Below are positions 1 through 64,000 of a stretch of DNA of 64,000 nt, one piece after another. The notes under the pieces are model-generated. The model was given only the letters and a program-made list of their open reading frames with translations, ran no database searches and was not told where the DNA came from. The first letter of the stretch is position 1. Each line of letters begins with the position of its first letter. The DNA lies in contig JASFYR010000012.1 in the NCBI GenBank assembly GCA_045047115.1, forward strand, positions 27,337 to 91,336, read 5' to 3'. The translations under genes were made by a program, and so were the position numbers. The stretch comes from Sulfurospirillum sp. (GTDB lineage Bacteria > Campylobacterota > Campylobacteria > Campylobacterales > Sulfurospirillaceae).

Positions 1-1
1 C

Positions 2-1267
2 TTGATACCGATATATACTTATTACATCTTTTATCTTATATATAATGGTTTTAAATCAACTCTTATAGATAAAATTACAAAAACATTCAATAGAAAAGAG
101 ATACTGGAATTTATACAAAAAGAGACTCTTAAAGATCAAAACTCCATCATAGTTCTTGTAAGTATAGAAAATATATATGACATTGATGAGAGATATGGTG
201 TAAATAACGCTGATAATCTTCTAATGGAATTTGCAAAAAGACTAAATACATTTTTAGAAAATTATAACTTTAAAAATATCCCAATAGGAAGATACTCTGG
301 GGGTAGTTTTTTATTGATAATAAAACATAAGAAAAAAGAGTTAAAACATCTAATGACTATATTTTCAAAAGAGTTGAAAAATATAGGCATAAATGATATA
401 GAAGTTAAGGTTGATTTTTCTTTAATAGAGTCAAATTATGACTCAAGAGTTGAAAATATTATAAAAATTCTTTTTGATTTAATAGACGAAGAGAGACAAA
501 ATGAGTTTGAAATCCAAAATATAAAGCCAAATGAGTTTGAAAAGATAATTTATGATGCCGTAGCTGATGAAAAATTTCTTTTAAAATACCAACCGAGTCT
601 CAATCTTATAACCAAAGAGATAGAGATATATGAAATTTTAGTAAAAATATACTCAAAAAACTATGGTCTTATTTCAAAAAACCAAGCTCAAAAAGCTATA
701 AATTTTGGTGGATTTGAAAAAATATTTGATAAAAAAATATTTGACTATTTTTTAAAAGAGTTAAAATATTTGAAATCTAATAATGATAAAAAAAGATACT
801 TTAGTATCAATGTATCGGCAGTTTCTCTAAGAGATAATGACTTTAGACTCTACCTTAGAGAGATTTTTTATAAAAATAATATAAAAATAGAAAATATAAT
901 TTTAGAAATAAATGAAAAAAAAGCATATAAAGATCTTAAAAGATTTGCTGAGATTTTAACCCAGTATAAGAAAGCTGGATTTAAGATAGCACTTGATAAT
1001 TTTGGTGGAGATAACTGTTCTATCAAATATCTAAAAAATCTACCGATAGATTTTGTTAAATTTGATATCCAATATACAAAATATTTTCAAAATGAAAAGT
1101 ATAAGAAAACACTCAAAAATCTATTGAATCTTTGTAAAGATTTAGATGTAAAAACAATGATAAAATTTATAGATAAACAAAGACTTTATGAGCAAGTTAT
1201 AGAGTTAAATCCAGCATATATACAAGGTTTTTATATATCAAAACCAAAAAGTATAAAACAGCTATAG
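2..1267 (+). CDS. GGDEF-EAL domain protein, both domains degenerate (probably 5'-truncated by the window edge)
   Basis: GGDEF position reads RYSGGSF; EAL position reads YEILVKI; DDFG loop reads ALDNFG; C-terminal QGFYISKP is typical of EAL domains. Confidence 0.8.
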   Translation: MIPIYTYYIFYLIYNGFKSTLIDKITKTFNRKEILEFIQKETLKDQNSIIVLVSIENIYDIDERYGVNNADNLLMEFAKRLNTFLENYNFKNIPIGRYSGGSFLLIIKHKKKELKHLMTIFSKELKNIGINDIEVKVDFSLIESNYDSRVENIIKILFDLIDEERQNEFEIQNIKPNEFEKIIYDAVADEKFLLKYQPSLNLITKEIEIYEILVKIYSKNYGLISKNQAQKAINFGGFEKIFDKKIFDYFLKELKYLKSNNDKKRYFSINVSAVSLRDNDFRLYLREIFYKNNIKIENIILEINEKKAYKDLKRFAEILTQYKKAGFKIALDNFGGDNCSIKYLKNLPIDFVKFDIQYTKYFQNEKYKKTLKNLLNLCKDLDVKTMIKFIDKQRLYEQVIELNPAYIQGFYISKPKSIKQL

Positions 1268-1275
1268 GAGAAGAT

Positions 1276-1665
1276 ATGAGATATGGTGAAAAAGAGATAA
1301 AAGAGTTTAATATAGACAGAGATTTGGAACTTTGGCCAAACAAATATCAAAAAAATTACATCATAAAGATGGAATTACCGGAGTTTATGTGTCTTTGCCC
1401 AAGAAGTGGGTATCCTGATTTTGCAACCATATATGTGGAATATATACCAAATGAATTAGTAGTAGAGTTAAAAGCGATAAAACTCTATATAAACAGTTTT
1501 ATGTATAGAAATATTTCCCATGAAGATAGTGCAAATGAGATATACGACACACTTTATACAAAATTAAAACCAAAATGGCTAAGAGTATTTGCTGATTTTA
1601 ATCCACGTGGAAATGTGCATACAACTATAGAGATAGACTCAGACAAGATGGATTTAAGATGTTAA
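1276..1665 (+). CDS. queF: 7-cyano-7-deazaguanine (preQ0) reductase
   Basis: EFMCLCPRSGYPDFA, VELKAIKLY and SHE motifs; AGGAG RBS. Confidence 0.95.
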   Translation: MRYGEKEIKEFNIDRDLELWPNKYQKNYIIKMELPEFMCLCPRSGYPDFATIYVEYIPNELVVELKAIKLYINSFMYRNISHEDSANEIYDTLYTKLKPKWLRVFADFNPRGNVHTTIEIDSDKMDLRC

Positions 1666-2864
1666 AACCCCAACTCATAGAGCATATATTTGCAGCAGCC
1701 TCTATACAGAGGTGGAATGACTATCCAAGGATGGTTGAGTTAGTTGAGCTTGACAAACAGGCTCACAAGTTTATCATAGCTTATTTTATGGCAAATATGG
1801 AAGAAGATGTAAATAGAGTCCACCTTATAGAAGCTGGTATTTTTGAATTTTTAAGGCGTGTTGTAGTAACAGATATAAGACCTGATGTCTTTAGAAAAGC
1901 TCTTCAAAAAAAAGAAAAAGAGATAAATGAGTGGGTTCTTTCAAGACTATCAGATTCGATAAAAGATATACAAAATGGAAAATTTTTGCAGAGATTTAAA
2001 GACTATCTTAGTGATCCGCAAATGTATAAGAAAGAGAGATTTATACTAAAAGCCGCTTCATACATATCTACAAGATGGGAATTTTCCATAGTCTATCAGA
2101 CAAGTCAATTTTTAAGTGGCATAGAGAAAGTAAAAGAGGCGGTTGATGAAGAGATTGAGGATTATTACGAGCTTGTGAGTGTGCGTAAGATTTCACTGAA
2201 CAAAAAGATTTCAAAGATTATAGACTTAAGTGGAAGACTCAGATTTCAAAAAAGATGGGCTCAAACACCCAGAGTTCCTGAGACTTCTGTTTTGGGACAT
2301 ATGCTCACAGTTGCAATACTGGGTTATTTTTACTCTCTACATGTAGAGGCATGTGAGAGTAGGATTTCAAGTAATTTCTTTTGTGCACTTTTTCATGACC
2401 TCCCCGAAGCTCTTACAAGAGATATAATTTCACCCGTAAAGTACTCAGTAAGCGGACTTGATGACATCATCAGCGAGTATGAACTAAAAGTGATGGATGA
2501 TGACATATTTCCATATATACCAAATAGTTTTCTCAAAGAATTTCAGTACATCTTAGGTTTATATGATGGTAAGAAAAATGAATTTTTGGATAAAATCCAA
2601 GATGATGGAGAGATTAAGATTGTAGATGATATAGAAAATTATAATGAAGATAAATTTCAAGCCATAGACGGTAAAGCACTAAAAAATTGTGACAGACTCT
2701 CAGCTTTTATAGAGGCAACTTTGTCCATATCTCATGGTGTAAAATCAAAAGAGTTGGTTCAAGGCAAAGCTCATATATTGGAGTCACTAAAAGAGAAATC
2801 CCAAGGTGGAGCTGTAAATTTTTACAATTTGGCAAAAAATATAGAAAAATTTGTGGAGAGTTGA
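1659..2864 (+). CDS. HD-domain phosphohydrolase with two YfbR-like halves
   Basis: RWNDYPR..ELDKQAH in the N-half; RWAQTPR..SVLGH..FHDLPE in the C-half; overlaps queF by 7 nt. Confidence 0.8.
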   Translation: MLKPQLIEHIFAAASIQRWNDYPRMVELVELDKQAHKFIIAYFMANMEEDVNRVHLIEAGIFEFLRRVVVTDIRPDVFRKALQKKEKEINEWVLSRLSDSIKDIQNGKFLQRFKDYLSDPQMYKKERFILKAASYISTRWEFSIVYQTSQFLSGIEKVKEAVDEEIEDYYELVSVRKISLNKKISKIIDLSGRLRFQKRWAQTPRVPETSVLGHMLTVAILGYFYSLHVEACESRISSNFFCALFHDLPEALTRDIISPVKYSVSGLDDIISEYELKVMDDDIFPYIPNSFLKEFQYILGLYDGKKNEFLDKIQDDGEIKIVDDIENYNEDKFQAIDGKALKNCDRLSAFIEATLSISHGVKSKELVQGKAHILESLKEKSQGGAVNFYNLAKNIEKFVES

Positions 2865-2876
2865 TATATTAACAAA

Positions 2877-2979
2877 CCCTCCTCCAGATTACTGCGGCAC
2901 ACACTTTAAAAGAGTGCTCTGCTGTGTTCCCACCCTGAAGCATTGCTCAAAGAAAGTATTGCACAGGTCTAGAGGAGAG
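2877..2979 (-). ncRNA. ffs: Signal recognition particle RNA (4.5S)
   Basis: Minus strand contains the helix-8 motif CAGG-GTG-GGAA-CAC-AGCAG; ends CTCTCCTCTAGA and TCTGGAGGAGGG pair; TATAAT at 2993-2988 just upstream. Confidence 0.93.
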
Positions 2980-3055
2980 CGGATAGAATTATATCAAGTT
3001 TTACTTAAATAAAAGTTTTATAGAGTATAATTCGCAGAAAAACAGGGTATCAAAT

Positions 3056-4642
3056 ATGTTACATAGTGAGATTTTTTATCTTTTTTTGATTATCTCTATT
3101 GGTTATATTTTAGGCAATATAAGAGTAAAAGGTTTTTCACTGGATATTACTGCAATGCTTTTAGTTGCCTTGATAGCCGGACATTTTGGTATGGTTATAT
3201 CTGATAATTTCAAACTCTTTGGTTTAGCTATATTTATCTATGCAGTAGGACTTCAATCAGGTCCCGGATTTTTTGAGACTATAAAAAATGAGGGTATTAA
3301 ACTAAATATCATAGCTATATCACTTCTTCTTAGTATATTTACTTGTATCTATATCATAGGTTCATATTTTGGTTTAAGTAAAAGTATTATAGATGGTATA
3401 TTTACTGGCTCGCTTACAAGTGTTCCGTCTCTCGCAGCTGCTATCGAGGTTAAAAATGATCCTATTATATCAGTTATATTTGGAATAGTCTATCCTTTTG
3501 GGATTTTTGCTACTATACTTTTTATTAGGATACTGCCTATTATATTTAGAGTAAATCTTCAAAAGGAGGTGCAGATTTATGAAGAGCAGAAGAGGCAAAA
3601 ATATCCACTTATACTCACAAAAAACTTTAAAATTACAAATGAAAACTTTAAAAAACACCCTATAAAAAAGTCACAGATAGAGGAACTTACCTCTACTCTT
3701 ATAGAGAGAGTTGAGTCAGTTGACCAATGTGAATTAGATGAAAAGGCTTGTAGACATCTGCATTATAACGATATAGTAAGAGTTTCAGGTACAAAAGAGC
3801 AACTCGAAGCACTTAGTGTGATGTTAGGTGATGAGATGGGAGAAGCATATAAATTTCATGATGATATGAAAGTTTACAGACTGCTTTTAACTTCAAAAGA
3901 TATAGTAGGAAAGAAAATTGCGAGTATAAAAGAGTTAAAATCTCTTCGTGCTGTTGTGACAAAAGTAAGAAGAGCCGGAATCGATATAAAACCGCACCCC
4001 TCTTTAGCTTTGATGCTTGGTGATAAACTATATGTGGTAGCACCCCAAAAGTATGGACAGAGGGTAACTGATTTTATTGGAAATGATCTATTAAAGTATC
4101 CTGCTGCTGATTTTTTGCCTATATCGGTCGGTATTGTATTTGGTATTATTTTGGGCTCTATTCCCTTCAATCTGCCTTTTATTGGGGATATAAAGCTTAG
4201 CTTTGTCGGAGGTATCTTGATAACCGCACTCATTTTGGGTAGGTTTGGCAGAGTCGGACCGATCGTATGGCAACTCTCACCACACTCAAATACTCTTATG
4301 AAGACGCTAGGCCAGCTCATATTTATGGCTGCCATCGGTACAAATGCAGGTAAATATCTACTGGAGGGTTTAAAGACAAATGGTTTTTTACCCATATATA
4401 TAGCACTTTTTTCACTCATATTTTCACTCTTTTTAGTGGCATTTGTTTGTAGAATCTTTTTAAAAATGAATTTTTTACATATCTTGGGAGTTTTGAGTGG
4501 CGGTATGACATCTACACCAACACTAACGATGGCGAATAACATCTCAAAATCAGACTATCCGTCTATCTCTTACGCAGCAGTATATCCAATGGCTTTGGTG
4601 TTTGCCATTGTTTTAGCTCAGCTTCTACTCAAGCTGTTTTAA
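3056..4642 (+). CDS. Aspartate:alanine exchanger family (YidE/YbjL) transporter with TrkA-C domains
   Basis: Two hydrophobic repeats with GSLTSVPSL and GGMTSTPTL re-entrant motifs flank a soluble RCK-C region. Confidence 0.88.
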   Translation: MLHSEIFYLFLIISIGYILGNIRVKGFSLDITAMLLVALIAGHFGMVISDNFKLFGLAIFIYAVGLQSGPGFFETIKNEGIKLNIIAISLLLSIFTCIYIIGSYFGLSKSIIDGIFTGSLTSVPSLAAAIEVKNDPIISVIFGIVYPFGIFATILFIRILPIIFRVNLQKEVQIYEEQKRQKYPLILTKNFKITNENFKKHPIKKSQIEELTSTLIERVESVDQCELDEKACRHLHYNDIVRVSGTKEQLEALSVMLGDEMGEAYKFHDDMKVYRLLLTSKDIVGKKIASIKELKSLRAVVTKVRRAGIDIKPHPSLALMLGDKLYVVAPQKYGQRVTDFIGNDLLKYPAADFLPISVGIVFGIILGSIPFNLPFIGDIKLSFVGGILITALILGRFGRVGPIVWQLSPHSNTLMKTLGQLIFMAAIGTNAGKYLLEGLKTNGFLPIYIALFSLIFSLFLVAFVCRIFLKMNFLHILGVLSGGMTSTPTLTMANNISKSDYPSISYAAVYPMALVFAIVLAQLLLKLF

Positions 4643-5020
4643 TCTCCATCTTTCAATCCTTAAATCATTATCAAGTGTATGGTCTATGAGCCATTTTTTT
4701 GTAGCAATTTTCATCTGCTCTTTCAGAGATTTTAAAGAGCGATTGTCTTTGATAAGCTTAGTAAAGCTCTCTATAATCTCTTGATGAAGCTTGTGATGAT
4801 GTTTTAAAAGAGGATAGCCGATACTTTTCATATAAGCTTCCTCATCTCTAAAATGCTCTCTCATATAGATAAAAAAACTATTTAAAAGTCTCCTTATATC
4901 GTCTTTTGTTGTATTTTTATCTAAGGAATCCACCAACGCTGAAAGTCTAAAGAGTTCTTTGTGTTGCCTATCAATATTGCCTATATGTAGAGAATATTTT
5001 TCATCCCATTGTGAAATCAT
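4625..5020 (-). CDS. Bacteriohemerythrin
   Basis: W..YS.....IDRQHKELF, HFRDEEAYM, YP...HHKLH and WLIDHTLDND iron-ligand pattern. Confidence 0.93.
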   Translation of the reverse strand: MISQWDEKYSLHIGNIDRQHKELFRLSALVDSLDKNTTKDDIRRLLNSFFIYMREHFRDEEAYMKSIGYPLLKHHHKLHQEIIESFTKLIKDNRSLKSLKEQMKIATKKWLIDHTLDNDLRIERWRLKQLE

Positions 5021-5073
5021 TAAGCAAATCCTGTATATTTTTGCTATTATTATATAAAAAATTGGTTAATATT

Positions 5074-5550
5074 ATGATAATGGGCAAAATTTCTCATAAC
5101 ACTATGCTAGATGATTATATTCTAAATTTTGAACTCTCAAGTTTAGCGGATATTTCATCAAATGCTTATAGGTTTTGGAAAGGTGTAAGGGCTGTCAAGT
5201 ATGATGAGTCAAGAGTAGTCTACCTTGAAAAAAAATCGATTCCTTACAAATATCGAAACTATATTGATGGCTGTGCAGATTTAAGTGGCTATATTCAGGC
5301 TCAAGCCTTTTGCAAATATACTGGTTTAGCTTCTTCCCATTTGATTAAAAGTAATAATTCAAAGATATATAAGATTTTTGATATATTGCAAGTCAGAAAA
5401 GTAAAATTTATAAATTTAAAAAATTTTTACGACTATATAGGTCTTGATTACAACTATCACATATATATAGAAAAATGTAGATATTTCGGACCGTTTCCAT
5501 TGGAAAAAAAGATAAAACTAGATGGCGGTATGTGCGTGGGGTATTATTAA
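5074..5550 (+). CDS. Conserved soluble hypothetical protein with two internally similar halves
   Basis: Open frame, no TM segments; ATG at 5074 or 5080; divergent from hemerythrin. Confidence 0.7.
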   Translation: MIMGKISHNTMLDDYILNFELSSLADISSNAYRFWKGVRAVKYDESRVVYLEKKSIPYKYRNYIDGCADLSGYIQAQAFCKYTGLASSHLIKSNNSKIYKIFDILQVRKVKFINLKNFYDYIGLDYNYHIYIEKCRYFGPFPLEKKIKLDGGMCVGYY

Positions 5551-5662
5551 TGAAGTGCACTATATATACTACTAAAAAGTATAGCCAATATAAAAGTTAT
5601 ACCTATGATTAAACGGAAATAGAAAGTTCTGTATTTTTTGTTCATATAAAATTATATCAAAA

Positions 5663-5688
5663 ATCGGGGAGTATAAAAACTCCCCGAT
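5663..5688 (-). terminator. Intrinsic terminator of the peroxiredoxin gene
   Basis: ATCGGGGAGT/ACTCCCCGAT 10-bp stem followed by a T run on the minus strand. Confidence 0.85.
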
Positions 5689-5699
5689 AACATTAATTT

Positions 5700-6404
5700 T
5701 TATGAAAGTATTTCTTCTATAGTGATATAGTCCCCTACTCTTCCTGTCATCTTTTCGACATCAGTATTTACCGGAAGTGTTTTTTTGCCTTCTCTCCAGC
5801 CTGCAGGACAAACTTCACCTGTTTTTGTTGCATGTTGCCAAGCTCTAACCTGTCTTAAAAACTCATTTACATTTCTTCCGACACTTGGCGCTTGTACTTC
5901 TTGAGCCACGCATACACCATCCGGATTTATAAGAAATCTACCTCTAAGGGCTATGCCTTCATCTTCTATCATCACACCAAAAGCACGACTTACATCACCT
6001 TTGGGATCAGCCCCCATAGTAAGTTTAAGGCCTTCAAGTAGAGGCTCAGTCTCTACAAATCTCTTATGTGAAAATTTAGTATCAGTCGATACAGCTAAAA
6101 TCTCAACTCCAAGCTCAGTAAACTCATCATATTTGGCATTCATAGCTGCTATCTCAGTTGGGCAGACAAAAGTAAAATCTGCTGGATAAAAGCATACTAC
6201 ATGCCATTTACCTTTGTAATCTTCACTGCTTACTGTTGTAAAGTGACCTGTTTTTGCGTTATACGCATCCATTTTAAACTCTGGTGTTTTTTGTAAAACC
6301 ATTGATGAACTCATCTTTTTTCTCTCCTTATTTTTATCATTTTTTATCTCTGTTTCAATAACCTGTTTTTCTGTTTGAACAACAATATCTGAATCACATG
6401 CCAT
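5700..6404 (-). CDS. 2-Cys peroxiredoxin (AhpC/Prx1 family) with N-terminal extension
   Basis: FYPADFTFVCPTE peroxidatic motif and GEVCPAGW resolving motif; AAGGA RBS before ATG 6404. Confidence 0.93.
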   Translation of the reverse strand: MACDSDIVVQTEKQVIETEIKNDKNKERKKMSSSMVLQKTPEFKMDAYNAKTGHFTTVSSEDYKGKWHVVCFYPADFTFVCPTEIAAMNAKYDEFTELGVEILAVSTDTKFSHKRFVETEPLLEGLKLTMGADPKGDVSRAFGVMIEDEGIALRGRFLINPDGVCVAQEVQAPSVGRNVNEFLRQVRAWQHATKTGEVCPAGWREGKKTLPVNTDVEKMTGRVGDYITIEEILS

Positions 6405-6501
6405 AATCAAATCCTTAAATGCTAATATTTTCTAACAAGGAAATTATATTATATAACTACTTAAAATAATATTAATTACTTGCAAAAAATTATTATTTAT
6501 G

Positions 6502-6519
6502 TTATTATTCCAATAATAA
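6502..6519. promoter_or_regulatory. Candidate PerR/Fur operator in the divergent prx-perR promoter
   Basis: Perfect 8-2-8 palindrome TTATTATT-CC-AATAATAA in an AT-rich context. Confidence 0.5.
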
Positions 6520-6536
6520 ATAAAAAAGGTACTGTT

Positions 6537-6944
6537 TTGTCACATATAGAATTATTAAAAAACCATAAATTAAAAGCAACTCCACAAAGACTTTGTATAT
6601 TGGATACTTTAGAGGAGTGTGGCCATGCAACTCTGGAGGATATACAAAAAATCATAAGCGAAAAGTATCCGACGCTTTCGCTTTCAACTATATATAGAAA
6701 TTTAAATGATATGATAAAACAAGAGATAGTGAGTGAAGTAAAATTTGCAAACAAAAAAGACTATTTTGAGATAAAAAAAGAGAAGCATGTTCATCTTGTT
6801 TGTCAAGAGTGCGGTAAGATAGAGGATTTTAAAATCAAAACAGATGATATCTCTAAAAAGATAGAAGATCTCACCGGAGATAAAGTGCTAAATGATACAC
6901 TTACCTTCGATGTCATATGTAAAGATTGTCTAAGCGCAAAGTAG
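6537..6944 (+). CDS. perR: Peroxide-responsive Fur-family repressor
   Basis: LKATPQRLC, SLSTIYRNL, HVHLVCQECG and C-terminal CKDC; divergent from peroxiredoxin; TTG start after AAAGG. Confidence 0.85.
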   Translation: MSHIELLKNHKLKATPQRLCILDTLEECGHATLEDIQKIISEKYPTLSLSTIYRNLNDMIKQEIVSEVKFANKKDYFEIKKEKHVHLVCQECGKIEDFKIKTDDISKKIEDLTGDKVLNDTLTFDVICKDCLSAK

Positions 6945-6973
6945 ATATACTCTCTTTCTTGTTTCCTGCATGT

Positions 6974-7061
6974 AGAGAGGTGTCCGAGTGGCTTAAGGAG
7001 CACGCTTGGAAAGCGTGTGTGGGGTAACTCACCGAGGGTTCGAATCCCTTCCTCTCTGCCA
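6974..7061 (+). tRNA. tRNA-Ser(GGA)
   Basis: AGAGAGG/CCTCTCT acceptor, CACGC-ttGGAaa-GCGTG anticodon arm, long variable arm, GGTTCGAATCC, encoded CCA. Confidence 0.97.
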
Positions 7062-7216
7062 CGATAATTAATTTCGAAAATTCTGCAAATATGGTATTGG
7101 TGGTATTATCTACTTTATAAAATTACCCCCAGTATCCATAAGCTATTTTAGTCAAATTACATTTTTCCTATATATTTGATATAATAATAATTACAAATTA
7201 ACTATAGGAGGTTATT

Positions 7217-7510
7217 ATGCTAGAGAAGAAGAAGATACTAAATATTTTAAAACAATATAAGATAGAACATAATACTGACTATGGTATTACAAAGATAGGT
7301 ATATTTGGTTCTGTTGCTAGAGATGAAGCAAAAGAGAGTAGTGATGTTGATGTTGTAGTTGAGCTAAAAAAACCAAATCTTTTTACTCTTTCAAGCATAC
7401 GATTAGAATTGGAAGATAAGTTAAAAAATCGTGTAGATGTTGTTAGATTAAGAGATAAAATGAATCAATTTTTAAAAAGCCAAATTACTAAAGAAGCTAT
7501 ATATGTCTAA
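7217..7510 (+). CDS. Minimal nucleotidyltransferase antitoxin (MntA-like)
   Basis: GIFGSVARDEAKESSDVD = GS-x10-DxD; AGGAGG RBS. Confidence 0.92.
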   Translation: MLEKKKILNILKQYKIEHNTDYGITKIGIFGSVARDEAKESSDVDVVVELKKPNLFTLSSIRLELEDKLKNRVDVVRLRDKMNQFLKSQITKEAIYV

Positions 7511-7871
7511 TGAAGTGTTATTAGAAGCATTAAAACAAATTTCTATTTCTGCAAAAAGAATTTTAAAAAGATTTGAGCAAGTTGATAGTGTAGATTATTT
7601 TTTAGATTCAGAAGATGGACTTGAAAAGATGGATGCTCTTTGTATGCAGTTGATAGCTATTGGTGAGAGTTTAAAAAATGTAGATAAATTGACAGATAAA
7701 AAACTTTTAATTAAATATCCTGATATAAATTGGAAAGCAGCTAAGGGAATAAGAGATATCATAACTCATCATTATTTTGATTTGGATGCAGAATCTATAT
7801 ATGATGTTTGTGAAAACAATATTGAACCACTTTTAAAAACCATTGATAAGATAATAGAAGATATAAGTTAA
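7503..7871 (+). CDS. HEPN (DUF86, HepT-like) ribonuclease toxin
   Basis: RDIITHHY = R-x4-H-x-Y; IGE motif; overlaps the MNT gene by 8 nt. Confidence 0.92.
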   Translation: MSNEVLLEALKQISISAKRILKRFEQVDSVDYFLDSEDGLEKMDALCMQLIAIGESLKNVDKLTDKKLLIKYPDINWKAAKGIRDIITHHYFDLDAESIYDVCENNIEPLLKTIDKIIEDIS

Positions 7872-8430
7872 ATTTCGGTGTCGTCTCGATGCATTTTATT
7901 AGTATAAAATCTAATTTTTTAAAGAATATTTAAATTTGAAAAACCCAGTAAATACGGTATTTAGTGGTATTATGTAGGTTATAAAATTGCTTCAAGCATT
8001 CGAAGCCACTATATTCAATTACAAGGGTGCAAAAGTCATTTAAATTTCGAGTTTAGGGCTATTAAACGCTCTTCAAGCCTGATGGCGGCAAGTTGACTAA
8101 TTGTCAATAGATTGATTCCTACATCTTCTCGCCGTACTTTGTAAGGATTTACAGCTACTCAGTAGCTAACTATATGTCTTTTTTAACCAATTTTTGATAG
8201 ATTAGAGAAGTAAAAGTGGCTATTTTAGGGTTTTTGAACTGATTGTAAATTTTCCCTTCCTTTCTGCCATTTATATAATTCAAACAGATCTTAAATAATC
8301 TATACCATTTATGTTTGCGGCTGTAAAAGTTAAAAAAGAGTATCCCAAGAGTATCATTTAGTCTTAATATCTATGAACTATACTGTTATGTCAGAGTATT
8401 TTTCTTTACATCTTCTATATTTTATGCTAC

Positions 8431-8464
8431 AATTTCGTTATATAAAAAAAAATATAACGAAATT
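8431..8464. promoter_or_regulatory. ModE-type operator upstream of modA
   Basis: 13-bp perfect inverted repeat AATTTCGTTATAT-A8-ATATAACGAAATT; abuts the extended -10 TGCTACAAT (8425-8433). Confidence 0.85.
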
Positions 8465-8475
8465 GGAGAAATTAG

Positions 8476-9216
8476 ATGTTTAAGAAAATAGTGTTGTTCC
8501 TTGTTTTGAGTGTTGTTGTGTTTGCTTCTAGCATAAAAGTTGCGGTTGCTGCAAATGTCAGTTTTGCTATAGATGATATCATAGCAGCCTTTCATACCAA
8601 ATATCCTGATGTTAAAGTAGGTGTAATTTTAGGTAGTAGTGGAAAGTTAAATGCGCAGATCAAAAGAGGTGCTCCTTTTGATGTCTTTATGGCGGCAAAT
8701 ATGAGATATCCCCAAGATTTGTTTAATAATGGTTTGGCTATATCGCCCGCAAAGATTTATGCGCAAGGAGCTTTGGCTATATTTAGTGTTAAAAAGAGGG
8801 ATTTTTCAAAGGGTATCTATATAGCAAAAGAGAGTTCTATCTCAAGAATTGCCATAACAAATCCAAATACTGCACCTTATGGCAAGGCTGCTGTTGAAGC
8901 TTTGAAAAACGCAAAGATATACAAAGATATAAAAGATAAATTTGTTTATGCCGAGAGTGTTTCGCAAACAGTTCAGTATGCTATGACGGCAGCTGATATA
9001 GGTTTCATCGCCAAATCTACACTTTTTAGTTCAAAAATGAAGAGGTTTAAAAAAGGGAAAAATTGGATAGAGACAGATAAAAATCTATATACCCCTATAA
9101 AGCAGGGAGTAGTTATCATCAAATCCACAAAAAATCTAAAAGCCGCAAAAGAATTTTATGATTTTATTCTCTCACATAAAGCCAAAAAAGTCTTCAAAAA
9201 TTATGGCTATCTATGA
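8476..9216 (+). CDS. modA: Molybdate ABC transporter substrate-binding protein
   Basis: Signal peptide; VAVAAN, GSSGKL..QI..GAPFDVF, APYG motifs. Confidence 0.95.
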   Translation: MFKKIVLFLVLSVVVFASSIKVAVAANVSFAIDDIIAAFHTKYPDVKVGVILGSSGKLNAQIKRGAPFDVFMAANMRYPQDLFNNGLAISPAKIYAQGALAIFSVKKRDFSKGIYIAKESSISRIAITNPNTAPYGKAAVEALKNAKIYKDIKDKFVYAESVSQTVQYAMTAADIGFIAKSTLFSSKMKRFKKGKNWIETDKNLYTPIKQGVVIIKSTKNLKAAKEFYDFILSHKAKKVFKNYGYL

Positions 9217-9617
9217 ATAAAATAGAAGCAATAGTTAAAGAGATACAAGGAAGTGATGCCCTGCATGTAGTGACATTTGGGGCTAAAAATGAAGAGTTTA
9301 CGATGATGGCATTGGAGCTTCCAAAAAATGTCAAAGAGGGTGTGAGGGTAACTCTTGGTATCAAGCCCTCTTTTGTGCTTATTGCAAAAGAAAAATCAAA
9401 AAATATAAGCTTGACAAATCAGATAGATGCCTCTATAACAGATTTAGATATCGGAAAGCTTTTGGTAACTGTAAAACTAAAAAGTGAAGCAGGTGTCTTT
9501 GAGTCACTTATAACAAAAAAATCTTATGATATGATGGGTTTGGAAGAAGATCAAAAAGTAGTTGTAATGATGAAAGCGAGTGAAATTTCAATCATAGAGG
9601 TCAAAGATGTCGTTTAA
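9213..9617 (+). CDS. TOBE/Mop molybdenum-binding domain protein
   Basis: Tandem TOBE repeats (ISLTNQI; SLIT..S...L); located in the mod operon. Confidence 0.85.
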
Positions 9618-10287
9618 TTTTGAACCGTTTTTTCTCTCCTTTAAGCTCGCATCCATAGTCAGTATCATTCTTTTTCTCATAGCTCTTCCGCTTGCATGGA
9701 AACTTTCGCAAAGCAACTCAAAGTTCAAACCTATATATGAGGCCTTTAGTGCTCTGCCTATCGTTTTGCCCCCTACAGTCTTGGGGTTTTATGTACTTTT
9801 TGCTCTTTCTGCCAACTCGCCTTTGGGCATATTTATAGAGGATATATTTGGCGTCAAAATGGTATTTAATTTTTACGGGCTTGTAATTGCCAGTTGTCTC
9901 TACTCTTTTCCTTTTATGCTCCAACCCTTGCAAAGTGGCTTTGAATCTCTACCTAAATCCCTCATAGAGGCTTCATATCTATGTGGAAAGAGTAGTCTTC
10001 AAACACTTTTGTATGTTGCCCTGCCAAATATAAAATCCTCCATTATGACTGCCGTTGTCATCACTTTTGCGCATACTGTTGGTGAATTTGGTGTAGTTTT
10101 GATGGTCGGAGGCAGTATCCCGGGTGAAACAAAAGTTGCCTCTATCGCTATCTATGAGTTTGTAGAGACACTAGATTACAGAAGTGCCCACATATATTCA
10201 GCCATCATGGTTCTTATCAGTTTTACAGTTTTGCTGTTAGTCTATATCTTTAACTATAAACAGAAAAAAATAGGGGTTTTAAGATGA
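9607..10287 (+). CDS. modB: Molybdate ABC transporter permease
   Basis: [13 protein letters not shown] and [16 protein letters not shown]. Confidence 0.95.
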
Positions 10288-11141
10288 TAAATATAGGTGT
10301 AAAAAAGAGGCTGTTTGGCTCAAAAGGGGATATGGATTTAGATATAAGTCTTAGTATAAAAGATGGTTCATTTGTCTCAATTTTGGGTAAAAGTGGAAGT
10401 GGTAAGACTACACTTTTGCGTATACTCGCCGGATTAGAAAGTGCCAAAGGTAATATTAAAGTAAATGATGAGATTTGGTTGGATAAAAATAAAATGTTTC
10501 ACCCAAGAGAGCGAAGTGTCGGTTTTGTGTTTCAAGATTATGCACTTTTTCCAAATATGAGCGTCAAAGAAAATCTCCTGTTTGCAAATCAGGATGAAGA
10601 TTTGGCAAAAAAACTTTTAGAGATGACAGAGCTTGGTGAGTTGAAAGATACCTTACCTCCAATGCTCTCAGGTGGACAGCAACAAAGAGTCTCGATTTGC
10701 AGAGCATTGATGCGAAAGCCGAAGATTTTACTTTTGGATGAGCCACTTTCAGCACTGGATATGCAGATGAGAGAGAAGTTGCAACTTGAGATTTTAGAGC
10801 TTCATAAAACTTTTAAGACAACTACTATCATGGTAAGCCACAGCCCAAATGAGATATATAAGATGAGTGACTTTGTAGCACTTGTTGAAGATGGAAAAGT
10901 CAAAAAATATGGAAATCCAAAAGAAATTTTACTAAAGACAAGCGGAAGTCAAAAGTTTTCATTTGGAGGTAGAATCCTGGATATGTACAAAGCAGATATC
11001 TTATATGTTGCTGTTATAGCGATAGACAATCAGATAGTAGAGATTGTTTTGGACTCAAATGAAGCAAAAATTTTAAAAGTTGGAGACAGTGTAAGAGTCA
11101 GTACAAAGGCTTTTTCTCCTGTTGTTGCAAAAAGCAGGTGA
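10284..11141 (+). CDS. modC: Molybdate ABC transporter ATPase
   Basis: [25 protein letters not shown]-terminal TOBE. Confidence 0.93.
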
Positions 11142-11145
11142 GATT

Positions 11146-11204
11146 TTATTACTCCACTGACTAAATACACCAATTTTTGGTGTATTTAGTCAGTGGAGTA
11201 ATAA
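11146..11204. repeat. 28-bp perfect inverted repeat between convergent genes (likely bidirectional terminator)
   Basis: TTATTACTCCACTGACTAAATACACCAA-TTT-TTGGTGTATTTAGTCAGTGGAGTAATAA. Confidence 0.9.
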
Positions 11205-13405
11205 TCTATAAACTCTTTTGGTTGTGAAAAAAGATATCCTTGTGAATATTCTATATCTAGCTTCGCGACACTGTTTTGTATCTCTTCATTTTCAACAAAT
11301 TCAGCAATTAATTCTATCCCTAAAGAATGAGCAAAATCACTGATGGTTTTTGTTATTTTAAAACTTTTTAGATTTGTATAAATTGTTTTGATATATTTTT
11401 TATCAATTTTAATAAAGTCTATATCAAGTTCACTTATTCTTTCAAAATTTGAATACTCTACCCCAAAATCATCTACGGCAATTTTGAATCCTGCTTTTTT
11501 TATTTTCTTTAACTGCTTTATGTTGTTTTTGGCACCGATAGTCGTTATACCTTCTAATATTTCCAGCGTTACTCTGCTAGGATTTATATCATATCTTTTT
11601 ACTGTTTTAAGCAGATAGTCTTCCAGCTTGTGTGTAATCAGATCATCTTCGGTGATGTTTATAGATATCTCTATAAGTTTATCCAAACACGAGAGGTATT
11701 TACAACTTTTTTCTATTATTATTCTTGTGATTTCATGTAAAAATCCACTATCTTTTGCTATATCTATAAAAAGAAAAGGGTTATATATCATATCTTTGCT
11801 TTTTATTCTAGCAAGTGCTTCGTATTTAGTGATTTTACCCGTTCGGTTGTCTTTTATACCTTGAAAATAGGGAATTATCTCTGAATATTTTTGTAAAAAT
11901 ATGGCATCATACAGTAAGCTATTGTATTTGATAAAATTATCATTTGCATCTTTTTTTCTATAAGAAATGAAATCAGAAAAAGGGTATTGTTTTGCATCCT
12001 TTACAGCGATAGACATTTTGCTGAGAAGTTTCTCTTCTTTGGCAGAGACTACCCCAAAACTAAATGAAATTCTTAAATTTATAGCACCTTTTAATATCTT
12101 GATGGAATCATTTATGAATTTATGTTTTATTTCTCTTATCTCTTTTTTGTGGTTGTATGAAAAAAATAAAAATTCATCAGAATTTATCCTATATATTTTT
12201 CTGTCTAATAAATTTTCTATTCGTTTGGTTAAGATTTTTAGGACTATGTCTCCTGTGTCAAATCCGTATGCCTCATTTATTTTGCTAAAATTTCTAACAT
12301 TTAGCATAACGGTTTTGCCCTCTTTGTGTTTTTTAAGATCTTCTTTAAATTTAATTTTTTTATATGCCCCTGTTGTCAAATCCATATAGAATAATTTCAT
12401 CTTTTCATCGATTTGATTCTGAACTTCCTTGTCTAAATCAGAGATATGTCTAAGACCTTCTGTATGTTTTTTAAACACTAAAGTGGTGGTAATTATAAAG
12501 ACAATTGCCATCAAGATAATTATCACAAGTAGAGCGATTCCTTTTTGTGCCAATTCAAATTTATCATAAACGAAAGCTGTAAATTTCCCTATTTTCTGGT
12601 TTCTTGAGTTATAAATTGGGATATTAAGAACATAGTATCCATCAATTATTTCGTCTGCTTTAGGTACAAATTTATAAGTTTTGATAGCTGCAAAATAGCC
12701 AGCTTTATATTTTTTGAATAATTTTATAATCTCTGGGTTTAAATTTTGATTTGATACTATATAGTTCTGCGTAGAGAGGTTTTGACATGGTATTTTTGCT
12801 GAGTTAGCAAATTTCTTGTTAATTATGACTACGCTATTTACCATATTGTTGCGTAACTCGTTGGAGATAGAACTAAAATCAGAGATTGTCTCAACAATAC
12901 CTAAAAAATTATGATTTTTATCATAAATTGGTGCAATTCCTCTAAAACCTATGCCAAATTTATCTACATTGATATTTATGTGTGGACGAGGTTTTCTAGA
13001 GAAAGACAAGAACTCTTTTTTTTGGTTCAATGAATTTTCTTCCAATCTTTTGGCTGTCCAAGAGATATAACGACTGATTCCATTTTTATCAATTATACGA
13101 ATCTTTATATTTTCATAGTGAAAATACCCTTTTGCGTTCTCAAAAAAATAATTTGAGTATAAACTTTGAAATTTGTCACTGCCCATGATGTCTATTAGTT
13201 TGGCATTGGTTGCAAGATTTTTTGCCAATGCTAAAGTATCATGTTTTTGTATTTTTATCTCGCTTTTTATCTCTCTTCTTATGGAGTCTGTATAATTTAA
13301 CCCACTGCTTTTAAAGTAATTGTTTTGTAAGATAAAATATGAAATGATAGATAGTATAAATACAGATACTAAAAATAAAATTAATGTGATTCCATTTTTA
13401 AACAT
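11186..13405 (-). CDS. Membrane-anchored sensor (Cache-like) with degenerate GGDEF and intact EAL phosphodiesterase
   Basis: Two TM segments; RINSDEF at the GGDEF site; YEALAR, EILE, VDDFG, IKID, AEFVE and QGY EAL motifs. Confidence 0.88.
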   Translation of the reverse strand: MFKNGITLILFLVSVFILSIISYFILQNNYFKSSGLNYTDSIRREIKSEIKIQKHDTLALAKNLATNAKLIDIMGSDKFQSLYSNYFFENAKGYFHYENIKIRIIDKNGISRYISWTAKRLEENSLNQKKEFLSFSRKPRPHININVDKFGIGFRGIAPIYDKNHNFLGIVETISDFSSISNELRNNMVNSVVIINKKFANSAKIPCQNLSTQNYIVSNQNLNPEIIKLFKKYKAGYFAAIKTYKFVPKADEIIDGYYVLNIPIYNSRNQKIGKFTAFVYDKFELAQKGIALLVIIILMAIVFIITTTLVFKKHTEGLRHISDLDKEVQNQIDEKMKLFYMDLTTGAYKKIKFKEDLKKHKEGKTVMLNVRNFSKINEAYGFDTGDIVLKILTKRIENLLDRKIYRINSDEFLFFSYNHKKEIREIKHKFINDSIKILKGAINLRISFSFGVVSAKEEKLLSKMSIAVKDAKQYPFSDFISYRKKDANDNFIKYNSLLYDAIFLQKYSEIIPYFQGIKDNRTGKITKYEALARIKSKDMIYNPFLFIDIAKDSGFLHEITRIIIEKSCKYLSCLDKLIEISINITEDDLITHKLEDYLLKTVKRYDINPSRVTLEILEGITTIGAKNNIKQLKKIKKAGFKIAVDDFGVEYSNFERISELDIDFIKIDKKYIKTIYTNLKSFKITKTISDFAHSLGIELIAEFVENEEIQNSVAKLDIEYSQGYLFSQPKEFIDYYSTD

Positions 13406-13538
13406 CAGTGCGATTTATATATGCTATACAAGTTTGCATTAATTCCCTTTTTAATTTGCTAGAAAACCTAAAATATATACTTAAAACGGGGTATTCTACA
13501 AGATGTAAAATTTAATGTTAAGTAATGTAGATGAGAAA

Positions 13539-13565
13539 TACCAGCAATCCTTGGGACTGCCGGTA
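13539..13565 (-). terminator. Terminator hairpin downstream of the cytochrome gene
   Basis: TACCGGCAGTCC-CAA-GGATTGCTGGTA with G-U pairs on the minus strand, followed by TTTCT. Confidence 0.65.
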
Positions 13566-13584
13566 GGTTTGAACCAAATTCTTT

Positions 13585-14082
13585 TTACCAAATCACACTT
13601 GGTAATGATGGCGGAGGAGTTGTTGGTAGTCTATATTTTATAAATCCAAATCCAGCTCCCGCATGACAGTTATTACAGCCTTCTTCTGCTGCTGCATATG
13701 ATGCTGTAAATGCATTCCAGTCTTTTGCTTTGATAGCTTTTTGAATCGGAGCCAAATAGGTGCTCTCGAATGCTTTTAACTCTGCTTTGTGGCCAGGTCT
13801 TGTAATTTCGCCTACTTCTTGAATTTCAGGCATCTCTTTTATTTCATAGCCAGCCAAACCCCAGTTTCCCGCTCTTGCTGCATAGTATCCTACATAAAAT
13901 CTATGACTATATTCAATCATAACTGTACCAAGTCCAGGCTGGATTTTAGCTATTTGACCAAGTGTCATGTGTTTGTTGTGCTTTGTAGGCACTACTTGGT
14001 CATTCATATTCTTTGCATTTGCACCAACGCCTGCAAATAATCCAATAACCGCTGCAGATAACAGTAATTTTGTAACTTTCAT
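13585..14082 (-). CDS. Exported monoheme c-type cytochrome (C-terminal CxxCH, helical type)
   Basis: Signal peptide; CNNCH near the C-terminus; AAGGAG RBS. Confidence 0.8.
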   Translation of the reverse strand: MKVTKLLLSAAVIGLFAGVGANAKNMNDQVVPTKHNKHMTLGQIAKIQPGLGTVMIEYSHRFYVGYYAARAGNWGLAGYEIKEMPEIQEVGEITRPGHKAELKAFESTYLAPIQKAIKAKDWNAFTASYAAAEEGCNNCHAGAGFGFIKYRLPTTPPPSLPSVIW

Positions 14083-14128
14083 CTTAACTCCTTTTAAGTT
14101 TTATAACGAAAGTTTAGCACCAAATGCT

Positions 14129-14154
14129 TTAAGCTTCATTTAAGTTTAAATTAA
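14129..14154. promoter_or_regulatory. TTAA x3 at 11-bp spacing, candidate OmpR-family binding site
   Basis: TTAA at 14129, 14140 and 14151 between the divergent cytochrome and response regulator genes. Confidence 0.5.
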
Positions 14155-14199
14155 TTTTTTTTCATCTTTTAGCTTCGTTTTATTAATTTTTGTTAATAT

Positions 14200-14874
14200 G
14201 TGAGTATGAATATTTTAATAGTAGAAGACGATAAAAAGATAGCAAATTATTCCAAAGACGGTTTTGAAGAAGAGGGTTTTATCGTTGAAGTGGCATATAG
14301 CGGTGAAGATGGACTGAAATTTATAAAAACCAATACCTATGATGCCATTATTTTGGATTGGATGCTCCCTGGAATCGATGGTGTAGAAGTATGTAAAAAG
14401 ATAAGAGAATTAGGCCTGACTACGCCTGTCATAATGCTCACAGCGAAGGTTTTTATAGAGGATAAAGTGTTGGGACTCAACAGTGGTGCTGACGATTATA
14501 TTCCTAAGCCATTTTATTTTGAAGAGCTACTGGCTAGAGTAAATGCTCTTATGAGAAGAGCTTCATACAGCAGTAACCCCTACATCAAAGTTGCCGACTT
14601 GGTATTGGATACATACAAAAGAGAGGTAACAAGAGGTGGAAGAGTGATAGAGCTTACACCAAAAGAGTATGGTATCTTGGAGCTGTTAGTTAAAAATCGA
14701 GGTAAGATTGTCAGGCTTAAGACTATCATCAATGAGCTTTGGGAAAATGAAGATGATATAAGCAGTAACATCATAAATGTCTATATGCACCACCTAAGGC
14801 ATAAAATAGACAGTGAATTTGAACAAAAACTCATAACTACAGTGAGAAAGCATGGTTTTAGGATAGAGAGTTAA
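14200..14874 (+). CDS. OmpR-family response regulator
   Basis: ILIVEDD, LDWMLP, GADDYIPKPF, LTPKEY wHTH. Confidence 0.95.
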   Translation: MSMNILIVEDDKKIANYSKDGFEEEGFIVEVAYSGEDGLKFIKTNTYDAIILDWMLPGIDGVEVCKKIRELGLTTPVIMLTAKVFIEDKVLGLNSGADDYIPKPFYFEELLARVNALMRRASYSSNPYIKVADLVLDTYKREVTRGGRVIELTPKEYGILELLVKNRGKIVRLKTIINELWENEDDISSNIINVYMHHLRHKIDSEFEQKLITTVRKHGFRIES

Positions 14875-16301
14875 AAGCTGACTATTATTTTAGTGCCAAT
14901 ATCTGGTTTGCTGATGACTTTTATCTTGCTTTTGTGTATCTCTATTATCTTTTTTACCATTGGCAGACCGAGCCCATAGCCTTTGATGTGACCTTTTTCA
15001 GGAGAGTTTACTCTGTAAAATTCATCAAATATCATGGACTGCTTTTCTTTTGGTATTCCTATGCCTTCATCGCTTATGATAAAAGTCTGTTTTATCAGAG
15101 ATAAGGTTATCTTTTTGTTTCTTGGAGTAAACTTGATAGCATTGTCTATTAGGTTTGAAAAGAGAATTTTGAGCAGAGTTGGTTCAGCCTTGATCTCGGA
15201 ACAATCTAGTCTGTTTATATCCAACAAAATCCCCTTGTCTTTTGCTATCACGTTATACTCTTCAAAAGTATCCAGTAAAACTGTATCAAGATTTACAGTT
15301 GTAAAAGTATCTCTTATGCTCATATTTTGTATCCTTGTGAGCAAAAGAAGATTCCCAACCATATCTTGTAGATAGACTATTTCATTGTCTATGGATTTTA
15401 GAGTTTGTCTATACTCTTTTATGTTTTTATTTTTTTTCAAGGCTACATGTATCTGAAGTCTTAGAGCGGTTAGTGGTGTTTTGATTTGATGAGATGCATT
15501 TGAACTGAACTTTTTAATGTTTTCATATGATTCGTTTAATCTGGCTACGAGTTCGTATTTGAAGATACTCAAAGCCCTTATGGACGCAGCAGCTATTACT
15601 AAAGCACAGAGACCACGAAGTGTTTGTACGGGAAAATGAAGAAACTCCATAAAAGTTTGTGTGTTTATATAATTTCCCGGAAAGTAAGAAATTTTATCGA
15701 CTACTATTCCGGAGAAAAAAGAGTAGAATACAAAAGTGATACCGGAAATCTTAAAATACAATTTAAGCCTATTGATATTTTGACTTTTTTTAAGTGAATC
15801 TCCATAGTGGTAGAGCCCAAGCCCCAGTATAAAAGCACCCCAAAAACCATATGTATACCTTATGGCAGCATTTATGCCACTGATTGTAGGATGCAAAAAA
15901 ACCAAAAAAGCCAAACCCAGTGTTGCAAAAGAGTAGATAGCAGGAGGATAATAAAACTTATATATCAAGTGCTCTTTTATTTTTTTATTGGATTTTAAAA
16001 AGCTCTTTCTTATCACAAAACGGGAAAATTCAAAAAGATAGATATATGAGACGAGAAGCAAAAAAGACTGTATATAATCAAGATTTGTAAATTTTACTTT
16101 GGGATGGATATACTCAAAAAGGCTTATCCAGTCTTCAAAAGCATGAGATATGGCAAAGACCCCAAGAAGCCAAATTTTACTGGCAAAGAAATACTCACTC
16201 TCTTTTGGCTTGGAAAAAAGAACAGATACGCCTAAAACAAAAAAAGAGAGACCATAGACAAACAACAACAGTTCCATACTCTCATTTTCTATGGCAAACA
16301 T
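14871..16301 (-). CDS. Sensor histidine kinase with polytopic membrane input domain
   Basis: About 7 TM segments; H-box ASHQIKTPL, NLIDNAIKF, DEGIGI, GYGLGL. Confidence 0.92.
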   Translation of the reverse strand: MFAIENESMELLLFVYGLSFFVLGVSVLFSKPKESEYFFASKIWLLGVFAISHAFEDWISLFEYIHPKVKFTNLDYIQSFLLLVSYIYLFEFSRFVIRKSFLKSNKKIKEHLIYKFYYPPAIYSFATLGLAFLVFLHPTISGINAAIRYTYGFWGAFILGLGLYHYGDSLKKSQNINRLKLYFKISGITFVFYSFFSGIVVDKISYFPGNYINTQTFMEFLHFPVQTLRGLCALVIAAASIRALSIFKYELVARLNESYENIKKFSSNASHQIKTPLTALRLQIHVALKKNKNIKEYRQTLKSIDNEIVYLQDMVGNLLLLTRIQNMSIRDTFTTVNLDTVLLDTFEEYNVIAKDKGILLDINRLDCSEIKAEPTLLKILFSNLIDNAIKFTPRNKKITLSLIKQTFIISDEGIGIPKEKQSMIFDEFYRVNSPEKGHIKGYGLGLPMVKKIIEIHKSKIKVISKPDIGTKIIVSF

Positions 16302-16784
16302 CTATATCCTTTGCAACCTTCTAAAAGTATTTAGTTTTTTATTTTTCTCTTTTTTGCTATTATAGTATCTCAGCTCATTTTTGAAGTACTCTACGATTCT
16401 TAGCTGCAAAAGGTATGTCTCTTCGTTGGTGTGATTCTTTTGGACGAGAAATTTTTTGAGATGCCTGATGTTTATTTTTGTTATATATCTGGGATTTTTA
16501 CGAATCTCTCTATCTATATCTTTGATAAGAGAGTCTATATTTAGACTTTTGATGTTTATAATTTTTTTGACATACTCTTTTGTTGTTTGCACCAGTACAT
16601 TTATTCTGTATGGGTCTTTATATATCTCTTTTGCCACTTCCCCCAGTATTTCGTACTCCACCGAATCCTCTTTTTTGTTTGATGCAATCATAGAGGCAAA
16701 TACTTTTGCCCGAAATTCGAGAGATTTATGGTGGTATATAAAAAACTCTCTAAATAGTGATAAAAATTTGCTTGTAAAATTCAA
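16302..16784 (-). CDS. Conserved hypothetical protein
   Basis: 160-aa ORF in an operon-like arrangement; no recognisable motif. Confidence 0.7.
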   Translation of the reverse strand: MNFTSKFLSLFREFFIYHHKSLEFRAKVFASMIASNKKEDSVEYEILGEVAKEIYKDPYRINVLVQTTKEYVKKIINIKSLNIDSLIKDIDREIRKNPRYITKINIRHLKKFLVQKNHTNEETYLLQLRIVEYFKNELRYYNSKKEKNKKLNTFRRLQRI

Positions 16785-16797
16785 AAATTCACTATAC

Positions 16798-17466
16798 CTA
16801 CAGGCTGTTTAGAACTTGTTTGAATTTTATCGACTCAGGTTTGTCTTTGACTTTGTCATGTACCAAGATATCATTTACATATATAAGCTTATCATAATAG
16901 TCAAAATCATCATTATCATTTACATCGAGGCTGGCGCCACTGATGGATATGCCTACAAATGCGCCACTACTTTTACCGTAGGTTACAGAATTTGCAGCAA
17001 GTTTTTCATCTGTTTTGACTCCGCTTTGCACGCCCTTTGCAACAGCAACAACACCTGCATCTATGCCTATTGTGATTTTACCACTGGCCAAATCATCCAG
17101 GCTTCTGTCTGTTTTAAAGATGACAATTAAATCTGTAGCTTTAAATCCAAATTGCATTCCAATACTAACTCCTTTAATGCTGACAAATATAGGTTCACTC
17201 CACTTACCCTCTTCATTTTTTATGCTCATTACACCTTTGCCGACTCTACCGCCGATAAAGAATGCTGCTTTCATGATATTTGGAAAAACAGCTATAGCTT
17301 TCGCATTATGGAGTATCTTTTTTGTTATGCCGGTTTTTGGCAGCATCATCGCATCTTTTAAAATTTTAGCAGAAGTCAAAACTCTTCTCTCTTGATTGTA
17401 GCCGGCATTTAAAACAGATGCTAAAAACAGACTGGTCAACAATACTACTATAGATAATCTTTTCAT
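16798..17466 (-). CDS. SYLF/YSC84 lipid-binding domain exported protein
   Basis: Signal peptide; AKAIAVFP..KAAFFIGG..GKG, WSEP, S.G.Q.G, GAFVGISISG. Confidence 0.9.
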   Translation of the reverse strand: MKRLSIVVLLTSLFLASVLNAGYNQERRVLTSAKILKDAMMLPKTGITKKILHNAKAIAVFPNIMKAAFFIGGRVGKGVMSIKNEEGKWSEPIFVSIKGVSIGMQFGFKATDLIVIFKTDRSLDDLASGKITIGIDAGVVAVAKGVQSGVKTDEKLAANSVTYGKSSGAFVGISISGASLDVNDNDDFDYYDKLIYVNDILVHDKVKDKPESIKFKQVLNSL

Positions 17467-17584
17467 TTTCTTCTCCTAAATAGAATTTTCTTAAAGTATT
17501 ATATCTATTTTTTAAGAAATTTTATAATTAAGCTTCAAATCGATATAATTGACGATAAAAATTTCTATATATATCGGAGATATT

Positions 17585-19096
17585 ATGGATGAAAAAAATA
17601 ACTACAAAAAACTGGCATCATTGGCAAAAGAGTTTACTCTTTTGTATGTGGAAGACAACACGGGACTTCAAAAACAAGCCGGCAAGATATTTCATAAATT
17701 CTTTGGTAAAGTTATTGTTGCCAAAGACGGCTTGGAAGGTTTGGCATTTTTTAGAGAGCACTGTCCGGATATCGTTGTAACGGATATAAAAATGCCGAAG
17801 ATGGACGGTCTTGAAATGTCAAAAAAGATCAAAGAGTTGGATATAGATGCCAAGATTATCATCACCTCTGCATTTGATGAAAAAGACAATCTACTGCAAT
17901 CCATAGATATAGGTATAGCAAAGTATCTCAAAAAGCCAATTCCCGTAGAGGCTCTTATAGAGGCTCTTATAGAGATAATCGAGCAGATAAAAAATAAAAA
18001 AGATAAAAATCTTTTTGAAAATTATACACAAGATATATTTCACAATCAAGACAATCTTCTCATACTTATAAAAAATGATAAAGTTCTTATTGCAAACAAC
18101 AAATGTCTTGATTTTTTTGCCCAGGAAAACAGTAAAAGTTTTAAAAAGTTTTTCAAAAAGTTTTCAAAGCTTCTCTTGCCTCATGAAAATTTTTTGTATG
18201 ACAAAGATGGAATAAATTGGCTGGATGTAGTGAAAGAACATCTTGGAAAACTTTTTAGTGTTAAGATAAAAGACAAAGATGGCAAAAATAGACATTTTGT
18301 GCTCAAAGCCACCAAGATACCCCAAAAAGAGGACTATTTTATCCTCTCATTTGATGATATAACCGAGTTAAATCTCCTAAAAGAGTATGATCCAGGTCTC
18401 TCAAAAGAAGAGCGTATCAGCGAAGAGAAGATAAGGATGATAAATCTACTGCATGTTCTAAAAAGAAACAAATCCCAAATCAGACTCTACAACTCCTATA
18501 AAGGTCTCTCTATCACCAATACAGGAACCATAGAAGAGGTTATGCAAGACCATATAAATGTAAAGACAACTTATCTGCAACAAAGAGCTATACATATAGA
18601 GAAAAAAACAACCATAGAGTCAGAGTTGTTTTCTCAAGCATTAAATTGTGAATTGGACAGTGTCAATTTTGAGACACAGATAGTAGTTTTGAAAAATTTT
18701 GTTTTCAATGATCATCTGCCTTCAGAGCAAAAACATACAAGAGTAATGCCAGAAGAGAGTAGCAAGATAGAGCTTCTTTTCAATGCAAAAAAACTCTCTT
18801 CGGAGATAAATATCTTAGATATAAGTGTAGATGGATGTAATTTGACATGTAAAGCTATACCGGCTGGATTTAAAGAGGGTAGCAAAATAGTACTCAAGAT
18901 GGTATTGGGCGCAGAAAAAAAGGCTATAAATCTAAGAATCAATGCAAAAATCCTAAAGTTGCAAGAGAGAAAAGATGAGTTTGGTGTGGTTGTTGTTTTT
19001 GAGCTTGAGGCAGAGCTAAGAAAACTGTTGATTGACTATATAGCCAAAAGGCAGATGGCACTAATCAGAGAGTTTAAAGGATTGCAGAATGAATAA
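17585..19096 (+). CDS. Response regulator: REC, PAS-like region and PilZ-like domain
   Basis: LLYVED, TDIKMPKMDG, KP; C-terminal QKHTR...DISVDG and QMALIREFK. Confidence 0.85.
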   Translation: MDEKNNYKKLASLAKEFTLLYVEDNTGLQKQAGKIFHKFFGKVIVAKDGLEGLAFFREHCPDIVVTDIKMPKMDGLEMSKKIKELDIDAKIIITSAFDEKDNLLQSIDIGIAKYLKKPIPVEALIEALIEIIEQIKNKKDKNLFENYTQDIFHNQDNLLILIKNDKVLIANNKCLDFFAQENSKSFKKFFKKFSKLLLPHENFLYDKDGINWLDVVKEHLGKLFSVKIKDKDGKNRHFVLKATKIPQKEDYFILSFDDITELNLLKEYDPGLSKEERISEEKIRMINLLHVLKRNKSQIRLYNSYKGLSITNTGTIEEVMQDHINVKTTYLQQRAIHIEKKTTIESELFSQALNCELDSVNFETQIVVLKNFVFNDHLPSEQKHTRVMPEESSKIELLFNAKKLSSEINILDISVDGCNLTCKAIPAGFKEGSKIVLKMVLGAEKKAINLRINAKILKLQERKDEFGVVVVFELEAELRKLLIDYIAKRQMALIREFKGLQNE

Positions 19097-19844
19097 CGAA
19101 AGAGTGATATACGACGATGGAGAGCATAAGTGCGTGATTTTTAGTTATGACAATGAAGAGGTAGAAGACAGCTTTTTGGCCGTAAATCAGTATCTTATAG
19201 TGCAAAATAGATCAGCGATACTGATAGACCCCGGAAGCATGTCTGTATATGATGAGGTGTATGACGGTGTTTCAAAGTATGTTGATATAGATGATTTAAA
19301 GTATATTTTTTACTCTCACCAAGATCCGGATGTTGCCGGTTCTATCGGGCGTTGGTCTGTGAGTTGTGGTGCAAAACAGGTGGTTTCAAAACTGTGGGTC
19401 AGGTTTATGAGTCACTATGGTCTTATGAATTTTAATAAGTTGTTGACTCTTGAAGATAAGGGAGCAAAGATACATTTTGGCAAGGACTATTTGCAGTTCA
19501 TCCCTGCACATTTTTTGCATAGTCCGGGAAATTTTTCACTGTATGACAGCCACTCAAAGATACTTTTCAGCGGAGACATAGGTGCTAGCATTACTGAAAG
19601 GTATGGTGCAAATATGCTAGAGGCTGATTTTGACGAGATAAAAGAGAACATGGAGGCTTTTCACAAAAGATATATGGCCGGCAATACATTTTGTCGCTCT
19701 TGGGTTCAAAAAGTAAAAAAACTGGATGTGCAGACTATGGCACCTCAACACGGCTCTTTGCTTAGTGGTGATGAGTATCTGAAATTTCTCTCTTGGTTTG
19801 AAAATTTAGAGTGTGGAGGGGACTTGGTGGAGCAGATATACTGA
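19089..19844 (+). CDS. MBL-fold oxygen-binding di-iron protein (ODP / FprA-like, lacking flavodoxin)
   Basis: NQYLI, IDPG, SHQDPD, AHFLHSPGNF, FSGDIGA, APQHG. Confidence 0.85.
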   Translation: MNNERVIYDDGEHKCVIFSYDNEEVEDSFLAVNQYLIVQNRSAILIDPGSMSVYDEVYDGVSKYVDIDDLKYIFYSHQDPDVAGSIGRWSVSCGAKQVVSKLWVRFMSHYGLMNFNKLLTLEDKGAKIHFGKDYLQFIPAHFLHSPGNFSLYDSHSKILFSGDIGASITERYGANMLEADFDEIKENMEAFHKRYMAGNTFCRSWVQKVKKLDVQTMAPQHGSLLSGDEYLKFLSWFENLECGGDLVEQIY

Positions 19845-20704
19845 TGAAAAAATCAAAGATATATCATCTTTTAGTTCTGTTTTTATCACTGTTTTTGTTA
19901 TCTGGATGTAGTCATAAAACACAAAAACCCATGATTTTAGCAGCAAATTTATGGATTGGCTATGCACCACTGTATTATGCCTATGAAAAAGGGTGGCTTA
20001 GAGAAAATAACATAAAGTTTGTTGCAACAATTTCACTCTCTCAGAGTCTAAAATACTTTAAAAAAGGCTCTATTGATATTTGTGCCGGTACGAACTATGA
20101 GTTCATGAAAGCAAAAGAGGTTTTTAGTGATGTAGAGGCAGTCAAGTTACTCGATATATCTAAAGGCGGGGATTTGATACTTGGCAATGCAGATATAAAA
20201 AAACTAAAACAGAGCCCTAAAATAGATGCTTATTTGGAAGGAAACGGTATCAGCACACTACTTTTGGAAAAATTTATAGCAAAATACAGACTTAATAAAA
20301 ATAAGATAAAATTTATAAATCAAAGATTGGATGTAACTGCCAATATGAATATGAGACAGATACCTACTTTAGCAGCACTCTATAAGCCTTATGATGCAAA
20401 TTTAAGAAAAAAAGGATACAAGGGTCATAGCAAAACGGCTAAGAGTTTGAAATTTCTCGTCTATGATGTACTCTTTATCTCCAAAAAAAGAGCATCAAAC
20501 TATAAAAAAGATATCCGTATGCTAGATATTTTGTTTCAAAAAGCACTACATGCACTAAAAAACAACCCCAAAGAGTTCTATATGACTATAAACCCATATT
20601 TTCATTACCAAAACTATGGTAAGTTTAAAAAGGATTTGACATCTATATCTTTTAAAAGCAGCAAAAAATTGGAAGATTTGGTTTTGGCAGGAAATCAAAA
20701 ATGA
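19844..20704 (+). CDS. SsuA/NMT1-like substrate-binding lipoprotein
   Basis: LSGC lipobox; WIGYAPLYYA..KG and D.S.GGD motifs. Confidence 0.8.
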   Translation: MKKSKIYHLLVLFLSLFLLSGCSHKTQKPMILAANLWIGYAPLYYAYEKGWLRENNIKFVATISLSQSLKYFKKGSIDICAGTNYEFMKAKEVFSDVEAVKLLDISKGGDLILGNADIKKLKQSPKIDAYLEGNGISTLLLEKFIAKYRLNKNKIKFINQRLDVTANMNMRQIPTLAALYKPYDANLRKKGYKGHSKTAKSLKFLVYDVLFISKKRASNYKKDIRMLDILFQKALHALKNNPKEFYMTINPYFHYQNYGKFKKDLTSISFKSSKKLEDLVLAGNQK

Positions 20705-22722
20705 AATTAAGACACAAAGTAACTCTCATCGTATCTATTATCTCAATTTTATCTATAGTGTTTATGATAGCTCTGTACTCTATGTTTTTATTTCAAGAAA
20801 AGATAAAAGAGACAAAAAGCAGACTTGTGCAAAACAGTAAGGATTTGACATTTAATATACAGAGCAATCTGCTTGGAGCTTTGGATGTTGTCAAAACACT
20901 TCAAAGTGCCTATGTGGTAAAAAATTATCTGCTTCAAAGTGATAAGAACTATTCAAATATGGATGACAAGAGAAGAGAAGAAAAGATAAAAAGACTAAAC
21001 AGAAGATGGATGAATGCCATAGATAAAAATGACCCATTTGTGCAAAAGTACATAAACAACAAACTCTCTTCTTATCTAAGAGTCCAAAAAGAGGTACTTC
21101 CCGGTGTCTATGGAGAGATATTTGTAACCAATAAATATGGTGCTATGATAGCTACGACCGATAAACTCACTACTTTGGCACATGCTCAAAAATACTGGTG
21201 GAAAGAGTGCTATGACTATGGAGCCGGAAAAGTATTTTTTGATGACAGAGGTTTTGATGAGAGTGTGGGAGGGTATGTACTAGGCATCGTGGTCCCCATC
21301 AAAAAAGATGGAGAGATTATAGGCATCTTAAAAGCAAATATAAATGTGCAGGCTCTTTTAGAGGGTGTGGTAAAAAAATACAATCAACAAAAAGAGAGTG
21401 TTGCAAAAGTTGTCAGATCAAAAGGCCTGGTTGTGTATGAAGAAAACCTGCCACCACTTAGTACCAGGATTTCACCGGATATTGTCAAATTGATAAAAAA
21501 ACAAAAAGAAGGTATCGCCACTCTTAAAGTTTATGATAGTGTTAAATTAGTATCCTACTCTCCGCTAAGGGTATCATTGGATAATGAAAATATAACTTTT
21601 GGAGGTAAAAAAAGAAGTGTAGATCATCTCTTGGGCAATGATGGCGAGATATGGTATATGGTTATAAGTAAAAGTATAAATTCCATATATTCAGAAGTGG
21701 GTAGTGCTGCACATGAGATAATATATCTCAGTCTCTTGTTTATTGTTTTTCTGTCTTTATTGATCTTTTTTGTGATTCACAGGATGAGCGTTCCCATACA
21801 TAAGCTTTCCATCGCTGTAAATCAGATCACCAAAGGCAACAGAGATGTGGATATAGATGTTAAAAGCAATGATGAGGTAGGTGAGTTGGCGCAATCATTT
21901 AAAAAAATGTTGGAAAATTTAGATAAAACCACAGCTTCAAGAGATGAACTAAAAGCTGAAATACAAAAGAGAATAGAGATACAAAAAGAGCTCAAAAGAA
22001 AAGATGAGATTCTCGTAGCCCAATCAAAACAGGCAGCCATGGGAGAGATGATAGGCATGATAGCCCATCAGTGGAGACAACCTATCAGTGTTATCTCAAT
22101 GAGTGTAAATAACATCTTGATAGATATGGAGTTAGACGAGTTGAAAGAGGAAAATGTAAGAGAGTGCTCAAGCGAAATACTCAATGAAACAAAACACCTA
22201 TCTCAGACCATAGATGATTTTAGAAACTTTTTCAAGCCAAATAAAAAAAAAGAGACGGTTTTGGTGCAAGAACTCTATGATGATGTCTATAAGTTGGTTT
22301 GGAAATTTTTTGAAAACAATGGTATAGAGTTGATTTTTTCAGGAGATAGAGATATAAAAATATATACATTTGGCAGAGAGCTTTTGCAGGTATTTATAAA
22401 TATCCTAAACAACGCAAAAGATGCATTTGCAGGATCTTCTGTAGAAAATAAAAAGGTACTTGTCTCTGCATGTAGGAAAAAAGATGATGTTCTTTTTGAG
22501 TTTTGTGATAATGCAGGAGGAGTTAAAGAGGAGATTATGGGAAGAATCTTTGAGCCGTATTTTAGTACCAAAGATGAAAAAAATGGTACAGGACTGGGTC
22601 TGTATATGAGTAAGACGATAATAGAAAAACATCTCTTAGGCAGAATTTGGGTGGAAAACAGAGATAAAGGAGCCTGCTTTATGATAGAGTTACCGACTAA
22701 TTTAGGGGAAAACAGTGAGTAA
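20701..22722 (+). CDS. Cache-HAMP sensor histidine kinase
   Basis: Two TM segments, HAMP (DEVGELA), IAHQWRQP, DNAGG, GTGLGLY. Confidence 0.93.
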   Translation: MKLRHKVTLIVSIISILSIVFMIALYSMFLFQEKIKETKSRLVQNSKDLTFNIQSNLLGALDVVKTLQSAYVVKNYLLQSDKNYSNMDDKRREEKIKRLNRRWMNAIDKNDPFVQKYINNKLSSYLRVQKEVLPGVYGEIFVTNKYGAMIATTDKLTTLAHAQKYWWKECYDYGAGKVFFDDRGFDESVGGYVLGIVVPIKKDGEIIGILKANINVQALLEGVVKKYNQQKESVAKVVRSKGLVVYEENLPPLSTRISPDIVKLIKKQKEGIATLKVYDSVKLVSYSPLRVSLDNENITFGGKKRSVDHLLGNDGEIWYMVISKSINSIYSEVGSAAHEIIYLSLLFIVFLSLLIFFVIHRMSVPIHKLSIAVNQITKGNRDVDIDVKSNDEVGELAQSFKKMLENLDKTTASRDELKAEIQKRIEIQKELKRKDEILVAQSKQAAMGEMIGMIAHQWRQPISVISMSVNNILIDMELDELKEENVRECSSEILNETKHLSQTIDDFRNFFKPNKKKETVLVQELYDDVYKLVWKFFENNGIELIFSGDRDIKIYTFGRELLQVFINILNNAKDAFAGSSVENKKVLVSACRKKDDVLFEFCDNAGGVKEEIMGRIFEPYFSTKDEKNGTGLGLYMSKTIIEKHLLGRIWVENRDKGACFMIELPTNLGENSE

Positions 22723-24202
22723 TCTAGAAGAGTTAAAACAGATATGTAAAGACTTTTCAGTTTTGTATGTAGAAGACGAAGAGAGGCTGAGAATTAGAGT
22801 ATGTGCATACCTGTCAAAATTTTTTAAGTTGGTTGATGTGGCAGAAGACGGCAAAGAGGGTATGGATAGATATAAAAATGGACTCTATGATATAGTCATA
22901 ACCGATATATCAATGCCAAAAATGGATGGCCTGGATATGTCTTGTGAGATAAAAAAGATAAACAAAAATCAAAAAATCATAATAGTCTCTGCGTATTCAG
23001 ACAGTGAAAATTTTCTAAAATCCATAAAAATTGGTATAGACGGATATATACTAAAGCCTTTTGACTATATTCAGATAAATGAAGTTCTATATAAAGTTGT
23101 AAAAACCATCAAAGAGTCAAAAGAGAATGAAATGTTCAAAAACAGACTTTTAGAGATGGTTCATGCCAAGATTAAAGAAAACAGAGAGTTGGAAAAGGCA
23201 AAAGAGAATAACTATAGAGATACACTATATACACTTGTGGATTTGATTGAACAAAGAGACACATACACAGGAGGTCACTCCCAAAGAGTCGCAAAGTATT
23301 GTAAAATGATAGCCAAACAGTTAAGATTGGGCAAAAAAGATATCGACGATCTATATGAAGCAGGTATTTTACATGATATAGGAAAGGTAGCTATACCCGA
23401 CAGTGTGCTCTTAAAACCGGGAAAACTAAACGACATAGAGTACACTCTGATAAAAAAACATGTAGAGATAGGGTACAATGTTTTAGTAAGATCACCGATG
23501 TTTAAGGATATAGCAAAGATCATCAAAGAGCACCATGAAAGGATAGACGGAAGTGGTTATCCAAATGGTTTGCGAGGGAATGAGCTTAGTTTGCACGGTA
23601 AGATTATGACAGTTGCAGATTCGTTTGATGCGATGACAACAAACAGAATCTACCAAGCCAAAAAAGAGCCTTCCGAGGCGCTAGAAGAGATAAAATCTTT
23701 AAGCGGTATCAAGTTTGATATCAAGGTCGTAGATGCAACGCTTGTTGCACTTAAAGATGTGAGTATCGAACAAAATATAAGCCAATTGCCTACTGATGAG
23801 ATGGAAAAAGAGAGATTTTCATACTTTTACAAAGATCAATTGACACAGGCATACAATAAAAACTATCTGGATTTGGTTTTAAATCAAAAAAGCTTTATGG
23901 AGGTATTTAAGGTATTAAATATCCTGTTTTTGAAGAACTTTAGCGCTTACAATAAAAAATATGGCTGGATAAAGGGAGATATTTTTCTTAAAAGTATAGC
24001 CGAGATTTTAATCAAAAATTATCCGGAATCATTGGTTTTCAGGTTTCAAGGAGATGACTTTATAGTGCTGAACTCTAAAGGAATTGATTTTCAAGATGCG
24101 TACAAGCAGTGTAAGGAAAATATGATAAAATGTTCACACATGCAAATCGATCTTCAAGCGGAAAATATTACTTCGGTAAAATCTTTAGGAGAATTTATAT
24201 GA
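22715..24202 (+). CDS. REC plus HD-GYP phosphodiesterase plus degenerate GGDEF
   Basis: TDISMP; HDIGK, HHERIDGSGYP, ADSFDAM; C-terminal FRFQGDDF. Confidence 0.9.
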   Translation: MSNLEELKQICKDFSVLYVEDEERLRIRVCAYLSKFFKLVDVAEDGKEGMDRYKNGLYDIVITDISMPKMDGLDMSCEIKKINKNQKIIIVSAYSDSENFLKSIKIGIDGYILKPFDYIQINEVLYKVVKTIKESKENEMFKNRLLEMVHAKIKENRELEKAKENNYRDTLYTLVDLIEQRDTYTGGHSQRVAKYCKMIAKQLRLGKKDIDDLYEAGILHDIGKVAIPDSVLLKPGKLNDIEYTLIKKHVEIGYNVLVRSPMFKDIAKIIKEHHERIDGSGYPNGLRGNELSLHGKIMTVADSFDAMTTNRIYQAKKEPSEALEEIKSLSGIKFDIKVVDATLVALKDVSIEQNISQLPTDEMEKERFSYFYKDQLTQAYNKNYLDLVLNQKSFMEVFKVLNILFLKNFSAYNKKYGWIKGDIFLKSIAEILIKNYPESLVFRFQGDDFIVLNSKGIDFQDAYKQCKENMIKCSHMQIDLQAENITSVKSLGEFI

Positions 24203-25068
24203 TAAAAACAGTATTTTTAAATGGTGAGTATATGTCAGAGGATAAGGCAAAAGTCTCTATATTTGACAGAGGTTTTATCTTTGGTGACGGTGTTTATGAG
24301 GTAGTGCCGGTTGTAGAGAGTATAGTGCTTGATAAAGAGCCATTTCTACAGAGGTTTGAACGAAGTCTAGGTGAGATGGAGCTTGAGTGGCCGATGAGTA
24401 AAGAGGAGTTTTTGGTGATGATCGATGAGATTATCAAAAGAAATGAGATCAAAGAGGGAGGAGTCTATATGCAAGTTACCCGTGGTGTTGCTCCTCGTGA
24501 TTTTGCCTATCCAAAAGATATAACTCCTACTGTGATGGCTTTTGGGTTTAAAAAAGAGATACTTAACTCACCGCTTGCAAAAAGCGGCATCAAAGTAGTT
24601 ACGGTTGATGATATAAGGTGGAAAAGAAGAGATATCAAATCTATAGCACTTCTTGGTCAATGCATGGCAAAAGAGCAGGCAGCAAAAAAAGGTGCATATG
24701 AGGGATGGATGGTAGAAGACGGCTTTGTGACAGAGGGCACCTCATCGACCGCTTATATAGTAAAAGATGGCAAAATTATCACAAGGCCACTCTCAAACTC
24801 TATACTCTCAGGTATAAGAAGAAAACTATTGATAGAGATTGCCAAAGAGCACGGAGTCGAGCTTGAGCAGAGATTTTTTAGTGTTACAGAGGCACTGGAA
24901 GCTGATGAGGCATTTCTCTCAAGTGCTACGACATTTGTCTTGCCTATCATTGAGATAGACGGCAAACAGATAGGCGACGGCAAACCAGGACCGATAACCA
25001 AAAAGATGAGACAGATGTATATAGACTCTGCTCTAAAAATAGCTGGAATTACTGTAGGGCATCTCTAA
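24199..25068 (+). CDS. dat: D-amino-acid aminotransferase (PLP class IV)
   Basis: DRGFIFGDGVYEV, YMQVTRGVAPR, RWKRRDIKS, TEGTSS, ILSGI. Confidence 0.9.
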   Translation: MIKTVFLNGEYMSEDKAKVSIFDRGFIFGDGVYEVVPVVESIVLDKEPFLQRFERSLGEMELEWPMSKEEFLVMIDEIIKRNEIKEGGVYMQVTRGVAPRDFAYPKDITPTVMAFGFKKEILNSPLAKSGIKVVTVDDIRWKRRDIKSIALLGQCMAKEQAAKKGAYEGWMVEDGFVTEGTSSTAYIVKDGKIITRPLSNSILSGIRRKLLIEIAKEHGVELEQRFFSVTEALEADEAFLSSATTFVLPIIEIDGKQIGDGKPGPITKKMRQMYIDSALKIAGITVGHL

Positions 25069-25071
25069 AAA

Positions 25072-25908
25072 CTATTTTGGCAAAGTGGCGCGATTTAAGG
25101 CTGAGAGTATCTCCTCTTCAGTGTGCCACTCCTTGCCATCAACTGTTTTTTCATTTTTGCCGGTAAGACCGTCTATGCAACCAAGGCTTAAAATATGTTC
25201 CATATACTCTTCAACCTCCTCTATGGTCGGAAGTAACTTTTTTCTTGTGAAAAATTGCAAATAAGCGATAAAACCATAAGCACCCCAGTTTGATACTGAT
25301 GCGATGATGGGGTAGTCACACTCAACCACACAGGGCTCTACATGTAGAGTGTTCTTTATAAATTCTTTGAAGTTTCCCATACCTATTTCATTTCCGCCGT
25401 CACCTATGGCAAAAGTGGGCGCACTCTTCTTTGCCTGTATAAAAAGTTCATCTAAAGGAGCGGTAAACTCACCGATGTCAATGCCTTTTGAGTTGAGATA
25501 CTTTCCATCTCTATTTTGCCCTGGTCTCTCTATGGAGATATGGCATATGGGATTGTACTCTTTTAGGATTTGTTTATTCTCTTTTTTCTTTGTTCCGCTA
25601 AGTGGCATATATAAAGGGGTTATATCTTTAAAATACTCCAAGCAGTATCTGTCACTCACTATGACTGGTTTGTATCCTAGTTTTTCCAGCGCCATTGCCA
25701 AAAAGTAAGTTCCCACTGGCCCATCAGTTTCAGCGTGACCCCCGACATAAAATCCGGTATATAAAAAGATTGTTCCACTCTCAAGTTCAAGAAAATTCTC
25801 CACCGCTTTTCTACAAAACTGAGTTTCGGGATACTCTTTTTGTATAAGATCCATACCCCTTGTGGAGTAACTAAGTATGATTTTATCTACTGTTTTATTG
25901 TTTTTCAT
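25072..25908 (-). CDS. DUF4392 protein (D-glutamate cyclase C-terminal-like)
   Basis: TGF..ETDGPVG, SIERPG, IGDGGNEIGMG, ASVSNWGAY, VDG. Confidence 0.87.
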   Translation of the reverse strand: MKNNKTVDKIILSYSTRGMDLIQKEYPETQFCRKAVENFLELESGTIFLYTGFYVGGHAETDGPVGTYFLAMALEKLGYKPVIVSDRYCLEYFKDITPLYMPLSGTKKKENKQILKEYNPICHISIERPGQNRDGKYLNSKGIDIGEFTAPLDELFIQAKKSAPTFAIGDGGNEIGMGNFKEFIKNTLHVEPCVVECDYPIIASVSNWGAYGFIAYLQFFTRKKLLPTIEEVEEYMEHILSLGCIDGLTGKNEKTVDGKEWHTEEEILSALNRATLPK

Positions 25909-25963
25909 GGTGGATTATTCTATAATTAAAAAGCTTAAAAACAACTACAGACAAGGAAGTAAA

Positions 25964-26731
25964 ATGCAAGCAAAAGAGTTAAGAGCCAAAATCGCAAAGG
26001 GTGAGTTTGTAAAACCGACTGCAGGGTATTGTGAAGGATTTGTACAGGCAAATATGTTTGTTATACCAAAAGAGCATGCCAAAAGTTTTGAAGAGTTTGC
26101 TAAACAGAACTCCAAAGCTATGCCACTTTTGGAAGTTGTAAAAAACGGATTCCACGCAAAAAACCTGGCTGAGGGTGCAAATCTCTTAAATGAACTACCA
26201 CTGTATAATATCATCGAAAACGGAAAAGTAACAAAACAGGTCCAAAGTATAGAAGAATACTATAGTAAAGATTTGGTTTTTTTTCTTATAGGGTGTAGTT
26301 TTACTTTCGAGACCTCTTTATTGAAAGCGGGCATAAATCTAAGGCATGTAGAGCAAAATGTCAATGTCTCGATGTATAGTACAAATATAAAATTAAATCC
26401 TGTTGGCATCTGGAGAGGAGATATGGTTGTCTCTATGCGTCCAATCGCAAAAGAGAGAGTAGCTGATGCCTGCGTGGTGACGAGCCACTATCCAAATATG
26501 CACGGAACTCCCATACAAGTAGGCTATCCCGAGATGATAGGCATAAAAGATATAAACAAACCCGAATACGGTGATCCTGTAGAGATAAAAAAAGATGAAA
26601 TCCCACTCTTTTGGCCCTGTGGCGTGACACCTCAAAATGCCCTGCTGGATGTCAAACTTCCTTTTGCCATCACTCACGCACCCGGACATATGTTTGTCTC
26701 AGATAGAAAAGATGAGGAGTTTTATGTTTAG
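25964..26731 (+). CDS. DUF1445 putative hydro-lyase / D-glutamate cyclase
   Basis: TAGY..GFVQAN, IGCSFTFE, VSMY.TN, VVSMRP, HGTP, FWPCGVTPQ, ITHAPGHMF. Confidence 0.92.
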   Translation: MQAKELRAKIAKGEFVKPTAGYCEGFVQANMFVIPKEHAKSFEEFAKQNSKAMPLLEVVKNGFHAKNLAEGANLLNELPLYNIIENGKVTKQVQSIEEYYSKDLVFFLIGCSFTFETSLLKAGINLRHVEQNVNVSMYSTNIKLNPVGIWRGDMVVSMRPIAKERVADACVVTSHYPNMHGTPIQVGYPEMIGIKDINKPEYGDPVEIKKDEIPLFWPCGVTPQNALLDVKLPFAITHAPGHMFVSDRKDEEFYV

Positions 26732-26959
26732 TAAATTGATGGTAGAAATGTAGTTAAAAAAGGTACAAAAGTTATCAAAAGCAGATCAAAGATCATGATA
26801 AGCAAAAAGAGATCTATCGCCAACAAAAAGCATACTTGAGAGTATGGATGGGGGAAATAAACAAAGAACACTCTTTTTAGAAGAGGTAATCTGGCACTTT
26901 TGGGCACAGTAACATTTTTAAACTCTTGAAGTACCGTAAAATAGGGGTTTGAAGTGTAG

Positions 26960-27049
26960 TGGCCGGGAGAAGGAGATTCGAACTCCTGGAGGTGTTACCC
27001 TCGCCGGTTTTCAAGACCGGTGCATTAAACCAAGCTCTGCCATCTCCCG
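26960..27049 (-). tRNA. tRNA-Ser(TGA)
   Basis: CGGGAGA/TCTCCCG acceptor; CCGGT-ctTGAaa-ACCGG; long variable arm; CCA. Confidence 0.96.
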
Positions 27050-27130
27050 ACAATGTTAAAAGTGAGTTCTGATATAAAAATCAAAACAAAAAAGATTCTT
27101 AATAAACCAAACACCAAATTCTCGACAATA

Positions 27131-27205
27131 TGGAGGCGACACCCGGATTCGAACCGGGGATCAGAGCTTTGCAGGCTCCTGCCTTAGCCACTTGGCTATG
27201 TCGCC
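27131..27205 (-). tRNA. tRNA-Cys(GCA)
   Basis: GGCGACA/TGTCGCC acceptor; ctGCAaa loop; TCCA end. Confidence 0.97.
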
Positions 27206-27232
27206 ATCTCAAAGCCTATCCAAATTATCTGG

Positions 27233-27320
27233 TGGTGCCCGGAGCCGGACTTGAACCGGCACGCTCGCAATGAGCGAGGGATTTTAAGTCCCTTGCGTCT
27301 ACCAATTCCGCCATCCGGGC
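27233..27320 (-). tRNA. tRNA-Leu(TAA)
   Basis: GCCCGGA/TCCGGGC acceptor; ctTAAaa loop; long variable arm; ACCA. Confidence 0.97.
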
Positions 27321-27353
27321 AAACGACTATCAAATTTCTCTTTTTAAAATAAA

Positions 27354-27428
<75 letters not shown>

Positions 27429-27534
27429 ATTTAAAAATGAGACGAAATTATATCAATTATTTGCTAAAATGTAAAGGGTTAAAATAGTATAAAGCACTAA
27501 AAGCTTATAATTACAGAAAAATTAAAGGAAAACC

Positions 27535-29220
27535 ATGCGTAGTGATCAAGTAAAAAAAGGTTATGACAGGGCACCTCACAGGAGCTTGTTTCGTGCAACA
27601 GGAGTTAAAAATGAGGATTTTGACAAGCCGTTTATCGGCGTGGCAAACTCTTTTATAGAGATTATTCCCGGACACTTCTTTTTGAACAAATATGGTGAAA
27701 TTATTAAAGATGAGATAAGAAAAAATGGTTGTATTCCTTTTGAGTTTAATACTATCGGTGTAGATGATGGTATCGCTATGGGTCATGATGGTATGCTCTA
27801 CTCTCTTCCAAGTCGTGAGCTTATCGCTAACTCTATAGAGACTGTTATGAATGCACACAAACTTGATGCGATGATATGTATGCCAAATTGCGATAAGATA
27901 ATCCCCGGTATGATTATGGGAGCTCTTAGAGTAAATGTTCCGACTGTTTTTGTCAGCGGAGGACCTATGAAAAAAGGCTACATAAAAAATGGTCAGCCGA
28001 TAGACTTAGCAACTGCTTTTGAAGCAGTAGGACAGTTTGAAAAAGGTGACATCACAGAGGATGAACTCACAGAGATAGAGTGCAATGCCTGCCCAAGTGG
28101 TGGAAGTTGCTCAGGAATGTTTACTGCAAACAGCATGAATACCCTGATGGAAGCCATGGGCATAGCACTCCCGGGAAATGGCACTATCCCTGCTCTTACT
28201 CCCCAGAGAGAAGTGCTTATACGAAAAGCTGCAAAAAGAGTTTGTGAGATAGCGCTTGATGAAAAGTTTAACTTTAGAAATATACTAAATGAAAATGCAG
28301 TAAGAAATGCTTTTGCTATAGATATGGCTATGGGCGGAAGTACAAATACGGTCCTTCACATGTTGGCGATAGCAAAAGAAGCAGGTGTAAACTTCAATAT
28401 AGCAGACATCAATGCTATCAGCAAAAAAGTTTCTCATATAGCAAAAATTTCTCCATCTCTGCCAAATATTCATATGGAAGATATAGATAGGGCCGGTGGT
28501 GTAAATGCCGTGATGAGCGAAATTGGCAAGATGAATACAGATGCTCTGCATGTAGATAATCTGACAGTTACAGGGGAGAGTATAGGCGAGAGAATAGCTA
28601 ATTCACCTATCATAGACGAGAGTGTTATACATTCACTTGCCAACTCGTACTCTAAGGTTGGAGGCCTGGCTATACTGTTTGGCAATCTGGCAGAAGAAGG
28701 CTGTGTCATTAAGACTGCAGGCATAGTGGGCGAGAGAACTTATAGAGGAAAAGCAGTTTGTTTTGATTCTCAACAAGAGGCGATAGCAGGCATAGTAGGT
28801 GGAAAAGTAAAAAAAGGTGATGTAGCAGTCATCAGATACGAGGGTCCAAGAGGCGGTCCTGGTATGCAAGAGATGTTGAGCCCGACAAGTTTGGTCATGG
28901 GTATGGGGCTTGGTGCCGATGTTGCGCTTATAACAGACGGAAGATTTAGTGGGGCAACAAGGGGTCTAAGCATAGGTCATGTATCTCCTGAAGCTGCTGA
29001 GGGTGGTATGATAGGACTTCTTCAAGACGGAGATATCATACACATAGATGTAGATAAATATATACTTGAAGTTGAACTAAGTGATGAAGAGATAGCAAGA
29101 AGAAAGGCAAATTTCAAGCCAAAAGTAAAAGACATAAAAGGTAGCTGGCTCAAGCAGTATAGACAGCTTGTCAGCAATGCAAGCAACGGTGCGGTTCTGA
29201 AAACGGAATTTGATGACTAA
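27535..29220 (+). CDS. ilvD: Dihydroxy-acid dehydratase
   Basis: [41 protein letters not shown]. Confidence 0.98.
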
Positions 29221-29851
29221 TTTTTTTGATCTGCTTTTGCAAGATACGATAACCATGATGGCTATAGTTGATCCTTTGGGAGTGAGTGCCATCATGCTCT
29301 CATTGCTTAGTGATAACTCCTCTAAAGAAGAGATATCCAAGATAGCATTAAAATCAACACTTACCATTATCATCGCTTTTTTTGTGGTGTTGGTCAGCGG
29401 AAATTTCTTGCTCAAGCTTTTTGGCATAGAGATAGATTCACTCAAAGTTATGGGTGGAATTGTTTTGCTTTTGATGGCGATAAAGATGGTAAATGGCTAT
29501 ATAGAATCCAAAAATCAGACAAAAGAGGAGAGAGTTGAAGCGAAGGAGCATGAGGATTTTTCTATCATACCGCTGGCGATACCCATAACTTTTGGGCCGG
29601 GAATTTTTGCTACTATACTGATACTGAGAAATCAGAGTGATAGCGTGGCTTCTTTGTCTGCTTTTGTATTAGGATTTCTTATCGTTGCCTTGAGTGTTTA
29701 TCTCTCTTTTAGAAATAGTGTCTATATAAAAAAATACCTTGGAATCACAGGCTCCAAAATCATAACCAGACTTATGGGGCTTATAGTGGGCGCTATTGCT
29801 GTTCAGTTTATAGTCGCGGGATTAAGCGTGCTTGTGAAGGAGTATATGTGA
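29213..29851 (+). CDS. MarC family membrane protein
   Basis: [25 protein letters not shown]. Confidence 0.92.
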
Positions 29852-30054
29852 ACCAGGGCGGATGGACTTGCCCGCATGATATAAGCGGAATCTGTGACAT
29901 CATCAAAAAAGAGTGCGATCCGGGTGATAGAGGTTGTGTTCTGTACGGTAAAGTAAAATTTTCAGATGAAAGCTCTCCATCAAATGAGGCTTTTGAGCAA
30001 AGAATGAAAAGAAAAATGGAAAAACTTCAAATTGAGTTGCATAGGGATGGTTAA
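29848..30054 (+). CDS. Small Cys-rich hypothetical protein
   Basis: GWTCPH..GIC......CDPG..GCVL.GK pattern; coupled to marC; AAGGAG RBS. Confidence 0.75.
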   Translation: MNQGGWTCPHDISGICDIIKKECDPGDRGCVLYGKVKFSDESSPSNEAFEQRMKRKMEKLQIELHRDG

Positions 30055-30063
30055 CATCCCTAT
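30041..30063. terminator. Hairpin between convergent units
   Basis: ATAGGGATG-GTTAA-CATCCCTAT; no U-tract on either strand. Confidence 0.55.
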
Positions 30064-30088
30064 ATCAAAGGAGATTGTTTTTGAATTT

Positions 30089-30140
30089 CTTCAAACCCAA
30101 ATCAAGAATCACTTTTGTGGTCCCTGATTTGGGTTTGAAG
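30089..30140. repeat. Long stem-loop in the 3' region of the small-peptide transcript
   Basis: 16-bp perfect IR CTTCAAACCCAAATCA / TGATTTGGGTTTGAAG with further inner pairing. Confidence 0.85.
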
Positions 30141-30156
30141 TTACGCGCAGAACATA

Positions 30157-30252
30157 CTACGCAAGGACTGCATAAGCAAATGCAACTAGACCGATAACGG
30201 CAACAAAATCAAAAATACCTAATACTTGAATTGGGTTTAGTTTTGAGAACAT
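30157..30252 (-). CDS. 31-aa single-TM peptide, absent from the ORF track (MFSKLNPIQVLGIFDFVAVIGLVAFAYAVLA)
   Basis: AAAGGAG RBS, ATG 30252, TAG 30157; TATAAT at 30284-30279. Confidence 0.75.
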   Translation of the reverse strand: MFSKLNPIQVLGIFDFVAVIGLVAFAYAVLA

Positions 30253-30338
30253 TTTAGCTCCTTTAAAATAATTTCGGAATTATATATAAATAATGCTTAA
30301 AAAATAATAAAAACAAATGAATTTTAACTCATAATTTT

Positions 30339-30363
30339 AATAGTGTAACAATTTTACACTATT
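30339..30363. promoter_or_regulatory. Operator-like palindrome upstream of the small-peptide promoter
   Basis: AATAGTGTAA-CAATT-TTACACTATT, 10-bp perfect arms. Confidence 0.55.
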
Positions 30364-30446
30364 TTTTCTTAAAGAATTTACTAAATATTCTTATTTTGTT
30401 AATAATTTATTTATAGATATGACAAAAACAGGGATGAATATGATAA

Positions 30447-30489
30447 AAAACCTCTGTTTTTCTTACTTTTTGACAAAAACAGAGGTTTT
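30447..30489 (-). terminator. Terminator after the cysteine desulfidase gene
   Basis: 15-bp IR AAAACCTCTGTTTTT / AAAAACAGAGGTTTT. Confidence 0.7.
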
Positions 30490-30509
30490 GTAAAGTTTTT
30501 TAAGATATT

Positions 30510-31790
30510 TTAATTTTTTTCCATAATGCTTAGAATTATATTGTCTGTCTCTTTCATTCCGGTTTTTGCCAGTATGCCTATGTTGTTTATAGTCTCTTCT
30601 ATATCTCTGCCTACTATGCCCTCTCCACTGTGAAGTGCTCTATGAGAGAGAGCTAGCATTGAGGAGTCAAAGGCGGTATATACACCAGTAGCAATCTTCA
30701 TAGCACACGATGCTTTTGCGCCATCACAAATAACCCCGGAGATATTTCCCAAAGAGTTTGTGACAGCCATAGATACGCTCTCATAGTTACCATCTTCTAC
30801 AAATACCAATGCACCGCTTACAGCACTTGTAGCACATATGACACCACAAAATGCGGAGAGTCTCCCTATACTGGATTTTAGATGTATCGTAGTCAGATGT
30901 GAGAAAAAGAGTGTTCGAATGAGGGTTTCATGAGATTTGCCCTGATCTATACAATACCTTATGATAGGCAAAGAGGCCGCCATGCCTTGGTTTCCACTTC
31001 CGCTTGTAGTCATTACAGGTAAAGAACATCCGCTCATTCTGGCATCACCTCCTGCTGAAGCAAAACTTGCACATCTGTTTCTTTGGTCATCTCCGTATAG
31101 CCCTTTTTGTATGTTTTTGTTTATCATACAACCTATGTTTATGCCGTATTTTCCATCAAGCCCTGCTTTTGCTATTTTGCTGTTTCGCTCAATCACCAAG
31201 TCAAACAGATCTTTGATGAGATCAATGTCAATGCTTTTGGCAAGCTCGTATATGCCTTTTACGCTTAGTTTTTCTCGCTCTTCATAAGGCGTGCTGAACT
31301 CTGCATCATTGCAAGCCCTGTTTATGATATTTTTGCCGTTTTTTTCTATTTTTGTTATATTTGTATGTAGATGTTTGATCTCTACCATCGCACTTTCATC
31401 TCCGCTGTAAACAATAGCTTTTGCATATAGTGGTATATCGGTTTTGTCATGGATGACTTTGATGAGATCTCTATCTAAAAAAGCCTTGACTTCTTTCAAA
31501 TCTTCATCTTTGATATGACTTATGACCATCAGCTCTCTTGAGGCATCGCCTTTGATAGCTCCCATCGCACAAGCTGCCTCTATGCCTATCAGACCACCTG
31601 CATTTGGAATGTTCACGGATTTTACATTTTTTATCATATTACCAGAAACATATATGTCTAATTTCTCGGGTTTTGTACCTAAAATTTCAACTGCTTTTGC
31701 GCAGACATAAGCTAAAGCTATGGGCTCCGTACAACCTTGTGCAGGAACTATCTCCTCTTTTAATAAATCAAGTATGCTTTGTGTTGTCAT
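30510..31790 (-). CDS. L-cysteine desulfidase / serine dehydratase-alpha family (YhaM/CyuA-like)
   Basis: PAQGCTEPIA, DARMSG, SGSGNQG, GRLSAFCG, ICDGAKASCAMK. Confidence 0.9.
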   Translation of the reverse strand: MTTQSILDLLKEEIVPAQGCTEPIALAYVCAKAVEILGTKPEKLDIYVSGNMIKNVKSVNIPNAGGLIGIEAACAMGAIKGDASRELMVISHIKDEDLKEVKAFLDRDLIKVIHDKTDIPLYAKAIVYSGDESAMVEIKHLHTNITKIEKNGKNIINRACNDAEFSTPYEEREKLSVKGIYELAKSIDIDLIKDLFDLVIERNSKIAKAGLDGKYGINIGCMINKNIQKGLYGDDQRNRCASFASAGGDARMSGCSLPVMTTSGSGNQGMAASLPIIRYCIDQGKSHETLIRTLFFSHLTTIHLKSSIGRLSAFCGVICATSAVSGALVFVEDGNYESVSMAVTNSLGNISGVICDGAKASCAMKIATGVYTAFDSSMLALSHRALHSGEGIVGRDIEETINNIGILAKTGMKETDNIILSIMEKN

Positions 31791-31881
31791 TTTTTTCTCA
31801 TTTTTTGGTTTAGTTGTTCTGCGTACACATTTTATCATAATCAAGATATTATGTAAATTGAGATATAATCACGGTTATTAA

Positions 31882-35110
<3,229 letters not shown>

Positions 35111-35111
35111 T

Positions 35112-35771
35112 CTATCTTGTTTTGCCCTTTACTACAGGCACAAAGAGGCAGTCGTCCAATTCCTCTTTTTTGATAGAATCTGCTGTTTTTGTAAATCTTG
35201 TAATAATCTGTTTTTTGTTTTTTTCAATGGGTGCTACCAAGATGCCACCTGTCTTTAATTGTTCAAACAGTTTATTTGGTATCTCTTCTATGGATGCAGA
35301 AAATAAGATTCGATCAAATGGAGCATATTCTCTCCAGCCGTTTTGACCGTCATCATATCTTACATTTATGTTGTGAATGCCCAGAGTCTTAAATCTCTCT
35401 TTTGCCTCTTTTGCCAATCTTTCAACTCTCTCTATGCTAAAGACTCTACGAATCAATTTACTTAAAATCAGCGCCTGATATCCACTTCCGCACCCTATTT
35501 CAAGCACGCTGTCGGCACCTCTGCATGTAAGTGCTTCACTCATCTTTGCAACTGTTAGGGGAGAGCTTATCCATTGGTCTGCAACCAGAGGTAAAGCATC
35601 TAGTTTGTAGGCATGTCTGCCAAAACCTTTTGGTACAAAAAGCTCTCTTTCACTGTTGGCAAGTGCACTGTAAACACTTTTGTCAATATTGCATATTTTT
35701 TCTATCTCATCAGCCATTTTTTTAGATTTTTCAAGCCTCATTTTCAGGGCAAAACTGTCAATTTTTGTCAT
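35112..35771 (-). CDS. pcm: Protein-L-isoaspartate O-methyltransferase
   Basis: QWISSP, LEIGCGSGYQ, APFDRI, FVP. Confidence 0.95.
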   Translation of the reverse strand: MTKIDSFALKMRLEKSKKMADEIEKICNIDKSVYSALANSERELFVPKGFGRHAYKLDALPLVADQWISSPLTVAKMSEALTCRGADSVLEIGCGSGYQALILSKLIRRVFSIERVERLAKEAKERFKTLGIHNINVRYDDGQNGWREYAPFDRILFSASIEEIPNKLFEQLKTGGILVAPIEKNKKQIITRFTKTADSIKKEELDDCLFVPVVKGKTR

Positions 35772-36496
35772 TATAATCCTACATCCATATATCTTCTCAT
35801 CTTTTTTATCAAATTTTTATCAAATTTTGCACTAAGCATTTTTAGCGCATCATCTTCAATACACTTCCCAAAAGGATCTATTATGCAGCTAGCCGATGCC
35901 ATATCTTTATCGCTACTGTTGGAAATTATAACAAAGCATTGGTTTGCAATACCAAGAGCAATACCCAGAGCCTTCAGTTGAGACTTTCTTGGTCTACCCC
36001 AATATGATGGTATCAAAATTATATCAGAGCCTCTTAATTTTTGCCATAAATCTATAAATCTAAGCTCAAAACAGATGAGAAGTGAAACTTTTATCCCATC
36101 TATATCGATTATCTTTATATCTTCCGCATCCCCGCTTTTAAAATAGTTCTGCTCATCTCCTAACTTAAACAGTTTTGTTTTTGCCCTAGAATAAATCTCC
36201 CCTCCGTTTGCAAAAATCTTGGCGTTGTTAAAAAACTTTCCACCCTCTTTTTGTATCATTGTTAAAGATAAAATTCTCTTCTTTGAGAACTCTTTTAGCT
36301 TCGGCAATACTTTTTGTGAAAACTCTGCGCTTTTATTTAAATCGTCATAACTATAGGCACTAAGGCAGAGTTCCGGTGCCAAGACAAGAGAGTTTTTTTT
36401 GGTTTTTCGTATAAGAGAACCAAGAGTTTCAAAGTTTTCTTCAAAACTCTTGGTTGCATAATCAAATTGTAGTGAAACTAGACTAGAAATCGTCAA
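35771..36496 (-). CDS. Carbon-nitrogen hydrolase (nitrilase family)
   Basis: Catalytic triad contexts APEL, KTKLF and ICFELRF. Confidence 0.9.
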
Positions 36497-37505
36497 AAGA
36501 TAAGCTTCCTTTACTGTAATTTGCTACATTTCCCTCAAAAAAGTTTGTTTTTTGTTCATTAAACTTTGAAAAGTCGTCCACCCACTTGATGGGATGACTT
36601 GCGTTGTAGATCTTTTTAAATCCAACTGCACCTAATCTGTCATCTATGAGATAGTGTATATACTCTTCGATAATCTCATCGGTAAAGCCCATTATTTGGT
36701 TTTGTGTGATGTATTTTCCCCACTCGATTTCAAGTTCACCTGCTTTTTCAAACATATTAAGAACTTTCTTTTCTAATTCTGGTGTGAAAAGATCAGGTCT
36801 CTCTTTTCTAGTCGAGTTTATCATATTTTGAAAGAGTAGCAAGTGAGTTATCTCATCTCGTTGTATAAATCTTATCATTTGAGCACTTCCAAGCATCCTT
36901 CCTGCTCTTGCTAGGGCATAAATAGCAGTAAAGCCGGCATAGAAGTAAAGTCCTTCTAAAATTTGATTTGCGAACATTGCGAGGACTATCTTTTCATCTG
37001 TTACATCACCCGCAAGCTCTTCATAAACGCTTGAAATATAGTCATTCTTTCGCCTTAACATCTCATCATGCTTTTCCATCTCGTAGATAAGATCAGTATT
37101 ATCACAAATCGCTTCAACCATAACAGCATAAGATTTGGAATGGTTTGCTTCTTCATAAGCCTGACGAATGAGTATGGCATTTATCTCAGGAGCTGTTATA
37201 TAGGGATTTATATTGTCTGCCAGATTGTTTGTCTGAAAGCTGTCCATACTTATAAGCTGTGACCAAACAAGGTCATACATTCTTTTTTCGGCATTGGTTA
37301 GGTTTCTGTTATAATCAATAACATCTTTTGTAGTATCAACCTCTTTTGGAAACCAGGTGTTTGCCTCCATCATATCCCATAACTTCAGAGCCCATTGGTA
37401 TTTTGCCTGAGTAAAGTTTAAAATACCATGAGGATTTCCACCAAATATTCTGCGGTCATTTAGACTTTCATTTGAGTCCGGATTGTATATATGTTTTCTA
37501 TTCAT
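36483..37505 (-). CDS. nrdB: Class I ribonucleotide reductase beta subunit
   Basis: [26 protein letters not shown]...NY. Confidence 0.96.
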
Positions 37506-37549
37506 ATTTTGTGTCCTTAGTTTTTTATATTTTACCTAAAAGAACTTAA

Positions 37550-39799
37550 CTATAACTTCTCGGCTAGAAGTTCATTTACTATTTTTGGGTTTGCTTTGCC
37601 CTTTGTAGCTTTTAGCACAAGACCCACAAAGAAGCCTAGAAGTTTGGTATTGCCTGCTTTAAACTTGGCGACATTATCTGGATTTTTTTTAATTACTTCG
37701 TCAATAATAGGCAAAATCTTAGAGGGGTCACTTATTTGCACAAGTCCTTTATCTTCAACTATTTGTGCTGGATCTTCTCCGGATTTTGTCATCTCTTCAA
37801 AGATTTGTTTGGCAATTTTATTTGAAATAGTTTTATTATCAATCATTTCAACAAGCTGGGCTATCTGCTTTGCGCCAAATTTTAGCTCACTTATTTGTTT
37901 CTCTTTTATCTCCCTTGCTATCTCATTGCTCACAATATTAGCTAGACTCACCGGGCTGTTAAGAATAGACAGTGCCTCTTTGTAAAATGACGAAAGTCGT
38001 TCATCGCGAGCTAGAGTATTGGCTACCTCACTGTTTAGCCCAAGCTCTAAATTATACTTATCAAATAATCTTTTCTGGACTTCACTCATGGGTGCTACAA
38101 CACCCTCTATATGTTTCTTTTTTGCTTGAGACTTGGGTGTAGCAGGTTTGTCCGCTTCTGTCTTTTTAGCCCAAGAGTCTTTAAGACTGACAATTTTATT
38201 AAACACAGGGTTTTCATCAGCGTAATCAACTGGATCAGCATAAAAATACCCTTGTCGCTCAAACTGAAATCTCTCATCAGGTTTTTGGGTTATAACAGCA
38301 GGCTCAATAATAGCATTTTTGATAATTTGCAAAGAATTTGGGTTTATATCTTCTATTCCTTCAGGATTTTTACAAGAGAACAATCTGTCATAGAGTCTTA
38401 CTTCGATAGTTTTAGCCTCTTTGGCGCTTACCCATTGAATAGCACTTTTAACCTTGATATCACTACGGTCTGAGCCACTTTTGGATTCAGGGTAATACTC
38501 TGCTTTTATCTCTGTAATATTGCCACTGGTATCTTTTATAATTTCTTTGCAAGATATGATATAAGCATGTTTAAGTCTCACTGGTTGTTTAGGTGTAAGA
38601 CGGAAGTAGCCTTTTGGAGGATTTTCCATAAAATCTTCACGCTCAATATAGATCTCATGAGAGAAAGGCAGTGCTCTTGTACCCTCTTTGGGCACATCAT
38701 GCGGGTAGTACGAAGCATCAATCTCTTCATAACCATCATAATTTTCGATTGTAACTTTTAGTGGGTCAAGCACACACATAACGCGTGGTACTTTTTTATT
38801 TAAATCATCTCTTATGCAAAATTCTAGCTGTGAAACATCAACCATTGAATTTGCTTTTGCTATGCCTATTTGATCGCAGAAATTTAAAATAGATTGTGGA
38901 GTATAACCCCTTCTTTTATATCCGGCAATTGTAGGCAAACGAGGATCATCCCATCCACTAACTACTCCGCCTTCAACCAGCTCCAAAAGCTTCCTTTTGC
39001 TCATAACAGTGTAGTTGATATTTAGTCGTGCAAATTCATACTGATATGGTCGTGGTGGCTCAAGTTTAAGTTCGTCCAGTATCCAGTTGTAAATATCACG
39101 ATTATTTTCAAACTCCAGCGTGCAGATAGAGTGAGAAACTCCTTCGATATAATCAGACAGGCAGTGAGCAAAGTCATACATCGGATAAATAGCCCACTCA
39201 TCTCCTGCTCTAAAATGATGCACATGCCTGATACGGTACAGGAGTGGATCCCGCATTTTCATATTTGCTGCACTCATATCAATCTTTGCTCTTAAAACAT
39301 GCTCACCGTCTTTAAATTCACCTTTTTTCATCCTTCTAAAAAGGTCTAAATTCTCTTCAATACTACGCTTGGCATATTTGCTGCGTTTTCCTGCCTCTGT
39401 GATGGTTCCACGGTATTCTCGCATCTCTTCTTCGCTTAGACTATCAACATATGCCTTGCCCATTTTAATGAGTTTGAGGGCATAATCATATAGTTTAGGG
39501 AAATAATCGGAAGTAAAATATACATTATCGCCCCAGTCAAATCCAAGCCACTTTACCGCATCTTTAAGAGCCTCAACATATCTCACATCTTCTTTAGTCG
39601 GGTTTGTGTCATCCATTCTGAGGTTACAGTGACCTTTATAATCCCGTGCAATACCAAAATTTATAGCAATAGACTTGGCATGCCCAATGTGTGGGAATCC
39701 ATTGGGCTCCGGAGGGAATCTTGTGACAATCTCTTTATATTTGTCTGACTTCAAGTCCTCTTCAACTATTGCACATAAAAAATTTTTGCTTTTATTCAT
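37550..39799 (-). CDS. glnS: Glutamine-tRNA ligase with C-terminal YqeY domain
   Basis: RFPPEPNG.PHIGH, MSKRKL, FQFERQGYF; GatB/YqeY-like tail GFFVG.V.K.TKGKANP. Confidence 0.95.
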   Translation of the reverse strand: MNKSKNFLCAIVEEDLKSDKYKEIVTRFPPEPNGFPHIGHAKSIAINFGIARDYKGHCNLRMDDTNPTKEDVRYVEALKDAVKWLGFDWGDNVYFTSDYFPKLYDYALKLIKMGKAYVDSLSEEEMREYRGTITEAGKRSKYAKRSIEENLDLFRRMKKGEFKDGEHVLRAKIDMSAANMKMRDPLLYRIRHVHHFRAGDEWAIYPMYDFAHCLSDYIEGVSHSICTLEFENNRDIYNWILDELKLEPPRPYQYEFARLNINYTVMSKRKLLELVEGGVVSGWDDPRLPTIAGYKRRGYTPQSILNFCDQIGIAKANSMVDVSQLEFCIRDDLNKKVPRVMCVLDPLKVTIENYDGYEEIDASYYPHDVPKEGTRALPFSHEIYIEREDFMENPPKGYFRLTPKQPVRLKHAYIISCKEIIKDTSGNITEIKAEYYPESKSGSDRSDIKVKSAIQWVSAKEAKTIEVRLYDRLFSCKNPEGIEDINPNSLQIIKNAIIEPAVITQKPDERFQFERQGYFYADPVDYADENPVFNKIVSLKDSWAKKTEADKPATPKSQAKKKHIEGVVAPMSEVQKRLFDKYNLELGLNSEVANTLARDERLSSFYKEALSILNSPVSLANIVSNEIAREIKEKQISELKFGAKQIAQLVEMIDNKTISNKIAKQIFEEMTKSGEDPAQIVEDKGLVQISDPSKILPIIDEVIKKNPDNVAKFKAGNTKLLGFFVGLVLKATKGKANPKIVNELLAEKL

Positions 39800-39928
39800 T
39801 ATTATTAAACCTTTGGATATATTTTTTGCACTATTTAACAATTTTTTAGTTGTGAAATTATATCATAAAACTGCTTTAAAGCTTGAAACAAGGGTGTTTG
39901 TTTTTCAGGAGCAACTAGGCAAAATAAA

Positions 39929-40624
39929 CTAAAATTCTCGAAAATCTATTTTAATTTTGTTGTTTAATTTTAATATATCTATTTGTCTGTGTTGTTCATC
40001 TATCAGGCCTATATTATCATCTACATGTAGATAGTTTTGCAGATAGTAGGTCTTTGTGTAGTTTCTTGTATGTAAATCATCTATTATTCTATTTATATCA
40101 TTTTCGTTTAGTAATCCGGAGTGCACGGTTGTTCTTGTTTCAAAGGGAAAATCTGTATGGATTAGAAAGTCCAGTGTCTCTTGAAAATCATCAAAGTTTC
40201 TGTTTTGTGTTATATTTTCAAATTTCTCTTTTGGTGCCTTGTAATCAAGGGCTATGTAGTCGACCAATCTATTTTGTACCAAGTGTTTTAATAACTTTGG
40301 ATTTGTCCCGTTTGTGTCTATTTTTATCTTGAAGCCCAAATCTTTAATCTTTTTGCACAACTCTTCAAGGTGCGGGTAGAGTGTGCATTCTCCACCACTC
40401 AGTACGATTCCTGTAAGTCTGTTTTGCCTGGTTTTTAGAAAGTTGAGTGCTTCTTGTATGCTTATTGTTCCTTCGCCAAAGACGATAGGCGTGTTGTAAC
40501 AGTAGGGGCATCTCATATTGCATTTGCAAAACCAAAAGATTGACGCTAGATTCTCGGGAAAATCCAGCGTCGTAAATCTTGTTATGTCGTATAGCGGCTT
40601 ATCTGTTAGAAAGTCTCTCGACAA
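39929..40624 (-). CDS. nrdG: Anaerobic RNR activating radical-SAM enzyme
   Basis: CNMRCPYCYN, SGGEC, DTNG, DYKAP, RTT; start uncertain (TTG 40624 or ATG 40663). Confidence 0.92.
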   Translation of the reverse strand: MSRDFLTDKPLYDITRFTTLDFPENLASIFWFCKCNMRCPYCYNTPIVFGEGTISIQEALNFLKTRQNRLTGIVLSGGECTLYPHLEELCKKIKDLGFKIKIDTNGTNPKLLKHLVQNRLVDYIALDYKAPKEKFENITQNRNFDDFQETLDFLIHTDFPFETRTTVHSGLLNENDINRIIDDLHTRNYTKTYYLQNYLHVDDNIGLIDEQHRQIDILKLNNKIKIDFREF

Positions 40625-40763
40625 ACTGAACTCTCTCTTTATGCTCGCCTGTCTTTCCGACATTGAAGCTTTCTACTGGCCTATGGTAACCCATAACTCT
40701 AGTGTAGACGATACATTTTGTTCGTTCGCCTTCCAGTCTTTTAAGCAGTTCGTTTTTGCTCAT
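40599..40763 (-). CDS. 54-aa stand-alone glycyl-radical domain of class III RNR, absent from the ORF track
   Basis: MSKNELLKRLEGERTKCIVYTRVMGYHRPVESFNVGKTGEHKERVQFVERLSNR; AAAGGAG RBS; RVMGY radical motif. Confidence 0.92.
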   Translation of the reverse strand: MSKNELLKRLEGERTKCIVYTRVMGYHRPVESFNVGKTGEHKERVQFVERLSNR

Positions 40764-42861
40764 CTATCTCTCCTTTATGTTTTTCTATCAGTTCTTTATC
40801 ACAATATGGACAATACTCATGTTCACCACTTATGTAACCATGTTTTTCGCACACAGAAAAAACCGGTGTTATGGTCAGATACGGCATTCTATAGTTTGAA
40901 ATGACATTTTTTACCATCTGCCTACACGCTTCTGTTGAACTTATCCTCTCTTTCATATAGAGGTGAAGAACTGTCCCTCCTGTATATTCACACTGCAGAT
41001 CATCTTGTAAATCAAGCGCTTCAAAAGGGTCGTCAGTAAAATCAGCTGGCAGTTGAGAAGAGTTTGTATAGTAAATATTATCTCCCATTCCTGCTTGCAT
41101 GATATCTGGGTATCTCTTCTTGTCCTCTTTGGCAAATCTATATGTCGTACCCTCTGCCGGAGTTGCTTCGAGGTTGTAGAGATTGCCTGTCTCTTCTTGA
41201 TAACCAAGCATCTTTTGACGCATAAAATCTAACAACTCTGTAGCAAATTTCATTCCAAATTCATCAGATATGTTGTGTTTGTCATTTGTAAAATTTCTTA
41301 TCATCTCATTTACGCCGTTTACCCCGATAGTAGAAAAGTGGTTGTTAAAACCGGGTAGATATCTAGCGGTATATGGATACAGGCCTCTGTCATACATCTC
41401 TTGCACAAATACTCTTTTTTTCTCAAGTGTTGATTTGGCTAAATCCATCAAGTGCTCAACCTCTTTGAATATTGCTTTTTTATTTCCCTTGTTTAGATAT
41501 CCGAGTCTCGCCATGTTTATAGTTACAACACCGATACTTCCTGTCATCTCTGCACTTCCAAAGAGCCCTCCCCCTCTTTTTAAAAGCTCCCGCAAGTCTA
41601 GTTGCAGTCTGCAACACATGCTTCTGACATTGCCGGGCTTGTAGGCTTTGGGGTTCTCTATGAGATTGCCCTTTTCATCTTTCATATATTGGCTTCCTAT
41701 GAAGTTTTGAAAGTAGGATGAACCGATTTTTGCTGTATTTTCAAATAGTACATCAGTGTTTTCTCCATACCAGTCAAAATCCTCTGTTATATTTACCGTC
41801 GGTATAGGGAAAGTAAAAGGCTGTCCGGTTCTATCGCCTTCTGTCATTACTTCATAGTATGCTTTATTGATGAGATTCATCTCTTTTTGAAAATCTTTGT
41901 ATGTTAGATTTTCGAGTTTGTCAACACCCCTTCTTTTTGCCTCTTTTTCCAAGGCCTCATCTTCTATCTCTTTAAAAAGGTGTATATCTCTACATGTAGG
42001 AGTCTGATCAGCTAAATCACTAGGCACTGTCCAATCAATCGTGATATTGGTAAAAGGACTCTGCCCCCATCTTGCAGGAACATTCAGGTTGTAAACAAAA
42101 CTTACTATTGCTTTTTTTATCTCATCATAAGGTAACCGGTCCTTAAATACATAAGGAGCCAGATATGTATCGAAAGAGCTAAAAGCCTGAGCTCCCGCCC
42201 ATTCACTTTGTAAGATGCCTAAAAAATTTGCCATCTGTCCCAGTGCTTCTCTAAAGTGTTTTGGCGGACGAGACTCTACTCTGCCTCTGACGCCGTTAAA
42301 TCCTTCGTTGAGTAGTGCTCTTAGACTCCATCCGGCGCAATATGCAGTAAGGCAGTCTAGGTCATGTATGTGATAGTCTCCGTTTCTGTGGGCAAAGCCC
42401 TCTTCTTTTGAGTATATCTTGTCTAGCCAATAGTTTGCTATTATTTTACCAGCCGTATTGTTTACCAGACCGGCATTTGAATAACCGGTATTTGAGTTTG
42501 CTTTGATACGCCAGTCACTTTTGTTGATATACTCTTCTATGGTTTGAGTTGAGTTGACAAAAGTTGTATCTTCATTGAGTCCTGCTACATGTTCCCTTTG
42601 CATCTTATGAGTGTGGCGATAAATCATGAAAGAGCGCATAACATCAAAATATCTAGCCTTATAGAGCGCAACCTCTATCATATCTTGTATGTCTTCTACG
42701 GCGGCAGCTCTCTTTTTCTCCATTTTGGAGACGATGGAGTTAAAAACACTCTCATCATAAGTTACACCTTCACTTTTAAATGCTTTTTTGATAGCATCTT
42801 GTATCTTGAAGGCTTGAAAATCTTCTGTAGTACCGTCCCGTTTTAAGACTTTTTCTAGCAT
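40741..42861 (-). CDS. nrdD: Class III ribonucleoside-triphosphate reductase (ATP cone and catalytic barrel, no Gly-radical loop)
   Basis: ATP cone; HIHDLD, GAQAFS, RSMCCRL, EATPAEG, CEKHG..CPYC. Confidence 0.95.
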   Translation of the reverse strand: MLEKVLKRDGTTEDFQAFKIQDAIKKAFKSEGVTYDESVFNSIVSKMEKKRAAAVEDIQDMIEVALYKARYFDVMRSFMIYRHTHKMQREHVAGLNEDTTFVNSTQTIEEYINKSDWRIKANSNTGYSNAGLVNNTAGKIIANYWLDKIYSKEEGFAHRNGDYHIHDLDCLTAYCAGWSLRALLNEGFNGVRGRVESRPPKHFREALGQMANFLGILQSEWAGAQAFSSFDTYLAPYVFKDRLPYDEIKKAIVSFVYNLNVPARWGQSPFTNITIDWTVPSDLADQTPTCRDIHLFKEIEDEALEKEAKRRGVDKLENLTYKDFQKEMNLINKAYYEVMTEGDRTGQPFTFPIPTVNITEDFDWYGENTDVLFENTAKIGSSYFQNFIGSQYMKDEKGNLIENPKAYKPGNVRSMCCRLQLDLRELLKRGGGLFGSAEMTGSIGVVTINMARLGYLNKGNKKAIFKEVEHLMDLAKSTLEKKRVFVQEMYDRGLYPYTARYLPGFNNHFSTIGVNGVNEMIRNFTNDKHNISDEFGMKFATELLDFMRQKMLGYQEETGNLYNLEATPAEGTTYRFAKEDKKRYPDIMQAGMGDNIYYTNSSQLPADFTDDPFEALDLQDDLQCEYTGGTVLHLYMKERISSTEACRQMVKNVISNYRMPYLTITPVFSVCEKHGYISGEHEYCPYCDKELIEKHKGEIDEQKRTA

Positions 42862-43073
42862 AGTAATCCTGTATAATATTTTACTAGGATTATATAGTAT
42901 TGATATTTAGTTAAAACTTAAAAATTATAGTGTTATTTTTTTGTCACAAGCAATAAGAGTTGATTTTAGAGATATAAAACTTAATGAATTATATCCCTAA
43001 AATATCAGTTTATATGAGATTTTATTAATTTAAAATTTAAAATTTAAAATTAATAATTATTTTTAAGGTATTC

Positions 43074-45440
43074 TTACTGGCAACCCTCACACTCCATGCT
43101 TCTGTCTGCTACATCGAGTTTATTCTCGGGAGATTGACTTCTAAGGTAGTATGTTGATTTGATGCCTAGTTTCCATGCCAACATATAGATGTCATTTAGG
43201 TATTTTCCACTTGCCTTATCCAGTGTTAGAAATATATTTAAACTCTGTCCTTGATCTATCCATTTTTGTCTGATAGCGCCAGCTTTTATGAGTACTCTTT
43301 GATCGAGATCATAGGCTGGGGTATAAAAGTTCCAGGTGTTTGGATTGAGTTTTGGTACAACAACAGGAATCATACCTGAAAGATTCTCTTCAAACCATTT
43401 TCTTTTATAGACTGGCTCTATAGTTTGGGTGGTACCAACAAGGATCGATATAGAGCTTGTCGGTGCTATGGCCATAAGGTAGCCGTTTCTCATACCGTTT
43501 TTCTTAACTTTACCTCTAAGCTCTTCCCAATCATACACTTGTCCAAACAAGCCTCCTCGATCAACAAGTTTTTTAGCCTCTTCATTCGCTGAGTCTATAG
43601 GAAAAATACCTCTGCTCCATTTGGAGCCTTCAAAGTCAGGATAGGTACCTTTTTCTGTGGCAAGGTTTGAGGATGCTTTGATGATATTGTAGCTTACTGC
43701 TTCCATGATTTCGTCTATTTTACTAAAGTGCTCATAGCTTCCCCATTTGATACCATTGACTGCCAGCATTTCTGCCTCGCCCATTACACCTAGTCCTATA
43801 GCGCGTGACTTTAGGTTTGTGTGTTTTACTTTTGCGTGAGGATAAAAATTGAGATCTATGACATTATCTAACATTCTTGTTGCCGTTGGGATTACCCTTT
43901 CGATATCCTCTTTTGTATTTATTTTAGAGAGGTTTATACTAGCTAGATTGCATACAGCAGTTTTGCCCTCTATCATCTCTTTTTCAACAATAAAGATATT
44001 TTTATCATTCAAGCTGTCTAATGCTGTAATTTTCTTTGCGTCTTTTTCGATATGGCCATTTACTATCACTTTTTCGTGTTCGTCAAATGTGTCATAGGTT
44101 CCATCGTCATATGTAACTTTGATTTTGTAGTGATTTGGTTCAGTATTTTGAAATATCTCTGTACAGAGATTTGAACTTCTGATGATACCGCTGTGGTTGT
44201 TTGGGTTTGCTCTGTTTGCATTGTCTTTAAAGCAGAGAAATGGACTACCGCTTTCAAAGTAGCTAAGAAGTATCTTTTTCCATAACTCTTTTGCTTTTAT
44301 ATGCTCTTTTGATATATCCTCATCTCTCTCATATTTCAAATATTTTTCTTCAAACTCATCTCCATACAGATGTGGCAAGTCAGTCACTTCTGCCGGGTCA
44401 AAAAGTGTCCAGATACCATCCTCTTCCACTCTTTTCATAAATATATCATTTATCCAAAGCGCTGGAAAAAGATCATGTGCACGACGACGCTCTTCACCAG
44501 AGTTTTTCTTTAGATCAAGAAAGTCTGATATATCCATATGCCACGGCTCAAGATAGACTGCAATTGCACCTTTTCTTGTGCCCAATTGGTCAACTGCTAT
44601 GGCTATATCGTTTGTTATCTTCAAGAATGGTATGATGCCTCCGGCAGCGTTTTTATGTCCGTCTATCATTCCACCCATTGAGCGAACAAGATTCCAGTCC
44701 CAACCGATTCCCCCTCCAAATTTACTTAAAAGAGCCATCTCTTTGTATGAGTCGAAAATGCCTTCTATATTGTCCGGAGTACTTCCTATGTAGCAAGAAC
44801 TTAGCTGGTGTCTTGGCGTCCTTGCATTTGAGAGTGTTGGTGTTGCTAGCATGACCTCAAATTGAGAAATTAGATCATAAAATTTCTTTGCCCAATCTTG
44901 AGAGTTAAGCTCATTTTGTGCTAAAAACATGGCTATTGCCATAAACATATGTTGGGGAAGTTCTATTGGAACACCCTGTGCGTTTTTTATGAGGTATCTA
45001 TCATGCAAGGTCTTTATGCCAAGATATGTAAACTGTAAATCTCTTTCTGGTTTAAGGTAGGCATCTAGATCATCCAAGTCGTATTTGTCTTTAAGTCCTA
45101 GAAGTATCCTGCCCTTTTTTTCGCCTCTTTCGAAATACTCTTTCAAATGACAATAGCCTGTAAATTTATTTACTTTGTGATATAGATCATACAAGAAGAG
45201 TCTAGCTGCGACAAATGTCCAATTTGGTCTGTCTATATCTATCTTGTCAACAGCAGTTTTAATGAGTGTTTTTTGTATCTCTTTGGTTGTAATTTTATCA
45301 CGAAATTGTATCTTTGCATCGACTTCAAGTTCGCTTTGGCTTACATTTTCTAGTCCCTCTATGGCTGAACTTGTATATTTTTGTATTTTTGAAATATCCA
45401 ATGGCTCAATTCGGCCATTTCTTTTTTGAACTGTTAACAT
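43074..45440 (-). CDS. nrdA: Class Ia ribonucleotide reductase alpha subunit
   Basis: ATP cone, ATPT, QLSSC, SSNLCTEI, APTSS, TYYLR, C-terminal CEGCQ. Confidence 0.97.
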   Translation of the reverse strand: MLTVQKRNGRIEPLDISKIQKYTSSAIEGLENVSQSELEVDAKIQFRDKITTKEIQKTLIKTAVDKIDIDRPNWTFVAARLFLYDLYHKVNKFTGYCHLKEYFERGEKKGRILLGLKDKYDLDDLDAYLKPERDLQFTYLGIKTLHDRYLIKNAQGVPIELPQHMFMAIAMFLAQNELNSQDWAKKFYDLISQFEVMLATPTLSNARTPRHQLSSCYIGSTPDNIEGIFDSYKEMALLSKFGGGIGWDWNLVRSMGGMIDGHKNAAGGIIPFLKITNDIAIAVDQLGTRKGAIAVYLEPWHMDISDFLDLKKNSGEERRRAHDLFPALWINDIFMKRVEEDGIWTLFDPAEVTDLPHLYGDEFEEKYLKYERDEDISKEHIKAKELWKKILLSYFESGSPFLCFKDNANRANPNNHSGIIRSSNLCTEIFQNTEPNHYKIKVTYDDGTYDTFDEHEKVIVNGHIEKDAKKITALDSLNDKNIFIVEKEMIEGKTAVCNLASINLSKINTKEDIERVIPTATRMLDNVIDLNFYPHAKVKHTNLKSRAIGLGVMGEAEMLAVNGIKWGSYEHFSKIDEIMEAVSYNIIKASSNLATEKGTYPDFEGSKWSRGIFPIDSANEEAKKLVDRGGLFGQVYDWEELRGKVKKNGMRNGYLMAIAPTSSISILVGTTQTIEPVYKRKWFEENLSGMIPVVVPKLNPNTWNFYTPAYDLDQRVLIKAGAIRQKWIDQGQSLNIFLTLDKASGKYLNDIYMLAWKLGIKSTYYLRSQSPENKLDVADRSMECEGCQ

Positions 45441-45457
45441 GTATTTTCCACCACCTT

Positions 45458-46786
45458 TTATTTAAATACTCTTGCAAATATGTTATCTACATTCTTCGTA
45501 TAGTAGCTATAATCAAAACATGCTTTTATCTCATTTTCGCTAAGTTTACTTCTTAAATCTTCATCTTTTAAAAGATTTTCTAAAAACAGACTCTCGCCCT
45601 TCTCGTTCAGAGCGGGTTTTCCTACTTGCAAATCCTTCCAGACTTTCATGGCATTTCTTTGCACTATTTTATAGGCATCTTCTCTACTTACACCTTTGGC
45701 AGGAAGCTCTAATAATACTCTTTGTGAAAAGACCAAACCCCCGGTTAGGTTTAAATTTTTCATCATATTCTCAGGGTAGACTAAAAGTTTCTCTATGATC
45801 CCACTTAGTCTATGAAGCATAAAATCACTTGTGATAAAACTGTCAGGAAGCGTAAATCTCTCAACTGAACTGTGACTGATATCTCTCTCATGCCAAAGAG
45901 CAACATTTTCCATTGAAGGTGCAGCATAGCTTCTTATTATTCTGCAAAGTCCGGTTACATTTTCACTTAGCACCGGGTTTCTTTTATGTGGCATTGCAGA
46001 ACTCCCTTTTTGTCCTTCGCTAAAGTACTCTTCTGCTTCATAGATTTCTGTTCTTTGGTAGTGTCTTATGGCTACAGCTATCTTTTCGCAGCTAGATGCT
46101 AATAATGCCAAGGCATTCATAAGGTTTGCGTATCTGTCTCTTTGGATTACCTGGTTTGATACAGGAGCAGGTTTTAATCCCAGCTCTTTGCAGACGAACT
46201 CTTCAAGCTCAATTGGCGAGTGAGCCATATTGCCCATAGCACCACTTATCTGCCCTACACTTATCACTTCAAGGGACTGTTCTAGATTTACCAAATTTCT
46301 TTTGATTTCATCATACCAGACAGCAAGAACCAGGCCAAAGGTGATAGGTTCTCCGTGTATGCCGTGGCTTCTTCCTACCATAAGTGTTTTTTTGTGTTCT
46401 TGTGCTCTTTTTTCTATGGCTCTCATCAGGATTTTTACACCATCTATTATCAGTTCTAGCGAGTCTCTCATCTGAAGTGCAACAGCCGTATCTATACAGT
46501 CTGAGCTTGTCATGCCATAGTGAACCCATCTGCTCTCTTCTCCCAGGCTCTCAGAAACACTTGTCAAAAATGCTATCACATCATGTTTTGTTTTTCTCTC
46601 TATTTCATCTATTCTGTTTATATCAAATTTGGCATTTTTAAGTATATTTTGGCAGTCATTGTTTGGAACAAGACCTAATTTATTCCAACCTTTCACTGTC
46701 GCTTTTTCTACTTCAAGCCAAGCATCATACTTCGCCTGAGTAGTCCATTTATTTTTCATTTCATCTCTGGCATATCTTTCAACCAT
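45458..46786 (-). CDS. purB: Adenylosuccinate lyase
   Basis: GRSHGIH and GSSAMPHKRNP. Confidence 0.98.
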   Translation of the reverse strand: MVERYARDEMKNKWTTQAKYDAWLEVEKATVKGWNKLGLVPNNDCQNILKNAKFDINRIDEIERKTKHDVIAFLTSVSESLGEESRWVHYGMTSSDCIDTAVALQMRDSLELIIDGVKILMRAIEKRAQEHKKTLMVGRSHGIHGEPITFGLVLAVWYDEIKRNLVNLEQSLEVISVGQISGAMGNMAHSPIELEEFVCKELGLKPAPVSNQVIQRDRYANLMNALALLASSCEKIAVAIRHYQRTEIYEAEEYFSEGQKGSSAMPHKRNPVLSENVTGLCRIIRSYAAPSMENVALWHERDISHSSVERFTLPDSFITSDFMLHRLSGIIEKLLVYPENMMKNLNLTGGLVFSQRVLLELPAKGVSREDAYKIVQRNAMKVWKDLQVGKPALNEKGESLFLENLLKDEDLRSKLSENEIKACFDYSYYTKNVDNIFARVFK

Positions 46787-46857
46787 AATTTTGAGTCCTT
46801 GTGTTATTATAATGTATTTATTCTATCTAAAAGTGTGTTAAAAAAGGTTAAAAGTTA

Positions 46858-47775
46858 ATGGGATATGTGAGAAAAAAGTTTCAAATCAAGAAACCTGTAA
46901 AGGCTTATGTTTTTTTGATTAAAGAGTTCGGGTGTGGCATGAGTGAAGCTCAAAAATGGATAGACAGGGGAAGAATTTATGAAAATGGGAAGCTTGTAAA
47001 AATCAAGAATTCTCTTTTGCTCGGCAGCATTGAAGTTATTTTTTTCGAACCTGAACCTATAGGACTTCAACCAATCTATGAAAATACTCATTTTGCAGTT
47101 TTTGATAAACCAAGTGGTATTATGATTCATCCAAAAATGCTTGATAGCGAAAAGACTTTGAATGATGATATTAAATCATATTTTGGAAAAAATGCAAATG
47201 CTGTACATAGGATAGACAAGTGTACCAGTGGCTTAGTGCTTGTTGGAAAAGATAAAAACAGCGAGAGAGAGTTAAAAAAACTATTTGCTGACAGGTTGGT
47301 CAAAAAAAAATACAAGGCTCTAGTTTTTGGAAAGGTTGATAAAAATTTCAGAATAGAGGCAAATTTAAAATCCAACCTCCCCTCTTCCAAAGTGCGAATA
47401 AAATCTCATATAGATAGTAGCGGAAAAGTATCGATAACTGATATCAAACCCGTAAGATATATAAAACCTTTAGATATGAGTATTGTAGAAGCCTCCCCTC
47501 TCACTGGCAGAACTCACCAAATAAGAGCTCATTTGTTTCATGTGAAACATTCTATTGTGGGAGATCCGATTTATGGGGTTGATGAAGATGATGCAGATAG
47601 ATTTTTAAATTCTGATATGTCAGAAACTGAGAGATTAAAATTAAGTGGAGCAAGTAGATTGATGTTGCATGCTGATTTTTTAAGTTTTGTGTATAAAGGC
47701 ATAGAGTATAATATCAAAAGTGAAATAGATTTTGAAAGGTTGGTAAATGAATACTGTAGTAGTAAGCGGCAATGA
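46858..47775 (+). CDS. RluA-family pseudouridine synthase
   Basis: DKPSG, HRIDKCTSG, TGRTHQIRAH, GDPIYG, LHA. Confidence 0.93.
   Translation: MGYVRKKFQIKKPVKAYVFLIKEFGCGMSEAQKWIDRGRIYENGKLVKIKNSLLLGSIEVIFFEPEPIGLQPIYENTHFAVFDKPSGIMIHPKMLDSEKTLNDDIKSYFGKNANAVHRIDKCTSGLVLVGKDKNSERELKKLFADRLVKKKYKALVFGKVDKNFRIEANLKSNLPSSKVRIKSHIDSSGKVSITDIKPVRYIKPLDMSIVEASPLTGRTHQIRAHLFHVKHSIVGDPIYGVDEDDADRFLNSDMSETERLKLSGASRLMLHADFLSFVYKGIEYNIKSEIDFERLVNEYCSSKRQ
47534..47549. promoter_or_regulatory. parS site
   Basis: TGTTTCATGTGAAACA, 15/16 to the TGTTTCACGTGAAACA consensus. Confidence 0.85.
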
Positions 47776-48358
47776 AGTAACCCCTAGCAAAGTTGTTTGT
47801 GTAGGGAGAAATTATGTAGAGCATATAAAAGAGTTAAACAATGAAATTCCTACATCAATGGTTCTTTTCATGAAGCCAAATAGTGCTATAAGTAGCAATC
47901 TGAGTACCCAAGATATTGAGTTGCACTATGAGGGAGAATTATCCTTTCTGATAAAAGATTCCAAGATAAGTGCTGTCGGATTTGGCCTGGATTTAACAGA
48001 CAGAACACTACAAAGTAAACTTAAAAAAAGTGGCTTACCATGGGAGAGAGCAAAGGCATTTGATGGTGCAGGAGTTTTTAGCGAATTTGTAAATATATCC
48101 GAAGAGGAAATTGGCAGTTTGAATTTAAAACTCTACATAAATGATGAATTGGTACAAATAGGAGGTGTTGAGTTGATGATTTATGCACCCAGTGTTATTT
48201 TAGACGAGATATCATCTTTTTGTACTCTTGAAGACGGTGATATTGTGATGAGTGGCACTCCAAAGGGAGTCGGAACTTTTAAAAAAGAAGATATTTTTAG
48301 AGGCGAGATTTATATTGGTGATAAATTAGCAGTAAGTAAAACCTGGATTGCTGTTTAG
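47747..48358 (+). CDS. Fumarylacetoacetate hydrolase family protein
   Basis: CVGRNYVEH, FMKP, HYEGEL, LDLT.R, AKAFD, SGTPKGV. Confidence 0.93.
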   Translation: MNTVVVSGNEVTPSKVVCVGRNYVEHIKELNNEIPTSMVLFMKPNSAISSNLSTQDIELHYEGELSFLIKDSKISAVGFGLDLTDRTLQSKLKKSGLPWERAKAFDGAGVFSEFVNISEEEIGSLNLKLYINDELVQIGGVELMIYAPSVILDEISSFCTLEDGDIVMSGTPKGVGTFKKEDIFRGEIYIGDKLAVSKTWIAV

Positions 48359-48374
48359 GTACTTAGCTACTCTT

Positions 48375-48408
48375 GGCCAAATTCACTTTTGCATGAATGA
48401 ATTTGGTC
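48375..48408. terminator. Hairpin between convergent genes
   Basis: CCAAATTCA / TGAATTTGG arms. Confidence 0.5.
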
Positions 48409-48429
48409 TAGGGCAGCAAATATATGTGT

Positions 48430-48525
48430 CTATTTGTCAAAAAACAGAACTTTAACCATACCAAATATGGCACCAATAACTATAATTACCAAGAAGATTG
48501 CTTCTCCTGCATCAACTATGCTCAT
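48430..48525 (-). CDS. 31-aa small hydrophobic protein, absent from the ORF track ([31 protein letters not shown])
   Basis: AAGGAG RBS inside the rlmN 3' end; single TM helix. Confidence 0.75.
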
Positions 48526-49588
48526 CTTTCTCCTTTCTGTCTTTTAGCTGACCACAAGCTGCACTGATATCCAATCCTTTTGATTCTCTGATGGTGCATA
48601 GTATGCCATGCTTCAAAAGATAGTCTTGAAAAGCCAATACATCTTTGACTTCAGGTCTTTGATATTCACTGCCCTCATGAGAGTTAAAAAATATAAGATT
48701 TACTTTGGCTTTTATGCCGTTTAATAGTTTTACAAGTTTTTTGGCGCTTTTTAAATCATCATTTAAATCCCTTATGACAAGATACTCAAACATAACTCTT
48801 TTTCTGGTATCTATCGGAAACTCTTTCACTGCATTTATGATTGATTCTATATTGTAAGCTTTGTTTATGGGCATCAACTCTTCTCTAAGTTTATCGTCTA
48901 CTGCATGTAAAGAGATTGCCAGTAAAACACCTAAATCCATATGCCCAAGTTTTTTTATTTGAGAGCTTAGTCCACTTGTAGAAATCGTCTGACGTCTTGG
49001 ACTTATGGCAAGACCTGAGGGATCTGAGAAAATTTTCACAGCCTTTTGCACATTTTCAAGATTGTCCAGCGGCTCACCCATGCCCATAAACACAATATTT
49101 ACTCTTCTGTTTTGGGCTATACCATTGTCTTTTTTAATCATCAGCACTTGAGATGTTATCTCTCCTGGGCTTAGATTTCTAAAAAAACCACTCTTCCCTG
49201 TGAGGCAAAACGAACAACCTATCTTGCAACCTACCTGCGATGATATACAGATAGTGTATCTTGTGTGATGTAAGAGTTTACCTTCATCATCATATCGCTC
49301 TTTTTTCATAGGCAAAAGTACGGATTCCATGGTCAAACCATCATTTAAAACAAAAAGATACTTTTTGCTCCCGTCCCTACTCTCTTCTATGGTGGCAATT
49401 TCAAGAGGCATAAGGTTGTAATTTTTATTTAGACCTTCCTTTAAAGCTTTAGGCAGGTTTTTCATCTCGTCAAAAGAATTTACATATTTTTTGTATATCC
49501 ATTCATATATCTGTTTTGCTCTAAAAGAGGGTTTTATTATCTGTGATAACTCATCTTTTGTGTAATCTAATATATTTACTTTACTCAT
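48512..49588 (-). CDS. rlmN: 23S rRNA/tRNA m2A methyltransferase
   Basis: [27 protein letters not shown]. Confidence 0.97.
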
Positions 49589-50142
49589 GTTTTACTCACT
49601 TGTTTTCTAATATATTGTGTTAGTTTGTTTTTTGCAAGATTGTGATTTCTTAAAAAATCACTATGCGCAATGTTATTGCAAAAGTTAGTAATTATAAAAA
49701 TTCCAAGTACAGGAATATTGAATTTATTAGCTACTGTTAGTATAGAGTAAAACTCCATATTTTCAGCTTCAATCCCATTTTTTAAAAATTTGTTAGATAT
49801 TTCTTTGTTAGTGGTAATATAGTTACTAGAATTTACTAATATATTTTTTTCATTAGTTGTTTCACATGAAACATTATAGTTATATGCTTCTATTTTATTA
49901 GCTATTGGTGTATAACAGTTACCTTCAAAATATCCAGTCTCTATGTTAGTAGAAGAGTGAGAATAAAATATATCAAACAGTTTTAAATTTCCATAGCTCC
50001 CTGCCGTTCCTATAAACAACAGGGATTTTGGTTTATCACTAAGTAAGAGTTTAGTTAGATTTATCGAACTTTCAATCAGCCCTACTCCTACTGGTATAGC
50101 AAAATCAAATATCTCATTTTTACCAGCACTTAAAATTGTCAT
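49585..50142 (-). CDS. Purine-nucleoside phosphorylase-like protein
   Basis: [22 protein letters not shown]. Confidence 0.8.
49858..49873. promoter_or_regulatory. parS site
   Basis: TGTTTCACATGAAACA, exact reverse complement of the 47534 site. Confidence 0.85.
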
Positions 50143-50897
50143 ATTCTTACAGGTATCCCCTCTTTTTCAAGGTAGTGTTTGAGTTCCATTATGTCTATCT
50201 CTTTATAGTGGAATATAGAAGCAGCCAATGCAGCATCGGCACCATTAAGAAAAGCATCTTTTATATGCTCCTTCTTCCCTGCCCCGCCACTTGCGATTAT
50301 GGGAATGTCCAACATTTCACTCATCTTTTTGGTCAACGCTATATCGTAGCCGTTTTTAACACCATCACAATCCATAGATGTCAAAAGAATCTCCCCTGCC
50401 CCTCTCTGGCTTACCTCTTTTGACCACTCTAAAACATCTAGGCCGGTATCGATTCTGCCACCATTTATAAAAACATTCCAACTATTGCCACTTTTTTTTG
50501 CATCAATCGCTACAACAATGCACTGAGAGCCAAATCTTTTTGAAGATTCATCTATGAAATCAGGATGTTTTATAGCGTATGAGTTTATACTTATCTTGTC
50601 ACACCCAACTTGAAGAAGATTGTATATGTCATTCAAAGTTCTTATGCCACCACCAACAGTTAAAGGGATAAAAACTTCTTGTGCTACACTTTTGACTATA
50701 TCTACTATAGTGTCTCTTTTTTCATGTGTTGCGGTTATGTCCAAAAAAGTGATCTCATCTGCACCTTCGTCATTGTACCTTTTTGCAACTTCTACAGGAT
50801 CGCCTGCATCCTGAAGTCCAACAAAGTTAACACCTTTAACGACTCTACCATCCTTAACATCTAAACAAGGTATAATTCTTTTGGCAAAATATTCCAT
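50139..50897 (-). CDS. hisF: Imidazole glycerol phosphate synthase cyclase subunit
   Basis: [32 protein letters not shown]. Confidence 0.98.
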
Positions 50898-50967
50898 TCA
50901 TTTCTCCTGCTAAATTTTATCTAAAACAAGACAAAAATTGGCTGAATTGTTTTATTGCATAGCTCTC

Positions 50968-51444
50968 TTATGAGCTTTCCAGCTTCAGGAGATATTGTTT
51001 TATATCAAGTCCGCTGGCATAACCAGTCAGTTTACCGGATTTTCCTATCACTCTATGGCAAGGTATGATTATGGCTATAGGGTTTGCTCCGTTTGCCCCA
51101 CCTATTGCTCTTATGGCTTTTTGATGCCCTGCCCTTTTAGCTTGTTCTTCGTAACTGATAGTTTCGCCATAAGGTATATCAATCAGGGTTTTCCATGCTG
51201 ATTTTTGAAATTCTGTTCCTTTTGGAGATATGGGTAGATCAAATTTCTGTCTCTTTTTTGCAAAATACTCATCTAGCTGGAGGTGTGTTGTTTGGATTAT
51301 TTTATTGCCGAAGTTTTTTGCGTTTATAAATTTATTTTTATATTTATACCAACTGATTTCCGTAATAACAGCCAACAAGTGCGTATCATTTGCTACTAAA
51401 TATATATCTTCTATAGGGGATTTTATCTTTTGAAAACATAACAC
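50968..51444 (-). CDS. ogt: Methylated-DNA-protein-cysteine methyltransferase
   Basis: GTEFQ, IPYGET.SY, NP.AIIIPCHRV. Confidence 0.95.
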   Translation of the reverse strand: MLCFQKIKSPIEDIYLVANDTHLLAVITEISWYKYKNKFINAKNFGNKIIQTTHLQLDEYFAKKRQKFDLPISPKGTEFQKSAWKTLIDIPYGETISYEEQAKRAGHQKAIRAIGGANGANPIAIIIPCHRVIGKSGKLTGYASGLDIKQYLLKLESS

Positions 51445-51454
51445 AGCCTTCTCC

Positions 51455-52528
51455 TTATTTCATAGCATATTTTTTATTTTGTCCAACCTGATCTTTGTGA
51501 GCAAAAAACTCTTTAATTCTTTTTATATTTTCTTTTTGAGAGAGTTTGGAATCAAGAATGATGACATATTTACCATTTACCCCGTCTATCAATGCGCTTT
51601 TTTTTAATATCTTATTAAAATTATCACTTATTCTTATACATCCTCTAGATGCTTTGTGGCCAAGCAACAGGTTGTCTATCGGGTTTGTCGAGTGAATTGC
51701 GAGATGGATTTTTCTTTTAATTTTCGAATTATATTCGATAGGTAATATGTATTTGCCCAGATAAAATACCCTGCCGCCTTTTATTCCGTATTCTGAAAAA
51801 TTTGTTTTATTTGCATGCCAGTCACCTTTGCGATATTTTTTTCTGTTTATGATAGCTATTGGTGTATCTACAAATCTACTGTTTCTGGTGTTTAATGAAG
51901 CATTTCCTGTTGAGATTCTGTCACCCCCGATATATTCTAAGGATAAGCTTTTTTTATGAAATTGAAATACATAGCTTTTTTGAAGATTTTTATCGATAAT
52001 CAAAATATACTCTTTGTTTTTAAGGCAGAGAAACCTGTTTTTCTTTAATTTTTTAATTAAAGTGGTGTAAAAAATCTCTTTGGAGGCACTGATTTTTGTC
52101 CTATTAAATGTTCTAAATATCTTTTTTAATTTTGTTTTTGATAGCCTGGTTGCATTTATGGACTTTAAATTTTTTGTAAAAAGATAGTTGCTTTCCGGTT
52201 TTATATAAGAGATAAGGTATTTTTTATCTTTTTTAAAAAAAAGAGCTCTTCCATTTTTTGTATTAGCATATGCTTTGTATCTGCTCATCCATCTATATTT
52301 TCCAAGATTTTTAAGCCCTTCTTTCACAAATATAGTATCAGAATTGAGATGTGTTGCTTTATGTTGATATCTTGAATAAATCTTGATTATGTAGGGCTTT
52401 GTTATTATTGGTTTTAAAAAAGAATCTATTTGTGCTTGTGGTATCTTGTAGTTCTTTTTCATGTTAATTGCAAAACTGTTTTGCAGTATAAATAAGAGTG
52501 ATAAAAAAGGTATATATAAGATTTTCAT
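51455..52528 (-). CDS. Exported L,D-transpeptidase (YkuD-like)
   Basis: Signal peptide; ISTG and AIHST...LG.KASRGCIRI catalytic motif. Confidence 0.8.
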   Translation of the reverse strand: MKILYIPFLSLLFILQNSFAINMKKNYKIPQAQIDSFLKPIITKPYIIKIYSRYQHKATHLNSDTIFVKEGLKNLGKYRWMSRYKAYANTKNGRALFFKKDKKYLISYIKPESNYLFTKNLKSINATRLSKTKLKKIFRTFNRTKISASKEIFYTTLIKKLKKNRFLCLKNKEYILIIDKNLQKSYVFQFHKKSLSLEYIGGDRISTGNASLNTRNSRFVDTPIAIINRKKYRKGDWHANKTNFSEYGIKGGRVFYLGKYILPIEYNSKIKRKIHLAIHSTNPIDNLLLGHKASRGCIRISDNFNKILKKSALIDGVNGKYVIILDSKLSQKENIKRIKEFFAHKDQVGQNKKYAMK

Positions 52529-52654
52529 ATGTGTCTATCCTGTTTTGAGACTTAGTTGTAATTATACCTTGAATAAAATGAAACAATTATGAAAAAGAAA
52601 CTTATAAGTAAATTAAAGGTATAATTGACTCAAATTTAAAGGGCGGTATACTAT

Positions 52655-53470
52655 ATGCCACAGATTGAGGCCAAAAAGAGATTTGGTCAAAACTTCTTGA
52701 AAGACACAACAGTTTTAAATAAAATCATCCAATCGATGTCCATCAACAAAAGAAAACTCGTAGAGATTGGACCTGGCTTAGGTGATTTGACGCAAATGCT
52801 TTTAAGGGTGAAGCCCCTGAAGGCTTATGAGGTCGATAGAGACTTATGCGTTCATTTGAGAGAAAAATTTTACAAAGAGATAGAAGAGGGAAGGCTAAAA
52901 CTAGAACAAGTCGATGTTCTGGAGTGCTTTGAAAAGGGATCGCTTGAAAATGATTCCTATGATTTGGTAGCAAATTTACCATATTATATAGCAACCAGAA
53001 TCATACTTGAAGCATTGCAAGATGCGAAGTGCAACTCTATGACTGTGATGGTTCAAAAAGAGGTTGCGCAGAAATTCTCAGCTTTTGTAAAGACCAAAGA
53101 GTTCAGTTCTTTGGCGATACTCTCTCAAAGTATAGCGGATGTAGAGTTGCTGTTTGATGTGCCTGCTGATTCCTTTGAGCCGGCACCAAAAGTAACTTCA
53201 TCTATTTTGAAAATTGTCAAAAAAAGAGATTTTATACAAGGTGTAAACCCTTTGTTTGAAGACAACAAGGATTTTATTGGATTTAAAAAATATCTGAGGA
53301 TATCATTTTCTAGTCCTAGAAAAACTTGGGTAAAAAATATATCTCAGATTTACAATAAAGAGCTTGCAAAAAAACTGCTAGAATCTCACGATATAGTAAT
53401 AAATGCAAGACCTCATGAATTAAGCGTCGAAAATCATCTTAATTTATATGAAAAAATTACAAACAGATAG
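52655..53470 (+). CDS. rsmA: 16S rRNA dimethyltransferase
   Basis: KRFGQNFL, EIGPGLG.LT, ANLPY, MVQKEVA. Confidence 0.97.
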   Translation: MPQIEAKKRFGQNFLKDTTVLNKIIQSMSINKRKLVEIGPGLGDLTQMLLRVKPLKAYEVDRDLCVHLREKFYKEIEEGRLKLEQVDVLECFEKGSLENDSYDLVANLPYYIATRIILEALQDAKCNSMTVMVQKEVAQKFSAFVKTKEFSSLAILSQSIADVELLFDVPADSFEPAPKVTSSILKIVKKRDFIQGVNPLFEDNKDFIGFKKYLRISFSSPRKTWVKNISQIYNKELAKKLLESHDIVINARPHELSVENHLNLYEKITNR

Positions 53471-53494
53471 TTTTTTCAAGATTAAGGTAGAAAT

Positions 53495-55429
53495 ATGCAA
53501 GAAAACAAAACAACTGTTGCTGATAAAAAATCGGCAAATCAAAAAGCGCAAAGTACTGGAAACAGAACGGGCAATACTGCAAATCCGGAGAGACAGAGTA
53601 AAAAGCCAAATCCAAACCGACAAAATAGAAAACGCAAAAGTGCGAAAAATCAACCTAGTGTTTTAGAGGGCAATGAAAAGTGGCAAAAAGACATGCAAAT
53701 TGCCATAGAGGCAAATCACAAGATACATAAAGATAGACTCCAAAAGTTTAATAAGATTAACCAAAACACAACTGCAAAAGTGAGAATTACACCTCTTGGA
53801 GGACTTGGTGAAATTGGTGGCAATATCACTGTCATAGAGACCGATACAAGTGCAATTATAGTCGATGTTGGCATGAGCTTTCCGACTGATGATATGCACG
53901 GAGTTGACATACTGATTCCTGATTTTACATATCTTAGACAGATAAAAAAGAAGATAAAGGCTATCGTGATTACTCACGCTCACGAAGATCATATAGGGGC
54001 AGTCGCTTATCTCTTTAAAGAGATGCAATTTCCTATATATGCCACACCACTTCCTCTGGGAATGCTCTCAAATAAGTTTGAAGAGCATGGCTTAAAGCAG
54101 TACAGAAAACTGTTTAGACCAGTCCAAAAGAGAAAAATTTATAAAATCGGAGATATAGGAGTAGAGTGGATGCACATCACACACTCTATCATAGATGCCT
54201 CGTCTCTTGCGATAACAACAGAAGCAGGAACCATCATACACACAGGAGACTTTAAGATAGACCATACCCCGATAGACGGGTATGTGACTGATCTCAATAG
54301 ATTTGCAGAGTATGGTGAAAAAGGGGTACTTTGTCTTTTGAGTGATAGTACAAACTCGCACAAAGAGGGAATTACAAGAAGTGAAAGCACTGTAGGCAAG
54401 ACTTTTGATTATATATTTTCAAAATCAAAGGGGAGGGTGATAATGTCAACTTTCTCTTCAAATATACATAGAGTTTATCAGGCGATTAGCTATGGTCTGA
54501 AGCATAACAGAAAAGTTTGTGTTATAGGCAGATCTATGGAAAGAAACCTTTTTACTGCTATTGATTTGGGTTATATTGATCTTGATAAAAGCATATTTAT
54601 AGACCCACATGAAGTTAATAAGCACAATGATAAAGAGGTTCTTATAGTCACAACAGGCAGTCAGGGCGAGACTATGGCAGCACTTTATAGAATGGCAACG
54701 GATGAGCATAGACACATTAAAATAAAGACAAGTGATCAGATAATCATTTCCGCAAAAGCGATTCCGGGAAATGAAGGAAGTGTCTCTAAGGTGCTTAACT
54801 TTTTGATCAAAAGCGGTGCAAGTGTAGCGTATCAGGATTTTAGCGAGATACATGTCAGCGGACACGCAGCACAAGAGGAACAAAAACTTATACTAAGGCT
54901 GACAAAACCAAAATTTTTCTTACCTGTTCATGGAGAGTTCAACCATATTTCAAGACACAAAGAGACGGCTATGAAGTGCGGAATCCCACCTAGAAATATC
55001 TTGCTAATGAGTGATGGCGATCAGATAGAAGTCTGTCCAAAATATATCAAAAAGGCAAAATCTGTCAAAACCGGAAAGGTTTTTGTTGATAATCAGGCAA
55101 ATGAAAAGATAGCAAATGATGTTGTGATAGACAGGCAGAAAATGGCAGATTCAGGACTTGTTATGGTGGTTGCACAAGTCAATATAAATGAGCAAAAATT
55201 AGCTAGCAGGCCGAGGGTTGTAAGCTATGGTCTGGTTTCTGACAAGGATGATAGAAAATTTTCTCAAGAGATGGAGGGTGTGATAGATCAATTTACAGTA
55301 AATGCGAAAAAAGAGCTTTTCCAAAATAAAAAAGCACTTGAAAATGAACTAAGACAGGTTCTAAGAAAACATATATATAGAAAAATGAAAAAGTATCCGA
55401 CTATCGTTCCTACGATATTTATGATGTAA
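53495..55429 (+). CDS. rnj: Ribonuclease J with basic low-complexity N-terminal extension
   Basis: PLGGLGEIG, THAHEDHIG, HTGDFK, HVSGH, PVHGE. Confidence 0.97.
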   Translation: MQENKTTVADKKSANQKAQSTGNRTGNTANPERQSKKPNPNRQNRKRKSAKNQPSVLEGNEKWQKDMQIAIEANHKIHKDRLQKFNKINQNTTAKVRITPLGGLGEIGGNITVIETDTSAIIVDVGMSFPTDDMHGVDILIPDFTYLRQIKKKIKAIVITHAHEDHIGAVAYLFKEMQFPIYATPLPLGMLSNKFEEHGLKQYRKLFRPVQKRKIYKIGDIGVEWMHITHSIIDASSLAITTEAGTIIHTGDFKIDHTPIDGYVTDLNRFAEYGEKGVLCLLSDSTNSHKEGITRSESTVGKTFDYIFSKSKGRVIMSTFSSNIHRVYQAISYGLKHNRKVCVIGRSMERNLFTAIDLGYIDLDKSIFIDPHEVNKHNDKEVLIVTTGSQGETMAALYRMATDEHRHIKIKTSDQIIISAKAIPGNEGSVSKVLNFLIKSGASVAYQDFSEIHVSGHAAQEEQKLILRLTKPKFFLPVHGEFNHISRHKETAMKCGIPPRNILLMSDGDQIEVCPKYIKKAKSVKTGKVFVDNQANEKIANDVVIDRQKMADSGLVMVVAQVNINEQKLASRPRVVSYGLVSDKDDRKFSQEMEGVIDQFTVNAKKELFQNKKALENELRQVLRKHIYRKMKKYPTIVPTIFMM

Positions 55430-55438
55430 GGCAGTTAA

Positions 55439-56404
55439 ATGACAGATTTTAAAGAGATAGCAAAAGATGTGCTGAGATTAGAGGCAAAAGAGCTACTTGA
55501 TGCAGTTGAAAAGATAGATGACGATATGAGCAGGGCAGTTGGGTTGATAGCGGGTATAAAAGGAAAACTCATAGTAACAGGAGTTGGAAAAAGCGGACTC
55601 ATAGGTGCAAAGATAGCAGCCACTATGGCAAGCACCGGTACGAGTAGCTTTTTTATCCACCCTACTGAGGCACTGCATGGAGATTTGGGTATGATAGGTA
55701 AAGATGATGCCGTACTTGCTATCAGCTTTAGCGGAGAGAGTGAAGAGCTTATAAAAATACTTCCCCATATAAAGAGATTTGATATACCGCTAATCGCTAT
55801 GGCTAGAAGCAAAAACTCTTCGTTAGGCAGGTATGGTGATCTGTTTTTATCCATAGATGTATCAAAAGAGGCCTGTCCGTTAGATGCAGCACCTACTACA
55901 TCTACAACTTTAACTCTGGCGATGGGAGATGCACTATCGGTTTGCCTAATGAAAAAGAAAGAGTTTAAAAAAGAGGATTTTGCATCATTTCATCCGGGGG
56001 GAAGCTTGGGGAAAAGACTTTTTATAAAAGTTAAGGACTTGATGCATACCGACAATCTCCCCGTGGTAGATAAAGAAGCAAGCTTAAAAGAGGCTATAGT
56101 GGTTATGAGTGAAGGAAGATTGGGGAATGTTCTTATAGAAGACAAAGACCACAAACTTTTAGCGATACTGAGTGACGGGGACCTAAGAAGAGCCGTCATG
56201 AAGGATAACTTTTCGATAGATAAAAAAGCAATCGAGTTTGCTACAAAAAATCCTAAGATTTTAGAGAGTGGAAATCTGCTTGCTAGTGATGCTCTTAGCT
56301 TTGTAGAGGAGCACAAGATACAGTTAATCGCGATAGTAGATGAAAATAGAAAGGTGGCAGGAGTGTTGCATATACACGATCTTGTAGAGGCGGGGATAAA
56401 GTGA
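55439..56404 (+). CDS. kdsD: Arabinose-5-phosphate isomerase (KpsF/GutQ, SIS-CBS)
   Basis: GVGKSG, HPTEALHGDLG, EACP...APTTST, FHPGG.LG, CBS pair. Confidence 0.93.
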   Translation: MTDFKEIAKDVLRLEAKELLDAVEKIDDDMSRAVGLIAGIKGKLIVTGVGKSGLIGAKIAATMASTGTSSFFIHPTEALHGDLGMIGKDDAVLAISFSGESEELIKILPHIKRFDIPLIAMARSKNSSLGRYGDLFLSIDVSKEACPLDAAPTTSTTLTLAMGDALSVCLMKKKEFKKEDFASFHPGGSLGKRLFIKVKDLMHTDNLPVVDKEASLKEAIVVMSEGRLGNVLIEDKDHKLLAILSDGDLRRAVMKDNFSIDKKAIEFATKNPKILESGNLLASDALSFVEEHKIQLIAIVDENRKVAGVLHIHDLVEAGIK

Positions 56405-57213
56405 TGGAACCTATAAGATTAAACAAGATGATTTCTCACAATACCAGGCACTCAAGAAGAGAGGCCGACAAGCTTATACAAGATGGTTTGGTAAGTGTTG
56501 ATGGTGAAGTAGTGACAGATTTGTCAACTAAAGTAACTTTTGAAAACAAAATACGGATTAAAGGCAGGAGTCTTTACAAAAAAACAAAATATACAGTCAT
56601 AGTCTATCATAAACAAAAAGGTGAATTAGTCAGCAAAAAGGATGACAGAGGCAGAAAAACCGTCTATGACACATTGCCTTCAAAATTTGCACACTTTATG
56701 AGTATAGGAAGATTGGATTTTACCAGCGAAGGACTTCTTCTGCTCAGTGATGCTCCCGATATCGTCTCTGCTTTGATGCATGGAGACTTGGAGAGAGTTT
56801 ACTATGTAAAAATAAAAGGTGAAGTGACTAAGCAGATGGAGATAGCTATGCAAGAGGGGCTATACCTCGAAGATGCAAGCAAGGGCGGACATGAGCAAAG
56901 CAGAGTGAGATCCATGGAATTTGCACCATTTTTGGACTATCGCATTATCAAAAGCAGACCCACATACTCTACTATAAAAGTGACTATAAATGAAGGTAAA
57001 AATAGAGAGTTAAGAAGATTTTTTGGCTATTTTGACGCAGATGTTGTTGGGCTCAAAAGAGTGAGTTACGGAAAGATAGACCTTGATATGCTCAAACCCG
57101 GAAAACACAGATTTTTGACAAATACAGAGTATGATGCATTGAGAGACTATTTGGACTATAGCAAAAAAGAGAAAGCAAAACTTGTTGATAGAGAACTTAG
57201 CACTAACATTTAG
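56401..57213 (+). CDS. RsuA/RluB-family pseudouridine synthase
   Basis: S4 domain SRREAD, GRLD..SEGLLL, EGKNRELRR. Confidence 0.92.
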   Translation: MMEPIRLNKMISHNTRHSRREADKLIQDGLVSVDGEVVTDLSTKVTFENKIRIKGRSLYKKTKYTVIVYHKQKGELVSKKDDRGRKTVYDTLPSKFAHFMSIGRLDFTSEGLLLLSDAPDIVSALMHGDLERVYYVKIKGEVTKQMEIAMQEGLYLEDASKGGHEQSRVRSMEFAPFLDYRIIKSRPTYSTIKVTINEGKNRELRRFFGYFDADVVGLKRVSYGKIDLDMLKPGKHRFLTNTEYDALRDYLDYSKKEKAKLVDRELSTNI

Positions 57214-58393
57214 ACCAAAAAACATAGATGAGATATGCGGTCAAAAGCATCTGTGTGCAAAAAATGCACCATTTAGAGAGCTTTTGCAAAAAAAGAGCAT
57301 ATCCCACAGTATATTTTTTGGACCTGCCGGAGTAGGGAAGACTACTTTGGCTAAAGTTATTGCTACCCAAATGGAATTGCCATTTTATGAGATGGATGCT
57401 ACGAACATAAAAGTTGAAGAGATAAGAAAGATACTTAAAAATCACCAAAACTCTCTCTCAAGGCCCCTAATTTTTATAGATGAGGTTCACAGGCTTTCCA
57501 AGACTCAACAAGAGGTACTTTTAGTGCCGATGGAGAGGAGAGAGGCTATTATCATAGGAGCTAGCACGGAAAATCCATACTTTTCACTCACTAGCGGTAT
57601 AAGATCCCGCTCAATGCTGTTTGAGTTTTTTTCATTGAGAGACAAGGATCTAGAAGAAATTTTACAAAGAGTTCAAAAGAAGATAGGATTTAGTATCGAC
57701 TTAGAAGCCAAAGAGTATCTGCTTGGCTCTTCTAGTGGAGATGTCCGTTCTATGCTAAATCTTTTAGAGTTTGCTTTGAAGATAGCACTGCATGTAGAGC
57801 TAAAAACTTTAAAAGCTCTGAGACCAAACGCACTCAAAGATGGTGTTAGTTCAAACTCATCACACTATGATTTGATAAGTGCAATGATAAAAAGCATAAG
57901 AGGGAGTGATGTAGATGCGGCTTTGTACTATCTTGCAAGATTGATAGATGGCGGGGAGAGTGCGGATTTTATAGCTCGTCGTTTAGTGATACTCTCAAGC
58001 GAAGATATAGGCAATGCCAATCCAAATGCCTTAAATCTTGCAAACAGTTGCCTGCAAAGTGTCAACAAGATAGGTTTTCCAGAAGCTAGAATCATACTTG
58101 CCCAAACCCTGATATATCTGGCATCTAGTCCAAAATCAAACAGTGCATACAAGGCGATAAATAAAGTACAAAATTATGTACAAAAGAAGAGAGCGTTAGA
58201 AGTTCCAAAGCATCTAACCAAACTGGGAGCAAAAGAGTATAGATATCCTCATGATTTTAATGGATGGGTAGAACAAAAATATCTAGATGTTGACTCAAGG
58301 TTTTATGAAAGCTCGCAAATAGGCTTTGAAAAGACTTTGGATGAGTGGCTAGAGAAGATAAAAAAACAGAATAAAACTTCTAAAGAGGGATAA
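57182..58393 (+). CDS. rarA: Replication-associated recombination protein A
   Basis: GPAGVGKTT, FIDEVHR, GASTENPYF, KSIRGSD, EDIGNA, PKSN. Confidence 0.95.
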   Translation: MLIENLALTFRPKNIDEICGQKHLCAKNAPFRELLQKKSISHSIFFGPAGVGKTTLAKVIATQMELPFYEMDATNIKVEEIRKILKNHQNSLSRPLIFIDEVHRLSKTQQEVLLVPMERREAIIIGASTENPYFSLTSGIRSRSMLFEFFSLRDKDLEEILQRVQKKIGFSIDLEAKEYLLGSSSGDVRSMLNLLEFALKIALHVELKTLKALRPNALKDGVSSNSSHYDLISAMIKSIRGSDVDAALYYLARLIDGGESADFIARRLVILSSEDIGNANPNALNLANSCLQSVNKIGFPEARIILAQTLIYLASSPKSNSAYKAINKVQNYVQKKRALEVPKHLTKLGAKEYRYPHDFNGWVEQKYLDVDSRFYESSQIGFEKTLDEWLEKIKKQNKTSKEG

Positions 58394-58397
58394 TCAA

Positions 58398-59735
58398 ATG
58401 AAAATTGCTATTGTTGGTGGCGGAATCAGTGGTTTGGCTACTGCATTTTATATCAAAAAAAACAGACCCGAAGTAAAGATAACACTTTTTGAAAAAAAGG
58501 AGTCGCTTGGCGGCAAAATGATGACAAAAAAAGTAGATGGATTTTTGTTTGAAGAGGGAAGCAATGGATTTTTATCAAATAAACCTGATACTATAAATCT
58601 TGTCAAAGAGAGCGGAAGTGAAGAGTTGCTGATGCGCAGTAGCGATAATGCAAGAGTGAGATTTATATATAAAGATGCACTTCACCAACTCCCAGAGTCT
58701 GCCGGAGCTTTTTTGAAAACTCCACTGCTCTCAACACTTGGAAAATTAAGGGTCGCCGGAGAGATTTTTATACCCGCCAAAAAAGATGACAGTGATGAAA
58801 CTCTTCAGTCTTTTGGCTACAGGAGAGTGGGAAAAGAGATGACAGACGCATTTTTGGATCCTATGGTTGCGGGTATATTTGCTTCTGCACCCGATAAAAT
58901 CTCTGTAAACTCTGCTTTTCCAGCTGTTGTAAAACTAGAAAAAGAGTATGGTGGGCTTTTTAAAGGAATGATGAAAAAAAAGAAAAAAGATGCAGGACCA
59001 GGTGGAGTTTTGATGAGCTTTAAAGGCGGAGTCAGTAGCTTCATAGACTCACTTGCAAACTCACTGGATATCGAGATAAAAACAGATGTGTCCATAGAAA
59101 ATCTTAGCAAAAATGCAGACAAATATCTTTTGCATATAGAGGACAAAACTCAAGAGTTTGATATGGTAGTGCTTTCAACTCCTGCTTTTGAGAGTGCAAA
59201 AATACTCAAAGACATAGATGCTAAACTCTCAGAAATGTTAGATGATATAGAGTATTCACCCATAAGCGTTGTAGGATTGGGCTATAGTGAGCTTTCTCAC
59301 GAGCTTCAGGGTTTTGGTCTGCTGACAACCAGTTCGGCAAAAAAAGATGTTTTAGGAGTTCTGTGGGATAGTTCTATATTTGAAGACAGGGCTCCAAAGG
59401 GTAAAAAAGCTTTGAGAATTATGGTAGGTGGACAGAGAAGTCCGGCTTTGGCTCTAAAAAATGAAGAGGAGCTGAGAGATATAGCCATAAAAGGTGTAAA
59501 AGAGACGATGGGTATAGATGAATTGCCAGATATCAGCTATATTAAAAAATGGGAGAGAGGAATTCCAAATTACGCAGTAGGGCACCTGGAGAAGATGGAC
59601 AGACTGTTTGAGAGGTTAAAAGAGCACAAAGGTCTCTACCTAAGCTCAAATGCTTACTTTGGAGTAGGGCTGAACGACTGTGTCGGAAACTCAAAAAAAG
59701 TAGCAAAAATTATCGCAGATGAGATATCTTTATGA
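58398..59735 (+). CDS. hemY: Protoporphyrinogen/coproporphyrinogen oxidase (HemY type)
   Basis: GGGISGL FAD motif, DETL..F..RR.G, GFGLL, IP.Y.VGH, GVGLNDC. Confidence 0.9.
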   Translation: MKIAIVGGGISGLATAFYIKKNRPEVKITLFEKKESLGGKMMTKKVDGFLFEEGSNGFLSNKPDTINLVKESGSEELLMRSSDNARVRFIYKDALHQLPESAGAFLKTPLLSTLGKLRVAGEIFIPAKKDDSDETLQSFGYRRVGKEMTDAFLDPMVAGIFASAPDKISVNSAFPAVVKLEKEYGGLFKGMMKKKKKDAGPGGVLMSFKGGVSSFIDSLANSLDIEIKTDVSIENLSKNADKYLLHIEDKTQEFDMVVLSTPAFESAKILKDIDAKLSEMLDDIEYSPISVVGLGYSELSHELQGFGLLTTSSAKKDVLGVLWDSSIFEDRAPKGKKALRIMVGGQRSPALALKNEEELRDIAIKGVKETMGIDELPDISYIKKWERGIPNYAVGHLEKMDRLFERLKEHKGLYLSSNAYFGVGLNDCVGNSKKVAKIIADEISL

Positions 59736-59759
59736 GCAGGTACTTATATCAAAATTAGT

Positions 59760-61043
59760 TTAAATTTCAGAACCGTTTTTAACTATATCTATACCGTACT
59801 TCTGCCTGAGTGATTGGATAGAGTTCCCGATTTTTCTAAACTTTGTATCTTTTTCATAACTCAAAAGATCAAAAGGTTTATGTTTGTACTCCATAAAGTT
59901 AGATGTGCTTATGCCTATATATTTTATCTTTTGTGCCACATAAATATCTGTGTTATCAAAAATTTCAAGCATTAAAGATTTGAAAAATTTCTCATTAAAG
60001 AGCCTGTCTGTGGTTACTCTATGCTTTGTCCTCAAAAAATTTTCATACTTTATCTTTAAAAAATATGAAGTTGGATTGAGATTAAGTTTCAAGATTGTAT
60101 ATGCCAGATTTCTAGCTAGTACGGCGACTCTTCTTTTGACTTCACACCTTTGTTTTATAGGGTCAAATGTCCTGCTGATGCCGATGGATTTTCTAGGTGT
60201 CCCTTGGGCAATAGACTCATTGTCTATACCCAAAACTCTTTTATACAGCAGGATGCCTGGTTTTTTCCAAGAGTAAAAAAGATTTTTTGCGCCTCTTATC
60301 TCTCCTAGAGTTTCAATACCTCTGCTTTTTAGTCTGCGTCTATAACCTTTTGCGATTCCAGGAAATTTTTGAATTGGTATATCTCTGATGAATTCAGTCC
60401 ACTTGTCTTCTTTTACTTCTTTTACCCCAAAAGGCTTTGCACTGTTTGTTACTAGTTTTGCTGCCCATTTTGATTTTGCTATACCTATCGTTATGGGAAG
60501 ACTAAATTCATCAAATATCTCATGTTGCAAATTTTTACAAAAGTCAAGTAGATTTTCATCTCTGATCCAGCCACTAAGATCTGCAAAAAACTCATCTACG
60601 CTATACTGTTCCACGAGCGGAATCTTTTGCTTTAAAAATTCAAAAAGTTTATGGGAAAATTCATGGTAGAGCAGATGATTTGGTGGCAAAACCAGTAGGT
60701 GAGGGCATAGTGTTAGAGACTCTCTTATCGTCATGCCGGTTTTTAGACCATAGGCTCTAGCCTCGTAAGATGCAGTGGTTATGATGCCTCTTATCCTTGT
60801 TTTGTTGCCATTTTTGTCTATGAAAAAATTTTCAAAATCCATGTTGTCTTTTTTTGTAGGGTAGAAAATATTTGGCACGAAAGCTCCGCTGTTTTTATCA
60901 TATAGTTTTCTTGCACTAAAACTCTTTTCAAATATCTTTGTATCACTTCGTCCTCCTACAGCTATGGGCTTACCACATAGCTTGGGATTTCTTACCCTTT
61001 CACAACTTGCAAAAAAACAGTCCATATCTAGGTGTATCTTCAT
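59760..61043 (-). CDS. dinB: Y-family DNA polymerase (Pol IV/DinB-like)
   Basis: HLDMDCFFAS, ASYEARAYG.KTGM, YSVDEFF, PGI, KSIG.SRTF. Confidence 0.92.
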   Translation of the reverse strand: MKIHLDMDCFFASCERVRNPKLCGKPIAVGGRSDTKIFEKSFSARKLYDKNSGAFVPNIFYPTKKDNMDFENFFIDKNGNKTRIRGIITTASYEARAYGLKTGMTIRESLTLCPHLLVLPPNHLLYHEFSHKLFEFLKQKIPLVEQYSVDEFFADLSGWIRDENLLDFCKNLQHEIFDEFSLPITIGIAKSKWAAKLVTNSAKPFGVKEVKEDKWTEFIRDIPIQKFPGIAKGYRRRLKSRGIETLGEIRGAKNLFYSWKKPGILLYKRVLGIDNESIAQGTPRKSIGISRTFDPIKQRCEVKRRVAVLARNLAYTILKLNLNPTSYFLKIKYENFLRTKHRVTTDRLFNEKFFKSLMLEIFDNTDIYVAQKIKYIGISTSNFMEYKHKPFDLLSYEKDTKFRKIGNSIQSLRQKYGIDIVKNGSEI

Positions 61044-61101
61044 ATAATCTCTTTCTATTTTGTTGTAATTATCTGATAACTTTGATATAATCATCATATA
61101 A

Positions 61102-61119
61102 ATTGATATATTTATCAAT
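61102..61119. promoter_or_regulatory. Candidate operator of the S24 repressor
   Basis: ATTGATA-TATT-TATCAAT palindrome; imperfect copy TTGATA-TAAT-CATCAT at 61082-61097. Confidence 0.6.
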
Positions 61120-61133
61120 CTTTGGAGGATATT

Positions 61134-61802
61134 TTGGATTTTAACAGTGCCATAGAGAAGATAAGAGTTCATATGCAGCAATCTCATAATAGAAAGATTT
61201 TTGACAGTGATATAGCAAAGGAACTCGGTATCACAAAAGAGCATTTTTCAAGGTCAAAAAAGAGCGGAAATCCTCCTTTGAAGCCGATTATAGAGTTTTG
61301 CGCCAAAGAGAATATAGTCATAAACTACATACTGTTTGACCAGTCTCCCGAATCTTTGATGCAACCAACCGATAGGCTTATCACAGTAAAATATTTTAAA
61401 CAGATAAATACATCTGCCGGATGGGGAGCTATAAATGATGATGAAGGCTACGAGAGTATAATGGTGGACGAAGAGTTGGCAAGAGTACTTGGAAGCAGGC
61501 AAAAACTCAAAAATATAGAGGCGATAAATGTCATAGGCGACTCGATGGAGCCGGTTATAAAAGATGGCTCTATTCTCTTTATAGATAGAAGCCAAACGGT
61601 GCCTCTAAAAGATAAAAAAGATATATATGTCCTGCAAACTCCTGGAGGAATGTTAGTCAAAAGATTAGATATAACCGCAGACGGAAAGCTAAAACTTATA
61701 TCCCAAAATCCTGAGTATGATATAGAAACCATAGGTTTTGAAGATGTGATGATAGTGGGAAAAGTCTTGGGAATCACTCAGAGATTAACAAATCTATTGT
61801 AA
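61134..61802 (+). CDS. CI/LexA-like repressor (HTH plus S24 peptidase)
   Basis: N-terminal HTH (DSDIAKELGI); TSAG cleavage site, GDSMEP serine, VKRL lysine; GGAGGA RBS before TTG 61134. Confidence 0.9.
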   Translation: MDFNSAIEKIRVHMQQSHNRKIFDSDIAKELGITKEHFSRSKKSGNPPLKPIIEFCAKENIVINYILFDQSPESLMQPTDRLITVKYFKQINTSAGWGAINDDEGYESIMVDEELARVLGSRQKLKNIEAINVIGDSMEPVIKDGSILFIDRSQTVPLKDKKDIYVLQTPGGMLVKRLDITADGKLKLISQNPEYDIETIGFEDVMIVGKVLGITQRLTNLL

Positions 61803-61890
61803 AGAAAAAATGTTTATAGTATCATTGAGCTATACATGTGACTGCAAATGAAGAGTAAAATTTTAAACTTTTTGTGTTATACTCTGTCTT

Positions 61891-63177
61891 ATGAAAAACC
61901 AAACTATAAAACCGTATTATGATGTTGTTATCGTAGGCTCTGGTCCTGCTGGACTTGGGGCTGCTTTTAAATTGGCACAAAATTCAGCTTTATCTATATT
62001 AATGCTTGAAAAGAAAAAGATAAGCTCAGGCGGTCTTCGCAATGACTGCAAACAAAACTATACCTTTCCTGTTGGCTTTCCGCTTGAACACTGGAACAAA
62101 GAGGAGGCAGAGGAGTTGCTTGAAGAGGTAAAAACACATTTAAATCCAAGAATCCAGAAGAGATTTAATATAGAAAAATATACAAAAAGAGCTAAAAAAA
62201 TTGGTGTCGATATACTCTCTATAGATCAAGCACATGTGGGTACAGATAAATCATCAGAACTTATAGCTTCATTAATCCAAAAGTTAGAAGCTTTACATGT
62301 AGAGGTTGCTTTGCGCAGGGAAGTTAAGAAGGTGAAAGAAGAGGAAAGAGAGATAGTTTTGGCTGACGGCTCAATTGTATCGTTTGATAGCCTGATTTTA
62401 GCCGTGGGAAGGGCTGATTATGATTGGCTTCAAGAACAGATGGATGCATTGGGTGTGAAGTACAATGATAATATAGTCGATATCGGCATCAGAGTAGAGA
62501 CTAAGGAGGAACACTATCCGATTGTAAAAGACTATTATGATCCAAAGATACTCTTTCCAAACAAAGTCAGAACCTTTTGTACAAACTCAGGTTGTGCACA
62601 TATAGTAAGAGAGAAATATAAGGGCTACTATTCTGTAAATGGGCACTCACTTTCAAAAGAGAATAAGCCAAACGGTTTGGTAAATTTTGCACTTCTAAAA
62701 ACTATAAGATTGACCGAACCGGTTGTAAGTGGTCAACAGTTTGGAAAAATTTTGGGACAAATGGTGATGCAATTAAGTGGTGGTTCGGTGATAATGCAAA
62801 GAGTCGGTGATTTCAGGCTTGGTTCAAGAAGCAAAAAAGAGACATTTAACAGTGACTTATATAATTTTGAGCCTACTCTAAAAAGTGCAGTAGCAGCAGA
62901 TTTGTCCTTGAGTATGCCAGCAAAAATTCTAAGAGACATATGGAAATCTTTAAAGATGCTAGATACTATAATTCCCGGGGTCTTACATCCCTCAACTATA
63001 CTCTACTATCCTGAAATCAAAACCTACTCAAATAAACCAAAGTTTATAGATAAGCACTTTATGGTTAAAGACGGATACTATATCATAGGTGATGCGGCAG
63101 GTACAAGCAGAGGCATAACCGCTGCTTGGGCTTCAGGCATCAGAGCTGTTACCGGGATACTTGAGCAACGGAGCTAA
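61891..63177 (+). CDS. Uncharacterised FAD-dependent oxidoreductase
   Basis: VGSGPAGL, H.GTD, DIGIRVE, VRTFC.N, VNGHS, YYPEIK, GD.AG.SRG. Confidence 0.85.
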   Translation: MKNQTIKPYYDVVIVGSGPAGLGAAFKLAQNSALSILMLEKKKISSGGLRNDCKQNYTFPVGFPLEHWNKEEAEELLEEVKTHLNPRIQKRFNIEKYTKRAKKIGVDILSIDQAHVGTDKSSELIASLIQKLEALHVEVALRREVKKVKEEEREIVLADGSIVSFDSLILAVGRADYDWLQEQMDALGVKYNDNIVDIGIRVETKEEHYPIVKDYYDPKILFPNKVRTFCTNSGCAHIVREKYKGYYSVNGHSLSKENKPNGLVNFALLKTIRLTEPVVSGQQFGKILGQMVMQLSGGSVIMQRVGDFRLGSRSKKETFNSDLYNFEPTLKSAVAADLSLSMPAKILRDIWKSLKMLDTIIPGVLHPSTILYYPEIKTYSNKPKFIDKHFMVKDGYYIIGDAAGTSRGITAAWASGIRAVTGILEQRS

Positions 63178-63872
63178 TACCCCGATGCGTGTAACCTTTT
63201 GTATTTATCGCAGGCTTTTTTATATCCAAGATCGCAGGCTTTTTTATAATACTTACTAGCTAACACAAAGTTTTGTTTGTTCATATTTTCATATATGTAT
63301 CCTAGCTGCATACAACTTCTGAGGCTTTTCAAATCACAAGCTTTACCCAATGCACCAAAAGCTTTATCAGCCATCTTTGGAAACTTTTTTATGCCTCCGT
63401 TTTGCTGAATATAGTTCCAGTAAGAGCCACCTAGGTTGTTACAACCGGCCGAAGAACCATCTTCACAAGCTTTGTTTAAATACCCAACTCCGATACTTCG
63501 TCTTTTCATATGCTCTTTTTGATCTTTTGGGGTAGGAGTTTTACTCTTTTGAAAGTTATACCAAAGATTGCCTTCTTCTTCTATGATAGAATTTCCCAAA
63601 ACTATGCACCCTTTGTCATTTTTTGCATTACAGGCTTTTTTAAGCAGGGAGTAGCCTCTGGAAAGGTTCTTTTTTACTGACAAACCACGCACATATATGT
63701 ATCCCAAATTTACACAGGCATTATGCTCTCCGCTGTCGCAAGATTTTGATAGAAGTTTGACAGCTTTGTCTATATTGCCTTTTTGATACTCTATCATCGC
63801 TTTTTTTGTAGTATTTATATCGGCATATATGTTTACGCCTAAAAACAATAACACTCCTAAGATAATTTTCAT
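63174..63872 (-). CDS. Exported Cys-rich Sel1-repeat (Hcp-like) protein
   Basis: Signal peptide; repeated KAC......C..LG units. Confidence 0.88.
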   Translation of the reverse strand: MKIILGVLLFLGVNIYADINTTKKAMIEYQKGNIDKAVKLLSKSCDSGEHNACVNLGYIYVRGLSVKKNLSRGYSLLKKACNAKNDKGCIVLGNSIIEEEGNLWYNFQKSKTPTPKDQKEHMKRRSIGVGYLNKACEDGSSAGCNNLGGSYWNYIQQNGGIKKFPKMADKAFGALGKACDLKSLRSCMQLGYIYENMNKQNFVLASKYYKKACDLGYKKACDKYKRLHASGY

Positions 63873-64000
63873 AACAATCCTCTTTTTTACTCGTATTCTA
63901 ACATATTTGTAATAATGTTTTATAAATCTTGATCAATTTGTAGTGCTTCTTGAAAAAAATAGCTGATGATGGCGGGGAAAAGATGGAGAGTTCTATACGC

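Follow-up and report, generated by a model that had tools for sequence, protein, structure and literature searches.

Can a glycyl-radical enzyme be built from a large chain that lacks the radical loop and a small protein that supplies it? Class III ribonucleotide reductases are oxygen-sensitive enzymes that make DNA building blocks without air, and the question is raised by one of them, encoded in a window of 64,000 nucleotides from Sulfurospirillum sp. (contig JASFYR010000012.1; the whole stretch of DNA analysed). On its minus strand the window carries nrdD, an open reading frame for a 54-residue protein and nrdG, beside nrdA (45440-43074), nrdB and glnS.

The nrdD locus and the 54-residue protein

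The nrdD gene (40741..42861, minus strand) encodes a 706-residue class III reductase of the PRK08270 type without a glycyl-radical loop. The product scores 546 bits against PF13597, 1101.6 bits against NF006126 (cut-off 548) and 433.9 against TIGR02487, and has an ATP-cone match at residues 4-86 (42604..42852, minus strand). The substrate-side cysteine C175, the finger-loop residues C416, C417 and R418, and the ligands of the zinc site C671-xx-H674-G-Y...C684-P-x-C687 (40801..40851, minus strand) are invariant in 36/36 aligned cores, and the NxN-flap asparagines N122 and N124 are invariant among split bodies. The finger-loop motif is SMCCR, as in NrdDh4, a group for which an MCCR finger loop is given as a trait in passages of PMC4493059. 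The chain ends ...CEKHGY...CPYC-DKELIEKHKGEIDEQKRTA, its short post-zinc tail (DKEL..., 40744..40800, minus strand) bringing the stop 19 residues beyond the last zinc cysteine, and no RxxG[YF] motif occurs anywhere in the 706 residues. The barrel, active-site cysteines, zinc site and NrdG of a class III reductase are thus all present, and the RxxGY loop is absent from the same chain.

The remainder of the enzyme lies on the small open reading frame (40599..40763, minus strand), which is in the +1 frame and shares the final 23 nucleotides of nrdD. A Shine-Dalgarno-like AAAGGAG (40770..40776, minus strand) stands within the nrdD coding sequence, the ATG follows 6 nucleotides downstream, and an in-frame TAG immediately precedes that ATG. 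The Pfam NRDD profile is covered from position 2 to 530 by the large reading frame and from 530 to 562 by the small one. The original prediction, that NrdD stops soon after its zinc site without RxxGY and that the missing segment is an overlapping frame with its own AAAGGAG and ATG, is therefore borne out. These two reading frames are the only NRDD matches in the source genome (100% complete), and the pyruvate formate-lyase-type Gly_radical domain (PF01228) matched neither the peptide nor anything else in that genome. Because the genome holds no other such loop and the body has no RxxG[YF], the peptide is the sole radical loop for this enzyme. Adjoining and overlapping the peptide gene is nrdG (39929..40663, minus strand), for a radical SAM activase of the NrdG2 type (TIGR02495, 183.5 bits; cut-off 131.15), whose real start may be a TTG at 40624 behind AAAGAGAGAG.

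The peptide consists of a predicted N-terminal helix followed by RxxCxVYTRVMGYHRPxxxFNxGKxGEHxxRxxF. It aligns (probability 99.3) to residues 682-724 of a naturally fused relative, L110, through which its RVMGY falls on RIVGY of Thermotoga maritima NrdD and RITGY of Prevotella copri NrdD; passages of the structural papers place the radical glycines of these enzymes at Gly621 (PMC4493059) and Gly711 (PMC11226230), respectively. By this alignment Gly25 (40689..40691, minus strand) is the likely radical site of the peptide. The predicted structure of L110 (pLDDT 85.4) has class III structures as its best matches, and the segment equivalent to the peptide forms an ordered hairpin and helix (residues 691-720, pLDDT 81-85); the model speaks for likeness to the solved single-chain enzymes, not for binding in trans. 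Modelled alone, the peptide has a helix at residues 3-11 and a hairpin with its turn at Gly25, at low confidence (pLDDT 58.2), and a search of PDB sequences with the peptide alone as query gave no match. Such poor folding in isolation (pLDDT 58) is an observation that counts against a two-chain enzyme.

Genuineness and distribution of the split

A scan of GTDB genomes with the peptide confirmed at least 519 relatives, and the analysis used the best 80. None of these 80 loci is fused, in a set that is biased toward split forms because the query included the N-terminal part of the peptide. Among the same best 80 of at least 519, the end of nrdD lies upstream of the peptide gene in 56, is not found within 1.2 kb in 23 and meets a contig edge in one; the gap between body and peptide ranges from -31 to +852 nucleotides over the 56 loci, frame offsets 0, 1 and 2 occur in 14, 16 and 24 of the 54 loci with a gap below 400 nucleotides, an SD-like word precedes the peptide start in 77/79, and an ATGA overlap is present in 18/56. 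One or two genes separate body and peptide at five loci (L033, L064, L078, G178, G179). Elsewhere the genes have parted company altogether: in G102 (two contigs), where the body maps to C1:104 kb and the peptide-nrdG pair to C1:9 kb, the distance is 95 kb, in G060 it is 68 kb, and in G200 and G092 body and pair are on separate contigs. Genomes with a distant pair include some Campylobacter. As the genes are unlinked and the bodies have no loop, a fused chain is impossible in these four genomes, in each of which the peptide gene stays beside nrdG (4/4 examined).

Both parts are also under strong purifying selection. Over a 34-codon core of 72 distinct chromosomal peptide sequences, pN/pS is 0.123 for all pairs and 0.036 for the 137 closest pairs, and RVMGY is 100% conserved. 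The closest named relatives of the locus, among the matches listed, are Campylobacterota, and two loci (L001 and L002; peptide identity 96% and 93%) have the same -23 overlap. A 177-nucleotide contig piece from a run with other organisms covers 40708-40884 with 26 substitutions, no gaps and no indel.

Two explanations would make the split illusory. Under one, a programmed frameshift or stop read-through yields a single chain; CAAAAAC, an A-run, does lie in the 23-nucleotide overlap, and a single in-frame TAA is found in some relatives. The three offsets, gaps up to 852 nucleotides, inserted genes, separations of tens of kilobases and the SD-like word in 77/79 of the best 80 of at least 519 loci make this very unlikely, and frameshifting as a general mechanism is refuted, neither the offset (14/16/24) nor the overlap (-31 to +852) being conserved. 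In this single genome, a +1 shift within the 23-nucleotide overlap could still yield a small amount of fused protein. Under the other, an assembly error or a decaying gene is responsible, a notion that is barely credible and is refuted by the occurrence of the same junction in independent genomes and complete RefSeq records and by purifying selection on both parts. The split is accordingly taken as genuine, on the junction conserved in L001 and L002 and the absence of fusion in the best 80 of at least 519 loci. The prediction that the split is real and no frameshift error holds on these grounds together with the three offsets, varied gaps and unlinked genes, and that of a separately translated radical-loop protein on the start signals, inserted genes and distant loci.

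The locus on plasmid pHG1 of Cupriavidus necator H16 is itself split, into a body (WP_011154155; 676 residues, 76.2 kDa, no RxxG[YF]) and, in the next gene, a 66-residue peptide (WP_011154154). Within this body, Gly650 belongs to the CPTHGY of the zinc site. The work of Siedow (1999) reportedly dealt with an NrdD of 76.2 kDa, for which G650 was put forward as the site of the radical. If that is so, the mutant more likely hit the zinc site, and the C. necator H16 work merits re-reading in the light of the split. Passages of PMC2864759 state, citing Siedow 1999, that C. necator NrdDG is essential for complete denitrification, and give the Cupriavidus metallidurans genes as Rmet_5137 and Rmet_5139, with one number skipped. 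Since the pHG1 locus is split and NrdDG is essential for this process, the split class III reductase probably functions in vivo.

A less biased count came from a family search of 201 Campylobacterota genomes, 109 of which have NrdD: 14 of a different, fused type ending RRITGY, one partial and 94 of the present type. Full-length cores of this type are split in 92/94 cases, where split means that the table shows an end at the zinc site or an in-frame stop, the DNA having been read for about 30 of the 92; the two others (G189 and G085) are fused. G012 and G143, which had appeared fused in the genome table, were rejected as such on the in-frame stop in their DNA. Splitting is the rule for NrdD of this type in Campylobacterota. 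The split also occurs among Proteobacteria (alpha, beta and gamma), and RefSeq plasmid records from Sulfuricurvum, Sulfuricystis, Bradyrhizobium, Cupriavidus and Thiothrix have the body-peptide-nrdG layout with the small gene labelled nrdD, as was foreseen in the suggestion that similar splits may already sit in databases.

Fused relatives are found in Geoalkalibacter and in two phages of anaerobes (Oceanotoga and Clostridium). Among the best 150 of the 50%-identity representatives, judged from proteins alone with split meaning that the zinc site is followed by no radical loop, 61 end after that site, 55 are fused and 34 are unclassified; the 34 (nine aberrant, 25 outside the zinc pattern) were omitted from the tree. 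Split and fused states are interleaved in a 149-row tree, and in a quick tree of 30 rows the two fused Campylobacterota enzymes are nested among 20 split rows in a starred clade. AU tests on the latter, for groups picked after the first tree was seen, rejected the 20 split rows as one clade (p 6e-5), all 22 split rows as one clade (p 1e-4) and the two fused rows as sisters (p 0.005). From these trees and rejections it follows that the split is probably ancestral to Campylobacterota and was re-fused at least twice.

The proposed two-chain enzyme and reasons for a split

On the evidence assembled here, it is very probable that this class III reductase is a two-chain enzyme with its radical on a separate 54-residue protein. 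The genes are separate and sometimes far apart, have their own start signals and are under purifying selection. In the proposed mechanism NrdG would install the radical on Gly25, and the peptide would dock onto the barrel of the body in the manner of the C-terminal loop of single-chain enzymes, bringing Gly25 beside the finger-loop cysteine and Tyr26 and the C-terminal helix against the NxN flap. Passages of PMC11226230 describe, for P. copri NrdD, contacts of the residue after the radical glycine and of the C-terminal helix with this flap, and a radical domain that is mobile and regulated. Oxygen would cleave the peptide only, so that fresh peptide could restore an otherwise intact body. The extra short helices at the new ends, that is, the body tail and the peptide N-terminus, probably help to join the chains. 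A tail of 9-30 residues starting D[EKDA][ED/A][LI] occurs in 56/56 split cores (among the best 80 of at least 519), and both re-fused proteins have lost this DEEL tail and most of the first helix of the peptide, which suggests a role in the two-chain state. Against the two-chain model, a free radical-bearing peptide would call for control, a need discussed for YfiD in passages of PMC8683613, and re-fusion in at least two lineages makes the split dispensable. In practical terms, the large nrdD gene expressed or complemented alone would give a dead enzyme, the peptide would be a ready substrate for NrdG studies, and a natural two-chain form makes oxygen repair in a class III reductase directly testable.

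The peptide gene also travels without its partners. A total of 292 viral matches were confirmed, and in the best 80 of these, many of them near-copies of one another, 79 have neither nrdD nor nrdG nearby (32 with short flanks). The phage peptides keep RxMGY and have a pN/pS of 0.060 in close pairs. PHROG calls the next gene an endolysin, lysozyme or amidase in 27 of the best 80 of 292, with four unrelated families represented; in 23 more it is a DUF5675 gene, 22 of these standing behind a holin, and a Mu-type transposition gene adjoins the peptide in five. A collection of cultured phages searched with the peptide gave no match at E 1e-3.

Why the parts should be separate is less clear-cut. That the peptide is a sacrificial module, destroyed by oxygen and swapped on a surviving body so that a microaerophile would lose 54 residues and not about 760, and that the split is kept for this reason, comes close to an even chance without quite reaching it; the idea is compatible with the two-chain enzyme, for which it supplies a purpose. 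The named split loci are from Proteobacteria and Campylobacterota that are oxygen-using or denitrifying, and the three named fused forms are those of Geoalkalibacter and the Oceanotoga and Clostridium phages, although this named sample is small and phylogenetically clustered. The peptide is carried alone on phages, as Y06I is on T4, several Campylobacter have a thiol peroxidase gene next to the peptide-nrdG pair, and oxygen cleavage at a radical glycine is described in passages of PMC2795772 and PMC5704485. Against it, five genomes of family f5, in which haem-copper oxidase gave no match under a search that was positive in 5/5 other genomes, are all split, whereas the 3/3 fused genomes tested (G189, G085, G123) have the oxidase. 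The f5 genomes may still meet oxygen, since the four tested all have bd oxidase and the class I reductase beta subunit. Members that respire oxygen are thus not the only ones with the split, and not all of them have it; the expectation that it would follow oxygen lifestyle fails in the Campylobacterota genomes surveyed. By analogy with YfiD, and on the chemistry, the sacrificial part remains plausible.

A rather doubtful competitor is near-neutral fission, in which the post-zinc linker tolerates a break, splitting and rejoining recur, and the chains, bound for life, act as one. The interleaved states of the 149-row tree, the rejection of a single clade for all split rows (AU p about 1e-4) and the known re-fusions (L109 and L110) are what it would predict. 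Neutrality sits less easily with the 92/94 phylum cores that remain split though in-frame versions are one base from fusion, and with purifying selection on lone phage copies (pN/pS 0.060), which suggests that the free peptide has a function. It is unlikely that the split is regulatory, with separate synthesis or turnover of the peptide setting the level of active enzyme and phage copies tuning or poisoning host dNTP synthesis. The peptide does remain with nrdG when the operon breaks (4/4 unlinked genomes examined), the NrdR repressor had no match in the source genome, and the radical domain is mobile and regulated in P. copri NrdD (passages of PMC11226230). Most loci, however, form one translationally coupled operon (ATGA overlap in 18/56, among the best 80 of at least 519), and no separate promoter stands out (12 sites against 10.6 expected), promoter and terminator scans both being at or near chance.

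Taken with the two-chain enzyme, these elements permit a bolder synthesis, offered tentatively and at somewhat less than even confidence. There may be a widespread class III branch whose radical sits on a freely exchangeable cofactor protein of about 50 residues, so that oxygen burns the peptide only; temperate phages would have captured its gene many times, often in lysis cassettes, to feed or time the anaerobic dNTP supply of the host. Such an enzyme would be the first of the glycyl-radical kind to lack a radical loop of its own, and in C. necator H16 oversight of the small gene would have led to a zinc-site glycine being taken for the radical site.

Comparison with known systems

An NrdD radical peptide made as a protein of its own is nowhere described in the open full-text literature searched, nor in the passages of PMC9531940, PMC3653736, PMC4390871, PMC4860495, PMC3019208, PMC5238407 and PMC2628731 consulted, although supplementary tables or RNRdb notes might mention the split. 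The reductase splits described in the passages seen are NrdJa/b and phage genes broken by introns or inteins. The layout is old, widespread and annotated in databases, and apparently undescribed in papers.

Close parallels are the pyruvate formate-lyase spare parts GrcA/YfiD and T4 Y06I, which are likewise small stand-alone glycyl-radical domains thought to act in trans and, according to passages of PMC8683613, are also phage-borne. GrcA, however, repairs a cleaved full-length enzyme that has its own radical loop, whereas the NrdD body never has one; GrcA has 127 residues against 54, and the peptide has no PF01228 match. The unlinked and lone phage copies are stand-alone genes that would be able to act in trans. 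The peptide is not a spare part in the GrcA sense, and in the passages seen of a June 2026 review (PMC13450708), which does not cover class III reductases in depth, such parts are known for formate lyases only. The class II reductase NrdJa+NrdJb of Pseudomonas aeruginosa is likewise a natural, heritable two-gene enzyme with a separate C-terminal part (passages of PMC5704485 and PMC9669993), but belongs to a different class, and the radical is not on its separate part, which instead has a zinc finger and reducing cysteines.

The single-chain NrdD enzymes with NrdG (T. maritima 4COI/4U3E, subclass NrdDh; P. copri 8P23; phage T4 1H78) have the same barrel, ATP-cone and NxN flap, and their two-cysteine finger loop, zinc site, RxxGY loop and NrdG are likewise present here, body and peptide together spanning the whole profile. 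The difference is that here a second gene encodes the RxxGY loop and C-terminal helix, with short extra helices at both new ends and the genes sometimes unlinked. RefSeq already holds two-gene nrdD loci, in C. necator H16 pHG1, Sulfuricurvum kujiense and Bradyrhizobium ottawaense, where automatic annotation calls both pieces reductase and leaves the two-chain enzyme unremarked; these have the same body-peptide-nrdG layout as the Sulfurospirillum locus and differ from it in nothing essential.

Lone peptide genes in lysis cassettes

In prophages, the gene for the peptide (the separate 54-aa protein that carries the glycyl-radical loop) is found alone within lysis cassettes (loci L027, L028, L040, L127, L128, L134, L135, L138 and L139), as it is in viral loci L145-L224, the best 80 of 292 confirmed viral matches. 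Frequently the lone gene overlaps the stop of a holin gene on one side and, on the other, the start of a gene for an endolysin or a DUF5675 protein. This placement looks recurrent, because at least five mutually unrelated families lie downstream. At 22 of these best 80 viral loci, the endolysin position behind the holin is occupied by a DUF5675 / phrog_1501 protein (for example L148:6158-6577, and relatives), and these proteins may represent an unannotated endolysin family.

Arrangement of the split genes

In the window, the class III genes and glnS lie between nrdA and nrdB of class Ia, all forming a single minus-strand cluster (36483-45440), and no NrdR match was found in the Sulfurospirillum sp. 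genome. A 13-pair hairpin followed by T's (40542-40571) lies inside nrdG, the activase gene, ~30 nt past the peptide stop; it could lower nrdG expression, but the number of terminator hits was close to that expected by chance (4 against 2.2).

Elsewhere, the same ~110-aa gene separates the peptide from the body (NrdD without the loop) in three Arcobacteraceae- and Sulfurovum-like genomes (L033:3145-3970, L064:3171-3981, L078:3666-4004), two of which have an additional ~170-aa gene beside it; none of these inserted genes has an NCBIfam match at 1e-20. Where the genes are unlinked in Campylobacter genomes, a thiol peroxidase gene is divergent from the peptide-nrdG pair (L087, L090, L092, L126, L130, L133).

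Fused forms and the C. necator locus

Fourteen genomes (genus g13 and G007; L095-L108) have, in place of the split type, another, fused NrdD type with a C-terminal RRITGY and a short NrdG, which suggests replacement through transfer. The re-fused NrdD of G189 (L109:646-3324) is 893 aa long with two ATP-cone matches. Most of the distant relatives (P0121-P0270) are 800-1900 aa long and have large insertions at recurring sites, which are probably inteins, and several fused members (P0148, P0151, P0179) carry a C-terminal glutaredoxin-like CPNC extension.

In C. necator H16, a 1999 paper reportedly placed the radical at G650. The pHG1 locus (L228:1974-4347) has no radical loop there: Gly650 of its 676-aa body lies within the zinc motif CPTHGY.
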